A stretch of 64,000 nt of DNA from Clostridia bacterium (GTDB taxonomy: Bacteria > Bacillota > Clostridia > Oscillospirales > Acutalibacteraceae), in assembly GCA_017560255.1 (NCBI GenBank), contig JAFYOI010000056.1, positions 46,639-110,638 of the forward strand, in the 5' to 3' direction. Within the stretch, counting starts at the first letter, position 1, and every line of letters starts with the position of its first letter. The notes under the pieces were generated by a model, which did no database searches, was not told the DNA's origin, and saw nothing but the letters and a program-made list of their open reading frames with translations. The position numbers and the translations under genes were made by a program. Shown here piece after piece: positions 1-64,000 of the stretch.

Positions 1-1199
1 TAATCAGCATCAACCATTGAGCCGGCTGAAACAAACTCATCGTTACCGACCTTAACGCCCTTGCCTACAACGGCAATACCCCAATTCTGAGCATCGCCCG
101 AATTTTCCGGTCTTTCTCCGACTTTTGCACCCTCACCAATTACGGCGTTTTCCGCAATAATCGCATACTGAACAACTGCCCCCGATTTTACAACCGTACC
201 GGGCATAATTATCGAGTCTTTGACAACCGCGCCTTTTTCAACCGTAACGTTTTCAAAAAGTACTGAGAAATCAATATCTCCGCTTATCTCACAACCTTCC
301 GCAATAATGGAGTTGTTTACGGAAGCGGTGCTTGATATATAGTGCGGCGGTGCAACGGGAGTCCTCGAATAAATCCTCCAACTATCGTCGGACAGGTCAA
401 TATCCGCATTGGGATTTATAAGGTCAAGGTTTGCTTCCCAAAGGCTCTCGATTGTACCTACGTCCTTCCAGTAGCCGTTGAAGCCGTAAGCGAAAAGCCT
501 CTGTCCGTCGGCAAGCATCTTGGGAATGATGTCCTTACCAAAATCGTTGGTTGATTTTTCGTCCGCTTCATCGTTTATAAGATATTTTTTAAGTGCTGCC
601 CAGTTGAAAATATAAACACCCATTGATGCTTTATTACTTTCGGGATTTTTCGGTTTCTCTTTAAACTCGTAAATACTGCCGTCGGGGTTTGTAAACATAA
701 GTCCGAAGCGGGACGCCTCATCCCAATCAACCTCAATTACGGCAATAGTACAATCTGCCCCGTTCTTCTTGTGATAATCAAGCATATCCGCATAATCCAT
801 CTTGTAGATATGGTCGCCCGAGAGAATCAGAACGTATTCGGGGTCGTATCTGTCGATAAAGTTGATATTCTGATAGATTGCATTTGCCGTGCCTTTGTAC
901 CAGTCAGCACCTTTAATCTGCTGATACGGAGAAAGAATATGCACTCCACCGTTGAGTCGGTCAAGGTCCCACGGCTGACCGTTGCCGATATAATCGTTAA
1001 GTTCAAGCGGCTGATACTGTGTCAGCACGCCAACGGTATAAATACCCGAATTTACACAGTTTGAAAGCGGAAAATCAATAATTCTGTACTTGCCGCCAAA
1101 CGGCACGGCGGGTTTTGCGACGTCCTTGGTTAGTATTCCGAGCCGGCTGCCCTGACCGCCCGCAAGGAGCATTGCCACACATTCTGTTTTTCTTGCCAC
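1..1199 (-). CDS. glgC: glucose-1-phosphate adenylyltransferase (ADP-glucose pyrophosphorylase); C-terminus at or just beyond the left window edge
   Basis: Absent from the ORF track because it runs off the edge. Manual translation from GTG at 1199 gives [80 protein letters not shown], the canonical GlgC N-terminus. GGAGGG lies 6 nt upstream, directly downstream of glgB. Confidence 0.85.
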
Positions 1200-1201
1200 G
1201 A

Positions 1202-3103
1202 TTATCCCTCCATCTGTTTTTCGATGTACAGAACGGAAAGCCCCGGCAACGTAAGTTCAACCGAGTTGCCATATCCGTTCCAGCCTATATCCTGCACTTG
1301 CGATACGTTGTTTTTTACAATTCCTCTGCCACCATAGCGTACATCATCCGTATTGAAAACGATTCTGCATTCGCCCGAGCCGAACGGTACGCCTATGCGA
1401 TAATTCTCCCTTGTGACAGGTGTAAAATTACAAACGGCTATAATTTCACGTCCGTTTTCGTCAATTCTCCGGAATGATACAACGGAATTGTCAGCATCAT
1501 CCGCACCTATCCATGCAAAGCCGTCCCAACTGTAGTCTATCTGCCACAAAGTAGCATTCTCAATATAAAATCGGTTCAGTTCCTTGAAAAAGAGTTGCGT
1601 TTTTCTGTGCATCTCATAATCAAGCAAAATCCAGTCAAGTTCTCCGTTATGATTCCATTCCTTGAACTGACCGAACTCCTGCCCCATAAACATAAGTTTT
1701 TTACCGGGGTGTGCCATCACATAACCCATAAACGCACGCAGCCCCGCAAACTTTTCGTCATAGCCGCCCGGCATTTTGTCAAGCAAGGACTTCTTGCCGT
1801 GAACTACCTCATCGTGAGAAACCGGCAAGACGAAATTCTCTGAAAAAGCGTACATAAACGAAAAGGTAAGTTTGTCGTGATTGAACTTTCTGAAATACGG
1901 GTCAAGTGACGAGTAGTGAAGGCTGTCGTTCATCCAGCCCATATTCCATTTGAAATTAAATCCGAGCCCACCGAGGTAAACGGGTTTTGTAACGTTTGGC
2001 CAGGCGGTTGATTCCTCCGCAATCATCATCGTATAAGGAAATTCCTTGAAAACAAGTTCATTGAGTTTTCGCAGGAATGCAACTGCCTCAAGGTTTTCAT
2101 TGCCACCGCGGTCATTTGCAATCCATTCTCCGTCACGCCTGCCGTAATCAAGATATAGCATTGAAGCAACCGCATCAACGCGCAAGCCGTCCGCGTGGAA
2201 TTTATCAAGCCAGAACATCGCCGACGAGAGAAGAAAACTCTGCACTTCGGGTTTTCCGTAGTCAAAGACTTTCGTCCCCCACTCAAAATGCTCACCTTTG
2301 CGCTTGTCGGAATATTCGTAGCATGTTGTACCGTCAAATTCGCTCAATCCGTGGACATCCTTTGGAAAATGTGCGGGCACCCAATCGAAAATCACACCGA
2401 TATTGTTTCTGTGGCACTCGTCGACAAACGCCATAAGTTCGTGCGGTGTGCCGTATCTTGACGTTGCGGCAAAGTAACCCGTACACTGATAGCCCCATGA
2501 CCCGTCAAAAGGATGCTCCATAACGGGAAGCAACTCAATATGGGTATATCCCATATCCTTGACGTAGGGAATAAGTTCTTTTGCAAGTTTTTTATAGGAG
2601 AAGGAATTGCCGTCGGAATACTTGCGCCACGAGCCGAGATGTACCTCGTAAACGTTGACGGGAGAAGCATAGATTGAGTAGTGCTTCTTCGCTTTTATCC
2701 ATTCCTCGTCCTTCCATTTATAGCCATCTATATCATAAATTTTTGACGCTGTTGCAGCCCCCGTTTCCATATGGAATGCGTAGGGATCGGTTTTGAGAAC
2801 AAACTCAGCCTCCGGCGTTTCGATGCTGTATTTATAATTTTCGTATCTTGCGAGCCTCGGCAACGTGCACTCCCAGATTCCGCCGCCGGTAATCTTGTTC
2901 ATCGGCGCGGCGTTTCTGTCCCACTCGTTAAAATCACCCACGACGGACACACTCCTGGCATTCGGCGCCCATACTCTGAAAACAGTCTTGTCACGTCCCA
3001 ATTTGTGAGAACCGAGATATTCGTAAGATTTTGCATTATTTCCCTGATGAAACAAATAAATCGGTATGTCGCTCTTTTTTCTTGATACTGCCATAATTGC
3101 CAC
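1202..3103 (-). CDS. glgB: 1,4-alpha-glucan branching enzyme
   Basis: 633 aa ORF with GH13 branching-enzyme signatures ([53 protein letters not shown]). Sits in a glgB-glgC operon. Confidence 0.95.
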
Positions 3104-3127
3104 CGCCTTTGCAGAGATATTTCATAG

Positions 3128-4039
3128 TCAATTAAAATTCATATTTTCGGTGACAAACAGTCTTATTGCACCCCTGATACACTCAATCTGCGCAGGCAGA
3201 GTTCCGATTTTTTCTCCGTCAATATCAAGAGGCAGCCTTTCACCTTCCTGAACACAGGAAACCTTGAGGTTGTTCGTCTGAAAATATATTACATCTTTGT
3301 CGTTAGTATGTTTCCCGCCCCACAATTTTATAAAAAGCGGGAAAATACGCCTTGTTTTTATTTTTTTGATAATACACACGTCGAGCATCCCGTCGTCTAC
3401 CTTTGCAAACGGAGAAATCTTACGAAATCCTCCGACGCTTGACGTGTTTGAAATCAGGAAAAGGAAAGTGTCAACTTCCATTTTCCCACCATCATATTCA
3501 AAAACGAGTTTTTCGCTCTTTCTGACCGTTTTGGGCAGAGTCTTTGCACCGCTGACATAATAGGCAAGTTTACCGAACCGATTTTTTCTGTCGGCAGATA
3601 CGGAATAGGCAACCTCAGAAAAAGCGCCTCCCGCAACAACGTTTGCAAAATATCTGTCCTGACAAAGTCCCATATCAATCTTTTCAACGCGAGCGTGTTT
3701 AATCATATCACAAAACTCATCACAAGTATTTGGCAAACCAAGCGAATATGCAAAATCGTTTACAGTACCCGCCGCCAAAACAGCGACAGGAATATTGCTG
3801 CCGGATTTTATCACGCCGTACAAAACTTCATTTACCGTGCCGTCACCCCCGACCGCAACAACACAGTCGTAATCAGAAAGTGAGCGAGCCTCACGATATG
3901 CATCGCCCTCTTTCTGCGTTTTAAAAATATCAACTCGCTCGGCAACGCCGTCTTTTACAAGTTTGTCGGAGATTCTTATTGCCGTTTTCTGAACGGTCTT
4001 TGTTCCTGCAACGGGATTGATTATCATCCTTATCCGCAA
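3128..4039 (-). CDS. diacylglycerol kinase family lipid kinase (YegS/DagK-like)
   Basis: INPVAGTK N-terminus and VVAVGGDGTVNEV motif. Start is placed at TTG 4039, 8 nt after GGAGG. The track ORF extends to ATG 4060, which has no RBS. Confidence 0.8.
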   Translation of the reverse strand: MRIRMIINPVAGTKTVQKTAIRISDKLVKDGVAERVDIFKTQKEGDAYREARSLSDYDCVVAVGGDGTVNEVLYGVIKSGSNIPVAVLAAGTVNDFAYSLGLPNTCDEFCDMIKHARVEKIDMGLCQDRYFANVVAGGAFSEVAYSVSADRKNRFGKLAYYVSGAKTLPKTVRKSEKLVFEYDGGKMEVDTFLFLISNTSSVGGFRKISPFAKVDDGMLDVCIIKKIKTRRIFPLFIKLWGGKHTNDKDVIYFQTNNLKVSCVQEGERLPLDIDGEKIGTLPAQIECIRGAIRLFVTENMNFN

Positions 4040-4152
4040 AACGCTCACCTCCCGACACATAAAAGTATAATATGGTCACATTACTATTATATAACTTTAA
4101 GTAAAAAATTCAATAAAAAAATATTTTTCACACCAAATTTTTAACAAATTTC

Positions 4153-4181
4153 TTGACATTAAGAAAAAAAGGGTGTAACAT
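4153..4181 (+). promoter_or_regulatory. sigma-A type promoter of the zur-znu operon (TTGACA-17-TAACAT)
   Basis: -35 TTGACA at 4153-4158, a 17-nt spacer, and -10 TAACAT at 4176-4181. Confidence 0.5.
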
Positions 4182-4218
4182 CTCCTTATTGCTATTGGGA
4201 CTCAATCCCGATAAGGAG
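4182..4218. promoter_or_regulatory. inverted repeat CTCCTTAT...ATAAGGAG (inner GGG/CCC) covering the predicted transcription start and the RBS; candidate Zur operator or anti-SD hairpin
   Basis: A perfect 8-bp outer inverted repeat (4182-4189 / 4211-4218) whose right arm contains the AAGGAGG Shine-Dalgarno sequence. Confidence 0.4.
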
Positions 4219-4223
4219 GATTT

Positions 4224-4685
4224 ATGAACGGTTACAAAAGCGAAAAAGGTGTGGGCGATGCGACGGTCACACGCCGTAATACTCGTGCAAAAACCTTGAT
4301 ATTAAAGTGTTTGAAGTCCCTTGGCGGTAAGCATATAACCGCCGAGGAATTATCCGAGATGCTCAAAAGCGAAAACACTCCCGTTGCCAAGTCAACCCTT
4401 TACAGATTTCTTGCTCAACTTGAGCAGGACGGGCTTGTAAAAAAGTATTTTTCGGGTGAAAACGCAAGTTGTTGCTACCGTTTTGTCGGTGAAGGAAGCG
4501 AATGTAACGAGCATTTTCATCTGCTTTGCAGACAGTGCGGAGAAATCACACATTTTGAAAACCCGATGCTTGAACAGATGATGAAAAAACTTGACGGAGC
4601 GACGGATTTTTCGATTGATATTCACGATTCTCAGTTCTATGGGACCTGTAAAACTTGTATGAGAAAGGCTAAAAGTGAAAAATAA
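4224..4685 (+). CDS. zur: Fur family transcriptional repressor, probable zinc uptake regulator
   Basis: 153 aa with a winged-helix N-terminus and CxxC pairs (CRQCG, CKTC). It is the first gene of a znuACB-type operon. Confidence 0.8.
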   Translation: MNGYKSEKGVGDATVTRRNTRAKTLILKCLKSLGGKHITAEELSEMLKSENTPVAKSTLYRFLAQLEQDGLVKKYFSGENASCCYRFVGEGSECNEHFHLLCRQCGEITHFENPMLEQMMKKLDGATDFSIDIHDSQFYGTCKTCMRKAKSEK

Positions 4686-5635
4686 TGAAGAAGATTTTAT
4701 GCTTAATTTTGACTATACTTACGCTCGTTTCTCTCACCGCTTGCGGTGGAGAAAACGTGGGCAGTGAAAAGATACAAATTATCACATCTTTGTTCCCACA
4801 CTACGATTTTGCCCGTCAGATTGTGGGCGACAAAGCGGAGGTAACACTGCTTCTCAAACCCGGCATGGAGAGCCACACGTACGACCCATCCACCGCCGAT
4901 ATTTACAAAATAACTTCTGCCGATCTTTTTATTTACACGGGAAAAGATATGGAAGCGTGGGTGGAAAAAGTTATCGCTTCGATTGATAAAAATGGCCCGA
5001 CGATCGTTGATGCAACAAGGGAAATTGAACTTTTACACTCTGAGCACCACGAGGGCGACAACGCCGACGACCACGACCACGTTTACGACCCGCACATATG
5101 GCTCAACCCGCTTAACGCAGCGCAGATGCTTGACACAATTTTAGAGGCAATATGCAAAATTGACCCCGATAACGAATCGTTCTACAGAGAAAATGCAAAG
5201 AAATACAAGGATGAAATACTCCTTCTTGACAGCGACATTGAACGCACAATCAATGAAGCAAAAATCAGCAGTGACGTCGACACTCTTGTTTTTGGCGGCA
5301 AATTTGCTTACGCTTATTTCTTTGACAGATACGACCTTGATTACGTCAGCGCATACAAAACCTGTTCAACGGAAACAGAACCGAGTCTTACAACAATTTA
5401 TCAAATCTCACAATATATCAAGGATAACGGCATCCCTTGTGTATTCAAAGAGGAACTCAGCGAAGGCAAAGTTGCAAAATCAATCGCGGAAATATCGGGT
5501 GCGACCGTTCAGACTTTCAGCACCGCCCACAATGTGTCAAAAGAGGATTTTGACAGAGGAGAAACATACGTAAGCATTATGTATCAGAACCTCAACGTAA
5601 TCCGCAGAGCGCTCGTTGATACACAAATTCAGTAA
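4685..5635 (+). CDS. znuA: metal (zinc) ABC transporter substrate-binding lipoprotein, ZnuA/AdcA type
   Basis: Lipobox LTACGG, a His/Asp-rich loop HSEHHEGDNADDHDHVYDPHIWLNP, and operon context. Confidence 0.9.
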   Translation: MKKILCLILTILTLVSLTACGGENVGSEKIQIITSLFPHYDFARQIVGDKAEVTLLLKPGMESHTYDPSTADIYKITSADLFIYTGKDMEAWVEKVIASIDKNGPTIVDATREIELLHSEHHEGDNADDHDHVYDPHIWLNPLNAAQMLDTILEAICKIDPDNESFYRENAKKYKDEILLLDSDIERTINEAKISSDVDTLVFGGKFAYAYFFDRYDLDYVSAYKTCSTETEPSLTTIYQISQYIKDNGIPCVFKEELSEGKVAKSIAEISGATVQTFSTAHNVSKEDFDRGETYVSIMYQNLNVIRRALVDTQIQ

Positions 5636-5655
5636 TAAGATTTCAGGAGAACATT

Positions 5656-6354
5656 ATGTCTATTTTAAAGGTTAAAAATTTATCGGTCGGATACCGCAAT
5701 CTCAACGTACTTAAAGACATCAGTTTCAAGGTTGACTACGGCGACTATTTCTGCATTGTCGGCTCAAACGGTTCGGGCAAAAGCACCCTTGTAAAATGCC
5801 TGCTCGGTCTTATTCCTCACAACCACAAGGGCAAAATTGAGTTTGATGTCAGCACTCAGGAAATCGCCTATCTGCCGCAAATAAACACAATTCCGCGCGA
5901 AATGCCCGCGACGGTCAAGGAAGTCATTATGACGGGGCTTCAGAAAAGCGGCAAGCGCTTACCTTTTTACACCAAAAAGGACGCAAAAGCGTATAAATCA
6001 ACGGTAAAAATGCTCGATATTGAAAAGTTGGCAAAAAAGAAAATCGGTGAACTTTCAGGAGGTCAACTTCAGAGAGTCTTGCTCGCCAGAGCCCTTTGCA
6101 GAAAGCCGAAACTGCTCATTCTGGACGAACCCACGTCGGGGCTCGACGAAAAAAGCACGGGCAATCTCTATTCTCTGCTTGACAAACTCAATCAGGAAGA
6201 AAAAATGACTATAATTATGATCACACATGACCTTGACGATGTCAAATTCTGCGCTAATAAGGTCCTTGTCCTTGACAACGAGGGTATTTTCTGCGGCAAT
6301 ATCAGCGACTGGCTCAAAATCAGAAGGGAGGGGCATTGTCACCATGACCATTGA
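5656..6354 (+). CDS. znuC: metal ABC transporter ATP-binding protein
   Basis: Walker A GSNGSGKST, signature LSGGQLQR, Walker B LLILDEP. Confidence 0.9.
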   Translation: MSILKVKNLSVGYRNLNVLKDISFKVDYGDYFCIVGSNGSGKSTLVKCLLGLIPHNHKGKIEFDVSTQEIAYLPQINTIPREMPATVKEVIMTGLQKSGKRLPFYTKKDAKAYKSTVKMLDIEKLAKKKIGELSGGQLQRVLLARALCRKPKLLILDEPTSGLDEKSTGNLYSLLDKLNQEEKMTIIMITHDLDDVKFCANKVLVLDNEGIFCGNISDWLKIRREGHCHHDH

Positions 6355-7168
6355 TATGTTTTTTACAATACTGACTCAGCCCTTCGTAATCCGTGCAGTC
6401 GTTGTGGGTGTTCTCGTTTCCCTCTGCGCAGCACTGCTCGGTGTTGTGCTTGTACTTAAAAAATACTCCCTTATCGGCCACGGACTTGCAGACGTTGGTT
6501 TTGCAAGCATCGCGCTTGCACTCGCTCTGGGCGTAACTCCTATGTACATATCACTGCCCGTTGTACTGATTGCATCATTCATCATTATGGCAGTCAGCCA
6601 GAAAAAAGGCGTTTCGGGTGATACGGCAATCGGTGTTGCAGCGACAACATCGCTTGCAATCGGCATTATGATAACTTACCTTGGCAACGGATTTAACGCG
6701 GATATTTCGGACTATATGTTCGGCAGTATCAACGCCGTTACAACCGCCGACCTGATTATGAGTATTGTTTTGTCGGCAATCGTAATCACCGTTTACGTTC
6801 TCTTCTACAACAGAATTTTCATCATCACCTGCGACGAATCGTTTGCAAAAGCATCGGGAATCAACGTGTCAATATACCGTTTTCTCATCTCTTTCCTGAC
6901 CGCGCTTACAATCGTTATGGGAATGAAAATGATGGGCAGCCTTCTCATATCAAGCCTTATCATCTTCCCCGCAGTGACGGCAAGAAACTTTGCAAGCAGT
7001 TTCAAATCCCTCGTTATATCATCCGCAATTTGCTCGGTAATCTGTTTCCTGCTCGGAATTGTGCTGACAATATGTTTCGACCTGCCGACCGGTGCGGGAA
7101 TAGTTATTGTCAATGCGGTTGCTATGATTGGCTCATCAATTTACGGAAAACTTGTAAAGAAGAATTAA
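6344..7168 (+). CDS. znuB: metal ABC transporter permease
   Basis: Polytopic membrane protein. ATG at 6344 (MTIDMFFTIL) overlaps the znuC stop. The upstream part of the 6227 track ORF lies inside znuC. Confidence 0.88.
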   Translation: MTIDMFFTILTQPFVIRAVVVGVLVSLCAALLGVVLVLKKYSLIGHGLADVGFASIALALALGVTPMYISLPVVLIASFIIMAVSQKKGVSGDTAIGVAATTSLAIGIMITYLGNGFNADISDYMFGSINAVTTADLIMSIVLSAIVITVYVLFYNRIFIITCDESFAKASGINVSIYRFLISFLTALTIVMGMKMMGSLLISSLIIFPAVTARNFASSFKSLVISSAICSVICFLLGIVLTICFDLPTGAGIVIVNAVAMIGSSIYGKLVKKN

Positions 7169-7215
7169 AAACTGGTTTGTTAAATCAGAGCATATTTTTA
7201 CATAAAGTAAAAATT

Positions 7216-7249
7216 GACGGAACACAAAAATTGCCTTTTGTGTTCCGTC
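7216..7249 (-). terminator. intrinsic terminator downstream of the XRE gene
   Basis: 14-bp stem GACGGAACACAAAA / TTTTGTGTTCCGTC with a U-run on the minus strand. Confidence 0.7.
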
Positions 7250-7256
7250 AATCAAT

Positions 7257-7469
7257 TTACTTGTTCATCTTAGGATTTTCAGTACGGCACATAATATAAT
7301 CCATACTTACGCCATAAAAATCCGCAAGAATAATAAGCGTTTCGGTGGGAGGTACCCTTTCTCCGTTTTCAAATTTTGAAAGCAATGCCTGCTCAATTCC
7401 TGTTGACATCTGCAGCGCAATTTGAGTTATACCCTTTTCCTTACGAAGCTTGCGAAGATTATTTTTCAT
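7257..7469 (-). CDS. XRE family helix-turn-helix transcriptional regulator (70 aa)
   Basis: LRKLRKEKGITQIALQMSTGIEQALLSKFENGERVP is a typical Cro/C1 HTH. Confidence 0.85.
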   Translation of the reverse strand: MKNNLRKLRKEKGITQIALQMSTGIEQALLSKFENGERVPPTETLIILADFYGVSMDYIMCRTENPKMNK

Positions 7470-7482
7470 AACATCACCTATA

Positions 7483-7495
7483 TGACATTATGTCA
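7483..7495. promoter_or_regulatory. palindromic operator candidate TGACAT-T-ATGTCA
   Basis: Perfect palindrome in the divergent XRE/DUF2493 intergenic region. Confidence 0.5.
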
Positions 7496-7512
7496 ATTTT
7501 TGAATTGACTAT

Positions 7513-7529
7513 TATGACAATTTGTCATA
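7513..7529. promoter_or_regulatory. palindromic operator candidate TATGACAA-T-TTGTCATA overlapping a TATAAT -10 box
   Basis: Perfect 8-bp arms. It shares a TGACA/TGTCA core with the site at 7483-7495. A TATAAT box lies at 7528-7533. Confidence 0.5.
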
Positions 7530-7570
7530 TAATGCAATGTGTCTTATCTTTGTTTGTATCGGTGATATTC

Positions 7571-7933
7571 ATGATAAAAAGGGTTGTCGTAGCAGGTTGC
7601 AGAAATTATAATAACTACAGAGAAGCTAAAGAATACATTGATTTTTGTCTAAGTAAAATAAGAAAAAGAAACGAGCTTATATTTCTTTCGGGGCATTGTC
7701 GGGGTGCAGATTTGCTTGGAGAGAGATATGCGGAAGAAAACGGATTTAAAATTGAGAGATATATTGCTGAATGGGATAAATACGGCAGAGGTGCAGGTCC
7801 GAAGCGTAATAAAATTATGGCTGATAAAGCCGATTATGTCATCTGCTTTTGGGACGGACAGAGCAAGGGCACAAAAGCAATGATTGATTACGTTGCCAAA
7901 ATAGGAAAGCCATTAAGAATAAAAAGAATATAA
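7571..7933 (+). CDS. DUF2493 / SLOG-fold family protein (YspA/DprA-LOG-like)
   Basis: VVVAGCRNYNNY...FLSGHCRGADLLGERYA...RGAGPKRNKIMADKADYVICFWDGQSKGT matches the DUF2493 pattern. Start is taken at ATG 7571 (MIKRVVVAG) after GGTGA. Confidence 0.7.
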   Translation: MIKRVVVAGCRNYNNYREAKEYIDFCLSKIRKRNELIFLSGHCRGADLLGERYAEENGFKIERYIAEWDKYGRGAGPKRNKIMADKADYVICFWDGQSKGTKAMIDYVAKIGKPLRIKRI

Positions 7934-7943
7934 TCGTATGAAA

Positions 7944-7976
7944 AAATCCCTGAAAACATAAGGTTTTCAGGGATTT
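7944..7976. terminator. bidirectional intrinsic terminator between the DUF2493 gene and the alcohol dehydrogenase gene
   Basis: Stem AAATCCCTGAAAAC / GTTTTCAGGGATTT, flanked by A-run and T-run. Confidence 0.75.
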
Positions 7977-7985
7977 GCTTAATTT

Positions 7986-9155
7986 TTAATTTGCCAATTT
8001 TAAAATTGCCGTTACGTCGTCACGGTTCAGTTTTACAAAACAGCCCGTTGTACCGCCGTTTGCAATCTTCATATTATCAACAATTTTCGGTATATCACGC
8101 ACGTTTGCACCGATTGCGGAGAGAGTTGTCGGCATTCCGATTGACTGCAAGAACTTCTCAAAGCGCTCAATGCCCTCAACAATCGTCTTTTCGGGGTGTT
8201 CAAAATCCATCTGACAGCCCCATACTCTTACCGCAAACTGCAAGAACTTATTTGTATTTTTTGTCATTACGTACTTCATCCACGCGGGCGCAACAACCGC
8301 AAGTCCTGCGCCGTGGGCAACGTCATAGAGCGCGGACAATTCGTGCTCAATCTGATGACTTGCCCAGTCCTGCTCTCTGCCGACACCGCAAACGTTATTG
8401 TGTGCAAGCATTCCCGCCCACATAATATTAGCACGCGCCTCGTAATTGTTGGGATTTTTGATTGCAATGGGCGTTTCTTTAATCATTGTAAGGAAAAGCG
8501 CCTCACAAAGCCTATCCGTAACCTCAACGTCCGCCGTGTTTGAAAAATACCTTTCACAGATATGCATAATTATATCCGTCGCACCAGAAGCCGTCTGATA
8601 TGCGGGCAAAGTGCAGGTAAATTCGGGATTTAAAACAGAAAATTTCGGACGAAGTAAATCGCTACCCGTTCCCCACTTTTTCTTCTTGGTTTCGTGAGTA
8701 ATTACGGTATTTCCCGAACCCTCACTGCCTGCCGCCGCAATTGTAAGCACAGTGCCTATCGGCAAAGCGTCCGTTATCGGAGTGCCACAGAAGAAATCCC
8801 AGAAATCACCATCGTATTTCGCGCCCATAGCAATTGCTTTGGCAGTGTCGATACTGCTGCCGCCGCCAACTGCAAGAATAAAATCAATCCTATCACGTTT
8901 GCATATTTTAACACCTTCATACACGAGGCCGCTTCTTGGATTAGGTTTTACGCCGCCCAATTCGCTATAATAAATGCCGTTACTTTTCAGTCCCTCCGTA
9001 ATTGTCGCATAAAGACCCGATTTTTTGATTGAACCGCCGCCGTAAACGAGCAAGACCCTGCTGCCGCCAAAACGGGTTATAAGTTCGGGCACTTTCTTTT
9101 CCGTACCTCTGCCGAACGAAAAATGCGTGGGTGAATAAAAAGTAAAATTATTCAT
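7986..9155 (-). CDS. iron-containing (group III) alcohol dehydrogenase, butanol dehydrogenase-like
   Basis: 389 aa with GGGSxxD (AVGGGSSIDTAKAIA) and His-rich metal-site motifs typical of BdhA/YqhD. Confidence 0.9.
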   Translation of the reverse strand: MNNFTFYSPTHFSFGRGTEKKVPELITRFGGSRVLLVYGGGSIKKSGLYATITEGLKSNGIYYSELGGVKPNPRSGLVYEGVKICKRDRIDFILAVGGGSSIDTAKAIAMGAKYDGDFWDFFCGTPITDALPIGTVLTIAAAGSEGSGNTVITHETKKKKWGTGSDLLRPKFSVLNPEFTCTLPAYQTASGATDIIMHICERYFSNTADVEVTDRLCEALFLTMIKETPIAIKNPNNYEARANIMWAGMLAHNNVCGVGREQDWASHQIEHELSALYDVAHGAGLAVVAPAWMKYVMTKNTNKFLQFAVRVWGCQMDFEHPEKTIVEGIERFEKFLQSIGMPTTLSAIGANVRDIPKIVDNMKIANGGTTGCFVKLNRDDVTAILKLAN

Positions 9156-9257
9156 AAGGCAAACCTCCGATTAAGAAGTAGTTTTATCATAGATTTTATT
9201 ATAAATTAAACCATGAACTTATGCAATAGATACGGAAAATTTTTCAAATCATCAAAC

Positions 9258-9285
9258 TTGACAAAGAGTGCGTGTTATGTATAAT
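9258..9285 (+). promoter_or_regulatory. promoter of the DHHW-MBOAT-DHHW operon (TTGACA-16-TATAAT)
   Basis: -35 at 9258-9263 and -10 at 9280-9285, preceded by TG. Confidence 0.5.
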
Positions 9286-9358
9286 TGTTATAAAACAAAA
9301 AAATATATAATACTATCGGTATTTGGCAATTTATACAGATAAAACGAGGTAACGCAGC

Positions 9359-10573
9359 ATGAAAAAATTCGGCAGTACACACGTTGTTGCAATCGTATTT
9401 GCCATCATTATGGTTCTAGGAATATTGGGTTTTTTTAACCTCAATTCTTTCATCAAACCAGTTGGCGCCGCCATACTTTACGGTTGGGACAGTGAAAAAA
9501 CGGCATCACAAAATATAATAGCGATTGAGGATACGATCGAAAATACCGTCAACGAAAACATCGGTATGAAGACGTGGTTTATTCAGATTAACGGATTACT
9601 CAACAAAGTCATCGGCAAAAACACCATTGACGACGTTGACCCGTCATCAAAGGTTTACAAACTTGACAACGGCTATCTCTCTTTTGTCGCAGACAAAATC
9701 AGCGACGAAAATTTGCAGTCAAAAGCCAGTCATATCAGCGAACTCAACTCGTTCCTAAACGAGAAAAATATAGGATTCTTGTACGTTCAGGCACCGTATA
9801 AAATAGATGAATACGACCAAAAATTACCCGTCAGCGTCAAAGACTATTCCGTAAACAACGCACAAAGGCTGTGTTCAATGTTGAGCAGCAGCGGAGTAGA
9901 AACACTCAATCTTATCGACTTAATAAGAGAGCAGGACAAGGACTGGTACTCCCTTTATTTCAAAACCGACCACCATTGGAATAACGAGGCGGCATTCTGG
10001 GCATACGGAGAACTTGCAAAAAGACTTAACGCCGACTATGGTTTTGAAATCGATGAAAAACATTTCAATCCCGACAACTACACCATCAGGACTTATGAGG
10101 GCGGTTTCCTCGGTTCCCAAGGCAAACGTGTCGGCAGCACTTATGCGGGCGTAGACGATATAAACTTCTTTATTCCGAATTTTGAAACGTCCGTAACTTA
10201 TAAGCGAGATTCGCTGATATATGAAGGCAGTTTTGATGACGCTCTGTTGTTTGACGAAACAGGCATCACGGGAAGTATATTCAATGATTTCAGTTACGAA
10301 GCGAGTATGGGGGGAAATCACGCCCTTATTACCGTAACCAACCACATTGAAACAAACGGCAAAAAAGTTTTGCTCGTAAAAGACTCGTATGCAAATCCCG
10401 TTGCAACGCATCTTGCAATCAGCGTTTCGGAATTGGACGTTATCGACCTTCGTTATTTTGAAGCCGAAACGAATATGACTCTCACGGAATACATTAATCA
10501 GAGCAACCCCGACGTTGTCGTTATGTTGTATAACCCCAACGCTTTGAAGGACAACTCGTTCTTTAATTATTAG
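9359..10573 (+). CDS. DHHW family protein (AlgJ/AlgX-like SGNH-type O-acyltransferase component), membrane anchored
   Basis: N-terminal TM segment and the family signature FKTDHHWNNEA. Adjacent to an MBOAT gene. Confidence 0.8.
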   Translation: MKKFGSTHVVAIVFAIIMVLGILGFFNLNSFIKPVGAAILYGWDSEKTASQNIIAIEDTIENTVNENIGMKTWFIQINGLLNKVIGKNTIDDVDPSSKVYKLDNGYLSFVADKISDENLQSKASHISELNSFLNEKNIGFLYVQAPYKIDEYDQKLPVSVKDYSVNNAQRLCSMLSSSGVETLNLIDLIREQDKDWYSLYFKTDHHWNNEAAFWAYGELAKRLNADYGFEIDEKHFNPDNYTIRTYEGGFLGSQGKRVGSTYAGVDDINFFIPNFETSVTYKRDSLIYEGSFDDALLFDETGITGSIFNDFSYEASMGGNHALITVTNHIETNGKKVLLVKDSYANPVATHLAISVSELDVIDLRYFEAETNMTLTEYINQSNPDVVVMLYNPNALKDNSFFNY

Positions 10574-10590
10574 AGTTTGGAGAATAGATT

Positions 10591-12018
10591 ATGATTTTTT
10601 CAACTTCAATTTTCATTTTTGCTTTTCTGCCCGTCGTTTTGTTGGGTAACTTCGTTATATTCAAAAAATGGAGAACGGCACAAAACGTTTTTCTCTTACT
10701 CGCCTCCCTCTTCTTTTACGCTTGGGGCGAACCTGTTTTTGTGTTGATTATGCTTTTCTCTATCTTTGCAAACTGGCTGTTCGGTATGCTCGTCGTCAAA
10801 CGGACAAGCAAAAAATATCAATACACAATTCTTGCAATCACAGTGTTTGTAAACCTTGCGATTTTGTTCGTATTCAAATACCTTATGTTCACTCTCACAA
10901 ACATCAATGCACTTTTTGGAAGCGATATAACCGTCCCCTCAATAACACTCCCCATCGGTATTTCATTCTTTACGTTCCAGGCGATGAGTTACGTTATCGA
11001 CGTTTACAGAGGTCACGGTGAAATGCAGAAAAATCCGCTCAACGTAGGATTGTACGTTTCATTTTTTCCGCAACTTATCGCAGGCCCGATTGTACGATAC
11101 GAAACAATTGCGGATCAGATTAAAAACCGTGTTGAAACGCTTAACGACTTCTGTGAAGGTCTTTGCCGTTTTATCGTCGGTATGGCTAAAAAGATGCTCC
11201 TGTCCAATACGATGGCGGTTATCGCTGATGCAGCATTCAAAAACAATCTGACCGACGGCGGCACAATCTCCGTTGCATTTGCGTGGCTTGGTGCTATCGC
11301 CTACACTTTCCAGATTTTCTTTGACTTCTCGGGTTATTCGGATATGGCAATCGGACTTGGCAGAATGTTCGGTTTCCACTTCCTTGAAAACTTCGACTAT
11401 CCGTACATTTCCTCCTCCGTTTCGGAATTCTGGAGAAGATGGCACATCTCACTTGGCACTTGGTTCAGGGATTACGTATATATCCCACTTGGCGGAAACC
11501 GTGTAAAAACCAAGTTTAGACTGATTTTTAATCTTTTTGTAGTCTGGTTCCTTACGGGCGTATGGCACGGTGCAAACTGGACTTTCATCACGTGGGGTCT
11601 TATGTATTTCGTCCTGCTCATGTTCGAAAAACTCACCGGATTTGACAAAAAATCGTTCGGTATTATCGGCAATATATTAAGGAGAATTTACACTCTCCTC
11701 TTTGTAGTAATAGGCTGGGTTATCTTCCGTTCGGAAAGCCTTTCTTATGCAATTGAATACATAAAATCAATGTTCGGTATTGTAGGAAACGCGTTCAGCG
11801 AAGCGGCATTCCAACTCCATTTGTCAGAAAATATCGTGTTCCTTATCGCCGCTGTTGTATTCTCAATCCCCGTCACAAAGGCAATCTCAAAGAAACTAAG
11901 CAGCAAACCCGTTCTGTATGAAACGGTGCGCGCGGTGTCGCTTATTATCATTCTCATCCTCTCACTGTCCTACGTTACTAAAAACGCATACAATCCGTTC
12001 ATTTACTTCAATTTCTAA
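10591..12018 (+). CDS. MBOAT family O-acyltransferase (AlgI/DltB/PatA-like)
   Basis: 475 aa polytopic protein with FSGYSDMAIGL and FWRRWHISL (conserved MBOAT His) motifs. Confidence 0.9.
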   Translation: MIFSTSIFIFAFLPVVLLGNFVIFKKWRTAQNVFLLLASLFFYAWGEPVFVLIMLFSIFANWLFGMLVVKRTSKKYQYTILAITVFVNLAILFVFKYLMFTLTNINALFGSDITVPSITLPIGISFFTFQAMSYVIDVYRGHGEMQKNPLNVGLYVSFFPQLIAGPIVRYETIADQIKNRVETLNDFCEGLCRFIVGMAKKMLLSNTMAVIADAAFKNNLTDGGTISVAFAWLGAIAYTFQIFFDFSGYSDMAIGLGRMFGFHFLENFDYPYISSSVSEFWRRWHISLGTWFRDYVYIPLGGNRVKTKFRLIFNLFVVWFLTGVWHGANWTFITWGLMYFVLLMFEKLTGFDKKSFGIIGNILRRIYTLLFVVIGWVIFRSESLSYAIEYIKSMFGIVGNAFSEAAFQLHLSENIVFLIAAVVFSIPVTKAISKKLSSKPVLYETVRAVSLIIILILSLSYVTKNAYNPFIYFNF

Positions 12019-12034
12019 AAAAGGAGGAACGTAG

Positions 12035-13261
12035 ATGAAAAAAATTTGTAGCGCACACATTGTCGCAATAATTTTCGGCATTGTTTTAATCATCGGCATA
12101 AGCGGTTTTTTTAACGTAAAAACCTTCCTCAAGCCTATTTACAGCGCCCTGTTTTTCAGTTGGGACAGCGAAAAATCCGCAGGCAAAAACATATCGGCAA
12201 TCGAAAAAAATATTGAATCCATTATAAACGACAACGTCGGTATGAAAAACGAATATATTGAAATTAACGGACTTGCACAAAAACTTGTCGGCAAGAAACT
12301 CATTGAAGATGCCGACGTTTCGTCAAGAGTAATAAAACTCAAAAATGGTCACGTCACATTTGCGTGGACTCGACTGAGCGATGAAATTATCAACGACAGT
12401 GCGGACAAAATTACGGGACTTAAAGAGTTCCTTGACGACAGAGGAACGGACTTTCTATTCGTGCAATCTCCGTACAAAAACGATGACCAAAATCCACTGT
12501 TTCCCGTAGGTATTGAGGATTATTCAATCGACAATTCGATGAGATTTGTTTCAGCGCTTCGCGAAAAGAATATCAATACGTTAAACCTCATTGACCGCAT
12601 ACGTGAAGACAATCTCGATTGGTACAGCCTTTTCTTCAAAACCGACCACCATTGGACTAATGAAGCAGGATTCTGGGCTTACGGTGAACTTGCACAATAT
12701 ATGAACGACAACTTCGGTTACAACATTGACCGGAATTCCTGGGACATCAACAACTACACTGTAAGAACCTATGAAGGTGCTTTCCTCGGTTCACAGGGCA
12801 AAAGAACGGGTAGTCTTTTTGCCGGAGTTGACGATATCAGTTTTCTGATTCCAAAATTTGAAACTTCACTTGTTTACAACAATGAAATCAAGGGAATTTA
12901 TCGCACGGGTACGTTCGAGCAGACTCTGCTTTTTGAAAAAGAAAACATCTCCGGCAGTCTGTACGATGATTTCTGCTATGCGGCAAGTCTCAACGGAGAT
13001 TTCGGCCTGCTCAAACTAACCAACAATCTTGACACAAGCGGCAAAAAGGTAATGATTATCAAGGATTCATTTGCAAACCCAGTAATCACTTTCCTCGCCC
13101 CCAACGTTTCGGAAATCACCGTTGTTGATATGCGACTTCTCAAGGGCGAAACAGGAAAAACATTGCGCGAAGTAATTGAAGAAAGCAATCCCGATACGGT
13201 TATAATGTTATATAACCACTCACAGATATCAAAGCCCGAATGTTTTGACTTCGGCATTTAA
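12035..13261 (+). CDS. DHHW family protein, paralog of 9359..10573
   Basis: FKTDHHWTNEA motif and the same architecture. About half of the N-terminal residues are identical to the first copy by eye. Confidence 0.8.
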   Translation: MKKICSAHIVAIIFGIVLIIGISGFFNVKTFLKPIYSALFFSWDSEKSAGKNISAIEKNIESIINDNVGMKNEYIEINGLAQKLVGKKLIEDADVSSRVIKLKNGHVTFAWTRLSDEIINDSADKITGLKEFLDDRGTDFLFVQSPYKNDDQNPLFPVGIEDYSIDNSMRFVSALREKNINTLNLIDRIREDNLDWYSLFFKTDHHWTNEAGFWAYGELAQYMNDNFGYNIDRNSWDINNYTVRTYEGAFLGSQGKRTGSLFAGVDDISFLIPKFETSLVYNNEIKGIYRTGTFEQTLLFEKENISGSLYDDFCYAASLNGDFGLLKLTNNLDTSGKKVMIIKDSFANPVITFLAPNVSEITVVDMRLLKGETGKTLREVIEESNPDTVIMLYNHSQISKPECFDFGI

Positions 13262-13280
13262 AATCAAAACACAAAACAAA

Positions 13281-13320
13281 AACCGCATTACGAACAAATC
13301 GTAATGCGGTTAATTTTTTT
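13281..13320. terminator. bidirectional intrinsic terminator (DHHW operon / ilvC convergent)
   Basis: Stem AACCGCATTACG / CGTAATGCGGTT followed by T7. Confidence 0.8.
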
Positions 13321-13345
13321 ATTCAGTTAACGGGGTTATGTACGA

Positions 13346-14434
<1,089 letters not shown>

Positions 14435-14495
14435 TTAACATTTTATAACAATAAAGCACAAAAATCAAGTGTTTCTGTATAAATAATTTAACGCT

Positions 14496-14981
14496 TTAAA
14501 TTACTGTATGTCCGCTTTCAACGGCAATTGCTCCCGTACGGACGGTTTCCTTGATTCCATATGGACGGACAAGGGACATAAATACCTCCGTCCTTTCGGG
14601 CGTGTCGGCAAATTCAAGGGTAAGCGAATTCTTTGAAACGTCAACGATTCTAGCGCCCATAAGTTCGGCAAGTTTCATAAGTTCGGGCCTTGTCTTTGCG
14701 CTTGCGGAAACTTTTACAAGGGAGAGTGTACGGCTGATATATCCGCCCTCCTCCAAAGTTTTTACCTTGATAATAGGGATGAGTTTATTGAGTTGTTTCT
14801 CAACCTGCTCAATAATGTAACTGTCACCGTTTACAACGATAGTGATTCGGGAAATGCTCTTATCCTCCGTCGTACCAACGGCAAGGCTGTCAATATTGAA
14901 ACCTCGCCTTGAGAAAAGTCCGACAACCTTGGAGAGAACACCCGGCTGATTTTCAACGAGTACGCTGATTGTACGCATCAT
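14496..14981 (-). CDS. ilvN: acetolactate synthase small (regulatory) subunit
   Basis: The ACT-domain N-terminus MRTISVLVENQPGVLSKVVGLFSRRGFNIDSL. GGAGAG RBS upstream, and the gene follows ilvB. Confidence 0.92.
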   Translation of the reverse strand: MMRTISVLVENQPGVLSKVVGLFSRRGFNIDSLAVGTTEDKSISRITIVVNGDSYIIEQVEKQLNKLIPIIKVKTLEEGGYISRTLSLVKVSASAKTRPELMKLAELMGARIVDVSKNSLTLEFADTPERTEVFMSLVRPYGIKETVRTGAIAVESGHTVI

Positions 14982-14998
14982 AGCAATCTCTCCTTTCC

Positions 14999-16633
14999 TT
15001 ATAACGACGGCTGCTCGGAGGAAACCATACACTGAAGAAGGTACGGGCCCTTTGCAGCGAGCAATTCGTTTACTGCGCCCTCAATCTCATCGTTTGAGCC
15101 GATTGAACGGGCGGGAATTCCGTAAGCATTTGCAAGAGCAACAAAGTCGGGACTGCCGTCAAGGTTTGAGGCAATATGCCTGCTCTTATACAAATTCTTC
15201 TGAATTTCTCTTATCATTCCGAGGTTTTTATTTCTCATAATGACGATTTTTACGTCAATGCCGTGCTGTACCAGAGTTGCAAGTTCCATCATCTGCATCT
15301 GGAACGAACCGTCACCGCAGATTGCAACAACGGGCACGTCGGGTTTTGCAAGTTTTGCACCGATTGCCGCACCAACGGAGTACCCCATTGTACCCATACC
15401 GCCGGAGTTGAGCAACCTACCCTCTTTTACTTCAAAATGGTTACAGGTCCAGATCTGATTCTGTCCTACGTCAGCGGCAACAACGGAATCCTCGGGCATC
15501 TTGTCAGAAAGCGCTTTGAGAAATTTAACGGGATTTACAAAGCCCTCAATATCCGCTCTGCTTTCAAGATTTCTCTTGTATTCACGTTTATATTCCTTGA
15601 CTTCCTCTTTCCACTCATCAGGACATACGTAATCGCATTTGTCGGAGATTTCGGAAAGAATAATCTTCGCATCGCCTACTATGGGCACGAATACCTTGAC
15701 GTTCTTGCCGATTTCGGCAGGGTCAACGTCGATATGTACGATTTTTGCACCCTCAAAAACAGCCTGCGGAGATTTTACCGCACGGTCACCTACACGCGCA
15801 CCGATAATAATAACGGTATCCGCGTTTGAAACCGCTTTGTTTGCCGCAGGTGTGCCATGCATACCGATCATGCCGATAAACGAATCGTGATTGGACGGCA
15901 TGGCGCTAAGACCCATCATAGTGCTTACAACGGGGATTCCCGTCTTTTCCGCAAACGCCCTCAACTCATCGCACGCCTTTGCGTTGATGATACCGCCACC
16001 TATGCAGATTACGGGTTTCTTTGCGCCCTCAATTACGGAAAGTGCCTTTTTAACCTGAAGCGGATTGCCCTTTGTGCTGGGCTTGTAGCCGATGATATTA
16101 ACCTTTTCGGGATATTCAAAATTATCAAGTTCATCAAGTTGAACGTCCATCGGAACGTCAATGAGAACGGGGCCCGGACGGCCCGTTGAAGCGATGTGGA
16201 ACGCCTCCTTGAAAATCCTCGGAATTTCGTTTGCGTCCTTTATGAGATAACTGTGTTTTACAAAAGGCTCAACGGATCCCGTTATGTCAACCTCCTGAAA
16301 AACGTCCTTGCCAAGTTGATCGCGCCTTACCTGTCCCGTAATTGCAACAATCGGAACAGAGTCAAGGTATGCAGTCGCTATCGCGGTTATGAGATTTGTC
16401 GCGCCGGGACCGGATGTGACCACGCATACGCCCACCTTTCCGGAAATTCTTGCATATCCGCTTGCTTCGTGGCCGGCGTTCTGCTCCTGACGTACGAGAA
16501 CGTGACTGATTGAACCGTCCTCATATACCGCGTCGTAAAACGGGCATATTACCGCGCCGGGATAGCCAAACATAACCGAAACGCCCTCTTTTTTGAGGCA
16601 TTCGACCATTGCCTGAGCACCGTTTATCATCAT
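14999..16633 (-). CDS. ilvB: acetolactate synthase large (catalytic) subunit
   Basis: 544 aa ThDP enzyme (GYPGAVICPFYDA, GDGSFQM..EL). Confidence 0.95.
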   Translation of the reverse strand: MMINGAQAMVECLKKEGVSVMFGYPGAVICPFYDAVYEDGSISHVLVRQEQNAGHEASGYARISGKVGVCVVTSGPGATNLITAIATAYLDSVPIVAITGQVRRDQLGKDVFQEVDITGSVEPFVKHSYLIKDANEIPRIFKEAFHIASTGRPGPVLIDVPMDVQLDELDNFEYPEKVNIIGYKPSTKGNPLQVKKALSVIEGAKKPVICIGGGIINAKACDELRAFAEKTGIPVVSTMMGLSAMPSNHDSFIGMIGMHGTPAANKAVSNADTVIIIGARVGDRAVKSPQAVFEGAKIVHIDVDPAEIGKNVKVFVPIVGDAKIILSEISDKCDYVCPDEWKEEVKEYKREYKRNLESRADIEGFVNPVKFLKALSDKMPEDSVVAADVGQNQIWTCNHFEVKEGRLLNSGGMGTMGYSVGAAIGAKLAKPDVPVVAICGDGSFQMQMMELATLVQHGIDVKIVIMRNKNLGMIREIQKNLYKSRHIASNLDGSPDFVALANAYGIPARSIGSNDEIEGAVNELLAAKGPYLLQCMVSSEQPSL

Positions 16634-16675
16634 AACCCCTCCTATTCCATAAATTTCGAGATAAACATACGTCCC

Positions 16676-16704
16676 ATTTTACCACAATGAACCGAATTAT
16701 TCAA
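16676..16704 (-). promoter_or_regulatory. ilvBNC promoter (TTGAAT-17-TAAAAT with extended TGTGG)
   Basis: The reverse complement reads TTGAATAATTCGGTTCATTGTGGTAAAAT. The leader is only about 45 nt, leaving no room for a T-box. Confidence 0.5.
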
Positions 16705-16758
16705 TAGCACTTACCCTATGAATTTATAAAAAATTTATATATTTTTTTGTATATTGGG

Positions 16759-16788
16759 TTTGCCTTTATGCTAATTTTGTGGTATGAT
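16759..16788 (+). promoter_or_regulatory. ddl-murI promoter (TTGCCT-18-TATGAT, extended -10)
   Basis: TTGCCTTTATGCTAATTTTGTGGTATGAT. Confidence 0.45.
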
Positions 16789-16875
16789 AGCAAAAGGTGT
16801 GCATATTTTTAATATTTTGGTATTAAATCACATATATTTTACGGCACAACATTTCATTTGATGGGGGTAAAAACT

Positions 16876-17943
16876 ATGAGCAAAAAAAGTGTTGCCGTTA
16901 TCTTCGGAGGCGTTTCCTCCGAGCACGACGTTTCTCTTGCTTCGGCTGAAAACGTAATCAACAGCATTCCCACTGACAAATACGACGTTTACAAAATTGG
17001 AATTACAAAGGATGGACGCTGGTTTAAATACGACGGTCCGACAGACCTTAAAAACTCAAAATGGGAAAGTCACGAAAGTTGCGTCAGCGCGTGTATCCTT
17101 CCTGACAGGGCAAAAAAAGGTATCACTGTTTTTGAAAAAGACGGCGTAAAAATAATTGAAATTGACTGCGTATTCCCCGTACTCCACGGCAAGAACGGAG
17201 AGGACGGCACTATGCAGGGGCTTATGGAACTTGCGGGTATTCCCTGCGTTGGTTGCGATATGATAAGTTCCGCTATGAGTATGGATAAAGCAGTTACAAA
17301 CACGATTATGGATTATGCGGGCATTCCCCAGGCAAAATGGCTTGCGGTTACAAAGTACGATTACAACAAAGCCGCAGATTCCTTCCTTAAAAAAGCGGAA
17401 GAATATCTCGGCTTCCCGATTTTCGTAAAGCCCGCGTGTGCCGGTTCATCGGTAGGCGTATCAAAGGCGGCTGATTTTGAGGCATTGCGTAAGGCGATTG
17501 ACGTTGCGTTTGAACACGGAAACAAGGTTGTGCTCGAACAGACAATTGTCGGACGTGAGATTGAATGCGCCGTACTCGGCAACGATGAGTTGCAGGTTGC
17601 AACACCGTGTGAGATTATTCCCGGCAGTGAATTCTACGACTACGATTCAAAATATATTGACGATACAACTAAAATCGACATCGTTGCAAAACTCACCGCA
17701 GAGCAGGTCGAGAAACTAAAATCACTTGCAAAGAAAACCTACAAAGCGCTCGGATGCAGCGGTATGTCAAGGGTTGATTTCTTCGTGAGCGATGACGGCT
17801 TGAGTATGTTTATGAACGAAGTCAACACAATCCCCGGATTTACACAAATCAGTATGTATCCAAAAATGTTTGAGAATGCGGGCAAGCCATACAGCGAACT
17901 CGTTTCCGAACTGATTGAACTTGCAATTGAAAGAAGCAAATAA
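16876..17943 (+). CDS. ddl: D-alanine--D-alanine ligase
   Basis: MSKKSVAVIFGGVSSEHDVSL..., ATP-grasp fold, C-terminal EVNTIPGFT. Start is at ATG 16876 after GGGGG. Confidence 0.95.
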   Translation: MSKKSVAVIFGGVSSEHDVSLASAENVINSIPTDKYDVYKIGITKDGRWFKYDGPTDLKNSKWESHESCVSACILPDRAKKGITVFEKDGVKIIEIDCVFPVLHGKNGEDGTMQGLMELAGIPCVGCDMISSAMSMDKAVTNTIMDYAGIPQAKWLAVTKYDYNKAADSFLKKAEEYLGFPIFVKPACAGSSVGVSKAADFEALRKAIDVAFEHGNKVVLEQTIVGREIECAVLGNDELQVATPCEIIPGSEFYDYDSKYIDDTTKIDIVAKLTAEQVEKLKSLAKKTYKALGCSGMSRVDFFVSDDGLSMFMNEVNTIPGFTQISMYPKMFENAGKPYSELVSELIELAIERSK

Positions 17944-17949
17944 AACGGA

Positions 17950-18771
17950 GTGGTAAATTTGAGCGATAACAGACCGATAGGCGTTTTTGACTCGGGTCTC
18001 GGCGGGCTGACCGTCGTGCGAGAGATGCAAAAAGCAATGCCGGACGAGAGCATTGTATATTTCGGTGACACAGGCCGCGTACCTTATGGTACAAAAAGCC
18101 GCGACACAATCAAATTATACGCAAAACAGGATATTGAATTTCTCCTAAAAAACAACGTGAAGGCAATTGTTGCCGCTTGCGGTACGGTAAGTTCCGTTGC
18201 ACTTCCTGAAATCACTGCACTCCCCGTGCCGATTGAGGGCGTGGTTGTACCGTCCGCTATTGCGGCAGTAAGGAAAACAAGGAACGGTAAAATAGGAGTT
18301 ATCGGCACAAGCGCCACTATCAACAGCGGCGCTTACCGAAGTGAAATTAAGGCACGTATGCCCGAGGCGGAGATTTTTGAAACCGCTTGCCCTCTCTTTG
18401 TCCCCATAGTTGAGGCGGGCTGGATTAACCGCGATGATGAAATTGCAATATTAACCGCAAAAAGATATCTCGCCCCACTTAAAGAAAAGGGTGTTGATAC
18501 ACTCATCCTCGGTTGTACCCACTTCCCCTTGCTTTCCGACATCATCGGCGACGTTATGGGCGAAGGAGTAACACTGATTGATACGGGCTACGAGGCGGCG
18601 CATTACGTACTTGATATGCTCGATAAAAAAGGCCTCAAGAGTGACGGCACACAGAGCAAAAATCAGTTCTTTGTCAGCGACAGAGTGGATGATTTTTCGT
18701 CCATGGCGTCAATCTTGTTGGGAAAGGATATCTCGGACGCCCTTCGCAAAGCGTCGGTCGATACACTTTAA
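17950..18771 (+). CDS. murI: glutamate racemase
   Basis: IGVFDSGLGGLTV, VAACGTVSS and LGCTHFPLL motifs. GTG start. Confidence 0.95.
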   Translation: MVNLSDNRPIGVFDSGLGGLTVVREMQKAMPDESIVYFGDTGRVPYGTKSRDTIKLYAKQDIEFLLKNNVKAIVAACGTVSSVALPEITALPVPIEGVVVPSAIAAVRKTRNGKIGVIGTSATINSGAYRSEIKARMPEAEIFETACPLFVPIVEAGWINRDDEIAILTAKRYLAPLKEKGVDTLILGCTHFPLLSDIIGDVMGEGVTLIDTGYEAAHYVLDMLDKKGLKSDGTQSKNQFFVSDRVDDFSSMASILLGKDISDALRKASVDTL

Positions 18772-18782
18772 AAGGAGTAACA

Positions 18783-19208
18783 ATGGACAAGCAGTATATA
18801 ATCAAAACAACGGGCACTCGTATTGAGGGTGACCAGAAAGAACAATTTGAAGTTATCGCAAGAGGAAATTACTCTTACGAAAATAACGAACAAATAATTT
18901 CTTACACCGAATGCGGTGGCGAACTTGACGGTTGTCAGACAAGAATCACCGTCAGGGGCAAAAACTGCGTTGAAACCTTGCGTCAGGGTGACTATACAAT
19001 GCAGTTGATTGCCGAAAAGCAAAAAAGGCATATGTGTTGCTACGATACGCCCTACGGCAGTATGGTGCTGGGCGTTTTCTGTAACAACGTTTCAAGCAAA
19101 CTCGGAAAAAACGGAGGAGAGATTGAATTTTCTTACACACTTGACGTAAACTCCGCTCTTCTGAGCGAAAATAAAGTAAAAATCACCGTTAAGGAGGCTG
19201 TTAACTGA
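18783..19208 (+). CDS. DUF1934 domain-containing protein (YwiB-like)
   Basis: 141 aa. The position immediately upstream of argS is typical for DUF1934 in Firmicutes. Confidence 0.7.
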   Translation: MDKQYIIKTTGTRIEGDQKEQFEVIARGNYSYENNEQIISYTECGGELDGCQTRITVRGKNCVETLRQGDYTMQLIAEKQKRHMCCYDTPYGSMVLGVFCNNVSSKLGKNGGEIEFSYTLDVNSALLSENKVKITVKEAVN

Positions 19209-20902
19209 TGTCTGTAATCATTAACAAAACGGAGCAGGATTTGCGCCAAAGAATAGAAACAAGCATTAACAAAGCCACCGCCGCAGGCACTTTGCCGCAG
19301 GGTGAAATCGGCTCATTCAATATTGAAGTACCCGCCGACAGAGCAAACGGCGATTACTCCACGAATGCCGCTATGGCATCGGCAAGAGTTTTCCGCTTGC
19401 CGCCCAGAAAAATCGCAGAAGCAATAGTTGAAAACCTCGACCTTTCGGGCAGTATGTTTGAAAGATGCGAAATTGCAGGTGCAGGTTTCATCAACTTCTA
19501 TTTCAGCAACGATTTCTACGCTGAAATTCTCCTCGACCTTGAAGCAAAAGGCGACGATTACGGCAGAAGCGATTACGGTCAGGGTAAAAAAGTTATGGTT
19601 GAGTTTGTTTCCGCAAACCCGACGGGTCCGATGCATATGGGTAACGCAAGGGGCGGTGCTCTCGGTGACAGCCTCGCTTGCGTGCTTGACTACGCAGGCT
19701 ACAAGGTAAGCCGTGAATTTTACATCAACGATGCGGGTAATCAGATTGACAAATTTGGCCTTTCCCTTGACGTACGCTATCTACAGCACTTCCTTGGTGA
19801 AGAGGAAGTCCCCCTCCCCGAAGACAGTTATCACGGCGATGACATCAAAGAGAGAGCCCAGGAATTCATCGCGGTTCACGGTGATTCCTACCTCAACGCC
19901 GACGTTGCGGTACGCAGAAAAGCACTCATCAACTTTGCTCTTCCCAAGAATATTGCAAAGATGCAGTCAGACCTTAAAAAATACAATATTGAATACGACG
20001 TGTGGTTCAATGAAAGCAATCTTCACAACGGCGGAGAAGTTGCCGAAACACTCGAAATCATGAAGAAAAACGGCCTTACCTACGAAAAGGACGGCGCACT
20101 CTGGTACAAGGCTACGGAGCACGGCGGCGAAAAAGACGAAGTTCTCGTAAGAGCCAACGGCAACCCGACGTATTTTGCCGCTGATATTGCATATCATCGC
20201 AACAAATTACTCGTAAGGGGTAACGACCTTGCTATTGACGTATGGGGCGCTGACCACCACGGTCACGTTGCAAGAATGAAGGGCGCTCTTGATGCAATCG
20301 GAATTGACAGTTCACGACTTGACATCGTTCTTATCCAACTTGTACGCCTTGTTCGCGGCGGTGAGGTTGTAAGAATGTCAAAACGAACCGGTAAAGCAAT
20401 CACCCTGACAAACCTACTTGAAGAAATCTCCATCGATGCGGCAAGATTCTTCTTCATTATGACTCAGTCAACCTCACAGATGGACTTCGACCTTGACCTT
20501 GCCGTTGAGCAATCCTCTCAGAACCCCGTTTACTACGTTCAGTACGCTCACGCAAGAATTTGCTCAATCCTCAAAAGAATGGAACAGGAGGGCGTTGCTA
20601 TGCGCCCATGCACAAAGGACGAACTCCTTTTACTCAGCACTGTTGAGGAGAAAGAAATCATCCGTCACCTTGCATCCCTCACGGGTGAAATCGTTTCCGC
20701 CGCAAAGGCTTACGACCCCTCCAAGATGACAAGATACGTGCTTGAACTTGCAACTCTTTTCCATAAATTCTACAACTCCTGCAGAATTATGGGCGAAGAA
20801 GAAAGCGTAATGCAGGCAAGACTTCACCTGTGCCTTGCAGTTAAGAACACAATTAAGAACGTTCTAAAAATGATTGGTATTTCTGCTCCCGAAAGTATGT
20901 AA
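19208..20902 (+). CDS. argS: arginine--tRNA ligase
   Basis: 564 aa with class I HIGH-like SANPTGPMHMGNARG, an MSKRTG (KMSK-like) motif, and a DALR anticodon-binding C-terminus. Confidence 0.97.
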   Translation: MSVIINKTEQDLRQRIETSINKATAAGTLPQGEIGSFNIEVPADRANGDYSTNAAMASARVFRLPPRKIAEAIVENLDLSGSMFERCEIAGAGFINFYFSNDFYAEILLDLEAKGDDYGRSDYGQGKKVMVEFVSANPTGPMHMGNARGGALGDSLACVLDYAGYKVSREFYINDAGNQIDKFGLSLDVRYLQHFLGEEEVPLPEDSYHGDDIKERAQEFIAVHGDSYLNADVAVRRKALINFALPKNIAKMQSDLKKYNIEYDVWFNESNLHNGGEVAETLEIMKKNGLTYEKDGALWYKATEHGGEKDEVLVRANGNPTYFAADIAYHRNKLLVRGNDLAIDVWGADHHGHVARMKGALDAIGIDSSRLDIVLIQLVRLVRGGEVVRMSKRTGKAITLTNLLEEISIDAARFFFIMTQSTSQMDFDLDLAVEQSSQNPVYYVQYAHARICSILKRMEQEGVAMRPCTKDELLLLSTVEEKEIIRHLASLTGEIVSAAKAYDPSKMTRYVLELATLFHKFYNSCRIMGEEESVMQARLHLCLAVKNTIKNVLKMIGISAPESM

Positions 20903-20923
20903 ACAGAAACAGGAGGCAATACG

Positions 20924-21985
20924 ATGAAACTTAAAAGAGGCATTTCTCTACTTCTCGCGATTTTATGTGTAATCGCGCTTGTATCTTGTTCGCCCTCGGA
21001 CTCATCCAATCAGACCACGACCACAACACAAGGGTATACCCAGCCCGCTCAGACGGGCGCAACGGTCAGCGGTATCAGTGTAATCAACAACATTGACTAC
21101 ACACTCTATATCCCCTCTTCATACAGGGCCGGAGAAGAAATACCACTGCTTATGGCGCTTCACGGCGGTGGTCAGGGCACTATGGGCGATGCGGGCGAAA
21201 ATCGCAATTTCTTTGCCGATTATACAGGTCTGAACAAATGCGCTGAGAAATATGGATTTATAATCGTATACCCCCGTCAGTCAACAAAAAACCATTCCTA
21301 CGGTTACGACTATTGGAACTGGTACATTCAGCAGGCAAAGGATGCACGTGAACCGAAAGCGCTTCACGACATTGTTTCCGAAGTCAAAAAGAATTACACG
21401 ATTGACGACGCCAACGTTTATATCTGCGGGCTTTCCGCAGGCGCAGCGATGGCTCAGATAGTTGCGGTCAATTATCCCTCTACTTTTGCGGGTTGTTGCA
21501 GCGTAGCGGGAATTCCCTTCAAGGCGGGCAGCATCTATGAAGTAAACGAAATTCAAAACTCGGGCCCGACAATTGATAACGAGCATCTTGCAATCCGCAT
21601 TTACGACGCTATGGGAACAGGCAGAAAAATCTCAAAAATGCTTGTTGTAACAGGCACAGCAGACACAAGAGTTCATCCGCGAAATTCGCTTGCAACAGCG
21701 CAGACGTGGGCAATGGTTATGAAAAACATTGACAAGAGCGTTGACGATACACTCAAAGAGGAAACCCTAACGGGAATTGATGGCGTTGAGTACAAAAAGA
21801 GTATCCATGCCGAAATGGGTGGGGAAGAAATCTGCACTCTCTACGAAGTAATCGGTATGGAGCATAACTGGCCCGGTTCAAACAAGGGTATTTCAATCAG
21901 CATCAGCAACGGAAAAGACCTTGGCTACACGGGCGGAATCAATCTTAATGAAGTTATGTGCGAATTTTTCGGACTTAACAAATAA
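20924..21985 (+). CDS. PHB-depolymerase-family esterase lipoprotein (LpqC-like)
   Basis: Lipobox LVSCS, a Thr-rich linker, LHGGGQ oxyanion-type motif and nucleophile elbow GLSAGAAMA. Confidence 0.75.
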   Translation: MKLKRGISLLLAILCVIALVSCSPSDSSNQTTTTTQGYTQPAQTGATVSGISVINNIDYTLYIPSSYRAGEEIPLLMALHGGGQGTMGDAGENRNFFADYTGLNKCAEKYGFIIVYPRQSTKNHSYGYDYWNWYIQQAKDAREPKALHDIVSEVKKNYTIDDANVYICGLSAGAAMAQIVAVNYPSTFAGCCSVAGIPFKAGSIYEVNEIQNSGPTIDNEHLAIRIYDAMGTGRKISKMLVVTGTADTRVHPRNSLATAQTWAMVMKNIDKSVDDTLKEETLTGIDGVEYKKSIHAEMGGEEICTLYEVIGMEHNWPGSNKGISISISNGKDLGYTGGINLNEVMCEFFGLNK

Positions 21986-22012
21986 TCAACCAAATCGGAG
22001 GCAACACCACTT

Positions 22013-23074
22013 ATGAAACTCAGACGTATTATTTCAGCGTTACTTGCAATCGTGTGTCTTTTCGCACTCTGCGCGTGTGGCGCACAGCAAGATGACCAAT
22101 CAACTACAACCACAACAACTTCACCTTTCAAGCAGCCTGAGAACACAGGCGTTACGGTTGAAGGCAAGAGCGTATTCCACAATATTGATTACACAATCTA
22201 CATCCCCACAACATACGATTCAAACGTGGAAACTCCGCTTGTAATGGCACTTCACGGCGGTATGCAGGGCACCAGCGCAACAACCGATTCCCGCACCGTT
22301 TTTGCTGATTTCATCGGCCTTAACAAATACGCTGACGAATACGGATTCATCGCCGTATATCCCCGTCAGTCAGCTGAAAACCATTTCTACCGCGTTGACT
22401 ACTGGAACTGGTACAGTCAGCAAAACAGAGCTGACGATGAACCGAAAGCACTTTATGACATCGTATGCGAAGTGATGGCTGATTACAACGTTGACAGCGA
22501 AAACGTATTTGTATGCGGTTTCTCCGCAGGTGCGGCAATGGCTGAAATTATGGCTGTAACTTACCCCGACGTGTTTGCGGGTTGCGCAAGTGTTGCAGGT
22601 ATTTCCTACAAGGCTTGCGGCGCAGTTGACTCTGTGACAGTGCAGACTATGGGCCCGACAAAGACAAACGATGAACTTGCACAGGAAATTGTGACAGGTA
22701 TGGGCGACAAAAAACGCGTAAGCAAACTGCTTGTAATCAACGGCACGGCAGACGTGATGGTTCACCCCTCAAACTCCACCGCTGCCGCAAGTGCGTGGGC
22801 AATCGCTATGGAACAGATTGACAGCAACGTAAAAAGCGGCGGCAAATCAAGCACTGAAACGGGCATCAGCGGCGTTGAGTACACAAAGTGCGTTTATGCA
22901 AATCTCAACGGTGAAGAAATCTGTACTTACTACTCAATAAACACAATGGGACATCTCTGGCCGGGCGCAAACGAGGGCGTTTCACTTGACCCCTTCTACA
23001 GCACCGACTTTGCATTTACGGGCGGCGTTGACGCAAGTAAACTCATCTGCGAATTCTTCGGACTTGACAAATAA
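22013..23074 (+). CDS. PHB-depolymerase-family esterase lipoprotein, tandem paralog
   Basis: Same 353-aa length as the upstream copy. Lipobox LCACG, a TTTTTT linker, LHGGMQ and GFSAGAAMA motifs. Confidence 0.75.
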   Translation: MKLRRIISALLAIVCLFALCACGAQQDDQSTTTTTTSPFKQPENTGVTVEGKSVFHNIDYTIYIPTTYDSNVETPLVMALHGGMQGTSATTDSRTVFADFIGLNKYADEYGFIAVYPRQSAENHFYRVDYWNWYSQQNRADDEPKALYDIVCEVMADYNVDSENVFVCGFSAGAAMAEIMAVTYPDVFAGCASVAGISYKACGAVDSVTVQTMGPTKTNDELAQEIVTGMGDKKRVSKLLVINGTADVMVHPSNSTAAASAWAIAMEQIDSNVKSGGKSSTETGISGVEYTKCVYANLNGEEICTYYSINTMGHLWPGANEGVSLDPFYSTDFAFTGGVDASKLICEFFGLDK

Positions 23075-23081
23075 AAAACAA

Positions 23082-23126
23082 CCCCCTGCAGGAATGAACA
23101 AAGCCAACTTCCTCAGGGGCTTTTTT
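23082..23126 (+). terminator. intrinsic terminator after the esterase pair
   Basis: CCCCTGCAGGAA ... TTCCTCAGGGG followed by T6. Confidence 0.75.
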
Positions 23127-23138
23127 ACATCTATGCAC

Positions 23139-23167
23139 TTGCACAATCGCAAATTTTGTGGTAAAAT
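23139..23167 (+). promoter_or_regulatory. promoter (TTGCAC-17-TAAAAT, extended -10)
   Basis: TTGCACAATCGCAAATTTTGTGGTAAAAT. Confidence 0.5.
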
Positions 23168-23202
23168 GCTGTAATTGCAACTTTATAAGGTTGGAGAGAT
23201 AC

Positions 23203-24429
23203 ATGATGAAGAAGAAAAAGAATCAGAAAAAATGGACAAAATTCCGCCATCGGATAATCAGGAATCTCGCTTTCCCTATTTTTCATATTTACTCCAAATT
23301 GAAATACGGCATCAAAGTCGAAAAGTTCAGGGAGCAGAAAAAAGGCACACCGTATCTGATTCTTTTCAATCACCAGACCGCGTTTGACCAGTTTTTTGTC
23401 GGTATGGCTTTCAAAGGCCCTGTATACTACCTCGCCACCGAGGACCTTTTCTCAAACGGATTTGTATCTTCACTTCTACGCTATGCAGTTGCTCCGATTC
23501 CAATTAAAAAGCAAGCAACCGACATCACCGCAATCAAAAACTGTATCCGCGTTGCCAAAGAGGGCGGAACAATAGCAATTGCCCCGGAAGGAAACCGCAC
23601 TTACAGCGGTGAAACCTGTTATATATCCCCCGCGATAATTTCCCTTGCAAAAAAACTCAACTTACCGATTGCGCTGTACAGAATTGAAGGCGGATACGGT
23701 GTTCAGCCCCGTTGGAGCGACGTAACACGAAAGGGCAAAATGCGCTCATACGTTTCAAAAGTTATTGAACCCGAAGAATATTCCACAATGTCGGATGATG
23801 AACTTTTCGCACTGGTTGAAAAGGAACTGTATATTGACGAATCCAAACCCGATGCAATCTTTGAATCAAAGAAAAAAGCAGAGTATCTTGAAAGAGCGAT
23901 GTATGTCTGTCCCTTCTGCAAACTGACAACTTTTGAGAGTCACGGCAACGAAATTGAATGTAAGCAGTGCGGCAGAAAAGTATCATACGGTAGTGACAAG
24001 CAACTCAAGGGCATTGGCTTCGACTTTCCGTTTGAAACTGTTCTGGAATGGTACAAATATCAGGAAAATTTTATTAATGAACTCGATACGGGTAATTATA
24101 CCGAAACCCCGTTATATAATGATAATGCTCGCGTATCCGAAGTAATCGTTTACAAACACAAGAACGTTCTTCGCAAGTGGGCGGAAATTTCACTCTACGG
24201 TGACAGAATCGTAATTGACGAAAATACAAGCAATTCGCTCGCTTTCCCCTTTTCCGAGATAACGGCAATCTCCGTTCTGGGACGAAACAAACTCAATATT
24301 TATCACAACAAGAAGATTTATCAGTTCAAGAGCGACCGTCGTTTCAACGCTCTTAAATACGTAAACATATATTACAGAAACAAAAACATCGTAAGAGGTG
24401 ATACCGTTGGAAAATTTCTGGGACTCTAG
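23203..24429 (+). CDS. lysophospholipid (PlsC-type) acyltransferase with internal zinc ribbon and an uncharacterised C-terminal domain
   Basis: HX4D motif NHQTAFDQ and an APEGNRT block. CPFC...CKQC zinc ribbon followed by about 150 aa of unknown function. Start is at ATG 23203 after GGAGAG. Confidence 0.75.
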   Translation: MMKKKKNQKKWTKFRHRIIRNLAFPIFHIYSKLKYGIKVEKFREQKKGTPYLILFNHQTAFDQFFVGMAFKGPVYYLATEDLFSNGFVSSLLRYAVAPIPIKKQATDITAIKNCIRVAKEGGTIAIAPEGNRTYSGETCYISPAIISLAKKLNLPIALYRIEGGYGVQPRWSDVTRKGKMRSYVSKVIEPEEYSTMSDDELFALVEKELYIDESKPDAIFESKKKAEYLERAMYVCPFCKLTTFESHGNEIECKQCGRKVSYGSDKQLKGIGFDFPFETVLEWYKYQENFINELDTGNYTETPLYNDNARVSEVIVYKHKNVLRKWAEISLYGDRIVIDENTSNSLAFPFSEITAISVLGRNKLNIYHNKKIYQFKSDRRFNALKYVNIYYRNKNIVRGDTVGKFLGL

Positions 24430-25789
24430 CGTTTGGAGCACATTTGCGCTTATATCTGTACTGCTTATAAGCCTGCTCCTTGCAAACGTTTTGAAAAAAA
24501 CAATCAAATTCCTGCACGCTTCGCTGATACCGACGTCCGTTCTGGGCGGCATTATATTGATTATCGTTGCCGGAATCTACAAACTGATAACAGGCGAAGT
24601 TATGTTTGACTCCTCCATATTCGGCAGTAGTGGTACAACAAAATTAGAAATTATCACGTATCACGCGCTTGCATTGGGATTTATTGCCTCAACATTCAAA
24701 CCATCAAAGAGCAAGTTGACAAAACAGCGTTCAACAGAAATTTTCAATACGGGTGTTACAACCGTTTCCACGTATCTTATTCAGGCAATTGTCGGATTCG
24801 GTATAACGATAATTGCTTCTTTCATTCTCAATGATTTTTTCAAATCCGCCGGTGTACTGCTCCCCTTCGGCTACGGTCAAGGCCCCGGTCAAGCGCTCAA
24901 TTACGGCGGTATTTATGAGAACGAATTCGGTTTTGTCGGTGGTAAAACTTTTGGCCTTACAATCGCGGCGCTCGGCTTCCTCAGTGCAAGTATTGGCGGC
25001 GTTATCCACCTCAATATTATCAAAAAGCGTGGCAAAATTGTTATCAAGCCCAATGATAAGAGATTGCGTTCTGAGGATATTGAGTCCGAAAACGAAATTC
25101 CGATGCAGGAAAGTATTGACAAACTTACAATTCAAGTGGCTTTGATTGCAGTTGCTTACCTGTTTGCATACGGGCTTATGTTCCTGCTCGGTCTGTTACT
25201 CCCCGGTATGAAGTCTGTTATCTACGGTTTCAACTTCCTCCTCGGCGTAATTACTGCAACGCTTATCAAACTCATTCTCAACTTCCTCAACAAGAAAAAA
25301 ATCATCAAAAAAGAATATACCAACGATTTTCTGATGACCCGCACCAGCAACTTTTTCTTTGACATTATGGTTGTTGCAAGTATTGCGGCTATCCGCCTTG
25401 ACATACTTGAGAAATACTGGGGTATTATGCTTATACTCGGAACTACGGGACTTATTATCACTTATTTTTACAATCGTCTGGTCGCAAAGAAATTGTTCCA
25501 GAATTATACGGAAGAACAGTTCCTTATGATGTACGGTATGCTCACAGGTACGGCAAGTACGGGCGTAATCCTGCTTCGAGAAATTGACGGCAACTTCGAA
25601 ACACCAGCATCGGAAAATCTTGTTTATCAGAATTTCCCCGCAATCGTGTTCGGCTTCCCGATGATGCTTCTGGCAACACTCGCACCGAAACAGCCGTATC
25701 TCACTCTTATAATTCTGGTGTTGTTCTTTGCGGTTATGAATATCATTCTGTTCAGAAGTTTCATCTTCAAAAAGAGAAAAAGCAAATAA
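24398..25789 (+). CDS. sodium/glutamate symporter family (GltS/ESS-like) membrane transporter
   Basis: 463 aa with about 10-12 TM segments and GltS-like N-terminal organisation. The start is uncertain (GTG 24398 or TTG 24407), and it overlaps the upstream gene. Confidence 0.55.
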   Translation: MIPLENFWDSSVWSTFALISVLLISLLLANVLKKTIKFLHASLIPTSVLGGIILIIVAGIYKLITGEVMFDSSIFGSSGTTKLEIITYHALALGFIASTFKPSKSKLTKQRSTEIFNTGVTTVSTYLIQAIVGFGITIIASFILNDFFKSAGVLLPFGYGQGPGQALNYGGIYENEFGFVGGKTFGLTIAALGFLSASIGGVIHLNIIKKRGKIVIKPNDKRLRSEDIESENEIPMQESIDKLTIQVALIAVAYLFAYGLMFLLGLLLPGMKSVIYGFNFLLGVITATLIKLILNFLNKKKIIKKEYTNDFLMTRTSNFFFDIMVVASIAAIRLDILEKYWGIMLILGTTGLIITYFYNRLVAKKLFQNYTEEQFLMMYGMLTGTASTGVILLREIDGNFETPASENLVYQNFPAIVFGFPMMLLATLAPKQPYLTLIILVLFFAVMNIILFRSFIFKKRKSK

Positions 25790-25794
25790 ATTTT

Positions 25795-25831
25795 ATTCCT
25801 CCTTCTACAGACTGAAGGAGGAATTTTTTTG
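25795..25831 (+). terminator. intrinsic terminator
   Basis: ATTCCTCCTTC / GAAGGAGGAAT stem followed by T7. Confidence 0.85.
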
Positions 25832-25901
25832 TTACAATCAACAACTTGTCTCCGTTTTTTTGTTCACCATTTCATACGCCAATAAAATTTGTCGTTGGGT
25901 A

Positions 25902-25930
25902 TTGAAATTTGGTTGTATTTGGGGTAATAT
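25902..25930 (+). promoter_or_regulatory. pduL promoter (TTGAAA-17-TAATAT)
   Basis: TTGAAATTTGGTTGTATTTGGGGTAATAT. Confidence 0.45.
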
Positions 25931-25991
25931 ATGGTGTGGTACTTATATATTAGTATTTATTTACAATATTTACTCAGGAGGATTTTTAGTT

Positions 25992-26567
25992 ATGAAAAAG
26001 ACAGTTTTGGTTGAAACATCCGCAAGACATATCCATCTCAGCAAACAGGACCTTGAGACACTTTTTGGTGCAGGTTACGAACTCACCTACGTTAAGGAAC
26101 TTTCTCAGCCCGGTCAGTACGCTTGTAAAGAAAGAGTTACAGTTGTTGGCCCGAAGAGAACTCTTGAGAACGTTTCCATCCTTGGTCCCACAAGAAACGC
26201 TACTCAGGTTGAACTTTCTCTCACAGACGCTCGCTCCATCGGTTGCGCTTCTCCCATCAGAGAGTCCGGCGACATCGAGGGCAGCGGTGCTTGCAAACTC
26301 GTTGGCCCTGCAGGCGAAGTTGAAATTCCCTGCGGCGTAATCGCAGCAAAGAGACATATACACTGCACCCCCGAGGATGCTGAAAAGTACGGTCTCACAG
26401 ACAAGCAGATCGTTTCCGTTAAAATTGACTGTGAAGGCAGAAGCATCACTTTCGGCGACGTTGTAGTAAGAGTTAACCCCACATACGCACTCGCTATGCA
26501 TATTGACACGGACGAGTCCAATGCAGGCAGTGTTGTTTCCGGCACAATGGGCGAAATTCTCGCTTAA
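25992..26567 (+). CDS. pduL: phosphate propanoyl/acetyl-transferase, PduL family
   Basis: The two-repeat PduL pattern (ETSARHIHLS ... AAKRHIHCTPEDA). Start is at ATG 25992 after GGAGGA; the track ORF's N-terminal 44 aa are spurious. Confidence 0.88.
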   Translation: MKKTVLVETSARHIHLSKQDLETLFGAGYELTYVKELSQPGQYACKERVTVVGPKRTLENVSILGPTRNATQVELSLTDARSIGCASPIRESGDIEGSGACKLVGPAGEVEIPCGVIAAKRHIHCTPEDAEKYGLTDKQIVSVKIDCEGRSITFGDVVVRVNPTYALAMHIDTDESNAGSVVSGTMGEILA

Positions 26568-26618
26568 TTACTGCAATCAAGTCTTACTTTATACGTATTT
26601 TCCCGGAGGAAGAGAGTT

Positions 26619-27893
26619 TTGGAAAGAATCATTATCAACGGCGGCATACCCCTCAGGGGTGAGGTGTCCATCTGCGGTGCAAAAAATTCCGTGGTGGGCC
26701 TTCTTCCTGCTGCACTTCTCGCAGAGGAGGGCGTGTGCGTAATTGAAAACATTCCCGGTATCAGCGACGTTTCAATGATGTTTTCAATCCTTGAAAGCCT
26801 TGGTGCAAAGGTAAGAAACATCAACGCGAACACCGTTGAAATCGACTCCACTAATATTACCGCAAACGTCGTCCCTTATGAAATGTCCAAAAGTCTCAGA
26901 GCCTCCTATTATTTTCTCGGCGCTCTGTTGGGACGTTTTCAGAATGCACACGTTGCAATGCCCGGCGGTTGCGATTTCGGCACAAGACCGATTGACCAGC
27001 ACATAAAGAGTTTTGAGGCTCTTGGTGCAACGATTGTAACTGACGACGAAATGGTCGTTCACGCCACTGCGGATAAACTCATTGGAAGCACAGTCTATAT
27101 GGACGTTGTTTCCGTCGGCGCAACAATAAACGCGATGCTCACTGCCGTAAAGGCAAAGGGGCTGACCGTAATTGAAAACGCCGCAAGAGAGCCGCACATT
27201 GTTGACATTGCAAACTTTCTCAATGCGATGGGTGCAAACATCAGGGGCGCAGGTACAGACACAATAAAAATCAACGGCGTTGACAAACTTCACGGTTGCT
27301 CATATTCCGTTGTTCCGGACCAGATTGAAGCGGGTACATATATGGCGGCAGTTGTTGCAACGGGCGGCAAGGCGCTTATCAAAAACGTCACCCCCAAGCA
27401 CCTTGAATCCATTATGGCAAAACTCATTGAGTGCGGCGCAACAATTGAGGAGTACGATGACTCCCTCCTCATCAGCCGTGAAAAACCGCTTGTCCGTTGT
27501 AACGTAAAGACAATGCCCCACCCCGGATTCCCGACCGATATGCAGCCGCAGTTTACTGCGCTGTTGTCAGTTGCTTCAGGTGTCAGCGTTGTCACCGAAA
27601 GCGTTTGGGACAACCGTTACAGATACGTTGAGCAACTCATTAATATGGGTGCGCAAATCAGCGTTGACGGCAGTATTGCCACTGTTACGGGCGTGGAAAA
27701 ACTTCGCGGAACAAGGGTCGGCGCAACCGACCTTCGCGCAGGTGCTGCGCTTATAATTGCGGGTCTTTGCGCAGAAGGCACAACGACGATTGAAAAGATT
27801 GAATATATTGAGCGCGGCTATGAGAATATTGTTGAAAAGTTCAGCGCTTTGGGCGCGGACATAAAACGCGTTTCAATTCCCGATAACGAATAG
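26619..27893 (+). CDS. murA: UDP-N-acetylglucosamine 1-carboxyvinyltransferase
   Basis: 424 aa reading ERIIINGGIPLRGEVSICGAKNS..., with the catalytic-loop GCDFGTRPIDQH. TTG start after GGAGGAAGAG. Confidence 0.96.
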   Translation: MERIIINGGIPLRGEVSICGAKNSVVGLLPAALLAEEGVCVIENIPGISDVSMMFSILESLGAKVRNINANTVEIDSTNITANVVPYEMSKSLRASYYFLGALLGRFQNAHVAMPGGCDFGTRPIDQHIKSFEALGATIVTDDEMVVHATADKLIGSTVYMDVVSVGATINAMLTAVKAKGLTVIENAAREPHIVDIANFLNAMGANIRGAGTDTIKINGVDKLHGCSYSVVPDQIEAGTYMAAVVATGGKALIKNVTPKHLESIMAKLIECGATIEEYDDSLLISREKPLVRCNVKTMPHPGFPTDMQPQFTALLSVASGVSVVTESVWDNRYRYVEQLINMGAQISVDGSIATVTGVEKLRGTRVGATDLRAGAALIIAGLCAEGTTTIEKIEYIERGYENIVEKFSALGADIKRVSIPDNE

Positions 27894-27990
27894 TTACACA
27901 TTATGAGAGCATTGACTGAGCGTTTTACAAGGTCTTTGCTCTTGTTTTTTGTATACCATATTATATATATAACGGAAAGGGCGGCAGATT

Positions 27991-28782
27991 TTGGCTCGTT
28001 TTTCTACTCTATACAGTTCAAGTAAAGGCAACTGCGTTTTTATCGGCGCCTCGGGTGGCTCGATTCTGATTGATGCCGGTGTCAGCGCGAAGAAAATTGA
28101 ATATGCATTGACTGAAATCGGAGAAGATGCCCGCAATATTCAAGCGATTTTTGTAACGCACGAGCATACCGACCACATAGGCGGCCTTAAAGCGTTTGCG
28201 GGACGTTACGGCATAAAGGTCTTTTCCTCCGCAGGTACGCTGTCTGCTTTGGCGGATAGCAACGTTCTTGACAGACGTTTTGATGCTTGTCCGATAGATA
28301 TTAACGGCGTTGAGACTGCGGGAATGAAGATTGTTCCTTTTAACACCTGCCACGACTGTAATGAGGGTTTCGGATATGTTATCCATACACCCGATGAGCG
28401 AAAAATTGCCGTTGCAACCGACCTTGGAAATTACAGCGAAGAAATAAGCCGTGCAATCAGCGGATGCGATCTTGTTATGATTGAGTCGAATTATGACCGC
28501 AAAATGCTGATGAACGGGCCGTATCCGTACAGCCTCAAATGCAGAATTATTTCCGAAGAAGGTCATTTGTCAAACGACGAGTGTGCACAGGCAAGCCGTC
28601 AATTACTTGACAGCGGCACGACCCGCTTTGTTCTTGGTCACATCAGCGCCGAAAACAACCTACCCGAACTTGCATACAACACATCACTGAACGCGCTTTG
28701 CGGTGCGGGCGCTGCGCTCGGTTGCGACTTCACTCTTGAAACCGCACCAAGACTTGCACCAATGAAAAAGATTATTTTTTAA
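27991..28782 (+). CDS. MBL-fold metallo-hydrolase (YycJ/WalJ-like)
   Basis: THEHTDHIGG motif and 263 aa. Lies upstream of rlmH, as in many Firmicutes. Confidence 0.8.
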   Translation: MARFSTLYSSSKGNCVFIGASGGSILIDAGVSAKKIEYALTEIGEDARNIQAIFVTHEHTDHIGGLKAFAGRYGIKVFSSAGTLSALADSNVLDRRFDACPIDINGVETAGMKIVPFNTCHDCNEGFGYVIHTPDERKIAVATDLGNYSEEISRAISGCDLVMIESNYDRKMLMNGPYPYSLKCRIISEEGHLSNDECAQASRQLLDSGTTRFVLGHISAENNLPELAYNTSLNALCGAGAALGCDFTLETAPRLAPMKKIIF

Positions 28783-28796
28783 TCGGAGAATATTCT

Positions 28797-29279
28797 ATGC
28801 TTAACGTAACAATTTGCTGTGTAGGCAAACTTAAAGAAAATTATCTTCGCTCTGCCTGTGACGAATACGTCAAAAGACTCGGCGCATTTTGTAAAGTGAA
28901 TATACTTGAACTGAATGAGGAAAAATTATCTCAAAAACCGTCTGACAGTGAAATTAAAGCCGCTTTGCAGGCGGAGGGCAAAATTATTCTGTCCAAAATT
29001 CCATCACAATGCACGGTTATAGCAATGTGCATTGAGGGCAAGTTGATGTCCTCGGAAGAACTCGCGGCAAGTATTGACTCCGCGGCACTTTCGGGTTCAA
29101 GCAATATATTTTTCGTCATTGGCAGTTCATTCGGTCTGAGTGACGAAGTCAAAAAGGCAAGCCATATCAAACTGTCAATGTCACGAATGACTTTCCCCCA
29201 CCAACTCGTGAGGGTGCTCCTGCTTGAGCAGGTTTATCGCAGTTTTCAGATAAACTCAAACGGAAAATATCACAAATAG
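28797..29279 (+). CDS. rlmH: 23S rRNA (pseudouridine1915-N3)-methyltransferase
   Basis: 160 aa SPOUT protein with the C-terminal motif SMSRMTFPHQLVRVLLLEQVYRSF. Confidence 0.93.
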   Translation: MLNVTICCVGKLKENYLRSACDEYVKRLGAFCKVNILELNEEKLSQKPSDSEIKAALQAEGKIILSKIPSQCTVIAMCIEGKLMSSEELAASIDSAALSGSSNIFFVIGSSFGLSDEVKKASHIKLSMSRMTFPHQLVRVLLLEQVYRSFQINSNGKYHK

Positions 29280-29711
29280 TTATTTGAGAATTACTCCGTC
29301 GGCTATGCTGACGTTTGAATTGTAATAAACCGTAACTTCCTTTTCGCAATCAGACGAAACACAGCCGTGCCCCGTATATTTTATGCTTATCAATTCGGGG
29401 CGCTGCGTTACAACTTCATAATCAATCGTTATACACACAATGTCATCATCAAACAAGGTGATGGCATTTTTCGCATCCTCAAATATGAGCGAATTAAGTT
29501 TGTCCTGCTTTTGAGCATCGTTCAGCCCGTCAATTCGCGGATAGTACAAAACGGTATTGCCCTGCCTATACGATGAAAAAATAAGTGAATAATTTTGTGC
29601 CGTAGTCGCATCAGTGACGTCGGGTTTTGTGACCATAACGTTGTCATACGTTGTGCAGGCGGTCATATTAATAATAAGTATAAATAAAATGCACAATAGG
29701 TTTTTCTTCAT
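29280..29711 (-). CDS. hypothetical lipoprotein (DUF4163/DUF3298-like)
   Basis: Signal peptide with lipobox NMTAC. No catalytic motif recognised. Confidence 0.55.
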   Translation of the reverse strand: MKKNLLCILFILIINMTACTTYDNVMVTKPDVTDATTAQNYSLIFSSYRQGNTVLYYPRIDGLNDAQKQDKLNSLIFEDAKNAITLFDDDIVCITIDYEVVTQRPELISIKYTGHGCVSSDCEKEVTVYYNSNVSIADGVILK

Positions 29712-29792
29712 TTTCTTCCCCTCTCATATATTTTGTAAAGCGAACAAGCATTGTTGAATATAGTGTAATAACAAACTGAAAGGTGTGATACT

Positions 29793-30071
29793 GTGCTTTG
29801 TTGTGTAACGGATTTGCGCGAAAAGGAAATTGTTAATATCCGTGACGGCTCACGGCTTGGGCAAGTATGCGACGTCGATATCGACACCTGCTCGGGCAGG
29901 ATTACTGCCATTATAATATATGGCAAATGTAAATTTATGGGCGTTTTTGGCAAAAGCGAAGATATTAAAATTTATTGGGAAAATATCCGTGTTATCGGTG
30001 ACGACGTGATTCTGGTCGACCTTGATTCTGCCCCGAACTCCTTCACCGTCAGCGGATACATACACGAATAA
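29793..30071 (+). CDS. ylmC: YlmC/YmxH family sporulation protein (PRC barrel)
   Basis: DLREKEIVNIRDGSRLGQVCDVDIDTCSGRITAII is the family pattern. GTG start. Confidence 0.85.
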   Translation: MLCCVTDLREKEIVNIRDGSRLGQVCDVDIDTCSGRITAIIIYGKCKFMGVFGKSEDIKIYWENIRVIGDDVILVDLDSAPNSFTVSGYIHE

Positions 30072-30082
30072 CGTTTTGCCGC

Positions 30083-30115
30083 GCGGCGTACTTTAACAGT
30101 ACGCCGCATTTTTGT
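30083..30115 (+). terminator. intrinsic terminator after ylmC
   Basis: GCGGCGTACT / AGTACGCCGC stem followed by ATTTTTG. Confidence 0.75.
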
Positions 30116-30190
30116 TTTACGTTACGTATTGACTTTTAAATTGTCTTTTGATATTTTATTTATGCTTTTATATTTATATTATGTATACAG

Positions 30191-31072
30191 GTGGATGAGA
30201 TGGAGAAGGATTTACTTTACGGCGTTCATTACGCGGATTTTGAACTGTTGTGTGAACTCGACAGAATTTGTAAAAAACACAATATTGAATACTTTTTGAT
30301 TGCGGGCACTTTACTTGGCGCTATTCGTCACGGGGATTTTATCCCGTGGGACGACGACGTGGATATTGCATTGAAAAGACCCGACTACGACCGTCTTATG
30401 CAGGTAATAGACAGTGAACTCGGCGAAAGATTTGAGCACGTCAACCCCCACGTTGACAAGAGATTTTTTGATGCGATCAGCAAAATCAATTATGTCGAAA
30501 GTTTTATGCGTACCCCGACCCCCGAGGATGAGTATTATGAAAATCATCACAACCGCGTTGCACTTGACTTGTTTGTACTCGACAACGCCTGCGACGGTTT
30601 CCGTTTCAAACTTCAACTTGTGCTTTTGAAGGCACTCTATGGTTTGGCTATGGCGCACCGCTACAAAACCGACTACAAAAAATACAGTTTCGGTGAAAAA
30701 ATCAAAGTTTTTGTCCTTTCAACCATCGGCAGATTGTTTTCAACTAAGCGCGTTATGAAATGGTATGACAAGGCTTCCCTCATCGCAAGCGACAAGGGTG
30801 AGTATTGTTTCATTTCAAACGACCAGTTCAAAAACATCGCAAAAAGGTACAAGAAAACTTGGTTTGAAGGCACGTCAACCGTTACAATCCGCGGCAGAGA
30901 GTTTCCTGCGCCAATCGGCAAAGAAAATATGCTGACCGTCGTTTACGGCGACTATATGACTCCCCCGCCGAAGAGTGAACAAGCACCGTTACATATTGAA
31001 AAATTGCAGGAAGTCAGGGTTTTTGCTGACGGAGTGCTCGTCTGCGAGGAAAATTCAGAAATTAATGCATAA
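30191..31072 (+). CDS. licD: LicD family phosphotransferase (phosphocholine/polyol-phosphate transferase-like)
   Basis: LIAGTLLGAIRHGDFIPWDDDVDIAL is the LicD nucleotidyltransferase-fold motif. The start may be ATG 30200. Confidence 0.8.
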   Translation: MDEMEKDLLYGVHYADFELLCELDRICKKHNIEYFLIAGTLLGAIRHGDFIPWDDDVDIALKRPDYDRLMQVIDSELGERFEHVNPHVDKRFFDAISKINYVESFMRTPTPEDEYYENHHNRVALDLFVLDNACDGFRFKLQLVLLKALYGLAMAHRYKTDYKKYSFGEKIKVFVLSTIGRLFSTKRVMKWYDKASLIASDKGEYCFISNDQFKNIAKRYKKTWFEGTSTVTIRGREFPAPIGKENMLTVVYGDYMTPPPKSEQAPLHIEKLQEVRVFADGVLVCEENSEINA

Positions 31073-31099
31073 TTTTTTCAAAAAAATTCAAAATTGTTC

Positions 31100-31128
31100 T
31101 TGAAATTACCATTTCGTTGTGGTAAAAT
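31100..31128 (+). promoter_or_regulatory. rpsB-tsf promoter (TTGAAA-17-TAAAAT, extended -10)
   Basis: TTGAAATTACCATTTCGTTGTGGTAAAAT. It is followed by a GC-rich leader of about 100 nt. Confidence 0.55.
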
Positions 31129-31232
31129 ATTTCGGAATTCGCACGTTTGGTGATTGGCGGTAGGTGCGGCAGAGCCGTTTGCCGTCAAGTTGACCCGAGC
31201 GGAGGAAATAAAAACTAAAAGGAGGCAAAATC

Positions 31233-31958
31233 ATGGGAGTAGTATCCATGAAACAGCTTCTGGAAGCTGGCGTTCACTTCGGACACCAGACCAGAAGATG
31301 GAACCCGAAGATGTCTGAGTACATCTACACAGAAAGAAACGGTATTTACATCATCGACCTTCAGAAGACGGTCAAGAAACTCGACGAGGCTTACCTCGCA
31401 ATTCGTGAAATCGCTGCAAGCGGCAAGGACATCCTTTTTGTCGGCACAAAGAAGCAGGCTCAGGATTCCGTTAAGGAAGAGGCTATCCGTTGCGGTATGC
31501 CCTTCGTAAACGCTCGTTGGCTCGGCGGTATGCTCACAAACTTCAAAACAATCCAGAGAAGACTCAAGAGATTCTCTCAGCTCAAGCAGATGGAAGCCGA
31601 CGGAACATTTGACATTCTCCCCAAGAAAGAAGTTATCAAACTCAAACTTGAGATGGAGAAACTTGAAAAGTTTATGGGCGGTATCACAGAGATGAAGAGC
31701 ATCCCCGGTGCTATGTTCATCGTTGACCCGCGCAAAGAGAAGATCGCTGTTTCCGAGGCTCATAAACTCGGTATTCCGATCATCGCTATCGTTGACACAA
31801 ACTGTGACCCTGATGAAGTTGACTACGTTATCCCCGGCAACGACGATGCTATCCGCGCAGTAAGACTTATTGCTGGTGCTATGGCTAGCGCTGTTATTGA
31901 GGGCAGACAGGGCGAGCAGACTGCTGAGGCTACAGAGGCTGAAGAGGCTGCTGAATAA
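31233..31958 (+). CDS. rpsB: 30S ribosomal protein S2
   Basis: [23 protein letters not shown]... Confidence 0.98.
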
Positions 31959-32001
31959 TTAAGATAACCAACTGAATTATAATAAATAGGAGGAATTCCA
32001 A

Positions 32002-32916
32002 ATGGCATTTACAGCAAAAGACGTACAGTTGTTGCGTGAAAGAACCGGCGTTGGTATGATGGATTGCAAAAAAGCACTTGCTGCTTCCGACGGCGATATG
32101 GAAAAGGCTATTGACTTTTTGAGAGAGAAAGGTCTTGCTGCCGCTGCTAAAAAATCCGGAAGAATCGCTTCCGAGGGCGTTGTTTATGCTTACAACGATG
32201 AGGCTGCAAAGACTGCTGTTCTCGTTGAGGTTAACTCCGAGACTGACTTCGTTGCAAAGAATGACAAGTTCATCGCTTTCGTAGAGGACGTTGCAAAGAC
32301 AATCGTTGCTGCTAACCCCGCTGATGTTGATGCACTTCTCAACTGCACAATCGTAGGCTCTGACGAGACAGTTCTCGCAAGCCTTCAGGACAAAATTCTC
32401 ACAATCGGTGAGAACATCAAAATCCGTCGTTTCATCAGAGTAGAGGGCATCGCTGCTACTTACGTTCACGGTGGTGGCAGAATCGGTGTTCTCGTTGAGT
32501 TTGATACAGACGATGCAACCGCTGCAAACGCTTCTTTCAAAGAACTTGGCAAGGACGTTGCAATGCAGATCGCTGCTATCAACCCCCTCTTCCTCAACAA
32601 AGAGTCCGTTCCGGCTGAGACTCTTGAGAAGGAGAAGGCAATCCTCACAGAGCAGGTTCTCAATGAGGGCAAACCCGCTGCTATCGCTGATAAGATCGTT
32701 ATGGGTAAAATCGCTAAGTACTACAAAGAGAACTGCCTCGTTGAGCAGGCTTTCGTTAAGAACGGCGACGTAACCGTTGGTCAGCACGTTGCTGCTACCG
32801 CTAAGGAAATCGGTACTGCAATCACAGTTAAGGGCTTCTTCCGCTTTGAGAGAGGCGAGGGCCTTGAGAAGAAGGCTGACAACTTCGCTGATGAAGTTGC
32901 AAGCATGATTAAGTAA
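32002..32916 (+). CDS. tsf: translation elongation factor Ts
   Basis: LRERTGVGMMDCKKAL (UBA-like N-terminus) and 304 aa. Downstream of rpsB. Confidence 0.98.
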   Translation: MAFTAKDVQLLRERTGVGMMDCKKALAASDGDMEKAIDFLREKGLAAAAKKSGRIASEGVVYAYNDEAAKTAVLVEVNSETDFVAKNDKFIAFVEDVAKTIVAANPADVDALLNCTIVGSDETVLASLQDKILTIGENIKIRRFIRVEGIAATYVHGGGRIGVLVEFDTDDATAANASFKELGKDVAMQIAAINPLFLNKESVPAETLEKEKAILTEQVLNEGKPAAIADKIVMGKIAKYYKENCLVEQAFVKNGDVTVGQHVAATAKEIGTAITVKGFFRFERGEGLEKKADNFADEVASMIK

Positions 32917-32937
32917 TAATACTTTCCAAACAAAAGA

Positions 32938-32972
32938 GCCCTGACTTTCAACGGTCGGGGCTTAATATTTTT
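32938..32972 (+). terminator. intrinsic terminator after tsf
   Basis: GCCCTGAC / GGTCGGGGC stem (one G-U pair) followed by a T-rich run. Confidence 0.6.
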
Positions 32973-33109
32973 TCAGGAACACTGTATATTTATTTTTCAA
33001 AAATACTGTATATTTATTAAATTTGTTGATATTTTATACAACAAATTGCAAATTTTATTCATTAAAATAGTATTTACGCACATATTTATGCAAATTTTAT
33101 GAAAACTTA

Positions 33110-33138
33110 TTGACTTTTAATATTCAGTGTGATAGAAT
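33110..33138 (+). promoter_or_regulatory. promoter of the amino-acid ABC operon (TTGACT-17-TAGAAT, TG-extended)
   Basis: TTGACTTTTAATATTCAGTGTGATAGAAT. Confidence 0.5.
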
Positions 33139-33177
33139 CAACTCAAATCAAAAAAATACAAATAGGAGCGATCAATT

Positions 33178-34005
33178 ATGAAAAAGATTCTTTCCCTTAT
33201 GCTCGTACTCATTATGTGCGCTGCTTTGTTCTGCGGTTGCGGAAGCGAAGCAGAGAAGAAGACAATCAAATCTCTTGAAGATTTGGACGGCTGCAAAGTT
33301 GCAGTTCAGATTGCTACAACCTCCGATGACATCATCACAGAACTCATCGAAGGCGGTAAAACAATCACAGCAAACCGTTACGAAAAAGTTACACAGTGCT
33401 TTGACGACCTCTCCCTTGGCAGAGTTGACGCAGTTCTCGTTGACAGCGTTGTTGCTGCTTACTACATGGGCGCTGACGCTGACAAGTTCGAAATCTCCTG
33501 GGAGTCCACAGAAGGTGAGCCCATGGGCATCTGCCTCAACAAGAACTCCACAGAACTTGCAGAAGTTATTGAGGCTGCTATTGACACACTCTACTACGAC
33601 GGCACAATCTCCACACTCGCTAAGAAGCACTTCGGCAACGACTTCACAGCAGGTCTCAGAACTGTTACAGAGAAGCCCGTTATTGACACCGCTAAAATCA
33701 AGACAATGACAAACGGCGTTCTCACAATTGGCGCAGAAGTAGGTTATCCTCCGATGGAATACCTCGCTGACGACGGCGTTACATACATCGGCTTCGATAT
33801 CGACATTGCAAACGCTATCGGCGAACTCCTCGGTCTTGAAGTTAAATTCATCAACACCGCTTGGGATGGCATCTTCGCTGCTCTTGAGAAGGGCGAATTC
33901 GACTGCATTATCTCTTCAGTCAGCATCACTGAGGAACGTCAGGAGAAGTACATCCTCACCGAACCCTACGTTTCCAACAGGCAGCAGATTGTTGTTGCAA
34001 AGTAA
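33178..34005 (+). CDS. amino-acid ABC transporter substrate-binding lipoprotein (SBP_bac_3 family), circularly permuted domain order
   Basis: Lipobox LFCGCG. Residues ~30-155 match the C-terminal half of GlnH/ArtJ-type binding proteins (LEDLDGCKVAVQ...RVDAVLVD...YDGTISTLAKKHFG). Residues ~180-275 match the N-terminal half (LTIGAEVGYPPMEY..GFDIDIANAI..WDGIFAALEKGEFDCIISSVSITEER). Confidence 0.85.
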   Translation: MKKILSLMLVLIMCAALFCGCGSEAEKKTIKSLEDLDGCKVAVQIATTSDDIITELIEGGKTITANRYEKVTQCFDDLSLGRVDAVLVDSVVAAYYMGADADKFEISWESTEGEPMGICLNKNSTELAEVIEAAIDTLYYDGTISTLAKKHFGNDFTAGLRTVTEKPVIDTAKIKTMTNGVLTIGAEVGYPPMEYLADDGVTYIGFDIDIANAIGELLGLEVKFINTAWDGIFAALEKGEFDCIISSVSITEERQEKYILTEPYVSNRQQIVVAK

Positions 34006-34093
34006 TTAAAGTTCAAAACGATACTACAACATCGGGTTGTCTTTACGGCAGCCCTATGTTTGTGTTTTTGAGAAATATTTAGGAGAATAGAAA

Positions 34094-34789
34094 ATGGAAT
34101 TTCTTAACACTATATGGGAATGGCTCACCACGGGAACCATGGGAAAAATATGGGGTTGGATGCCGTCGTTGTTCAAAGCAACAGGCGTAACTCTCAGCCT
34201 TTCTTTCCTCTGTGTCATATTCGGTCTCGTTATCGCCGTATTCCTCGCGCTTGGCAAGATATCAAAAAATAAAATTCTCAGAGGAGTTTGCGGCGCATAT
34301 ATTTTCTTTTTCAGAGGAACCCCGCTTCTTATGCAGTTGTTTTTCCTCTACTACACACTTCCGCTTCTGATTCCTGCGTTTAATATCAAAAGCAGATATC
34401 TCGTGGCGTTGATTGCCTTTACATTGAACGTTGCGGCTTACCTTGCGGAAATTATCCGTGCGGCTATCCAATCAATTGACAAGGGACAGTTGGAAGCATC
34501 CAAGGCGCTTGGCCTTACATACCGTCAGGCAATGAGAATCATCATCATTCCGCAGGCTTATCGCAGAATGATCCCCCCGATTTGTAACGAGTTCGTAATG
34601 GTGCTCAAAGACACCTCCCTCGTTTCAATCATCTCCCTCGTTGACCTCACCTGTCAGACAAAGATGATTGCGTCTAATGCGGCAAGTGCTGTTGTTTACA
34701 TCCCCGCTATGATCATTTATCTTGTAATCACCGCTATCTTCACAGTTATCTTCAACAAGATTGAGAAGAAACTTTCCATGTACGAATAA
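34094..34789 (+). CDS. amino-acid ABC transporter permease (HisM/GlnP type)
   Basis: 231 aa with the EAA-loop region [25 protein letters not shown]. Confidence 0.92.
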
Positions 34790-34805
34790 GGAGGAGGTTT
34801 ACACA

Positions 34806-35573
34806 ATGGCTATAATCAGAACAGAACATATCTGTAAAAATTTCGGTCATATTGAAGTTCTCAAGGACGTAAGCCTCAGCGTTGAGCCGGGCGAAGTTGT
34901 GTGCATTATCGGTTCTTCCGGTGCCGGTAAATCCACCTATCTGCGCTCAATCAACCACCTTGAAAGCATCACAAGCGGCAAAATCTGGATTGATGAAAAA
35001 TTGATTGACGACCGCGTCAGAGGCACAAACAAAGTGCATATCAGTGCAGCCGAAACAACCGAGGTTTTGCTCAACGTGGGAATGGTGTTCCAGAGATTCA
35101 ATCTTTTCCCCCACAAGACAGCGCTCGAAAACGTAATGCTCGCACCGATGACCGTAAAGGGCGTTTCCAAAGAGGACGCAGAAGCAAAGGCGCGTGAACT
35201 TCTCACCCGCGTTGGCCTTGCAGACAGAATGGATGCGTATCCGTCAAAACTTTCGGGCGGTCAGCAACAGCGTGTTGCAATCGCAAGAGCGCTTGCTATG
35301 GAACCAAAAGTTATGCTCTTTGACGAGCCGACCAGCGCACTCGACCCCGAACTCGTAGGCGAAGTTCTCAACGTAATGAAGCAACTTGCAGAGGAAGGAA
35401 TGGGTATGATCGTTGTAACGCACGAAATGGGCTTTGCAAGGGACGTTGCCGACAGAGTTGTATTTATGGACGGCGGCAGGATTGTTGAAGATGCGCCACC
35501 CGCAGAATTCTTCACAAACCCGAAAAACGAAAGACTCCGCGAATTCCTTAAGAGAAGTTTGCAGGAAAATTAA
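34806..35573 (+). CDS. amino-acid ABC transporter ATP-binding protein
   Basis: Walker [25 protein letters not shown], and Walker [12 protein letters not shown]. Start is at ATG 34806 after AGGAGGAGG. Confidence 0.93.
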
Positions 35574-35589
35574 AATAATAACAACAAAA

Positions 35590-35622
35590 ACTCACTTGGC
35601 AATATGTCAAGTGAGTTTTTTT
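35590..35622 (+). terminator. intrinsic terminator after the ABC operon
   Basis: ACTCACTTG / CAAGTGAGT stem followed by T7. Confidence 0.85.
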
Positions 35623-35670
35623 GTATAACGAAAACCACGCGATAGTCACGTGGTTCAAAAGAGGTTATCC
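35616..35670 (+). repeat. copy A of a ~55-nt post-terminator element (second copy at 59341..59394)
   Basis: TTTTTTGTATAACGAAAACCACGCGATAG aligns ungapped with 59341-59369 at 26 of 29 positions. Weaker similarity continues through TCAAAAGAGGTTATCC. Confidence 0.6.
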
Positions 35671-35848
35671 ACTGTTTTTGTTTGTCGCTCATGCCGCGAC
35701 GGGCATGCCCTTTCTTGTGTAGGCGAAAAGATTTGAAAGTTATGTTGCACAGTTATTTTATCATATCGAAAAGAAAAAGCAATAATGGTTGTTCTTTCCA
35801 AATTTGATAAATTGAGTCTATTGTTACCCTCTATTGTGAGGTGTTTTT

Positions 35849-36091
35849 ATGGTAGAGTTTAATAAATTTTCTGCAGGAAAAGTTGTAAAAAATATTCGCA
35901 ACGGTAAGGGCATTTCACAAAAAATACTCAGTGGGCTTGCCGGTTTAGGAAGAAGTCATTTAGCAATGATTGAATCCGGTAAAAAACAACCTAATTTTGA
36001 AACAATCTGGAAAATTGCAAACGCATTCGAAATGCCTGTGCATAAATTAGTTATGCTTATCGAAGAAGATGCAAAATCACAAAACAAATAA
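35849..36091 (+). CDS. XRE family helix-turn-helix transcriptional regulator (80 aa)
   Basis: IRNGKGISQKILSGLAGLGRSHLAMIESGKKQPNFETIWKIANAF is an HTH_3-type motif. Confidence 0.8.
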   Translation: MVEFNKFSAGKVVKNIRNGKGISQKILSGLAGLGRSHLAMIESGKKQPNFETIWKIANAFEMPVHKLVMLIEEDAKSQNK

Positions 36092-36100
36092 AAATAATGA

Positions 36101-36134
36101 AAAAAAGGAATGACAAATTGTCGTTCCTTTTTTA
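36101..36134. terminator. bidirectional intrinsic terminator
   Basis: AAAAAAGGAATGACA / TGTCGTTCCTTTTTT, between convergent genes. Confidence 0.8.
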
Positions 36135-36145
36135 TTTCAATAAAT

Positions 36146-36508
36146 TTACTTCAATTCTGCGCCGCATTTTCTGCAAAAATCATCGTCTTTTTTCACACCC
36201 GCATTACATACGGGGCAAACTTTGTCGTAACGGATAGAATTGATTTCTGCACGGAGTTCTTTGAGTTGCGACTTTGCTTCATCAATAGAATCAACAATTT
36301 TCTTTACGTCGCACTCATTCACAGCAGCATCTTTTTTTGCGCTGACGTAATACATCTTGCCAAGAGTTTTATACAAGCCGTCAATCTTGTCCTCAAGTTT
36401 CTTTTCCTTTATCTTCTTCTTCGAAATTTCAACCGCCTGTTTTGTCTTTTTCTCAGCCATACCGAATACCGCTTTCGCGTTATCCCATACGTTATCAACT
36501 GTCGACAT
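36146..36508 (-). CDS. zinc-ribbon domain protein with N-terminal coiled-coil region
   Basis: C-terminal CPVCNAGVKKDDDFCRKCGAEL. Function unknown. Confidence 0.65.
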   Translation of the reverse strand: MSTVDNVWDNAKAVFGMAEKKTKQAVEISKKKIKEKKLEDKIDGLYKTLGKMYYVSAKKDAAVNECDVKKIVDSIDEAKSQLKELRAEINSIRYDKVCPVCNAGVKKDDDFCRKCGAELK

Positions 36509-36519
36509 AAAATAACCCC

Positions 36520-37995
36520 CTATAAATTAAATTCTGCATAAAATTCCGCTATGCGCTTTTTGCGAGCCAATATCGTTTCAAATCCCGATACGTACTCAAA
36601 CGGATATTTATAATTAAAAATTCGCTCAATCTTATTTACGTTCGGCACGCGTAATTTTGTAACCGCACCCGCACCGCAGGACAGAATAGTGTGAGTTTCA
36701 TCCATCATAAACACGTTGTAAAGACACTCGTATCCCGCCTTACTCCAGCCGACGTTTTCAAGATTACCCACCATCCGACTCTGGCGGTACATATAGTAAG
36801 GCGCATAGCCGTTGGCATACAGTTTCTCCTGGGCAACCGTGAGCATCTGTGCCACAAGTTCACTGTCTTTGAGGAAACTCCTGTCCTCCTGCGCCAAGGT
36901 AGACGACCGCTTTAATGACAAAGTATGCACGGTTATGCTTTCGGGTGACAATGCACAAATTCTGTCAAGTGTGTTTGTAAAACTCTCAAGCGTATCCTTA
37001 GGCAACCCCGCTATTATATCCATATTTATGTTGCCGATGCCGACTTCGCGCGACAGCGCAAACATCTCGAGCGCCTGCCGGGCGGTATGCGCCCTACCGA
37101 TTGCTTTTAGCACTTCGTCATTAAGTGTTTGTGGATTGATGCTTATGCGCTTGTTAATTCCGCTGTTGATAACCTCCAACTTTTCCGTTGTCAGAGTGTC
37201 GGGACGTCCCGCCTCAATTGTGTATTCCCGAAGGTTACTCAAATCAAAGCATTCAGCAATCGTATCAATGAGTTGTTTAAGTTGATCGGCGGAAAGCGTT
37301 GTCGGTGTTCCGCCGCCGAAATAAACGCTTTCAAGTCGCAATCCCAACGAATTTGCAATATCCGCAGTTTCCTTTATTTCACGTTTTAACAGTTCTACGT
37401 ACTGCGGAATAAGTTTGCTCGCCGACTTCATTGAACTTGAAACAAACGAGCAATAACTGCACCTCGTCGGACAAAACGGAATTGAAATATACAGACTAAA
37501 CGACTTGTCCTGTGACAAAGCAATAATATTATTCTCACTTTCCGCAACCTTACGCGCAAGTTTTGCTTTATCGGGTGATACAAGCAGTTCGTCTACAAAA
37601 AACTTCTCCGCCGCATCGTCACTACCGAATTTTTTTGACAGTGCGTGCATCAATTTTGCGGGGCGCACTCCAGTAAGAAGTCCCCACTGCGGCGTATAGC
37701 CCGTAACCTCGCGAAGCACTGTGTAAAGAGCGGTTGCCAGTATTCTCTCACAACGCTCATCGTAATCGACCCCATCACCGCCGATTTCATGCGTTGCTTC
37801 CCGTGTCTTGCCAAAAACGTTCACACGGGCAAAGGCAAAAGTTTTACCCTCCGTTTTCTCGATCTGAGTAAACACGCAGATGCCGTCGTCACCCTCGCCG
37901 TCCGTTATAACCTTTATTTGTTCGTCAGGGAAGAACACCCTGCAAATATTTTCACACTCGTACAGATACGGGTGATTTTTTACGTATAAAATCAT
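36520..37995 (-). CDS. hemZ: radical SAM coproporphyrinogen-dehydrogenase-like protein, HemZ type
   Basis: 491 aa with the CPTRCSYCSF radical SAM cluster motif and HemN-like architecture. Confidence 0.8.
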   Translation of the reverse strand: MILYVKNHPYLYECENICRVFFPDEQIKVITDGEGDDGICVFTQIEKTEGKTFAFARVNVFGKTREATHEIGGDGVDYDERCERILATALYTVLREVTGYTPQWGLLTGVRPAKLMHALSKKFGSDDAAEKFFVDELLVSPDKAKLARKVAESENNIIALSQDKSFSLYISIPFCPTRCSYCSFVSSSMKSASKLIPQYVELLKREIKETADIANSLGLRLESVYFGGGTPTTLSADQLKQLIDTIAECFDLSNLREYTIEAGRPDTLTTEKLEVINSGINKRISINPQTLNDEVLKAIGRAHTARQALEMFALSREVGIGNINMDIIAGLPKDTLESFTNTLDRICALSPESITVHTLSLKRSSTLAQEDRSFLKDSELVAQMLTVAQEKLYANGYAPYYMYRQSRMVGNLENVGWSKAGYECLYNVFMMDETHTILSCGAGAVTKLRVPNVNKIERIFNYKYPFEYVSGFETILARKKRIAEFYAEFNL

Positions 37996-37997
37996 AA

Positions 37998-38627
37998 CTA
38001 TCCCCTGAAATAAGGATTATATTTGCGCTCACATTCAAGCGTTGTTTCTTCGCCGTGTCCCGGCAACACTCTGTAATCGCCATTCATAGTTTTGCTGACA
38101 TTCTGAATTGATGCAAGCAACGTCATGTAGTCGCCGCCCGGCAAATCGCAACGCCCGATTGAACCCGCAAAAATTGTGTCGCCCGCAAAGATGGTATCGC
38201 CCACAACAAAGCAGCAGCCGCCCGTTGTGTGACCAGGGGTAAAAATAACTTTTACTTCAAGCGAACCGACGTTAATAGTCATTCCGTCTTTGAGTTCAAC
38301 GTCGCAGGACAGCGGTTTCTGCTTGCCCGGCATAACCTGAGAAGCAAGGCTGTAGCGCTCATTTTCAAGGCATTTTTTATCATTTGAGTGAATTGCAACC
38401 TTTGCACCCGTTATTTCTTTAAGTTCGTAAACACCCATAATATGATCAAAATGACCGTGGGTCAGAAGAATGTAATCAACACTCTTGATATCTGGTGACT
38501 GAACCGCATCTTTAAGTCCCTGAGTCATAAAGCCGGGGTCAATAACTGCCGCTTTGCCCGTTGTTTCGTCAAGCAGAATGTAGCAATTAGTTTCAATCAT
38601 ACCAACTACAACACGTTTTATAATCAT
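37998..38627 (-). CDS. MBL-fold metallo-hydrolase (glyoxalase II-like)
   Basis: LLTHGHFDHIMG motif, 209 aa. Confidence 0.85.
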   Translation of the reverse strand: MIIKRVVVGMIETNCYILLDETTGKAAVIDPGFMTQGLKDAVQSPDIKSVDYILLTHGHFDHIMGVYELKEITGAKVAIHSNDKKCLENERYSLASQVMPGKQKPLSCDVELKDGMTINVGSLEVKVIFTPGHTTGGCCFVVGDTIFAGDTIFAGSIGRCDLPGGDYMTLLASIQNVSKTMNGDYRVLPGHGEETTLECERKYNPYFRG

Positions 38628-38629
38628 AA

Positions 38630-39094
38630 TTATTTCTCCTTTTTAATCCAAGTTGCCGTATCCAGAATTATTGTCACAGGGCCATCGTTGAGCAGGCTTA
38701 CCGCCATATCACCGCCAAACACTCCCTTTTCAACCCTTTTCACTCCGCATCGTTTAAGTTCCGCAACAAAATACTCATAAAGCATATTTGCTGTTTCGGG
38801 TGCAGCCGCACCTGTGAAAGACGGTCTGTTGCCTTTCTTGTGGTCGGCGCAGAGGGTGAAGTTTGAAATAACAAGAATATCGCCGTTTATGTCAAGCACG
38901 GATAAATTCATTTTATCGTTTTCATCACTGAAAACACGCAGATTTGCAACCTTTGCAGCGAGAATTTCCGCATCCGCGTAGTCGTCGCCTTTCTCAACCC
39001 CCAGAAGCACCAGAAAACCCTTTTCAGCGCTGCCTTTAAGTTCATTATCAACGGTTACCGATGCATTGGAAACCCTTTGAATAACAGCCTTCAT
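38630..39094 (-). CDS. dtd: D-aminoacyl-tRNA deacylase
   Basis: MKAVIQRVSNASVTV... and SNFTLCAD...RPSF motifs. Confidence 0.95.
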   Translation of the reverse strand: MKAVIQRVSNASVTVDNELKGSAEKGFLVLLGVEKGDDYADAEILAAKVANLRVFSDENDKMNLSVLDINGDILVISNFTLCADHKKGNRPSFTGAAAPETANMLYEYFVAELKRCGVKRVEKGVFGGDMAVSLLNDGPVTIILDTATWIKKEK

Positions 39095-39134
39095 TTAAAT
39101 CCTCCCTTTAAGGTAAGAAAAACAATCCTTACCC

Positions 39135-41336
39135 TTACATTACAGTTCTTTCAACGGAGATTACGCCCTTCTCCTTAGCCAGCCTTGTAAGCACGTTTTT
39201 AAGGTGTTCTGAGCCATTTACAGTAATTGCAACGGTCATAATCGCCCTACCGTCCTTTGTTTCTCTTGCATTGATTGTGTGAATAATGACGTTGAGTTTA
39301 GCAAGCGCAGTAATTGTTTCCGCATACTGACCAACGATGTTTTCAGTAACAATCATAAGCCCCGCTCTGTACTGCTCCTTGATTTCCGTATCCCAGCGCA
39401 CGGGAATCCAGCGGTCTTTCTGCTGCTCCATTGCGCTGCCCTTGGGCACGTTTACACAGTCCATCTTATGAACAGAAACTCCGTAACCTCTTGTAATAAA
39501 GCCTATGATACTGTCACCCGGCAAGGGGTTGCAACAACGAGGGAATTTAACAAGGCAATCTTCAACGCCCTCAACAATAACGCCGTGTGAACTCTTTGAA
39601 GAATAGGACGGCATCGGTGTGAGTATATTTTCCTCATCCTCATTCGTCTTTACAAAGGCTTTAAAATCCTCACGGATTCGCGGCATAATTTTTGAAAGAT
39701 AAATACCACCGTAGCCGATTGCAGCAAAGAAATCCTCCACCGTCTTGTAGTGATATTTCTCGGCAATCATCAGATTGAATTCATCGGCGCGTTCCTTGGG
39801 AAGTACCATTTTGTTACGGCGAAGTTCGCGCTCGTACTCCTCCCTGCCCTGCTCAATATTTTCTTCTCTCTTTTCTTTCTTGAACCAAGCGCGGATTTTG
39901 TTCCTTGCCTGACTTGTGTGAACCATCTTAATCCAGTCACGACTCGGGCCCTTGCCCTGCTGTGAACTTGTGAGTACCTCGATAATTTCACCCGATTTGA
40001 TAACGTAATCAATGGGCACGATTCTACCGTCAACTTTCGCACCGACCATTCGGTTACCGACGGCAGAGTGAATAGCATAAGCAAAGTCAATTGTGTTCGA
40101 GCCTACGGGCAACGTAATTACGTCGCCTTTTGGAGTAAAGACGAGAACGTCCTCAAACATAATATCATTCTTGATTGTACGGACAATTTCCTCAATATCG
40201 TCCGCGTCGTTCTGGCTGTCAAGAAGTTGGCGCACCCACGCAAGCCTCTCCTCAAACTTATCCGTACCTTTAACGCCGAGTTTGTACTTCCAGTGCGCCG
40301 CAATACCGAGTTCAGCGGTCTGGTGCATCTCAAAAGTTCTTATCTGAACTTCAAACGGAATACCCTCTCTGCCAACAACCGTCGTGTGCAACGACTGATA
40401 CATATTTGGCTTCGGGTTTGAAATATAATCCTTAAATCTGCCCGGAATCGTTCTGTACATCTCGTGCACAAGACCGAGTGCATTATAACAATCACCAACT
40501 GAATTTACAATCAGTCGGACGGCATAAATATCATAAATCTCATCAAACGACTTGCCCTGGACGTATGCCTTACGGTAAATTCCGTGTACGCTCTTTATTC
40601 TGCCCTCAATCTTGACGTCGGGAATATAAGGACGGATTTTGTCATCAAGTTGCAATTTGACCTTGTTCAAAAATCCGTTCTGCAACTTCTCCTTTTCAGC
40701 AAGCATCGTTTCAACCTCTTTGTAAGCAACGGGGTCAAGGTTTCTGATCGCAAGATCTTCCAATTCTTCCTTTACCGCACGGATACCAAGACGGTGCGCA
40801 ATCGGCGCGTAAATTTCAAGCGTTTCAACGCTCTTATCAAGGCGCTTTTGCGGCGACATATATTGAAGCGTTCTCATATTATTGAGTCTGTCGGCAAGTT
40901 TGATGATAATAACGCGTATGTCGTTTGACATAGCAATGAGCATCTTTCTTACATTCTCCGCCTGCTGTTCCTCCTTTGTGGAAAGCGGAACTTTACCGAG
41001 TTTTGTAAGCCCGTCAACAATCAAAGAAACATCCTTACCGAACTCTTTTGCGATATAGCCGAGTTTGATATCCGTATCCTCAACAACATCGTGAAGCAGC
41101 GCGGAAACAACGGACTCATTATCCATACCAAGATCAACTACGATTTCCGCAACCTCTACGGGATGCTTAAAAAACGGCTCGCCCGAATAGCGAAGTTGAC
41201 CCATATGAGCACGGTACGCCAGATCGTAAGCCTTTCTTATCAAAGCAACGTCATACGTATTGTCTGTGTTTTCAATTTTTTCAAAAAATCTTTTTTCAAG
41301 TTTTTCCAAAAATACCTTCTGATCCATAGTGTTCAC
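39135..41336 (-). CDS. relA: bifunctional (p)ppGpp synthetase/hydrolase (RSH)
   Basis: 733 aa with HD domain (HDVVEDT), synthetase domain (YRSLHTTV-like QSLHTTVVG), and TGS and ACT C-terminal domains. Confidence 0.96.
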   Translation of the reverse strand: MNTMDQKVFLEKLEKRFFEKIENTDNTYDVALIRKAYDLAYRAHMGQLRYSGEPFFKHPVEVAEIVVDLGMDNESVVSALLHDVVEDTDIKLGYIAKEFGKDVSLIVDGLTKLGKVPLSTKEEQQAENVRKMLIAMSNDIRVIIIKLADRLNNMRTLQYMSPQKRLDKSVETLEIYAPIAHRLGIRAVKEELEDLAIRNLDPVAYKEVETMLAEKEKLQNGFLNKVKLQLDDKIRPYIPDVKIEGRIKSVHGIYRKAYVQGKSFDEIYDIYAVRLIVNSVGDCYNALGLVHEMYRTIPGRFKDYISNPKPNMYQSLHTTVVGREGIPFEVQIRTFEMHQTAELGIAAHWKYKLGVKGTDKFEERLAWVRQLLDSQNDADDIEEIVRTIKNDIMFEDVLVFTPKGDVITLPVGSNTIDFAYAIHSAVGNRMVGAKVDGRIVPIDYVIKSGEIIEVLTSSQQGKGPSRDWIKMVHTSQARNKIRAWFKKEKREENIEQGREEYERELRRNKMVLPKERADEFNLMIAEKYHYKTVEDFFAAIGYGGIYLSKIMPRIREDFKAFVKTNEDEENILTPMPSYSSKSSHGVIVEGVEDCLVKFPRCCNPLPGDSIIGFITRGYGVSVHKMDCVNVPKGSAMEQQKDRWIPVRWDTEIKEQYRAGLMIVTENIVGQYAETITALAKLNVIIHTINARETKDGRAIMTVAITVNGSEHLKNVLTRLAKEKGVISVERTVM

Positions 41337-43396
41337 CCTTCACACAGAGATAGTCTGTGTCTTAAATTACTCAATATCCTTGAATTATCAATATTACATC
41401 GGTTGCAATCGGGAACGAGTTCAACCGAAATTTTAGTTCCCTGCGGTCTGATTGAAACAACTTTTAATTCCGCAAGTACGTCAATCGCCGTCATTATGGA
41501 CGCAAGGCTATGCTTGCCGAAAAGGCGGTGATACATCATCTCGGGTTCATCTTTGAAGCCGCCCTTACTGCGCACGTAACGATAAACGTCGTTGAGCGTT
41601 TCTCTGCGCGGAGTTATGGTGCGAAGTTCCTGCGCGGTGAGTTCTTCGCCCCTTATGCCCTTTTCGTATATTCTTATATTATCCAGAATTTCGTTTTCAC
41701 GCTCGCTCGACATTCTGATATCAACAAGTTTTACGGAAACTTCTTTTTTACCCCTGAACTGAGAAGCGGAAATCTTCACCGCAACGTCAACCTCATCGCC
41801 GACAGTAAAAGTAAAATTATCAAAAGAGGATGCAAAAGAAATAACCTCTACGCTTGCGCTCTTTTTATAAAGACTCAACTTGACGTATTTTCCCTTTGCA
41901 AGTGGGATTATACGCCCGATTTTCATTTTAAACAAACCGAAAACGGGTTGAGGATTGCCTGCGCCAAACGGCTCCAAATCCCTAAATCCGTCAGCAAAGT
42001 CAAGTGTCAACACACCCGGATTGAGTTTACAATCTATTTTAATCGTAGGGTACGGCATATATTCAAAATTCTGCTGCGCGTACTCATTGATTCTCCTGCG
42101 GAATTCATCGACCATATTAATATCAACCGTCACGCCCGCCGCCATACTGTGGCCGCCGTACGCTTTGAGAATATCGCTGACAGCGCTGAGCGCTTCAAAG
42201 ATAGAAAACCCCTCTATGCTTCGGCAAGAACCGTAGGCAACGTCATCGTTTTCGCTGAGGACAATCGTAGGTTTGCCGTAAAATTCCGTCAGTTTTGCGC
42301 TGACAATTCCAAGCACACCCTCGTGCCAGCCTTTGCCGCTGACAACGATTACACGGTCATATATATTCATTCTTGAAAGTTCAATCTTTTTATATGCCTG
42401 TTCAAAAACTTCGCCGTCAATACTCTGACGTTCCTGATTATTTGAATTAAGCATCAAGGCAAGTTTCTTAGCGCTTTCTTCATCGTCACAAAGCAAAAAT
42501 TCAATAGCCTTGCCAGCCGCGCCCATTCTGCCCGCCGCATTTATTCTCGGCCCGAACATAAACGAGATATGAGTTGAGTTTATCTCCTCACTGATAGCGC
42601 AGATATTTTTAAGTTCCTTGATTGCAGGCTTTTCGGAAACATTGAACTGACGTAAACCGAACTCCACAAAAAGTCGGTTTTCGCTGACAAGAGGTACGAT
42701 ATCGGCAACTGTGCCGAGCAAAACGTACTCACCGTATTCACCGATAAGTTCCATATCGTCCGCCTCGGAAAGCGCGGTAACAAGTTTAAACGCAACGCCA
42801 ACACCCGCATAATCCTTGAATTCACTCGGACAATCGGCACGATGAGGATTGACAACGGCGCACGCCCTCGGCAAGAAATCCATCGGCTGATGGTGGTCGG
42901 TTACAACAAGTTCCATCCCTTTGTTATAAATATACTCAGCCTGCTCAAAAGCGGCAATTCCGTTATCCACCGTTACGATGAGGTTTACACCCTTGTCATA
43001 CAGTTTATCAATCGCGGCAATATTTAGTCCGTATCCCTCACTTCTTTCGGGCACGTACCAGATGACGTCTGCACCGCACGAACGGAAATATCGGTACAAA
43101 AGCACGGTAGCCGTGACCCCGTCGGCATCGTAGTCGCCGTAAATTGCAATTCTTTCCCCGCGCTCAAAAGCAAGATTGATTCGGTCAACCGCTTTATCCA
43201 TATCAATCAGGTCGTAGGGACACTGAAACCACGGTTCACGCATCAGGAATTCTTCCACCGACTCGTCGGCTCTGAATCCCCTTGCCGCCATAAGTAAAGA
43301 TGCGACGGGGCTGAGTCCGAAATTTTCGGAAATTTCCGCCGCTGTCTGCGGATTCGGTGTTAAAACTTCCCATCTTTTTCTACTCATCCCTGTCAC
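41333..43396 (-). CDS. recJ: single-stranded-DNA-specific exonuclease RecJ
   Basis: 687 aa with DHH motifs (IYGDYDADGVT, VTDHH) and a DHHA1 domain (GGHSMAAG). Confidence 0.95.
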   Translation of the reverse strand: MTGMSRKRWEVLTPNPQTAAEISENFGLSPVASLLMAARGFRADESVEEFLMREPWFQCPYDLIDMDKAVDRINLAFERGERIAIYGDYDADGVTATVLLYRYFRSCGADVIWYVPERSEGYGLNIAAIDKLYDKGVNLIVTVDNGIAAFEQAEYIYNKGMELVVTDHHQPMDFLPRACAVVNPHRADCPSEFKDYAGVGVAFKLVTALSEADDMELIGEYGEYVLLGTVADIVPLVSENRLFVEFGLRQFNVSEKPAIKELKNICAISEEINSTHISFMFGPRINAAGRMGAAGKAIEFLLCDDEESAKKLALMLNSNNQERQSIDGEVFEQAYKKIELSRMNIYDRVIVVSGKGWHEGVLGIVSAKLTEFYGKPTIVLSENDDVAYGSCRSIEGFSIFEALSAVSDILKAYGGHSMAAGVTVDINMVDEFRRRINEYAQQNFEYMPYPTIKIDCKLNPGVLTLDFADGFRDLEPFGAGNPQPVFGLFKMKIGRIIPLAKGKYVKLSLYKKSASVEVISFASSFDNFTFTVGDEVDVAVKISASQFRGKKEVSVKLVDIRMSSERENEILDNIRIYEKGIRGEELTAQELRTITPRRETLNDVYRYVRSKGGFKDEPEMMYHRLFGKHSLASIMTAIDVLAELKVVSIRPQGTKISVELVPDCNRCNIDNSRILSNLRHRLSLCEG

Positions 43397-43468
43397 CTCT
43401 CATTCCTTTATAATTATAATCTATTATTGTAACATATATATCTGCCTTTTTCAATCGTTTGCAACATT

Positions 43469-44128
43469 TTATGACAACGATAAATACGTATCGGGCACTG
43501 TGCCGATTATTATTGTTTCCGCTATCGGCACACTCAGAGTAATTTCGTTCATCGTTTCCCTACCAAGCATTACAACGTACACGATACATCGCACGTCCAT
43601 AGTAACACTGTGCCGAGTCTGATTTATACCAACACTTTCAAATTCGCTCCTTACTTCAACTTCACTGCTGCCCGTCAATTTGATGCTGACAGATATGTCC
43701 GGACCTTTTCCAACAAAAACACTGTTACCGAAAAGCGTACCCATCGGCACTTGTATTTCTTCATTTTCAACGCTTTGAAGAGCGTTCAACAATCCTTGTG
43801 TAACCCCCGTTTTAATTTTATTGACTGCTGCAACATCAGCCATAACCGCCGTTACAACGTTGTTATCATCGCGTTCAATATGCACTATGTCAGCGTAACC
43901 CACACCACTGCTTTCAACCGCTTCGGCAGCGGCAACGTTGATTGATTCGTAGCAAAGTCTGTTTACGATATTTTCTGCATACACTCGCACAATGGGCTTC
44001 ATTCTGACCTCAACGGTAATAACAAGTAGCAGCGCAATCGCAAGCGTAAACAAAATAATCCCCTTTTTATTTTTACGGCGGCGTAACCGCCTCTTCTTAT
44101 GTAAACGCAAAAAAGCACCCCCTACCAC
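43469..44128 (-). CDS. yunB: sporulation protein YunB
   Basis: Basic N-terminus followed by a TM segment. Size and context resemble YunB family proteins. Confidence 0.6.
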   Translation of the reverse strand: MVGGAFLRLHKKRRLRRRKNKKGIILFTLAIALLLVITVEVRMKPIVRVYAENIVNRLCYESINVAAAEAVESSGVGYADIVHIERDDNNVVTAVMADVAAVNKIKTGVTQGLLNALQSVENEEIQVPMGTLFGNSVFVGKGPDISVSIKLTGSSEVEVRSEFESVGINQTRHSVTMDVRCIVYVVMLGRETMNEITLSVPIAETIIIGTVPDTYLSLS

Positions 44129-44158
44129 AGTATATGTGATTTAGGCGGTGCCTGTTTT

Positions 44159-44755
44159 TTATTTTATACTTTCTCTCGCCTTTTCAAGCGCTGATAAATA
44201 TTCTTCCTCACTGTAACTTTCGTTGATAACCTTAACAAGCGAATTTGCGGACAACCTCTCGGGTAACGAGAGCGCTTTCAATAACTCCACGCGCAGTTTT
44301 GAACTGTCGGAATTGCCGCTTATGCCGTCGGAATAAAGTCGGTATTTCGTCATAAAAGCGGGTTTGCTATCAACAACTTCACAGATTACGCCCGCACGTT
44401 CAAGCGCTTCTACGATCAGTTTTGACGGTACACCTTCAACGCCGAGTTTTCCTTCCTTCGAGCCCTTTTCCTTGCGCGGCTCCTTGCCCAGAATGTCGGG
44501 AATGTACGCATGGAAAATCTTATCGGAATCCACACTGCCAGAAATGTACGAGCGGATTTTGAACCCCGCAACGTCACTGTCCGTCATTATGAGCAGTCCG
44601 TTGGTTTCCGCAAGCCGTCTTATCATAGCCATTTTCTCGCTATCCTTGAAAATCTCAAACCCATCGGTTGTAATTATCAAAGCATCAACAATTGATTCAA
44701 GTTTGATTTTATCATACTTGCCCTCAACTATTACCGCCTGTTTTATCTTAATCAT
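44159..44755 (-). CDS. Toprim domain protein (RNase M5-like / DUF4093)
   Basis: AVIVEGKYDKIKL ... LLIMTDSDVAGFKIR are Toprim motifs. Confidence 0.7.
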   Translation of the reverse strand: MIKIKQAVIVEGKYDKIKLESIVDALIITTDGFEIFKDSEKMAMIRRLAETNGLLIMTDSDVAGFKIRSYISGSVDSDKIFHAYIPDILGKEPRKEKGSKEGKLGVEGVPSKLIVEALERAGVICEVVDSKPAFMTKYRLYSDGISGNSDSSKLRVELLKALSLPERLSANSLVKVINESYSEEEYLSALEKARESIK

Positions 44756-45786
44756 ATCATCAATAGCCTCACTATCAATTCTTCAATAACAAGATTGCCA
44801 TCCATTTTGGAAGTTTTAAGCAACTCGTCCGCCCTGTTAAGTTCCTCAAGCGCTTTTCTGAGTTGTTCAAGCGAAAGCGAAGAAGCATTTTTTGCCGCGT
44901 TTCTCAGGCGGAATTCCTTGCCCTTATAGCAAGCGAAGGTTTCACCGAGAAGCGCATAACTGCCCGTCTGCTGCACTGCAACCTTAACCCTGTACATATC
45001 GGTGTAAGTCATAACAATTGCACCAAGAATTTTCAGTGGCTCTTCACGAAGCACAAAAAGTTCGTTAAGTGCTGCAAACGCCTTATCGGAGTTACCCGCA
45101 ACAAGCGCTTTCGTCACGTCAAACGCGTTTGAATCAATCGACTTTGAACAAAGTTTGTCAACCGCCTGCCTCGTCACCTCTCCACCCGCGCAATAAGCCG
45201 TGAGTTTCTCCGTTTCACTGAGCAATAGGTACAGATCATCACCAACTACTTCAATAATGTAGTTAAGTGTGCTTTCGCTGACCGTGCACCCTCTCTTTAT
45301 AATTCCCGCACCGAGTATCTTTTTGATTTCCGCGGGAGTTTTTGTGTTACATTCAACTGCAGTGCCGACCTTTTCAACAATCTTTATAACTGCGTTCTGG
45401 TTTTTTGTCTTGCCCGTAGTTTCGGAAAATTGCCAGAAAATCAAAACGGAACTTTGCGGCATATCGTTAAGTGTTTCCTTCAATTGTGTAAATTCTGAAT
45501 CCGACAGACTCTCAAACGGAAAGTCCGTCACAAGTATGCAGGAATATTCACTCATAAACGGAAACGATTCAACCGCCGCAAGAACGTCATCAAGCCTTGT
45601 GTCCTTACCGTCAAACTTCTTGAAGTCAAAACTGTCCTTGCCTGCATCGGCAAATTTAGTGAGGAGGAGGTCCACACTTGTCCTTTTAAGGTATTCTTCG
45701 TTTCCGTATACAAAGTAGACGTTGGAAACTTCATTGTTTTTCAAACTGAGCCTCAAGCCCTTGTCGTCAACTTTTGCCATTGTCAT
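44752..45786 (-). CDS. holA: DNA polymerase III subunit delta
   Basis: VYFVYGNEEYL N-terminus and about 345 aa. An ATGA overlap with the comEC stop places the start at 45786. Confidence 0.85.
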   Translation of the reverse strand: MTMAKVDDKGLRLSLKNNEVSNVYFVYGNEEYLKRTSVDLLLTKFADAGKDSFDFKKFDGKDTRLDDVLAAVESFPFMSEYSCILVTDFPFESLSDSEFTQLKETLNDMPQSSVLIFWQFSETTGKTKNQNAVIKIVEKVGTAVECNTKTPAEIKKILGAGIIKRGCTVSESTLNYIIEVVGDDLYLLLSETEKLTAYCAGGEVTRQAVDKLCSKSIDSNAFDVTKALVAGNSDKAFAALNELFVLREEPLKILGAIVMTYTDMYRVKVAVQQTGSYALLGETFACYKGKEFRLRNAAKNASSLSLEQLRKALEELNRADELLKTSKMDGNLVIEELIVRLLMI

Positions 45787-47936
45787 TCTCTCCTCCCGCA
45801 ACTTATTTGTCCGTCCTTGAAAAATTCTACGATTATATTTCCGCCGTCCTCATAGCATACCGTCGCATTGGGATAATTCCCATTCTCCGACGTGCACAGA
45901 ACGTTAATTTTTGCATTACCATTCGGATAAACCGTACCCACCGACACGATTACGTCGACATTCAGCCATTCACTTTTAAATTGTGTGTCGTCAGAAAACT
46001 TCGACACAATGAGCACCGATTTTCCTGCCACTTTAACAAAGGTTGCCCTTTGCTCATCGTCGTATAAACAGTCAATCTCAAAGTTATCCGCAATAACTTT
46101 GCCGCTCTTTACCACCTTATAATTTTCAAACCCGAGGGAATCTATAAGCCCGTATTCCTCACCGAGCATAATCTCACTTATATCAATCTTTTCAAGCAGA
46201 CCGCTGATGTTCTGCGCTTCGGAATTTTGCCTTGACGGTAGTACAAGCAACCTCAATTCATCAATACCGCTCTGCCGTAATACACTGTCAATTTCAGTTG
46301 CGGTGTAATCAGAACCGCCGCAACCGACAACTATTGCACTGAGCCCATACGTAACAATAACGCTTGTAGCCGCACCCGAATCAACGGCTATTACTCTTAC
46401 AATCGGCTTCAAGAATATATTATAACATAAAATGCTGCCCGCAACAATAACCGCACAGATTATAAATGCACCTTTTATTGCCCGATTTCCCAAATTCAGA
46501 TAAGCGACTATCAGGAACACCGCTATCACGATAAAAACAAGAATTTTTACAAAATCCCTGTCTGCATCCACCGTCGCATAAGGTATTGATGCAAGCAAAT
46601 CCGAAATCCATATAAGATATTTTGCGATCAGCGTACATATCACAAAGAACAATCCGCTCAGGATTCCCGTAAACAACGACAAAACAACTGCGATTATGGT
46701 GCACCACATCAGCGGAGCAATCACTATGAACGTCAGCACGTTTGCAAGCGGTGAAATAACCGTTGCCGCATTGAAAAATACAATCTGCACGGGCAAAGTG
46801 AAAAGCACTGACCCAACCGACAACAAGAGTGTTTCAAGTATCATTTTTACAGGTTTGCTTTTCCCGTCGAGCAATCTCTTTGCAAACTTACTGCGCGACA
46901 CAATCAATATACCGAGAGTGGCGAAAAACGAGTACAGTACGGAAACGTTTGTAGCACTGTATGGATTGAGTATACATATTACTGTGATAGCAACACCAAG
47001 AGAGTTGATAGAATCACTTTTGCGGTACATCATCTGCCCTACGTAATAAACAGTCAGCATAACTCCCGCTCTGATGGCAGAATATGAAAATCCCGTAATC
47101 GCAACGAAAAACCACATCGCAATAAGCGTAAGCGAATATAAAACAGGTTTGCGTTCAATCAGTAAAGACAGAAAAGCCACTATTGCCGCCGAAATCAGCG
47201 TTACGTGCAATCCCGAAACACTGAAAATATGAGAAATACCGATATTGCGGAATTCCATATTTGATTTGTAATCAAGTTCACTCGTCTCACCAAGGAAAAT
47301 ACTGTTTACAACCGCTGCGCTCTCCTTATCAAGATTGGCGCAGATAATCCGAGTAACGCCCTCTTTGAACTCATTGAAATAATAACGCAAGGACTTCTCG
47401 GGATTTTGCTCAACATCGTAATTGCCAAGCGTGTGTGCGCTTAAAAATATTCCGTCGGATTTAAAATATCTATGCATTGATTCGCTGTGCGAACCGGAGA
47501 TTTTCGGAACAACGTTTGTTGAAACATAATCGCAGACTTCAACGTCGAGCGGTGCGCTTGATGAAAAGCGTACTTTTGCGCCGACAAGAGCCTTATGCGG
47601 CGCTTCCACAACTTCCGTCACGTAGTAATAAACGTCGTTGTTCTCTCCTTCAATTTCCTTGATTTCAAGTTTAAGCGTGACTTCCCTGTCAGCAAAATCT
47701 GTCACACGGTTGTAAATAATGCTTGTGTAACTGCAGAATATCATACAACCCAACATCGCCGACAAAAGAATTGCAATAATATTTCTCGGCGCATTCTTTC
47801 TTCGCAGTATCAGTATCAGCGCAACAAGCGCCGCAAGCACAAAGAAAATATAAAAAGCAAAATAATAACCTAAAAGACCGACGGCAATCAAGGTAAAGAA
47901 AAGTGAAAATCCTATCGTTGCCATCGGTCTGTTCAA
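45783..47936 (-). CDS. comEC: DNA internalisation-related competence protein ComEC/Rec2
   Basis: 717 aa polytopic membrane protein with a competence domain (ISHIFSVSGLHV) and a C-terminal MBL-like domain. Confidence 0.88.
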   Translation of the reverse strand: MNRPMATIGFSLFFTLIAVGLLGYYFAFYIFFVLAALVALILILRRKNAPRNIIAILLSAMLGCMIFCSYTSIIYNRVTDFADREVTLKLEIKEIEGENNDVYYYVTEVVEAPHKALVGAKVRFSSSAPLDVEVCDYVSTNVVPKISGSHSESMHRYFKSDGIFLSAHTLGNYDVEQNPEKSLRYYFNEFKEGVTRIICANLDKESAAVVNSIFLGETSELDYKSNMEFRNIGISHIFSVSGLHVTLISAAIVAFLSLLIERKPVLYSLTLIAMWFFVAITGFSYSAIRAGVMLTVYYVGQMMYRKSDSINSLGVAITVICILNPYSATNVSVLYSFFATLGILIVSRSKFAKRLLDGKSKPVKMILETLLLSVGSVLFTLPVQIVFFNAATVISPLANVLTFIVIAPLMWCTIIAVVLSLFTGILSGLFFVICTLIAKYLIWISDLLASIPYATVDADRDFVKILVFIVIAVFLIVAYLNLGNRAIKGAFIICAVIVAGSILCYNIFLKPIVRVIAVDSGAATSVIVTYGLSAIVVGCGGSDYTATEIDSVLRQSGIDELRLLVLPSRQNSEAQNISGLLEKIDISEIMLGEEYGLIDSLGFENYKVVKSGKVIADNFEIDCLYDDEQRATFVKVAGKSVLIVSKFSDDTQFKSEWLNVDVIVSVGTVYPNGNAKINVLCTSENGNYPNATVCYEDGGNIIVEFFKDGQISCGRRE

Positions 47937-47967
47937 TTTAAATCCCTCTATTCGCTAACTATTCGCA

Positions 47968-48300
47968 TCAACCCGGAGGCCATGCAAAGTCACGTCCGGA
48001 AAGCATATGAAAATGCAGGTGCATTACTGACTGGCCCGCCTTTTCGCCGCAATTGTTCACAAGACGAAAACTGTCGATTGACAATTTCTTTGCAATCTCG
48101 CTTGCCGCCTCAAAAATATCCGCCATTACAGCGCTGTTTGAGCGGTCAATATCAGCCGCGCAAGCAATATGCTGTTTCGGAATAATAAGAATATGCGACG
48201 GTGCCTGCGGCTCAAGGTCATAAAAAGCAAGCACTTTGTCAGTTTCATAAACTTTATTTGACGGAATTTCTCCGTTTGCTATCTTGCAAAAAATACACAT
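47968..48300 (-). CDS. HIT family (histidine triad) protein
   Basis: CIFCKI N-terminus and the HLHFHML triad. Confidence 0.92.
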   Translation of the reverse strand: MCIFCKIANGEIPSNKVYETDKVLAFYDLEPQAPSHILIIPKQHIACAADIDRSNSAVMADIFEAASEIAKKLSIDSFRLVNNCGEKAGQSVMHLHFHMLSGRDFAWPPG

Positions 48301-48330
48301 TTGTAAGTCCTCCTTTTTTAAATAGGGGTC

Positions 48331-50967
48331 TTATTTAAGCATTGAGGAAACGATTTCCGCAGCCGCATCAATTGCCTGCTGAGCCTTGGAAACGTCCTTA
48401 CCGCCCGCCATAGCGCTATCGGGACGTCCGCCACCGTTACCGCCCGCAATCTTTGCAACCTCTCTTACAATGTTACCCGCATGCGCGCCTGCCGCAACGG
48501 CATCCTTACCGCAAGCAACCGCAAAACTTACGCTCGTCTTGTCAGCATTTACACCCGCAATAACAGTAACAAGTGCGGAATCCTTCGCTTTAAGTACGTC
48601 ACAGATTGTACGAACTGCGCCGCCGTCAGTGTTTGCAAGCACTGCACAAGCAACTTTAACTGCGCCAACCTGCTTTGCATTATTGTATATTGCATCAGTC
48701 TGACCCTGCGCAAGTTTTGTGCGCATTGAGTCAATTTCCTTGTCCTTATCACGAAGTTCGGCAACAACCGCAGCCGCTCTGCGCTCAAGGTCGTCAACAC
48801 TGCCGCATTTGAGTGCTTTTGCAGCGGAAACCAAAGTTTCTTTCTGTGCATTCATAAGATTGAGAACGTTTGTGCCTGTAACCGCCTCAATTCTACGCAC
48901 ACCTGCCGCAACGGAAGCCTCGGATACGATCTTGAAAAGACCGATTTTTCCTGTATTTTCAACGTGAGTACCGCCGCAAAGTTCGGTTGAGAAATCGCCG
49001 ACTTTTACAACACGTACAATATCGCCATACTTCTCGCCAAAGAGTGCCATAGCGCCCATTTTCTTTGCTTCTTCAATGGACATTTCGGCAATCTCAACAT
49101 TCTTTGCCTCAAGAATTTCTGCATTTACGAGAGCCTCAACCGCACTGATTTCTTCGGGAGTGAGAGCCGCAAAGTGGCTGAAGTCGAAACGGCAAGCATC
49201 AGCATTTACAAGTTGACCTGCCTGCTCAACGTGCTCACCGAGAACTTTTCTCAAAGCCGCCTGCAAAAGATGCGCACTTGTATGATTTCTCTTTGTGCTG
49301 TCTCTGTTTACTTTGTCAACCTTCACGCAAACTGCGTTGCCGGAAGCGAAACTGCCTTTTACAACAACGCCATGATGCATAAATACGCCGTCAGCATTCT
49401 TGGTTGTGTTTGTTACTTTAAATTCGCTGTCACCGCAGATAATCACACCGATATCGCCTGCCTGACCGCCGCCCTCGCCGTACATTGTTGTGCGGTCAAG
49501 GATAATTATGCCTTCGTCACCCTCGTTGAACTGTTCTGCAAGCAATGAACCGTCAACCATAGCAACAATCTTTGCCTCGTCCTCGAGTTTCTCGTAGCCG
49601 GTAAATACGGTTGCATCAATGAAGTCAATAACGCTCTTCTCGCCTTCCCAAGCCTCTGCACCCGCATTTTTACGTGCGCTTCTTGCTCTGTTGCGCTGTT
49701 CAAGCATAAGTTCGTTGAATCTTTCTTCATCAACACTGAGCCCCTTTTCGTCAAGGATCTCCTTGGTCAAATCAATCGGGAAGCCAAAAGTATCGTAAAG
49801 TTTGAACGCATCGTCGCCGCTGATAACTTCGCCCTTATTGTCAGCAATTACCTGATTAAGAAGTTGCAGACCCGTGTCAATTGTACGGTTGAAACTTTCT
49901 TCCTCAACACTGATAATCTTCTTGATAAACTCCTGCTTTTCAACAAGATTGGGGTAAGCCTCTCCGTTATCTCTGATAACAGTTGCGCAAAGTTCCGTGA
50001 GGAACATACGGTCAATGCCGAGGATTTTACCGTGTCTTGCAGCACGGCGGAGAAGTCGTCTGAGAACGTAGCCCCTGCCCTCGTTGGACGGCATTACACC
50101 GTCGCTTATCATAAAGGTTGTACTTCTGATGTGGTCTGCGATAACGCGGATTGAAACGTCAGCCTTTTCGTCCTTCTTATATTCAACGCCTGCGATTTCG
50201 CAAACGTGCTTGATAACCGCCTGAACTGTATCAACCTCAAAGAGATTGTCAACTCCCTGCATGATGCAAGCGAGTCTTTCAAGGCCCATACCCGTATCAA
50301 TATTCGGGTGCTCAAGGTTGCTGTAATTGCCCTTGCCGTCGGAGTCAAACTGAGTGAAAACAAGGTTCCAGAACTCTGTATAACGGTCACAGTCACAACC
50401 AACTTTACAGTCGGGCTTGCCACAACCGTGCTTTTCACCACGGTCAAAGTAAATCTCTGAACACGGGCCGCAAGGACCTGTACCGTGCTCCCAGAAATTA
50501 TCCTCTTTGCCAAGTCTTACGATTCTGTCGGGTGCAACACCCACCTGCTTTGTCCAGATGTCAAAAGCCTCGTCGTCGTCAAGATAAATCGTTACCCAGA
50601 GTTTATCAACGGGAAGTTCAAGCACCTTTGTGCAGAATTCCCATGCCCAAGCGGTTGCCTCGCTCTTGAAGTAATCGCCAAAAGAGAAGTTACCGAGCAT
50701 TTCAAAGTACGTACCGTGTCTTGCAGTCTTACCAACACGCTCGATATCGGGAGTACGGATGCACTTCTGGCAAGTTGTAACTCTCTTGCGCGGCGGCTCA
50801 ACCTCACCCGTAAAATATTTCTTCATCGGCGCCATGCCGGAGTTGATAAGAAGCAAACTCTTATCTCCCTGCGGTACGAGGGAAAAACTCGGCAAACGCA
50901 GATGACCTTTGCTTTCAAAGAAACTGAGATATTTTTCTCTGAGTTCATTAAGTCCTGTCCATTTCAT
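48331..50967 (-). CDS. alaS: alanine--tRNA ligase
   Basis: MKWTGLNELREKYLSFFESKGH..., plus editing-domain HTSAHLL and CGGTHV motifs. Start is at ATG 50967. Confidence 0.97.
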   Translation of the reverse strand: MKWTGLNELREKYLSFFESKGHLRLPSFSLVPQGDKSLLLINSGMAPMKKYFTGEVEPPRKRVTTCQKCIRTPDIERVGKTARHGTYFEMLGNFSFGDYFKSEATAWAWEFCTKVLELPVDKLWVTIYLDDDEAFDIWTKQVGVAPDRIVRLGKEDNFWEHGTGPCGPCSEIYFDRGEKHGCGKPDCKVGCDCDRYTEFWNLVFTQFDSDGKGNYSNLEHPNIDTGMGLERLACIMQGVDNLFEVDTVQAVIKHVCEIAGVEYKKDEKADVSIRVIADHIRSTTFMISDGVMPSNEGRGYVLRRLLRRAARHGKILGIDRMFLTELCATVIRDNGEAYPNLVEKQEFIKKIISVEEESFNRTIDTGLQLLNQVIADNKGEVISGDDAFKLYDTFGFPIDLTKEILDEKGLSVDEERFNELMLEQRNRARSARKNAGAEAWEGEKSVIDFIDATVFTGYEKLEDEAKIVAMVDGSLLAEQFNEGDEGIIILDRTTMYGEGGGQAGDIGVIICGDSEFKVTNTTKNADGVFMHHGVVVKGSFASGNAVCVKVDKVNRDSTKRNHTSAHLLQAALRKVLGEHVEQAGQLVNADACRFDFSHFAALTPEEISAVEALVNAEILEAKNVEIAEMSIEEAKKMGAMALFGEKYGDIVRVVKVGDFSTELCGGTHVENTGKIGLFKIVSEASVAAGVRRIEAVTGTNVLNLMNAQKETLVSAAKALKCGSVDDLERRAAAVVAELRDKDKEIDSMRTKLAQGQTDAIYNNAKQVGAVKVACAVLANTDGGAVRTICDVLKAKDSALVTVIAGVNADKTSVSFAVACGKDAVAAGAHAGNIVREVAKIAGGNGGGRPDSAMAGGKDVSKAQQAIDAAAEIVSSMLK

Positions 50968-51063
50968 AAAAAACACTTCCTTGTTAAGATGAAACACCCT
51001 ATATTAACGTGGGGTGAAACGCTTGTAATATAGCATTTTTGCTTATACAATAATATCTAAACA

Positions 51064-51092
51064 ATTATATTATTTTATATGGTCATTGTCAA
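51064..51092 (-). promoter_or_regulatory. alaS promoter (TTGACA-17-TATAAT)
   Basis: The reverse complement reads TTGACAATGACCATATAAAATAATATAAT. Confidence 0.55.
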
Positions 51093-51177
51093 TACAAAAA
51101 AATTATTAAAAACAGTTGCAACTTACCATATAGTTTGTGTTATAATACACCCACAACGATTTTTACGGAGAACACTT

Positions 51178-52188
51178 ATGAGTTACATAATCAATCCAAA
51201 AAAATGGAATAAAATATTTGCCGTGCCCGCCGAGGTGGTGGACAGGCATATTAAACTTGCCGGTTCAGCACAACTGAAAGTTCTGCTCTGGATGCTTCGC
51301 AACAGTGAAAGCGAATTTGACCTTGATGCTTTATCAAAGGGTACGGGAATTGCCCGCGCAGATGCGCTTGACGCTATGCAGTTCTGGGTTGAAACAGGCA
51401 TAATGCTTAAAAGCGGCGAAATCGCGCCCGCACAGAAAGCAGAAAAAATTAAGTGCGAAACTCTGACACCACCGACGCCGGAACCCGACCCGATTCGTCC
51501 CTCCGTTGTTGAACTTGATAAGTCTTCACTTTGCAACAAACCGACAACCGTTGACGTAGCAAGGCGCGGTCAGGAATCACCCGAACTGCGTTTTCTCTGG
51601 AATCAGGCTCAGGAAAAACTCGGCAAAACGCTCAGTTTCAACGACCAGCGCACTTTGCTTTGGATGCACGACTATCTCGGCCTGCCGATTGAGGTTATTT
51701 TAATGATAATCGAATACAGTGTGTCGCAGGAAAAACGTGGCATTTCATACATTGAAAAAATCGGCGTAAATTGGGCGCAGGACGAAATTTTCTCCGTTGA
51801 ACTTGCCGAAATCAAACTCTCACAAATCAAAAACAGAAATACTGTTTGGAAAAAATTGTGTGAAGAGTTCAGTCTGCCGAATGCCACCCCCACCCCCAAA
51901 CAAGCGGAATGGGTTGAAATCTGGACGAATAAATTCGGCTTTACCATTGATATAATCCGCCTTGCATTTGAGGAATGCCTCAACAGAACGGCAAAAATCA
52001 ATTTTAATTACATACACAAAGTGCTTGAAAATTGGAGCACAAACGGCTTTAAATCGCCCGAAGATATAAAGGCATCAACGAACAAACCGACTCAGAGCGC
52101 AAAGAGCGGTACTTCCTACAACCTGACGGAGTTTGAAAAATCATCGCTCAAAAAATCAATTGTCTATAAAAAGAAGAAAGAGGATTAA
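51178..52188 (+). CDS. DnaD domain-containing replication protein (DnaB/DnaD-type helicase-loading partner)
   Basis: N-terminal winged-helix region (LKVLLWMLRN) and C-terminal DnaD-like repeats (YIEKIGVNW, YIHKVLENW). Start is at ATG 51178. Paired with a DnaI-like ATPase. Confidence 0.75.
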   Translation: MSYIINPKKWNKIFAVPAEVVDRHIKLAGSAQLKVLLWMLRNSESEFDLDALSKGTGIARADALDAMQFWVETGIMLKSGEIAPAQKAEKIKCETLTPPTPEPDPIRPSVVELDKSSLCNKPTTVDVARRGQESPELRFLWNQAQEKLGKTLSFNDQRTLLWMHDYLGLPIEVILMIIEYSVSQEKRGISYIEKIGVNWAQDEIFSVELAEIKLSQIKNRNTVWKKLCEEFSLPNATPTPKQAEWVEIWTNKFGFTIDIIRLAFEECLNRTAKINFNYIHKVLENWSTNGFKSPEDIKASTNKPTQSAKSGTSYNLTEFEKSSLKKSIVYKKKKED

Positions 52189-52190
52189 GT

Positions 52191-53174
52191 ATGGCTTACA
52201 AAAGCGACGTAATCGAACAGGCAAAAAACATACTCAAAAAACGCGCACAAAAGGCGCAGTACGACCTTGAGGACAGGCAGGAACTTGCATACGAAAAATG
52301 CCCCGAACTGCTTGAAATAAAGAAAAAACTTGCCCTTTCGGGAATCGCCGTTGCAAGAATTATGCTCGAGGGCGGCGACCCGCAGGACAGAGTTGAAAAA
52401 ATCGCAAAGGAAAACCTTGCTTTACAGGCAAGGCGCAAGGAATTGCTCGCTCAGAACGGCTTTCCCGAGGACTACCTAAAACCCAAATTCTTCTGCGACA
52501 AATGCGAAGACACGGGCTTTGTTGACGGCAAAATCTGCGAATGTCACAGAAAACTTCTCCGCCAGATCTCTTTTGAGAAAATAAGTGAAATTTCCGCAAT
52601 CAAAACAAGCCGATTCGATAATTTTGATTTAAGTTACTATCCCGACGAACCCGACGCCAAAACGGGCGTTTCTCCGCGCCGACGCATGAGGGAAATTCTC
52701 AACTACTGCAAATGTTACGCCGATGATTTCAGCGCAAAATCGGACAGTATCTTTATGTATGGCGCAACGGGACTCGGAAAAACTCACCTCTCCCTCGCAA
52801 TCGCCGCAAAAGCAATCGAAAAGGGTTACGACGTAATTTATTCCTCCGCCCCGAATCTGCTTTCAAAACTTGAAAACGAAAAATTCGGCAGAAATCCCGA
52901 CAGTGTCGGCACGGAGGAGGCAATCCTCGACTGTGACCTGCTCATAATTGATGACCTTGGCGCAGAGTTTTCAACCCAGTTCACCGTTTCTGCGATTTAC
53001 AATATCATAAACACAAGGATAACTTACCACAAACCCGTTATCATCAGCACAAACCTCACCTCGCAGGAGTTGGAGGCGAAATATTCGGAGAGAATCACGT
53101 CCAGAATCATCGGTTGTTACACAGATTTGCTCTTTTTGGGAAAAGACGTGCGACAGATAATGAATTTGGAATAA
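52191..53174 (+). CDS. dnaI: DnaI/DnaC-type helicase loader AAA+ ATPase
   Basis: N-terminal zinc module CDKCEDTGF..CECH, Walker A GATGLGKTHL, and Walker B LLIIDDLG. Confidence 0.8.
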   Translation: MAYKSDVIEQAKNILKKRAQKAQYDLEDRQELAYEKCPELLEIKKKLALSGIAVARIMLEGGDPQDRVEKIAKENLALQARRKELLAQNGFPEDYLKPKFFCDKCEDTGFVDGKICECHRKLLRQISFEKISEISAIKTSRFDNFDLSYYPDEPDAKTGVSPRRRMREILNYCKCYADDFSAKSDSIFMYGATGLGKTHLSLAIAAKAIEKGYDVIYSSAPNLLSKLENEKFGRNPDSVGTEEAILDCDLLIIDDLGAEFSTQFTVSAIYNIINTRITYHKPVIISTNLTSQELEAKYSERITSRIIGCYTDLLFLGKDVRQIMNLE

Positions 53175-53193
53175 AAAAATTAAATTTATGTAT

Positions 53194-53222
53194 TGATTTT
53201 TGATTTTGACTATGCTATAATG
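53194..53222 (+). promoter_or_regulatory. tRNA-Arg promoter (TTGATT-17-TATAAT)
   Basis: TTGATTTTTGATTTTGACTATGCTATAAT, about 28 nt upstream of the mature 5' end. Confidence 0.5.
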
Positions 53223-53250
53223 CCTTGGTGTCAATCAAATATTGATATAC

Positions 53251-53327
53251 GCGGCGTTAGCTCAGCTGGATAGAGTGTTTGGCTACGAACCAAAAGGTCG
53301 GGGGTTCGAATCCCTTACGCCGTGCCA
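53251..53327 (+). tRNA. tRNA-Arg (anticodon ACG), CCA encoded
   Basis: Manual cloverleaf: acceptor GCGGCGT/ACGCCGT (G1-U72), D arm GCTC..GAGT, anticodon arm TTTGG-CTACGAA-CCAAA, T arm GGGGG-TTCGAAT-CCCTT, then G-CCA. Confidence 0.85.
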
Positions 53328-53330
53328 AAA

Positions 53331-53366
53331 ATAAGCATCACACTTTTGTGTGGTGCTTATTTTTTT
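53331..53366 (+). terminator. intrinsic terminator after tRNA-Arg
   Basis: ATAAGCATCACAC / GTGTGGTGCTTAT stem followed by T6. Confidence 0.8.
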
Positions 53367-53510
53367 GTTTATGGTTCAAATGGGATTCGAACCCGAGAGG
53401 GCGCGGAGCGTTAAGAAAAACAGTTCGGTGAACTGTTTTGTAGCGAAGCGGGGCGAGACGGGTACTGTTGCAACGCAACGGTCGGCAAGCCGTCAGTCTG
53501 CATCGCAGAC

Positions 53511-53534
53511 GGTCGAATCCCTTACGCCGTGCCA
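53511..53534 (+). repeat. direct duplication of the tRNA-Arg 3' end (att-like)
   Basis: GGTCGAATCCCTTACGCCGTGCCA compared with GGTTCGAATCCCTTACGCCGTGCCA at 53303-53327. The only difference is one missing T. Confidence 0.8.
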
Positions 53535-53536
53535 AC

Positions 53537-53573
53537 AAAAAAGGAACTTTTGTCTACCAAAAGTTCCTTTTTT
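53537..53573. terminator. bidirectional intrinsic terminator hairpin
   Basis: AAAAAAGGAACTTTTG / CAAAAGTTCCTTTTTT, a 16-bp stem with loop TCTAC. Confidence 0.8.
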
Positions 53574-53579
53574 GTTTAT

Positions 53580-53755
53580 CCAAGCCGCAGGCTTGGTATA
53601 TCATCGCCGCGCGAAGTGCGGTGCATATCATCAGCCCTACGGGCTGTATCTCATCACGCTTTAGCGTGCATCTCCCTGCGGCTTGATGATATACAACACT
53701 TCGTATTGATGGTATACCGCAACAAGTTGCGGATGATATACAAGGCTTCGCCTTG
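53580..53755. repeat. dyad-symmetric array: three copies of TATATCATC-type motif, then three copies of the inverse GATGATATAC-type motif, each flanked by a distinct short hairpin
   Basis: The six motif and seven hairpin coordinates are given in the finding for 53580-53755. Confidence 0.75.
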
Positions 53756-53884
53756 ATTTTTGACCGTCTGTTTGTTATACCTCAATAAATAGCCAATAAA
53801 TAATTAAAAGTTCAGGCTAAAAAGAAGTGTCATACACAACGTATGGCACTTCTTTTTGTTCACCTTTGCGGGAAAAGGTTTTTA

Positions 53885-54556
53885 TTATTCTTCAAACATA
53901 TTCCACGGATATTTATTGTCGGGAACACTTGACACGTCAATAGTTTCATTCGTAAACGGATGACGGAAGGAAAGTCGGTGCGACCAGAGAGAAACGTCAC
54001 AGTGATTGTCACGGCTGCCATATTTTCCGTCGCCAAACAGTGGCATTTTACGCGATGAAAACTGCACCCTTATCTGATGCGTCCTGCCCGTATGCAGACG
54101 GATTCTGACAAGTGACAATGTGTTGCCATCATTCACCGCACTGCCCACAACGGAATACTCAAGGCTCGCTTCCTTGACACCCTTTCTCATACGTTTTACA
54201 ACAAAGGACTTGTTTTTCGTCGAATCCTTGAAAAGCAAATCCTTATAAACTCCGCTCTCCTCCCCGGGCACACCGCACACAATGGCAAGATACTCTTTGG
54301 TAATGCCGTTTGACGAAACAAGTGCGGAAAGTTTCGCCGCCGCACGCTGAGTCTTTGCATAGACCATCGTGCCACCCACACTTCGGTCAAGGCGATGCAC
54401 ACAGTACGCCTGCGCGTTCTCATCTTTCTGTGCGAAATACTGCCCAAGCAGATAAATCATATTATCATCCTTGTCCGCCTGCCCTTGCGACAACACGCCA
54501 ACAGGTTTGACGCAGACAATGATATCCCTATCCTCATAGAGTACGTGCATTTTCAA
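53885..54556 (-). CDS. RluA family pseudouridine synthase
   Basis: HRLDRSVGG catalytic motif, 223 aa, no S4 domain. Confidence 0.88.
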   Translation of the reverse strand: MKMHVLYEDRDIIVCVKPVGVLSQGQADKDDNMIYLLGQYFAQKDENAQAYCVHRLDRSVGGTMVYAKTQRAAAKLSALVSSNGITKEYLAIVCGVPGEESGVYKDLLFKDSTKNKSFVVKRMRKGVKEASLEYSVVGSAVNDGNTLSLVRIRLHTGRTHQIRVQFSSRKMPLFGDGKYGSRDNHCDVSLWSHRLSFRHPFTNETIDVSSVPDNKYPWNMFEE

Positions 54557-54602
54557 TCACTCCAAGAAAAAACGGAGAGAGTTGCCCCTCTCCGTATAGA
54601 TT

Positions 54603-56699
54603 TTATAAACCAAACAACAAATCGCAGTAAACGGGGAACGGCCACTTGTTGCCGGGAACAATCATTTCCGCCTCGTCGGCAACCTGACGAAGTTCACACA
54701 TAGCGGGAATAACCTTATTGTTGAAGAACTCCGCCTTTTCCTGCACGTTAGTGTACTTTTTAGATTCAAGCACAACGGTATCGAGCGCTTTTGCGCCCTC
54801 GTAAATGCAGGTTGTGAGTTTTGAAAGGCGGGCAAGGCTCTCGCTCTCGTAATCGGTGGGAATGTCTGCAATAGACTTCTTTGCGATAATTGTCTGTGCC
54901 AACTCTTTTCCGTATTCGGAAACGGCGGGCAAAATATCCTTGTTTACCATATCGAGCATTGTCATCGCTTCAATATTGACAACCTTTGCGTAATCCTCGA
55001 ACAAGATGTCGCATCTTGAATTGATTTCCTGCTCGGTGAAAATGCGATGCTTTGTGAAAAGTTTAACGTTCTTCTCACTGCGGAAGCAAGGAATTGCCTG
55101 AGTTGCGGTTCGCAGGTTAGGCAAGCCCCTTCTATGCGCTTCCTCCTCCCACTCCTTAGAGTAGCCGTTGCCGTTGAAGATAACACGCTTATGCTCTTTG
55201 ATTGTTTTCTTGATAAGTTCATGCAAGTCAGCGTTGAAGTTTGTTGACTTTTCAAGAATGTCCGCAAACTGACAGATAACCTCCGCAACTGCTGTATTGA
55301 GAATAAAGTTTACACCACTGATAGATGCGTTGGAGCCAAGCATACGGAACTCAAACTTATTACCTGTAAATGCAAAGGGCGAAGTACGGTTTCTGTCGGT
55401 TGTATCCTTGGGAAATTTAGGCAGAACGGTTGCGCCCGTTTCGAACAGGGTCAACTGCTGCTTATCATACTTTGTATCGTTCTCAATTGATTCAAGAATT
55501 GCTGTCAACTCATCGCCGAGGAAGATTGAAACAATCGCGGGAGGCGCTTCGTTTGCACCAAGACGGTGGTCGTTGCCCGCACTTGAAACGGCAACGCGCA
55601 TAAGGTCAGCGTACTCGTCAACCGCTTTGATAACGGCAACGAGGAAAAGCAAGAACTGCGCATTATCCTCGGGAGATGAACCGGGTTCAAAGAGGTTTAC
55701 GCCCGTGTCGGTTGAAAGCGACCAGTTGTTGTGCTTACCGCTTCCGTTAACGCCCGCAAAGGGTTTTTCGTGAAGCAGACAAGCAAGATTATGCTTCTCA
55801 GCAACCTTTTTCATAACCTCCATTGTAAGCTGGTTATGGTCACAAGCGATATTTGTAGTTGTGAAAATCGGTGCAAGTTCGTGCTGTGAGGGAGCAACCT
55901 CGTTGTGCTTTGTCTTTGCGTAAATGCCGAGTTTCCAGAGTTCCTCATCGAGTTCCTTCATAAACTCGGAAACTCTCTTTTTGATACTGCCGTAGTAATG
56001 GTCGTCGAGTTCCTGTCCTTTCGGCTGTTTTGCGCCGAAAAGAGTTCTGCCACAGAGGACGAGGTCACGTCTGCGCTTATATAAATCTCTGTCAATAAGG
56101 AAATATTCTTGTTCGGGGCCAACGGTAGGCTTTACACGGCGCACTTCGTCCTTGCCGAAAAGACGGAGAATTCGCAGCGACTGCTCACTGAGCACCTGCA
56201 TTGAGCGCAGGAGAGGAGTTTTCTTGTCAAGCACCTCACCGCCATAAGAACAGAACGCGGTGGGAATGCACAAAGAATTATCTTTAATAAACGCGTAGGA
56301 AGTCGGGTCCCACGCAGTGTAGCCCCTTGCCTCAAAAGTTGCTCTCAATCCGCCCGAGGGGAAAGATGAAGCGTCAGACTCACCCTTAATGAGAGATTTG
56401 CCCGAAAATGCGGTTATTGCTCCGCCGCCTGCTGACGGTTCGATAAAACTGTCATGCTTTTCCGCCGTTATACCCGTCATCGGTTGGAACCAGTGGGTAT
56501 AGTGAGTAGCGCCGTTTTCCATCGCCCATTCGAGCATAGCGGTTGCAACGATGTTTGCAACCTCAATTTGCAAAGGTGCGCCCGTATCCATTGTATTTTT
56601 AAGTGATTTGTAGACTTCCTGCGGCAATCTTTCCTTCATAACCTTGTCATTAAAGGACATCGTGCCGAACAGTTCGGTAATTTTTGCCAATTTACCCAC
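54603..56699 (-). CDS. glnN: glutamine synthetase, type III
   Basis: 698 aa, a length typical of GSIII. N-terminus [23 protein letters not shown], plus catalytic-domain motifs ([10 protein letters not shown]). The start may be TTG 56690 rather than GTG 56699. Confidence 0.92.
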
Positions 56700-56722
56700 C
56701 CTTTCACTATCACGTCGCGTTT

Positions 56723-56755
56723 AAAACACAAAACGCCGCAGGTACACCCGCAGCG
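56723..56755 (-). terminator. terminator-like hairpin and U-tract inside the glnN 5' leader (candidate attenuator)
   Basis: The minus-strand RNA is CGCUGCGGG-UGUA-CCUGCGGCG (9 bp, 2 G-U) followed by UUUUGUGUUUU. It lies between the predicted promoter and the start codon. Confidence 0.5.
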
Positions 56756-56774
56756 CCTTTGCTGATTACAATAC

Positions 56775-56803
56775 AGTATATATCAACACTTCAATCTTGT
56801 CAA
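56775..56803 (-). promoter_or_regulatory. glnN promoter (TTGACA-17-TATACT)
   Basis: The reverse complement reads TTGACAAGATTGAAGTGTTGATATATACT. Confidence 0.55.
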
Positions 56804-56859
56804 CATTTTTTGAATAAATTGACAAACGATTTGCAATTTTCCGCCGTAAAAATACGGGC

Positions 56860-56888
56860 TTGACAACGCTGAATTTTGATAATATAAT
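56860..56888 (+). promoter_or_regulatory. promoter of the GntR-ABC operon (TTGACA-17-TATAAT)
   Basis: TTGACAACGCTGAATTTTGATAATATAAT. Confidence 0.6.
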
Positions 56889-56923
56889 ACAGATAGTACA
56901 GTTAGTACAGATGATACAGTTTG
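56888..56923 (+). promoter_or_regulatory. four tandem 9-bp repeats TACAG(A/T)T(A/G/T)(G/A) immediately downstream of the -10; candidate operator
   Basis: TACAGATAG TACAGTTAG TACAGATGA TACAGTTTG, with TACAG at 56888, 56897, 56906 and 56915 (exact 9-nt period). Confidence 0.6.
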
Positions 56924-56948
56924 ACAAAAACAAAAAGGAGGGATTGAT

Positions 56949-57308
56949 ATGCCTAAATTTTTTCTCGGCAAACGTGACGTTTATCTTGAAGTTGCCGAAC
57001 GTTATGCCCGATTTATAGAAATCGGCATTTTAAAATCGGGCGACAAACTGCCCTCCGTCAGAGTTGCAGCAAGTGAATTGGGTGTCAATCCGAACACGGT
57101 GCAAAAGGCGTATTCCTATTTGGAGAATCAGGGATATATCTATTCCCTGCCCAAAAAGGGAGTTTTCGTTGCCCACGCAGAGCACAGCAACGAGATGCAA
57201 CAGCACAGAAGCGACCAGACGCGCAAGGCACTTGAAGCACTTAAAGCCGACGGAATAGGCAAAAATGAAATATTGCAAATTTTAGAGGAGGTGTTCTCAG
57301 ATGATTGA
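56949..57308 (+). CDS. GntR family transcriptional regulator, YtrA/YhcF subfamily (119 aa)
   Basis: GDKLPSVRVAASELGVNPNTVQKAYSYLENQGYIYSLPKKGVFV is a GntR winged HTH. The short C-terminus is typical of the YtrA subfamily. Confidence 0.9.
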   Translation: MPKFFLGKRDVYLEVAERYARFIEIGILKSGDKLPSVRVAASELGVNPNTVQKAYSYLENQGYIYSLPKKGVFVAHAEHSNEMQQHRSDQTRKALEALKADGIGKNEILQILEEVFSDD

Positions 57309-58194
57309 AGTAAAAAAACTTAGTCATCGTTTGGGTGAAAAAATCGTACTGAACAACGTTGATATAACCATTCCTGACAACACCATTGTTGGTCTTGTTG
57401 GAATTAACGGCGCGGGAAAATCAACGCTTTTGCGTTTGCTTTCAGGCGTTTACAATGCGGATTTCGGGCAAATACTTTTTGACGGGGCAAGTCCCGAGGA
57501 AGCAAGCACACGCCAAAACATCTTTTTTCTGCCCGACGACCCGTACTACACTGCGGCTATGACACCCGCCAAACTTTTTTCGTTCTACAAAACCTTTTAT
57601 CCGAATATGGACAAAACGGCATTTGAACAACTCATCCGCGAATACAAAATTGACGTCAAGGGCAAAATGCGTAATTTTTCCAAAGGTGTACGTAGGCAGG
57701 TATTCATCGCTCTGGCGGTTGCAATAAAGCCCCGATACCTCCTGCTTGACGAGGCGTTTGACGGACTTGACCCCCTTTCACGCAAACTGTTCAAGGACGC
57801 CATCATAGAGTTTGTTGAAAACGAACGTGCCACGGTTATCATATCAAGCCATTCGCTCAGAGAACTTGAAGATTTTTGTGACCGCTTCATACTCCTTGAC
57901 GATTGTCAGGTCAAGCAACACGGCGATATTGCTGAACACGTGAGCAATTTCTGCAAGTTTGAACTTGCCTTTACCGACACCGTTGACAAGGCACTGTTTG
58001 CCGACCTGCCCGTACGGGCAATAGACATCAAAGGCGGACATTTCGTGCAGTTGGTTCTGGAGGGTGACAGCGAGGAAATGCGCACATTGTTAACCGCTCT
58101 TTCACCCGTAGTAATGGATGAAATACCGCTTGACTTTGAAGAAATGTTCATCCACGACGTAGAGAAGAATCGAGGTGTTAAGAATGACGAATAA
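57301..58194 (+). CDS. ABC transporter ATP-binding protein
   Basis: Walker A GINGAGKST, an FSKGVRRQ signature variant, and Walker B LLLDEAFDGLD. Confidence 0.9.
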   Translation: MIEVKKLSHRLGEKIVLNNVDITIPDNTIVGLVGINGAGKSTLLRLLSGVYNADFGQILFDGASPEEASTRQNIFFLPDDPYYTAAMTPAKLFSFYKTFYPNMDKTAFEQLIREYKIDVKGKMRNFSKGVRRQVFIALAVAIKPRYLLLDEAFDGLDPLSRKLFKDAIIEFVENERATVIISSHSLRELEDFCDRFILLDDCQVKQHGDIAEHVSNFCKFELAFTDTVDKALFADLPVRAIDIKGGHFVQLVLEGDSEEMRTLLTALSPVVMDEIPLDFEEMFIHDVEKNRGVKNDE

Positions 58195-59233
58195 TTACAG
58201 GGCGTATTTAAAGACGCATCTTCGCAACAATTTAAAACCGCTTTTATTTATCGTTGTTTTTTCCGTTGTGCTCACGGTTGCGTTGGCATACACAAACCAG
58301 AAGGACGTTTTAAACTACTATTATAACGACAAAATAAGAATAACTTATTACTGCACGATCTGGATACCCGTTATGATTTTGGCAATAAGTTGTTATATCG
58401 CGCCTTATATGGAGTTTGCTTTCTTCAAAAAGCGCAGAAATCTGGACTGTGCCTATGCGTTGCCCATATCACGCAAGGAAATGGGCAGAGCGCATTATTT
58501 CTCAGGCTTACTGACCATATTCCTGCCGTACACGCTGTCCTACATAACGAACACGCTGCTTATGTTGCGATACCAACAGGAATATTTTTTCACTCCGCTC
58601 ATCCCCCACTATTTCCTGTGCCTATTGTTCGGCATTTGCACGTATTCAATATTCGTTTTCGTTTTCAATGAGGCAAACTCGCCCGGCGACGGAATCTGGT
58701 TCATCATACTGTGGTCAGCCGTTTTTTACCTTGTATTATCGGCGGTCCGTAATGACCTGTTCCTCGAATTTCTCAACAAAACGACCTGGCGCAAGATTAC
58801 ATCAAACAGTGACCTTGCATTTGTTTTCAGCCCGTTAGTTTTTATTTCCGAAGCATTTACCGATCGGGTAGAACGCCCCGAGTGGTACACATATACACGT
58901 CTTTTTAAAGACGATGAAGTCATCTTCTGTTTAATTTTCTGGCTTGTTGTGGGGATAGCAGCGACGATAGCCTTCTTCAAAACTTTCGGCAAAAGAAGAA
59001 TGGAAAAGACCGAGGAAATATCGGACTCCTGGTTCGGCTACCGTATACTCGTTCCCGTGTATGCAGTGGCGGGTATGCTCACTTTTGGTTCTTCCGGAAA
59101 TGGCACGATAATCTTGGAGGTCATCATTGTTATTCTGGCGTTATTGGGTTATGCAATCTACCGCCGTGGCTTCCATTACAAAAAGAGCGAAATAATCATT
59201 TTGTCACTACTGCTCATTTTCCTCTTTATCTGA
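58184..59233 (+). CDS. uncharacterised polytopic membrane protein, probable permease partner of the ABC ATPase
   Basis: About 8-9 hydrophobic segments with no recognisable motif. ATG 58184 follows GAGGTG and overlaps the ATPase stop. Confidence 0.6.
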   Translation: MTNNYRAYLKTHLRNNLKPLLFIVVFSVVLTVALAYTNQKDVLNYYYNDKIRITYYCTIWIPVMILAISCYIAPYMEFAFFKKRRNLDCAYALPISRKEMGRAHYFSGLLTIFLPYTLSYITNTLLMLRYQQEYFFTPLIPHYFLCLLFGICTYSIFVFVFNEANSPGDGIWFIILWSAVFYLVLSAVRNDLFLEFLNKTTWRKITSNSDLAFVFSPLVFISEAFTDRVERPEWYTYTRLFKDDEVIFCLIFWLVVGIAATIAFFKTFGKRRMEKTEEISDSWFGYRILVPVYAVAGMLTFGSSGNGTIILEVIIVILALLGYAIYRRGFHYKKSEIIILSLLLIFLFI

Positions 59234-59310
59234 TTGGTTTTGAAATGCATTGACGTTGCAGTAAACCCGCCGGATAACAAAGCGAAAACTGCACCCCATT
59301 AAAAACTTAA

Positions 59311-59346
59311 AACCGGCTCTCTTTACACAAAGAGGGTCGGTTTTTT
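59311..59346 (+). terminator. intrinsic terminator after the GntR-ABC operon
   Basis: ACCGGCTCTCTTT / AAAGAGGGTCGGT stem followed by T6. Confidence 0.85.
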
Positions 59347-59394
59347 GTATAACTAAAGCCATGCGATAGCGGTGGGAGTCAAAAAGGCTATGCC
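59341..59394 (+). repeat. copy B of the ~55-nt post-terminator element (first copy at 35616..35670)
   Basis: TTTTTTGTATAACTAAAGCCATGCGATAG...TCAAAAAGGCTATGCC. The alignment is described under copy A. Confidence 0.6.
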
Positions 59395-59460
59395 CGAAAA
59401 TGAACCCCCCCGATTCAATTTACACAACAACTGTAAATAAACGATGTGCCAATATAATAT

Positions 59461-60300
59461 TCATTCATCATCTGCACCGAGGGGGGAAAATTCGCCCCCG
59501 AAAATACCCTTTGATGCACAAACAACGACCACCGCCGTTTCATCGCTTTGCGCCGTAATCAACCGCAGTTGCGGCAGGTCCTTTTTGTGTGCGACGAGGA
59601 AAAAAACTCCGCTTTCATTCGCTTTCAAAAGCCTTATTTGCAATTCGGATTTATTGATATTTTTTAAAAATGCGTCCGATTTTTCCGAAAATACACACAC
59701 CGTTTCAAAGGGCGACAAACCGTAAAGAATGAAGTTGATTATATACGCTTCAATCACTACGCAGACACCCGCATAGACACAAATTTCAATATTGCGGAAA
59801 ACGATACCTGCAAGCGCAATCACGATAATGTCAAGTGCAAGAAAAATTCCGCCCGAGCGGATATGTCTGAATTTAAGGCGAAGCAAGCGCACGATTATAT
59901 CCGAGCCACCCGTCGTTGCGCCCATCCGGAAAATAACACCTATTGACCCGCCTATAAGCACCGACCCGCAAACACACGCGCAAAACGTATCAAGTTGTGG
60001 AATCGGAAACCTTTTGCAAAAATCAATAACCGCCGACGAAACGGCAATCACAAAGACGGTTGAAAGCAAAAATCTCAGTCCAAATTTGTAAATCCCGAAA
60101 ACAATCAGCGGTACGTTGATAATAAAAATTATAAATCCTGTATTTAAATCCGTCAGGTAACCAAGCACTATCGCAAGCCCTGAAACTCCCCCTGCAGCAA
60201 GACCTTTCGGTTCAAGGAACAGTGCTATCCCGACGGCATATCCAACACTCGCAAACAGTAAAATTAACACTTCCTTTATTCCATGAAAAAATTTGTGCAT
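59461..60300 (-). CDS. YitT family membrane protein (DUF2179 C-terminal domain)
   Basis: 279 aa with 5-6 TM segments, GG-rich helices (TGGSDI), and a soluble C-terminal domain. Confidence 0.8.
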   Translation of the reverse strand: MHKFFHGIKEVLILLFASVGYAVGIALFLEPKGLAAGGVSGLAIVLGYLTDLNTGFIIFIINVPLIVFGIYKFGLRFLLSTVFVIAVSSAVIDFCKRFPIPQLDTFCACVCGSVLIGGSIGVIFRMGATTGGSDIIVRLLRLKFRHIRSGGIFLALDIIVIALAGIVFRNIEICVYAGVCVVIEAYIINFILYGLSPFETVCVFSEKSDAFLKNINKSELQIRLLKANESGVFFLVAHKKDLPQLRLITAQSDETAVVVVCASKGIFGGEFSPLGADDE

Positions 60301-60337
60301 ATTTCACCCTCTCATATTGGATAAAATTTATAATCGG

Positions 60338-61342
60338 TTATTCAATTTTCATTGAGGCAGTTGCATTCAGGTCAAGGTCTGCAACGCTACCCGCAAGATA
60401 CTCATAATAAGCCTGTGCACCAACCATTGCGGCATTGTCGCCACAGAGAGAAAGTTGCGGTTTGTAAAGTTCAAATCCGTGCTCTTGACACATCTTTTCG
60501 GTCTTTGCGCGCAATGCGGAATTTGCAGAAACACCGCCCGAAAGTGCAATTTTGGTGTAACCAAAATCAAGCGCCGCTTTTTCAAGGTTTTCAACAAGTC
60601 TTTCCGTTACGGCACTTTGAAATGAAGCCGCCATATCCTTGATTTCGTAACTCTCGCCCTTTTGATTCATTTTGTGCAAGAGGTTGATTATATTAGTTTT
60701 CATTCCCGAAAAACTGAAATCATATTCGCTGTCACTCACCTTCGGTTTCGGGAAAGTATAAGCGTTTTCATTGCCTCCGACCGACGCTGTGTCAAGATGC
60801 ACGCCGCCGGGATACGGAAGTCCCATCGCCCTTGCCGCCTTGTCGAGAGTTTCGCCCGCCGCATCGTCCCTCGTCTGACCGATTATGCGGAATTTTGTGT
60901 AATCTGCAACCTCAACAATATGGCTATGTCCGCCTGAAACAACCAAACAGAGAAACGGAGGTTTCAGATCGGAATAAGTAAGGTAATTAGCCGCAATATG
61001 AGAACGAAGATGATGGACGGGAATAAGCGGTTTGCCGCTTGCAAAACTAAGTCCCTTTGCAAAGTTTACGCCAACAAGCAACGCACCGATAAGTCCCGGT
61101 GCATGAGTGACGGCAATCGCATCAAGGTCGCTCAATTTGCATCCCGCTTCGTCAAGCGCACCCCTGACAACCGCAGTAATCGCCTTTGTGTGCTGACGGG
61201 AGGCAATCTCGGGCACAACACCGCCGTAAATCACGTGTTGCGGTATCTGCGAAGCAATATTGCTTGATAAAATTTTACGTCCGTCCTCGACAACCGCTGC
61301 CGCAGTTTCGTCGCAGGAACTTTCTATTGCAAGTATTTTCAT
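60338..61342 (-). CDS. tsaD: tRNA N6-adenosine threonylcarbamoyltransferase
   Basis: MKILAIESSCDETAAAVV... and the HxxxH-type motif VHHLRSHI. Confidence 0.96.
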   Translation of the reverse strand: MKILAIESSCDETAAAVVEDGRKILSSNIASQIPQHVIYGGVVPEIASRQHTKAITAVVRGALDEAGCKLSDLDAIAVTHAPGLIGALLVGVNFAKGLSFASGKPLIPVHHLRSHIAANYLTYSDLKPPFLCLVVSGGHSHIVEVADYTKFRIIGQTRDDAAGETLDKAARAMGLPYPGGVHLDTASVGGNENAYTFPKPKVSDSEYDFSFSGMKTNIINLLHKMNQKGESYEIKDMAASFQSAVTERLVENLEKAALDFGYTKIALSGGVSANSALRAKTEKMCQEHGFELYKPQLSLCGDNAAMVGAQAYYEYLAGSVADLDLNATASMKIE

Positions 61343-61343
61343 C

Positions 61344-61790
61344 CTAAATTCCTCTTTCCTTGGTCATTATATACGCATCCTCGGTGGGCAAACGGTAAAA
61401 TGCCTTGCGCACACCGAGATTTTTATATCCGTTTTTTTCATAAAGAGTTATAGCCGCAAGATTTGAAACCCTGACTTCAAGCGAAATAAAACTCAGATTT
61501 AATTTTTCCATACATTCATCAAGTGCTGATAACAGTTTATCGGCAACGCCACGGCGGCGATAATCGCCCCTGACCGCAACGTTTGTTATGTACCCCTCAT
61601 CAAGCACACAATTCATGCCAACGTAACCCACAACTTCTCTCTCACACACGGCAACGAAGAAGTTTGCCCCGTCCGTTTCAAGACTGCTTTTAAGGGAATT
61701 TTCCGACCACGCACACTCACCGAAACACTCGTTTTCAATCAGCGCAACGCTCGCTATATGCTCAGCGGTCATTCTGATAACATCAAGCAT
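61344..61790 (-). CDS. rimI: ribosomal-protein-alanine N-acetyltransferase (GNAT)
   Basis: GNAT motif VRGDYRRRGVADKLL, directly upstream of tsaD. The start is uncertain (61790 or 61772); the track ORF start at 61832 overlaps the upstream gene. Confidence 0.8.
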   Translation of the reverse strand: MLDVIRMTAEHIASVALIENECFGECAWSENSLKSSLETDGANFFVAVCEREVVGYVGMNCVLDEGYITNVAVRGDYRRRGVADKLLSALDECMEKLNLSFISLEVRVSNLAAITLYEKNGYKNLGVRKAFYRLPTEDAYIMTKERGI

Positions 61791-62214
61791 AAAACTCCTC
61801 CAACAACTGACGAAGTGCAGTTTCGATCTCATCCCGTGTGCGTACGTATTCGGAATATCTCATACCAAACGGGTCGGTGATTCCGCTCCCGAGAATTTTC
61901 AATTTCTTTTCATCGACAAAATTCCTCAGAATATCAAAATGCCCCTTTGACAAACAGACGATAAGGTCGGTTTCGTCAAGCAAGTCGCGCGTAACCGTCT
62001 TTGAACGGTGAGAGGTAATGTCAATTCCGAGTTCATTCATCGCTTCTATCGAATTCTCACTCGCCGCCTCCCCGTCAAACGCTGAAAGTCCCGCACTGTC
62101 ACAGGAAACTCCGTCAATATTTTTTTGTTTCAACATCGTATCAAACAGCGCCTGCGCCATAGGACTGCGGCAGGTGTTGCCCGTACAGACAAAAAGAACG
62201 CTTTTTGGAAACAT
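61783..62214 (-). CDS. low-molecular-weight protein (Tyr/Arg) phosphatase
   Basis: P-loop VLFVCTGNTCRSPMA and a downstream D-P general-acid region. Confidence 0.88.
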   Translation of the reverse strand: MFPKSVLFVCTGNTCRSPMAQALFDTMLKQKNIDGVSCDSAGLSAFDGEAASENSIEAMNELGIDITSHRSKTVTRDLLDETDLIVCLSKGHFDILRNFVDEKKLKILGSGITDPFGMRYSEYVRTRDEIETALRQLLEEFYA

Positions 62215-62234
62215 AACAAACTCCTCTTAACCGA

Positions 62235-62969
62235 TTAAATCACAAATCCGCCGTTTACCCCGATAACCTGCCCCGTAATAAACGCGCCGCTTTCCTGTGA
62301 AAGAAATAGTACCATTTGCGCGACGTCGTCCGTTGTGCCAAGTCTGCCTACAGGGGTTTCTTCACATAGTGCGTCAAGGTCATCCTCCGACAACGCCTTA
62401 TTCATATCGGTTTCAATTACTCCGGGTGCAACACAGTTGACGGTTATACCCGATGGGCCGACTTCCTTTGCAAGCGCTTTGGTAAACCCGATAAGTCCCG
62501 CTTTCGCCGCGGAATAGTGTACTTCACACGATGCGCCGCATACGCCCCAGATTGACGATATATTTATTATTCTCCCGCTCTTTTTATTTATCATATGCGG
62601 CAGAACTTTCCTTGTGCAGTAGAATGCAGAGTTGAGATTAACGCCCATCATCCGCGCCCAATCTTCATCCGTAACGTCGGTGATAAGTTTCTGTTCACCT
62701 ATCCCTGCATTGTTGACGAGCACATCAACGCCGCCGAAAAGACTGATGCTGTTTTCAATCAGAGCGTTCGCCTGCGCCGAATCGGAAACGTCCGCCTTGA
62801 TTGCGACAGCACTGATTCCCTGTGCAAGAAGTTCCGCAAGCAAAGCCTGCGCCCTTTCCTCACTCTTATTATAATTTATCACCACGTTGTATCCAGCCGC
62901 CGCAAAAACTCTTGCGCACTGACTGCCGATACCGCGCGATGCTCCGGTAATCACAACCGTTTTACTCAT
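62235..62969 (-). CDS. SDR family oxidoreductase, 3-oxoacyl-ACP reductase (FabG)-like
   Basis: TGASRGIG cofactor motif, NNAG, and the catalytic YSAAK. Confidence 0.85.
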   Translation of the reverse strand: MSKTVVITGASRGIGSQCARVFAAAGYNVVINYNKSEERAQALLAELLAQGISAVAIKADVSDSAQANALIENSISLFGGVDVLVNNAGIGEQKLITDVTDEDWARMMGVNLNSAFYCTRKVLPHMINKKSGRIINISSIWGVCGASCEVHYSAAKAGLIGFTKALAKEVGPSGITVNCVAPGVIETDMNKALSEDDLDALCEETPVGRLGTTDDVAQMVLFLSQESGAFITGQVIGVNGGFVI

Positions 62970-62975
62970 ATTCTC

Positions 62976-64000
62976 TTACCCCTTGGCTTCGTGCCACGTT
63001 TTTCCTATATTTGCCTGCGCTTCAAGTTTTACCTTCATCTGCGCAGCGTTTTCCATCTCCTGTGTGAGAATTTCACGGACTTTCAAAGCCTCACTTTCAG
63101 GCGCTTCAACAATCAATTCATCGTGCACCTGCATTATAAGACGGGCTTTGAGCCCCTCTGCTTTGAGTCTGCGATAAACTTTTATCATCGCAATTTTCAT
63201 TATATCAGCGGCGGTACCCTGAATGGGCATATTCCTTGCAACTCTCTCACCGAATGAACGTAAATTAAAGTTTGATGATGCGAGTTCGGGCAAATATCTG
63301 CGCCTGCCGAATTTTGTTTCAACGTAGCCGTCGGCCTTTGCCTTTTCAACAACTCTTTGCATATATTCATCGACACCTTTGTAATGGGCGAGATAATTTT
63401 TGATATACTTATCCGCTTGTGCAACGGAGACCCCGATATCCTTGGAAAGTGAAAACGCTCCGATTCCGTAAACGATGCCGAAGTTGACCGCCTTTGCCCT
63501 GCCACGCATTTCGGGCGTTACGAAAAGCGGTGGGATATTGAACACCTGCGAAGCGGTGATAAGGTGAATATCATCCCCGTTGTTGAACGCATCGAGCATA
63601 ACTTCATCATCCGCAATATCCGCAAGCACGCGCAGTTCAATCTGTGAATAGTCCGAGTCGACAAGCACGCAATCTTTCTTCGCTCTGAAAAACTTGCGCA
63701 TCTGACTGCCGAGTTCACTTCTTACGGGAATATTCTGCAAATTCGGCTCGGTTGAGGAAATTCTGCCCGTCCTTGTTTCTGTCTGGTTAAAAGTTGAGTG
63801 AATTCTGCCGTCGGATGCGATAACTTTCAAAAGTCCGTCGCAATACGTTGATTTCAGTTTTGCAAGTTGGCGATACTGCAGAATTCTGCTGACAATCGGG
63901 TAATCGAGTGCAAGTCCCTCAAGCACCTGCGCGTTAGTTGAAAATCCCGTTTTTGTCTTCTTAGGAGGCTTTATTCCAAGGTGAACAAAAAGCACCTCTC
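62976..64000 (-). CDS. polA: DNA polymerase I, C-terminal polymerase domain (5' part beyond the right window edge)
   Basis: Family A motifs RISSTEPNLQNIP, DYSQIELRVLA and QVHDELIVE. The ORF is open to the window end. Confidence 0.95.
   Translation of the reverse strand, partial: EVLFVHLGIKPPKKTKTGFSTNAQVLEGLALDYPIVSRILQYRQLAKLKSTYCDGLLKVIASDGRIHSTFNQTETRTGRISSTEPNLQNIPVRSELGSQMRKFFRAKKDCVLVDSDYSQIELRVLADIADDEVMLDAFNNGDDIHLITASQVFNIPPLFVTPEMRGRAKAVNFGIVYGIGAFSLSKDIGVSVAQADKYIKNYLAHYKGVDEYMQRVVEKAKADGYVETKFGRRRYLPELASSNFNLRSFGERVARNMPIQGTAADIMKIAMIKVYRRLKAEGLKARLIMQVHDELIVEAPESEALKVREILTQEMENAAQMKVKLEAQANIGKTWHEAKG

Follow-up and report, generated by a model that had tools for sequence, protein, structure and literature searches.

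A dyad array of fixed decamers and variable hairpins behind a tRNA gene, a sister family of the Gut-1 motif statistically linked to PF05635 (Avd-like) genes

Described systems closest to the array

PF05635 proteins are very common and occur as orphan four-helix-bundle proteins, as the products of open reading frames (ORFs) in the intervening sequences (IVS) of 23S rRNA and as the Avd proteins of DGRs. To our knowledge, neither a function nor a ligand has been established in some 30 years for those outside DGRs, and we know of no demonstration of sequence-specific binding by any of them. In the RNP of DGRs, the Avd pentamer holds an RNA stem-loop by its flipped-out bases, which insert into crevices at the protomer interfaces, where different protomers employ the same residues; a PF05635-like pentamer is thereby seen to bind a hairpin beside its own gene and to read the bases at the foot of the stem (bioRxiv 10.1101/2023.10.23.563531). 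The DGR stem-loop is a single one, lies within the TR/Sp RNA and belongs to a system that needs a reverse transcriptase, whereas the arrays analyzed here contain 6–8 repeated sites in two opposed sets. In the window, by which the whole 64-kb stretch of DNA under analysis is meant, no reverse transcriptase was seen among the ORFs that flank the array and no TR/VR pair accompanies it; likewise, no RT, TR or VR recurs near the arrays among the matches listed.

The IVS of 23S rRNA in Leptospira and Coxiella have no known function and count as selfish, possibly mobile elements (PMC4990558), and they resemble the tRNA-flank module described below in being small, in residing on a stable-RNA gene and in combining a PF05635 ORF with inverted repeats. 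They lie, however, inside a helix of the 23S rRNA, are transcribed with the rRNA and excised by RNase III, and their inverted repeats form one long terminal stem around the ORF, whereas the tRNA-flank module follows a tRNA terminator, leaves the ORF outside the dyad and builds that dyad from motif-plus-hairpin units. The element in the window is neither inserted in a 23S helix nor enclosed by a long terminal stem, and no rRNA was detected in the window with Rfam.

Among named RNA families, Gut-1 (Rfam RF01706) was rated 'certainly RNA' on the basis of covariation by Weinberg et al. 2010 (Genome Biol 11:R31; PMC2864571), and was described as a one-strand sRNA from the 'human gut only', without context or function (PMC2864571). 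Gut-1 and the window array share a partial motif and a first hairpin, followed by hairpins of free sequence parted by a fixed short linker; the Gut-1 consensus, CAaUGAAAU-hp-GUGAAAU-hp-GUGAAAU-hp-UGAAAU, has the same architecture as window positions 53580-53667, where the linker is GUAUAUCAUC and not GUGAAAU. At its gathering threshold of 50 bits, the Gut-1 model finds nothing in the window, nor does it match 53150-53950 at E ≤ 10 or four canonical arrays from the set of relatives (L122, L156, L066, and L105). It does match arrays of the GTGAAAT and AGTGATAT types, and the sister arrays L244, L225, L211, L183, and L230 score between 59 and 78 bits, with the two halves of the L244 array matching on opposite strands (78 bits for the half on the +, 47 bits for that on the −). 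The matched arrays are found in the same place, after a tRNA and its terminator and before a PF05635 gene. Since the model misses the window array but matches arrays with other motifs, the former represents a sister family of Gut-1 with a different linker sequence. The first-pass annotation of this DNA, made from the sequence alone, had recognized no named RNA family here, which is correct for the window copy by model score but overlooks the architecture that makes it a clear variant of Gut-1. Gut-1 itself proves to be half of a dyad that is associated with PF05635 genes and with the 3' flanks of tRNAs.

The array of the window and its surroundings

The array spans positions 53580-53755 of the window and comprises six motif copies, three of the GTATATCATC type followed by three of the GATGATATAC type, together with seven hairpins. 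Its components and those of its immediate surroundings are the following.

53193-53221, + strand: sigma-70-type promoter TTGATT-17-TATAAT ahead of tRNA-Arg
53251-53327, + strand: tRNA-Arg(ACG) (ARAGORN; Rfam tRNA, 63 bits)
53327-53364: terminator after tRNA-Arg
Between this terminator and the displaced tRNA 3' copy: non-coding stretch of about 150 nt
53513-53535, + strand: displaced copy of the tRNA 3' end, 23 nt, direct repeat of 53306-53328
53534-53576: bidirectional intrinsic terminator (A-run, perfect 19-bp stem, T-run)
53580-53596, + strand: hairpin H1, CCAAGC-CGCAG-GCTTGG, preceded by the conserved junction TTTAT(CC)
53596-53605, + strand: left motif copy 1, GTATATCATC
53606-53622, + strand: left-half hairpin
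53623-53632, + strand: left motif copy 2, GCATATCATC
53633-53645, + strand: left-half hairpin
53646-53655, + strand: left motif copy 3, GTATCTCATC
53656-53667, + strand: left-half hairpin
53668-53685, + strand: array centre, a degenerate fourth left motif GCATCTCC followed by CTGCGGCTTG
53685-53694, + strand: right motif copy 1, GATGATATAC
53695-53707, + strand: right-half hairpin AACAC-TTC-GTATT, with one mismatch in the window and perfect in relatives
53708-53717, + strand: right motif copy 2, GATGGTATAC
53718-53731, + strand: right-half hairpin
53732-53741, + strand: right motif copy 3, GATGATATAC
53742-53754, + strand: right-half hairpin
53753-53781, + strand: decayed outward promoter TTGATT-N17-TATACC, with a truncated motif copy, TTGATT, as its −35 box
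53819-53857: third terminator, that of rluA
53885-54556: convergent gene of the RluA family

The six motif copies lie at the places given in the first-pass annotation and stand far above chance expectation: with at most one mismatch, the motif matches 16 times in the 64 kb, as against 2.5 ± 1.6 times in shuffled sequence (0 of 100 shuffles reach 16), and its three exact copies all fall within the array. Oriented as GATGATATAC followed by a spacer, the repeated unit consists of the 10-mer and an A-stem-loop-stem-T segment that is adjoined directly by the next 10-mer. The GC-rich hairpins are equally real, with folding z-scores of −4.6 (+ strand) and −4.4 (− strand) for the 196-nt array region, that is, about −4.5 on either strand. 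Where a hairpin ATAC-N8-GTAT had been drawn, a hairpin does exist, but its register is better described by AACAC-TTC-GTATT. As had also been noticed, CAAGCCGCAG (53581-53590, the 5' arm and loop of H1) is the reverse complement of CTGCGGCTTG (53676-53685, in the centre), and this pair recurs and co-varies in relatives. A seventh, shortened motif copy proposed at the 5' end of tRNA-Arg, TTGATATAC (53242-53250), is present but attributable to chance, a similar sequence being found within 20 nt upstream of just 1 of 120 tRNAs at related loci.

The terminator that precedes the array, correctly called bidirectional beforehand, is a perfect 19-nt inverted repeat (53534-53552 / 53558-53576). The 207-bp piece between tRNA-Arg and the displaced 3' end is a miniature tRNA-targeting insert, and the displaced copy marks the original end of the tRNA, to which terminator and array were already attached when the insert arrived. 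The array starts at 53580, behind the tRNA 3' copy and the terminator, at the distance of 50–65 nt by which the module described below is defined. A blastn search with 53366-53870 against phage and plasmid collections returned no match. At its outer end, the array passes into a promoter with a decayed −10 box, after which there is no ORF, just some 40 nt and then the rluA terminator; the window hence lacks a functional promoter in this position, and a tblastn search of the 64 kb detected no PF05635 gene. A reading of the array as a replication terminus or origin was ruled out, as a GC-skew switch was looked for and none was found at the site.

Conservation and setting of related arrays

Relatives retrieved through RluA (L003, L005, and L007, at 76–90% identity) show no array downstream of rluA, where synteny breaks, and this route was dropped because it yielded no homologous interval. 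A pattern scan with one genome per species matched at least 120 loci. Among the matches listed, the same array is found in at least some 100 loci, nearly all of them in Oscillospirales MAGs; carriers are almost without exception Acutalibacteraceae, Oscillospiraceae or unclassified Clostridia MAGs from animal guts, and 52 of the 85 orientable arrays follow exactly the order '---+++', with three inverse and then three forward copies. Arrays lie within 600 nt of a tRNA in 54 of 113 cases among the matches listed, always on its 3' side and mostly 52–62 nt from its end. The preceding tRNAs represent at least 20 isoacceptors, and some arrays follow the terminators of protein genes instead. The usual order upstream is tRNA-CCA, A-run, terminator hairpin, T-run, ATCC and array, the typical context being a tRNA, a bidirectional terminator, TTTTTATCC and then the array; among the matches listed, 64 of 68 related arrays have such an A-run…T-run terminator-like hairpin upstream. 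On the other side, TTGATT-N17-TATAAT follows the array immediately at many loci, with a truncated last motif copy, TTGATT, as the −35 box, and a ribosome-binding site and, about 60 nt on, a start codon come next. The genes downstream are diverse. The two halves of an array are never more than about 100–180 nt apart among the matches listed, which rules out a transposon with cargo between them.

Comparison of these loci separates what is conserved as sequence from what is conserved as structure. Taken position by position over the 52 canonical arrays among the matches listed, the left consensus is GYATATCATC / GTATMTCATC and the right consensus GATGAKATRC. The 10-mers are nearly invariant, while the spacers comprise 204 distinct sequences among 317; nonetheless, 79% of the 317 contain at least four Watson-Crick pairs anchored at the motif edges, as against 0.9% of shuffled spacers. 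In 42 aligned right halves, 97.2% of stem cells are paired (71.9% in shuffled controls, and no more than 47% if the partner is shifted along), compensatory, double-sided changes are seen in 15 of 16 pairs, double-sided changed cells number 145 versus 35 in shuffled controls, and G-U cells, which result from one-sided changes, number 0 of 672. Spacer length is free, from 7 to 37 nt in the left half and from 11 to 35 nt, mostly 13–16, in the right half, so that no reading frame is kept and coding potential can be ruled out. In the left half, the centres of successive motifs are about 17 to 47 bp apart, and there is therefore no helical phasing. The pairing of H1 with the centre co-varies in at least three variants (CAAGCCGCAG/CTGCGGCTTG, CATTGCGAAA/TTTCGCAATG, and CAAGCCGACAG/CTGTCGGCTTG), and this complementarity is kept as a piece of architecture in other motif families.

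The same division is apparent at orthologous loci. In three species, the arrays behind an Arg-His-Gln tRNA cluster (about 67–76% nucleotide identity) keep their 10-mers and alter their hairpins, by compensatory substitutions and by paired insertions and indels; homology ends just beyond the array, and the downstream genes differ. The comparative data strongly support the initial proposal that variable hairpins next to a fixed motif reflect selection on structure together with a sequence-specific reader. The same cannot be said of the proposal that the region folds as one long interrupted hairpin joining left motifs to right ones. This fold was ruled out, given that left and right motifs show no position-specific complementarity, cognate pairs having no fewer mismatches than non-cognate pairs, and the motif is therefore conserved as a sequence and not as a pairing partner. 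An excess of G.T over A.C mismatches, a strand asymmetry seen in the canonical family, had suggested strand-specific folding; it did not recur in other motif families, and the idea was dropped.

Association with PF05635 genes and candidate functions

The sole recurrent neighbour of the arrays among the matches listed is a protein of about 115 aa that belongs to PF05635 (Pfam, E = 1.9e-18), the family of the 23S rRNA intervening-sequence protein, with an Avd-like four-helix bundle. Its closest solved structure is 2RLD, with five chains, and the canonical example at locus L171 begins with MPKNYLLIYSEQLATDIELLCQSIK. An apparent neighbour cluster of 43 members had been inflated by spurious ORFs running across arrays and tRNAs, the true number being about 18 among at least 120 loci. 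The association was also seen starting from the protein. A metagenome scan with four PF05635 proteins yielded 80 loci at 40–89% identity, and at least 3+3 copies of an 8-mer were found in 53 of 71 upstream regions as compared with 4 of 64 downstream controls, the dyads lying between about −250 and −50 relative to the PF05635 gene. In a subset of 49 non-identical loci with enough upstream sequence, a dyad array precedes the PF05635 gene in 36 (73%), a same-strand tRNA ends 150–450 nt upstream of it in 32 (65%), and both are present in 25.

Furthermore, PF05635 proteins of one cluster (at least 75% identity) share a motif, and other clusters go with other motifs; examples are GATGATATAC, GATTACATAC, AATATCAC, ATTTCAC and ACTTCAC. 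At locus L078, for instance, an array of the GATTACATAC variant precedes a divergent PF05635 gene, and other tRNAs at the array-bearing loci display the same architecture with GATTACATAC, AATATCAC or TATTTCAT as the motif, or with hairpin-less heptads, 7-bp repeats that directly adjoin one another and form both direct and inverted sets. In some motif families, the array comes so close to the ATG of the PF05635 gene that no promoter would fit in between. Arrays and PF05635 genes are thus statistically linked, and motif and protein co-vary, although this co-variation could stem from co-inheritance of a linked unit and not from recognition. A literature search for PF05635 or four-helix-bundle proteins together with repeats found no description of such an association, and a search for the 10-mer returned nothing relevant.

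These observations define a recurrent module consisting of a tRNA, a bidirectional terminator, H1, three to five motifs, an H1-complementary centre, three to five inverted motifs, a promoter and a PF05635 gene. The window array is an orphan copy of the conserved cis element that forms the upstream part of this module, orphaned because the PF05635 gene is absent. With confidence a little short of even, the array may be read as a cognate binding array for PF05635 pentamers. The linker (GTATATCATC / GATGATATAC) would be the specificity determinant, read by a cognate PF05635 protein in the form of a pentamer with five equivalent binding crevices, and the Watson-Crick hairpins would act as sequence-free spacers. 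Extruded in single-stranded nucleic acid, be it DNA or read-through RNA, these hairpins would set the motif copies side by side, and such a bringing together of motifs would explain both the free spacer length and the contiguous 7-nt repeats of hairpin-less families. Binding of the PF05635 protein might then control or insulate the promoter that adjoins the array, where it borders on a heavily transcribed tRNA operon, and/or promote the spread of the module into tRNA flanks. Orphan arrays carry 0.57 mismatches per copy and gene-linked arrays 0.53 among the matches listed; the window array is as conserved as the gene-linked ones, which suggests that it is probably served in trans by a PF05635 protein. 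As to the nature of the structure, the DNA level is somewhat favoured by stems that are strictly Watson-Crick, by dyad symmetry and by a placement after a terminator and ahead of a promoter, while the filing of Gut-1 as an sRNA in Rfam and the families with no promoter between array and gene make RNA a credible alternative.

Some features of the loci fit less readily with binding by PF05635 proteins. About 70 of the 85 canonical arrays among the matches listed precede unrelated genes or none and hence, like that of the window, have no PF05635 neighbour. Their position between terminator and promoter argues against abundant RNA, and stems of 5–6 bp make poor cruciforms in duplex DNA. Moreover, the families in which no promoter would fit between array and ATG render the regulatory logic non-uniform.

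Two other readings would account for the array without PF05635. It could be a stand-alone structured small RNA, such as Gut-1 is in Rfam, with transcripts that either pass through the tRNA terminator or start at a promoter of its own and that act as RNA independently of PF05635; the linkers could, for instance, sequester an RNA-binding factor or base-pair with a target. The structured ncRNA suggested in the first-pass annotation has in its favour that Rfam files the sister family as 'Gene; sRNA', that its model matches homologous arrays of other motif families, and that its covariation, strong in the hairpins analyzed here as well, earned it the rating of 'certainly RNA' (PMC2864571); some families must, in addition, transcribe the array in order to express the downstream gene. 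The complete lack of G-U cells in 672 is, however, unusual for RNA helices, and a transcript of an array with a Gut-1-like half on each strand (L244, 78 and 47 bits) would be both 'sense' and 'antisense'. Canonical arrays also sit behind a strong bidirectional terminator and ahead of a promoter, and contiguous heptad arrays devoid of hairpins take the very same position, all of which makes a small RNA an unlikely, if credible, explanation. Alternatively, the array could be an operator, iteron or centromere-like array that is bound as duplex DNA by some other protein, for example an omega-type ribbon-helix-helix (RHH) repressor, so as to regulate the promoter that uses the last, truncated copy of the motif as its −35 box. 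The heptads recognized by omega are WATCACW. RHH heptads and plasmid iterons share with the arrays direct or inverted repeats of 7–10 bp that abut a promoter and have a family-specific motif, and the many loci where an array ends in TTGATT-N17-TATAAT, the 3+3 dyad, the conservation of the motif as sequence and not as pairing partner, and the hairpin-less relatives, whose contiguous 7-bp direct and inverted repeats resemble the omega heptads, would all suit such an operator. RHH heptads and iterons are nonetheless contiguous or phased on duplex DNA, whereas the repeats of the arrays are neither, being parted by hairpins of variable length at an unphased spacing. A duplex-DNA operator would leave the selected hairpins without a reason, and, PF05635 apart, no regulator gene recurs among the matches listed; such an operator is accordingly given a low probability.

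The remaining explanations invoke mobility. REP/BIME or REPIN elements of Proteobacteria are, like the arrays, mosaic intergenic clusters of tag and palindrome in both orientations, placed after the ends of operons, and the arrays might be selfish repeats of this sort, spread by a single-strand-specific HUH protein (RAYT or IS200-type) that reads tag and hairpin, with PF05635 as frequent cargo. The tag-plus-hairpin units in direct and inverted clusters after terminators, the occurrence of up to three arrays within 8 kb of one another (among the matches listed), the shuffled order of units between loci, the long one-directional arrays and the strictly Watson-Crick stems expected of DNA hairpins are consistent with this view. 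In REP elements, however, hairpin sequence is conserved within each family and spread requires a RAYT, whereas in the arrays it is the linker that is conserved and, among the 204 different spacers, the stems alone; no RAYT or other Y1/HUH transposase recurs among at least 120 listed loci of up to 8 kb. No target-site duplication was recognized, and the persistence of arrays at orthologous tRNA loci despite some 25% divergence in their flanks points to residence and not to recent transposition, so that a REP-like origin appears improbable. The single-strand-active site of HUH or oriT type put forward at the outset is possible, with no supporting gene among the matches listed. Lastly, the array could represent arm-type integrase sites (an attP or attL arm) left by an element that integrated in the tRNA-Arg gene, as also proposed initially. 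The 23-nt direct repeat of the tRNA 3' end adjoins the array, and at L122 repeats of the tRNA 3'-end type enclose a 1.1-kb segment in which the array is accompanied by a PF05635 gene and a gene for a membrane protein. Yet in the window the array lies outside the repeat-bounded insert, and the same holds for about 10 further loci among the matches listed, with displaced 3' copies of other tRNAs, and for L155, where a 4-kb integrase element separates the tRNA from its displaced 3' end and itself contains no array. Where no intact tRNA is present, many arrays still have a 3' fragment of one ahead of them, a large serine-recombinase or a tyrosine-integrase element having been inserted in the tRNA, and the large serine-recombinase elements leave the same flank of 3' fragment, terminator and array. 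Since it stays outside repeat-bounded inserts at interrupted tRNAs, the array is a resident tRNA flank and not part of the integrating elements. It follows at least 20 different tRNAs and protein-gene terminators besides, and no integrase recurs near the arrays among the matches listed (at least 120 loci). A scan of 2.9 million viral contigs gave 63 loci, of which 62 are chance matches or coding repeats, the remaining one (L066) being truly homologous throughout, from the tRNA to the array; the array is therefore not a phage feature, and integrase arm sites are a very remote explanation.

Regardless of mechanism, Gut-1, an orphan RNA motif since 2010, is now tied to PF05635 proteins, and each PF05635 cluster gains a candidate cognate sequence, a context that brings both Gut-1 and the orphan PF05635 proteins within reach of experiment. 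The pair of array and PF05635 gene occupies a defined genomic site on the 3' side of tRNA operons, which is also a site of broken synteny and of variable accessory genes, and hundreds of intergenic regions in gut and rumen Clostridia could be annotated by the rule that follows from it. It is conceivable, though rather doubtful, that PF05635 (Avd-like) pentamers and family-specific short-repeat arrays constitute a general, previously unrecognized two-part system that colonizes stable-RNA genes. Were this the case, Gut-1, the tRNA-flank arrays, ORF-bearing 23S rRNA IVS and the tandem heptads at PF05635 genes, which would be its form in cyanobacteria, Bacteroidota, spirochaetes and Chloroflexota, would be versions of one system. 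The repeat would be the address for the protein and the hairpins would fit the same geometry to single-stranded nucleic acid, and the system would amount to a new kind of mobile mini-element or to a new form of promoter or insulator control. Tandem 7-nt arrays do precede PF05635 genes in replicons of Bacteroidota, Spirochaetota, Cyanobacteriota and Chloroflexota, and two of these arrays are dyadic.

Mini-insert and larger elements at array-bearing tRNA genes

The 3' end of tRNA-Arg in the window carries a short insert bounded by repeats of the tRNA end, and its features, together with those of the neighboring genes, are as follows.

51079-53174: genes for a DnaB_2/DnaD-like protein and a DnaI/IstB-like AAA+ protein, directly 5' of tRNA-Arg
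53328-53535: mini-insert of 207 bp, in the tRNA-Arg 3' end
53306-53328 and 53513-53535: 23-nt direct repeats of the tRNA-Arg end, bounding the mini-insert
53382-53394: inverted T-arm copy GGGATTCGAACCC, within the mini-insert
53417-53439: hairpin AAAACAGTTC-GGT-GAACTGTTTT, within the mini-insert

The mini-insert contains its own terminator, and homologues of 170-230 nt are found among the matches listed at about 10 loci of the comparison scans (including L066, L100, L105, L131, L159, L163, and L168), in different tRNAs, each flanked by a repeat of the 3' end of its own tRNA. One homologue, at L122, constitutes the distal end of a 1.1-kb island. The mini-insert appears to be a non-autonomous tRNA-integrating element of miniature size. 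The DnaB_2/DnaD-like and DnaI/IstB-like pair lies beside an array in this genome only, among the matches listed (L001 being the same sequence).

Larger elements are also present at array-bearing tRNAs. At L155 (1600-5700), an integrative element of about 4 kb is inserted into tRNA-Pro(CGG); its genes code for a tyrosine integrase (PF00589), a repressor of the CI/LexA-like type, and a Rep resembling those of CRESS viruses (PF02407 Viral_Rep with an SF3 helicase). The element is flanked by a repeat of about 40 nt of the tRNA 3' end, and the array lies outside it. At L082, L135, L154, and L174, a tRNA 3' fragment followed by a terminator and array is adjoined by large serine recombinase genes, suggesting integration of serine-recombinase elements within the tRNA genes of these Clostridia.

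One-directional arrays, 3' tags, and leaders

Outside tRNA contexts, there are one-directional arrays that comprise 6-9 units of the GATGATATAC-plus-hairpin repeat, with entire units duplicated.

L148, 828-1031: one-directional GATGATATAC array
L178, 7610-7754: one-directional GATGATATAC array
L146, 5887-6012: one-directional GATGATATAC array
L138, 2136-2415: one-directional GATGATATAC array

These arrays show the unit to behave as a tandem repeat able to expand.

Conserved sequences are found on both sides of arrays. A conserved tag of about 45 nt, GGTTTTCAGGCACATTTCATTCGTGTCATTAAGTTCAAACTACCC, follows the stop codon of cargo genes that are unrelated to one another and precedes the A-run of the terminator ahead of the next array (L159, ~2100-2200; L183, in two places; L188; L106; L171, ~4700), and a second 3' tag of this kind, GTTGCTATTTTAANCTGTAAACACA, occurs in L122, L139, L156, and L167; both may be cassette-end signals. 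Conserved promoter/leader sequences lie downstream of arrays at L092, L118, L122, L139, L147, and L156. The commoner leader, TTGATTTATTGCCGCTTTTATGCTATAATACACCCAAGGCGGTGATTTT, reaches as far as the start codon in nine or more unrelated ORFs, and a second type, TGATATAATCANNTCGACAAATAAGAATTTG, likewise lies 3' of arrays and precedes unrelated genes. These leaders look like a "mobile promoter."

Heptad arrays and operon contexts of PF05635 genes

In five loci from distant phyla, PF05635 (Avd-like four-helix-bundle) genes are directly preceded, within about 330 nt, by long tandem arrays of heptads: L273 (Bernardetia), L274 (Treponema), L276 (Nostoc), L277 (Planktothrix), and L278 (Chlorohelix). 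Across these loci, the heptads include 15 copies of TTAGTGA, about 40 copies of GAAAGNG followed by inverted CTCTCCG, a dyad GATTTAC ... CGTAAAT/CCCCAAT, four copies of TTCAAAA, and three of GGATGAA. The cyanobacterial heptad arrays resemble the classical STRR heptamer repeats.

In L275 (Monoglobus), L277, and L278, the PF05635 gene sits within a restriction-modification or helicase-methylase operon, lying between hsdS and hsdR or flanked by genes for a helicase and an N6-methylase; the copy in Monoglobus carries no annotation in its record.
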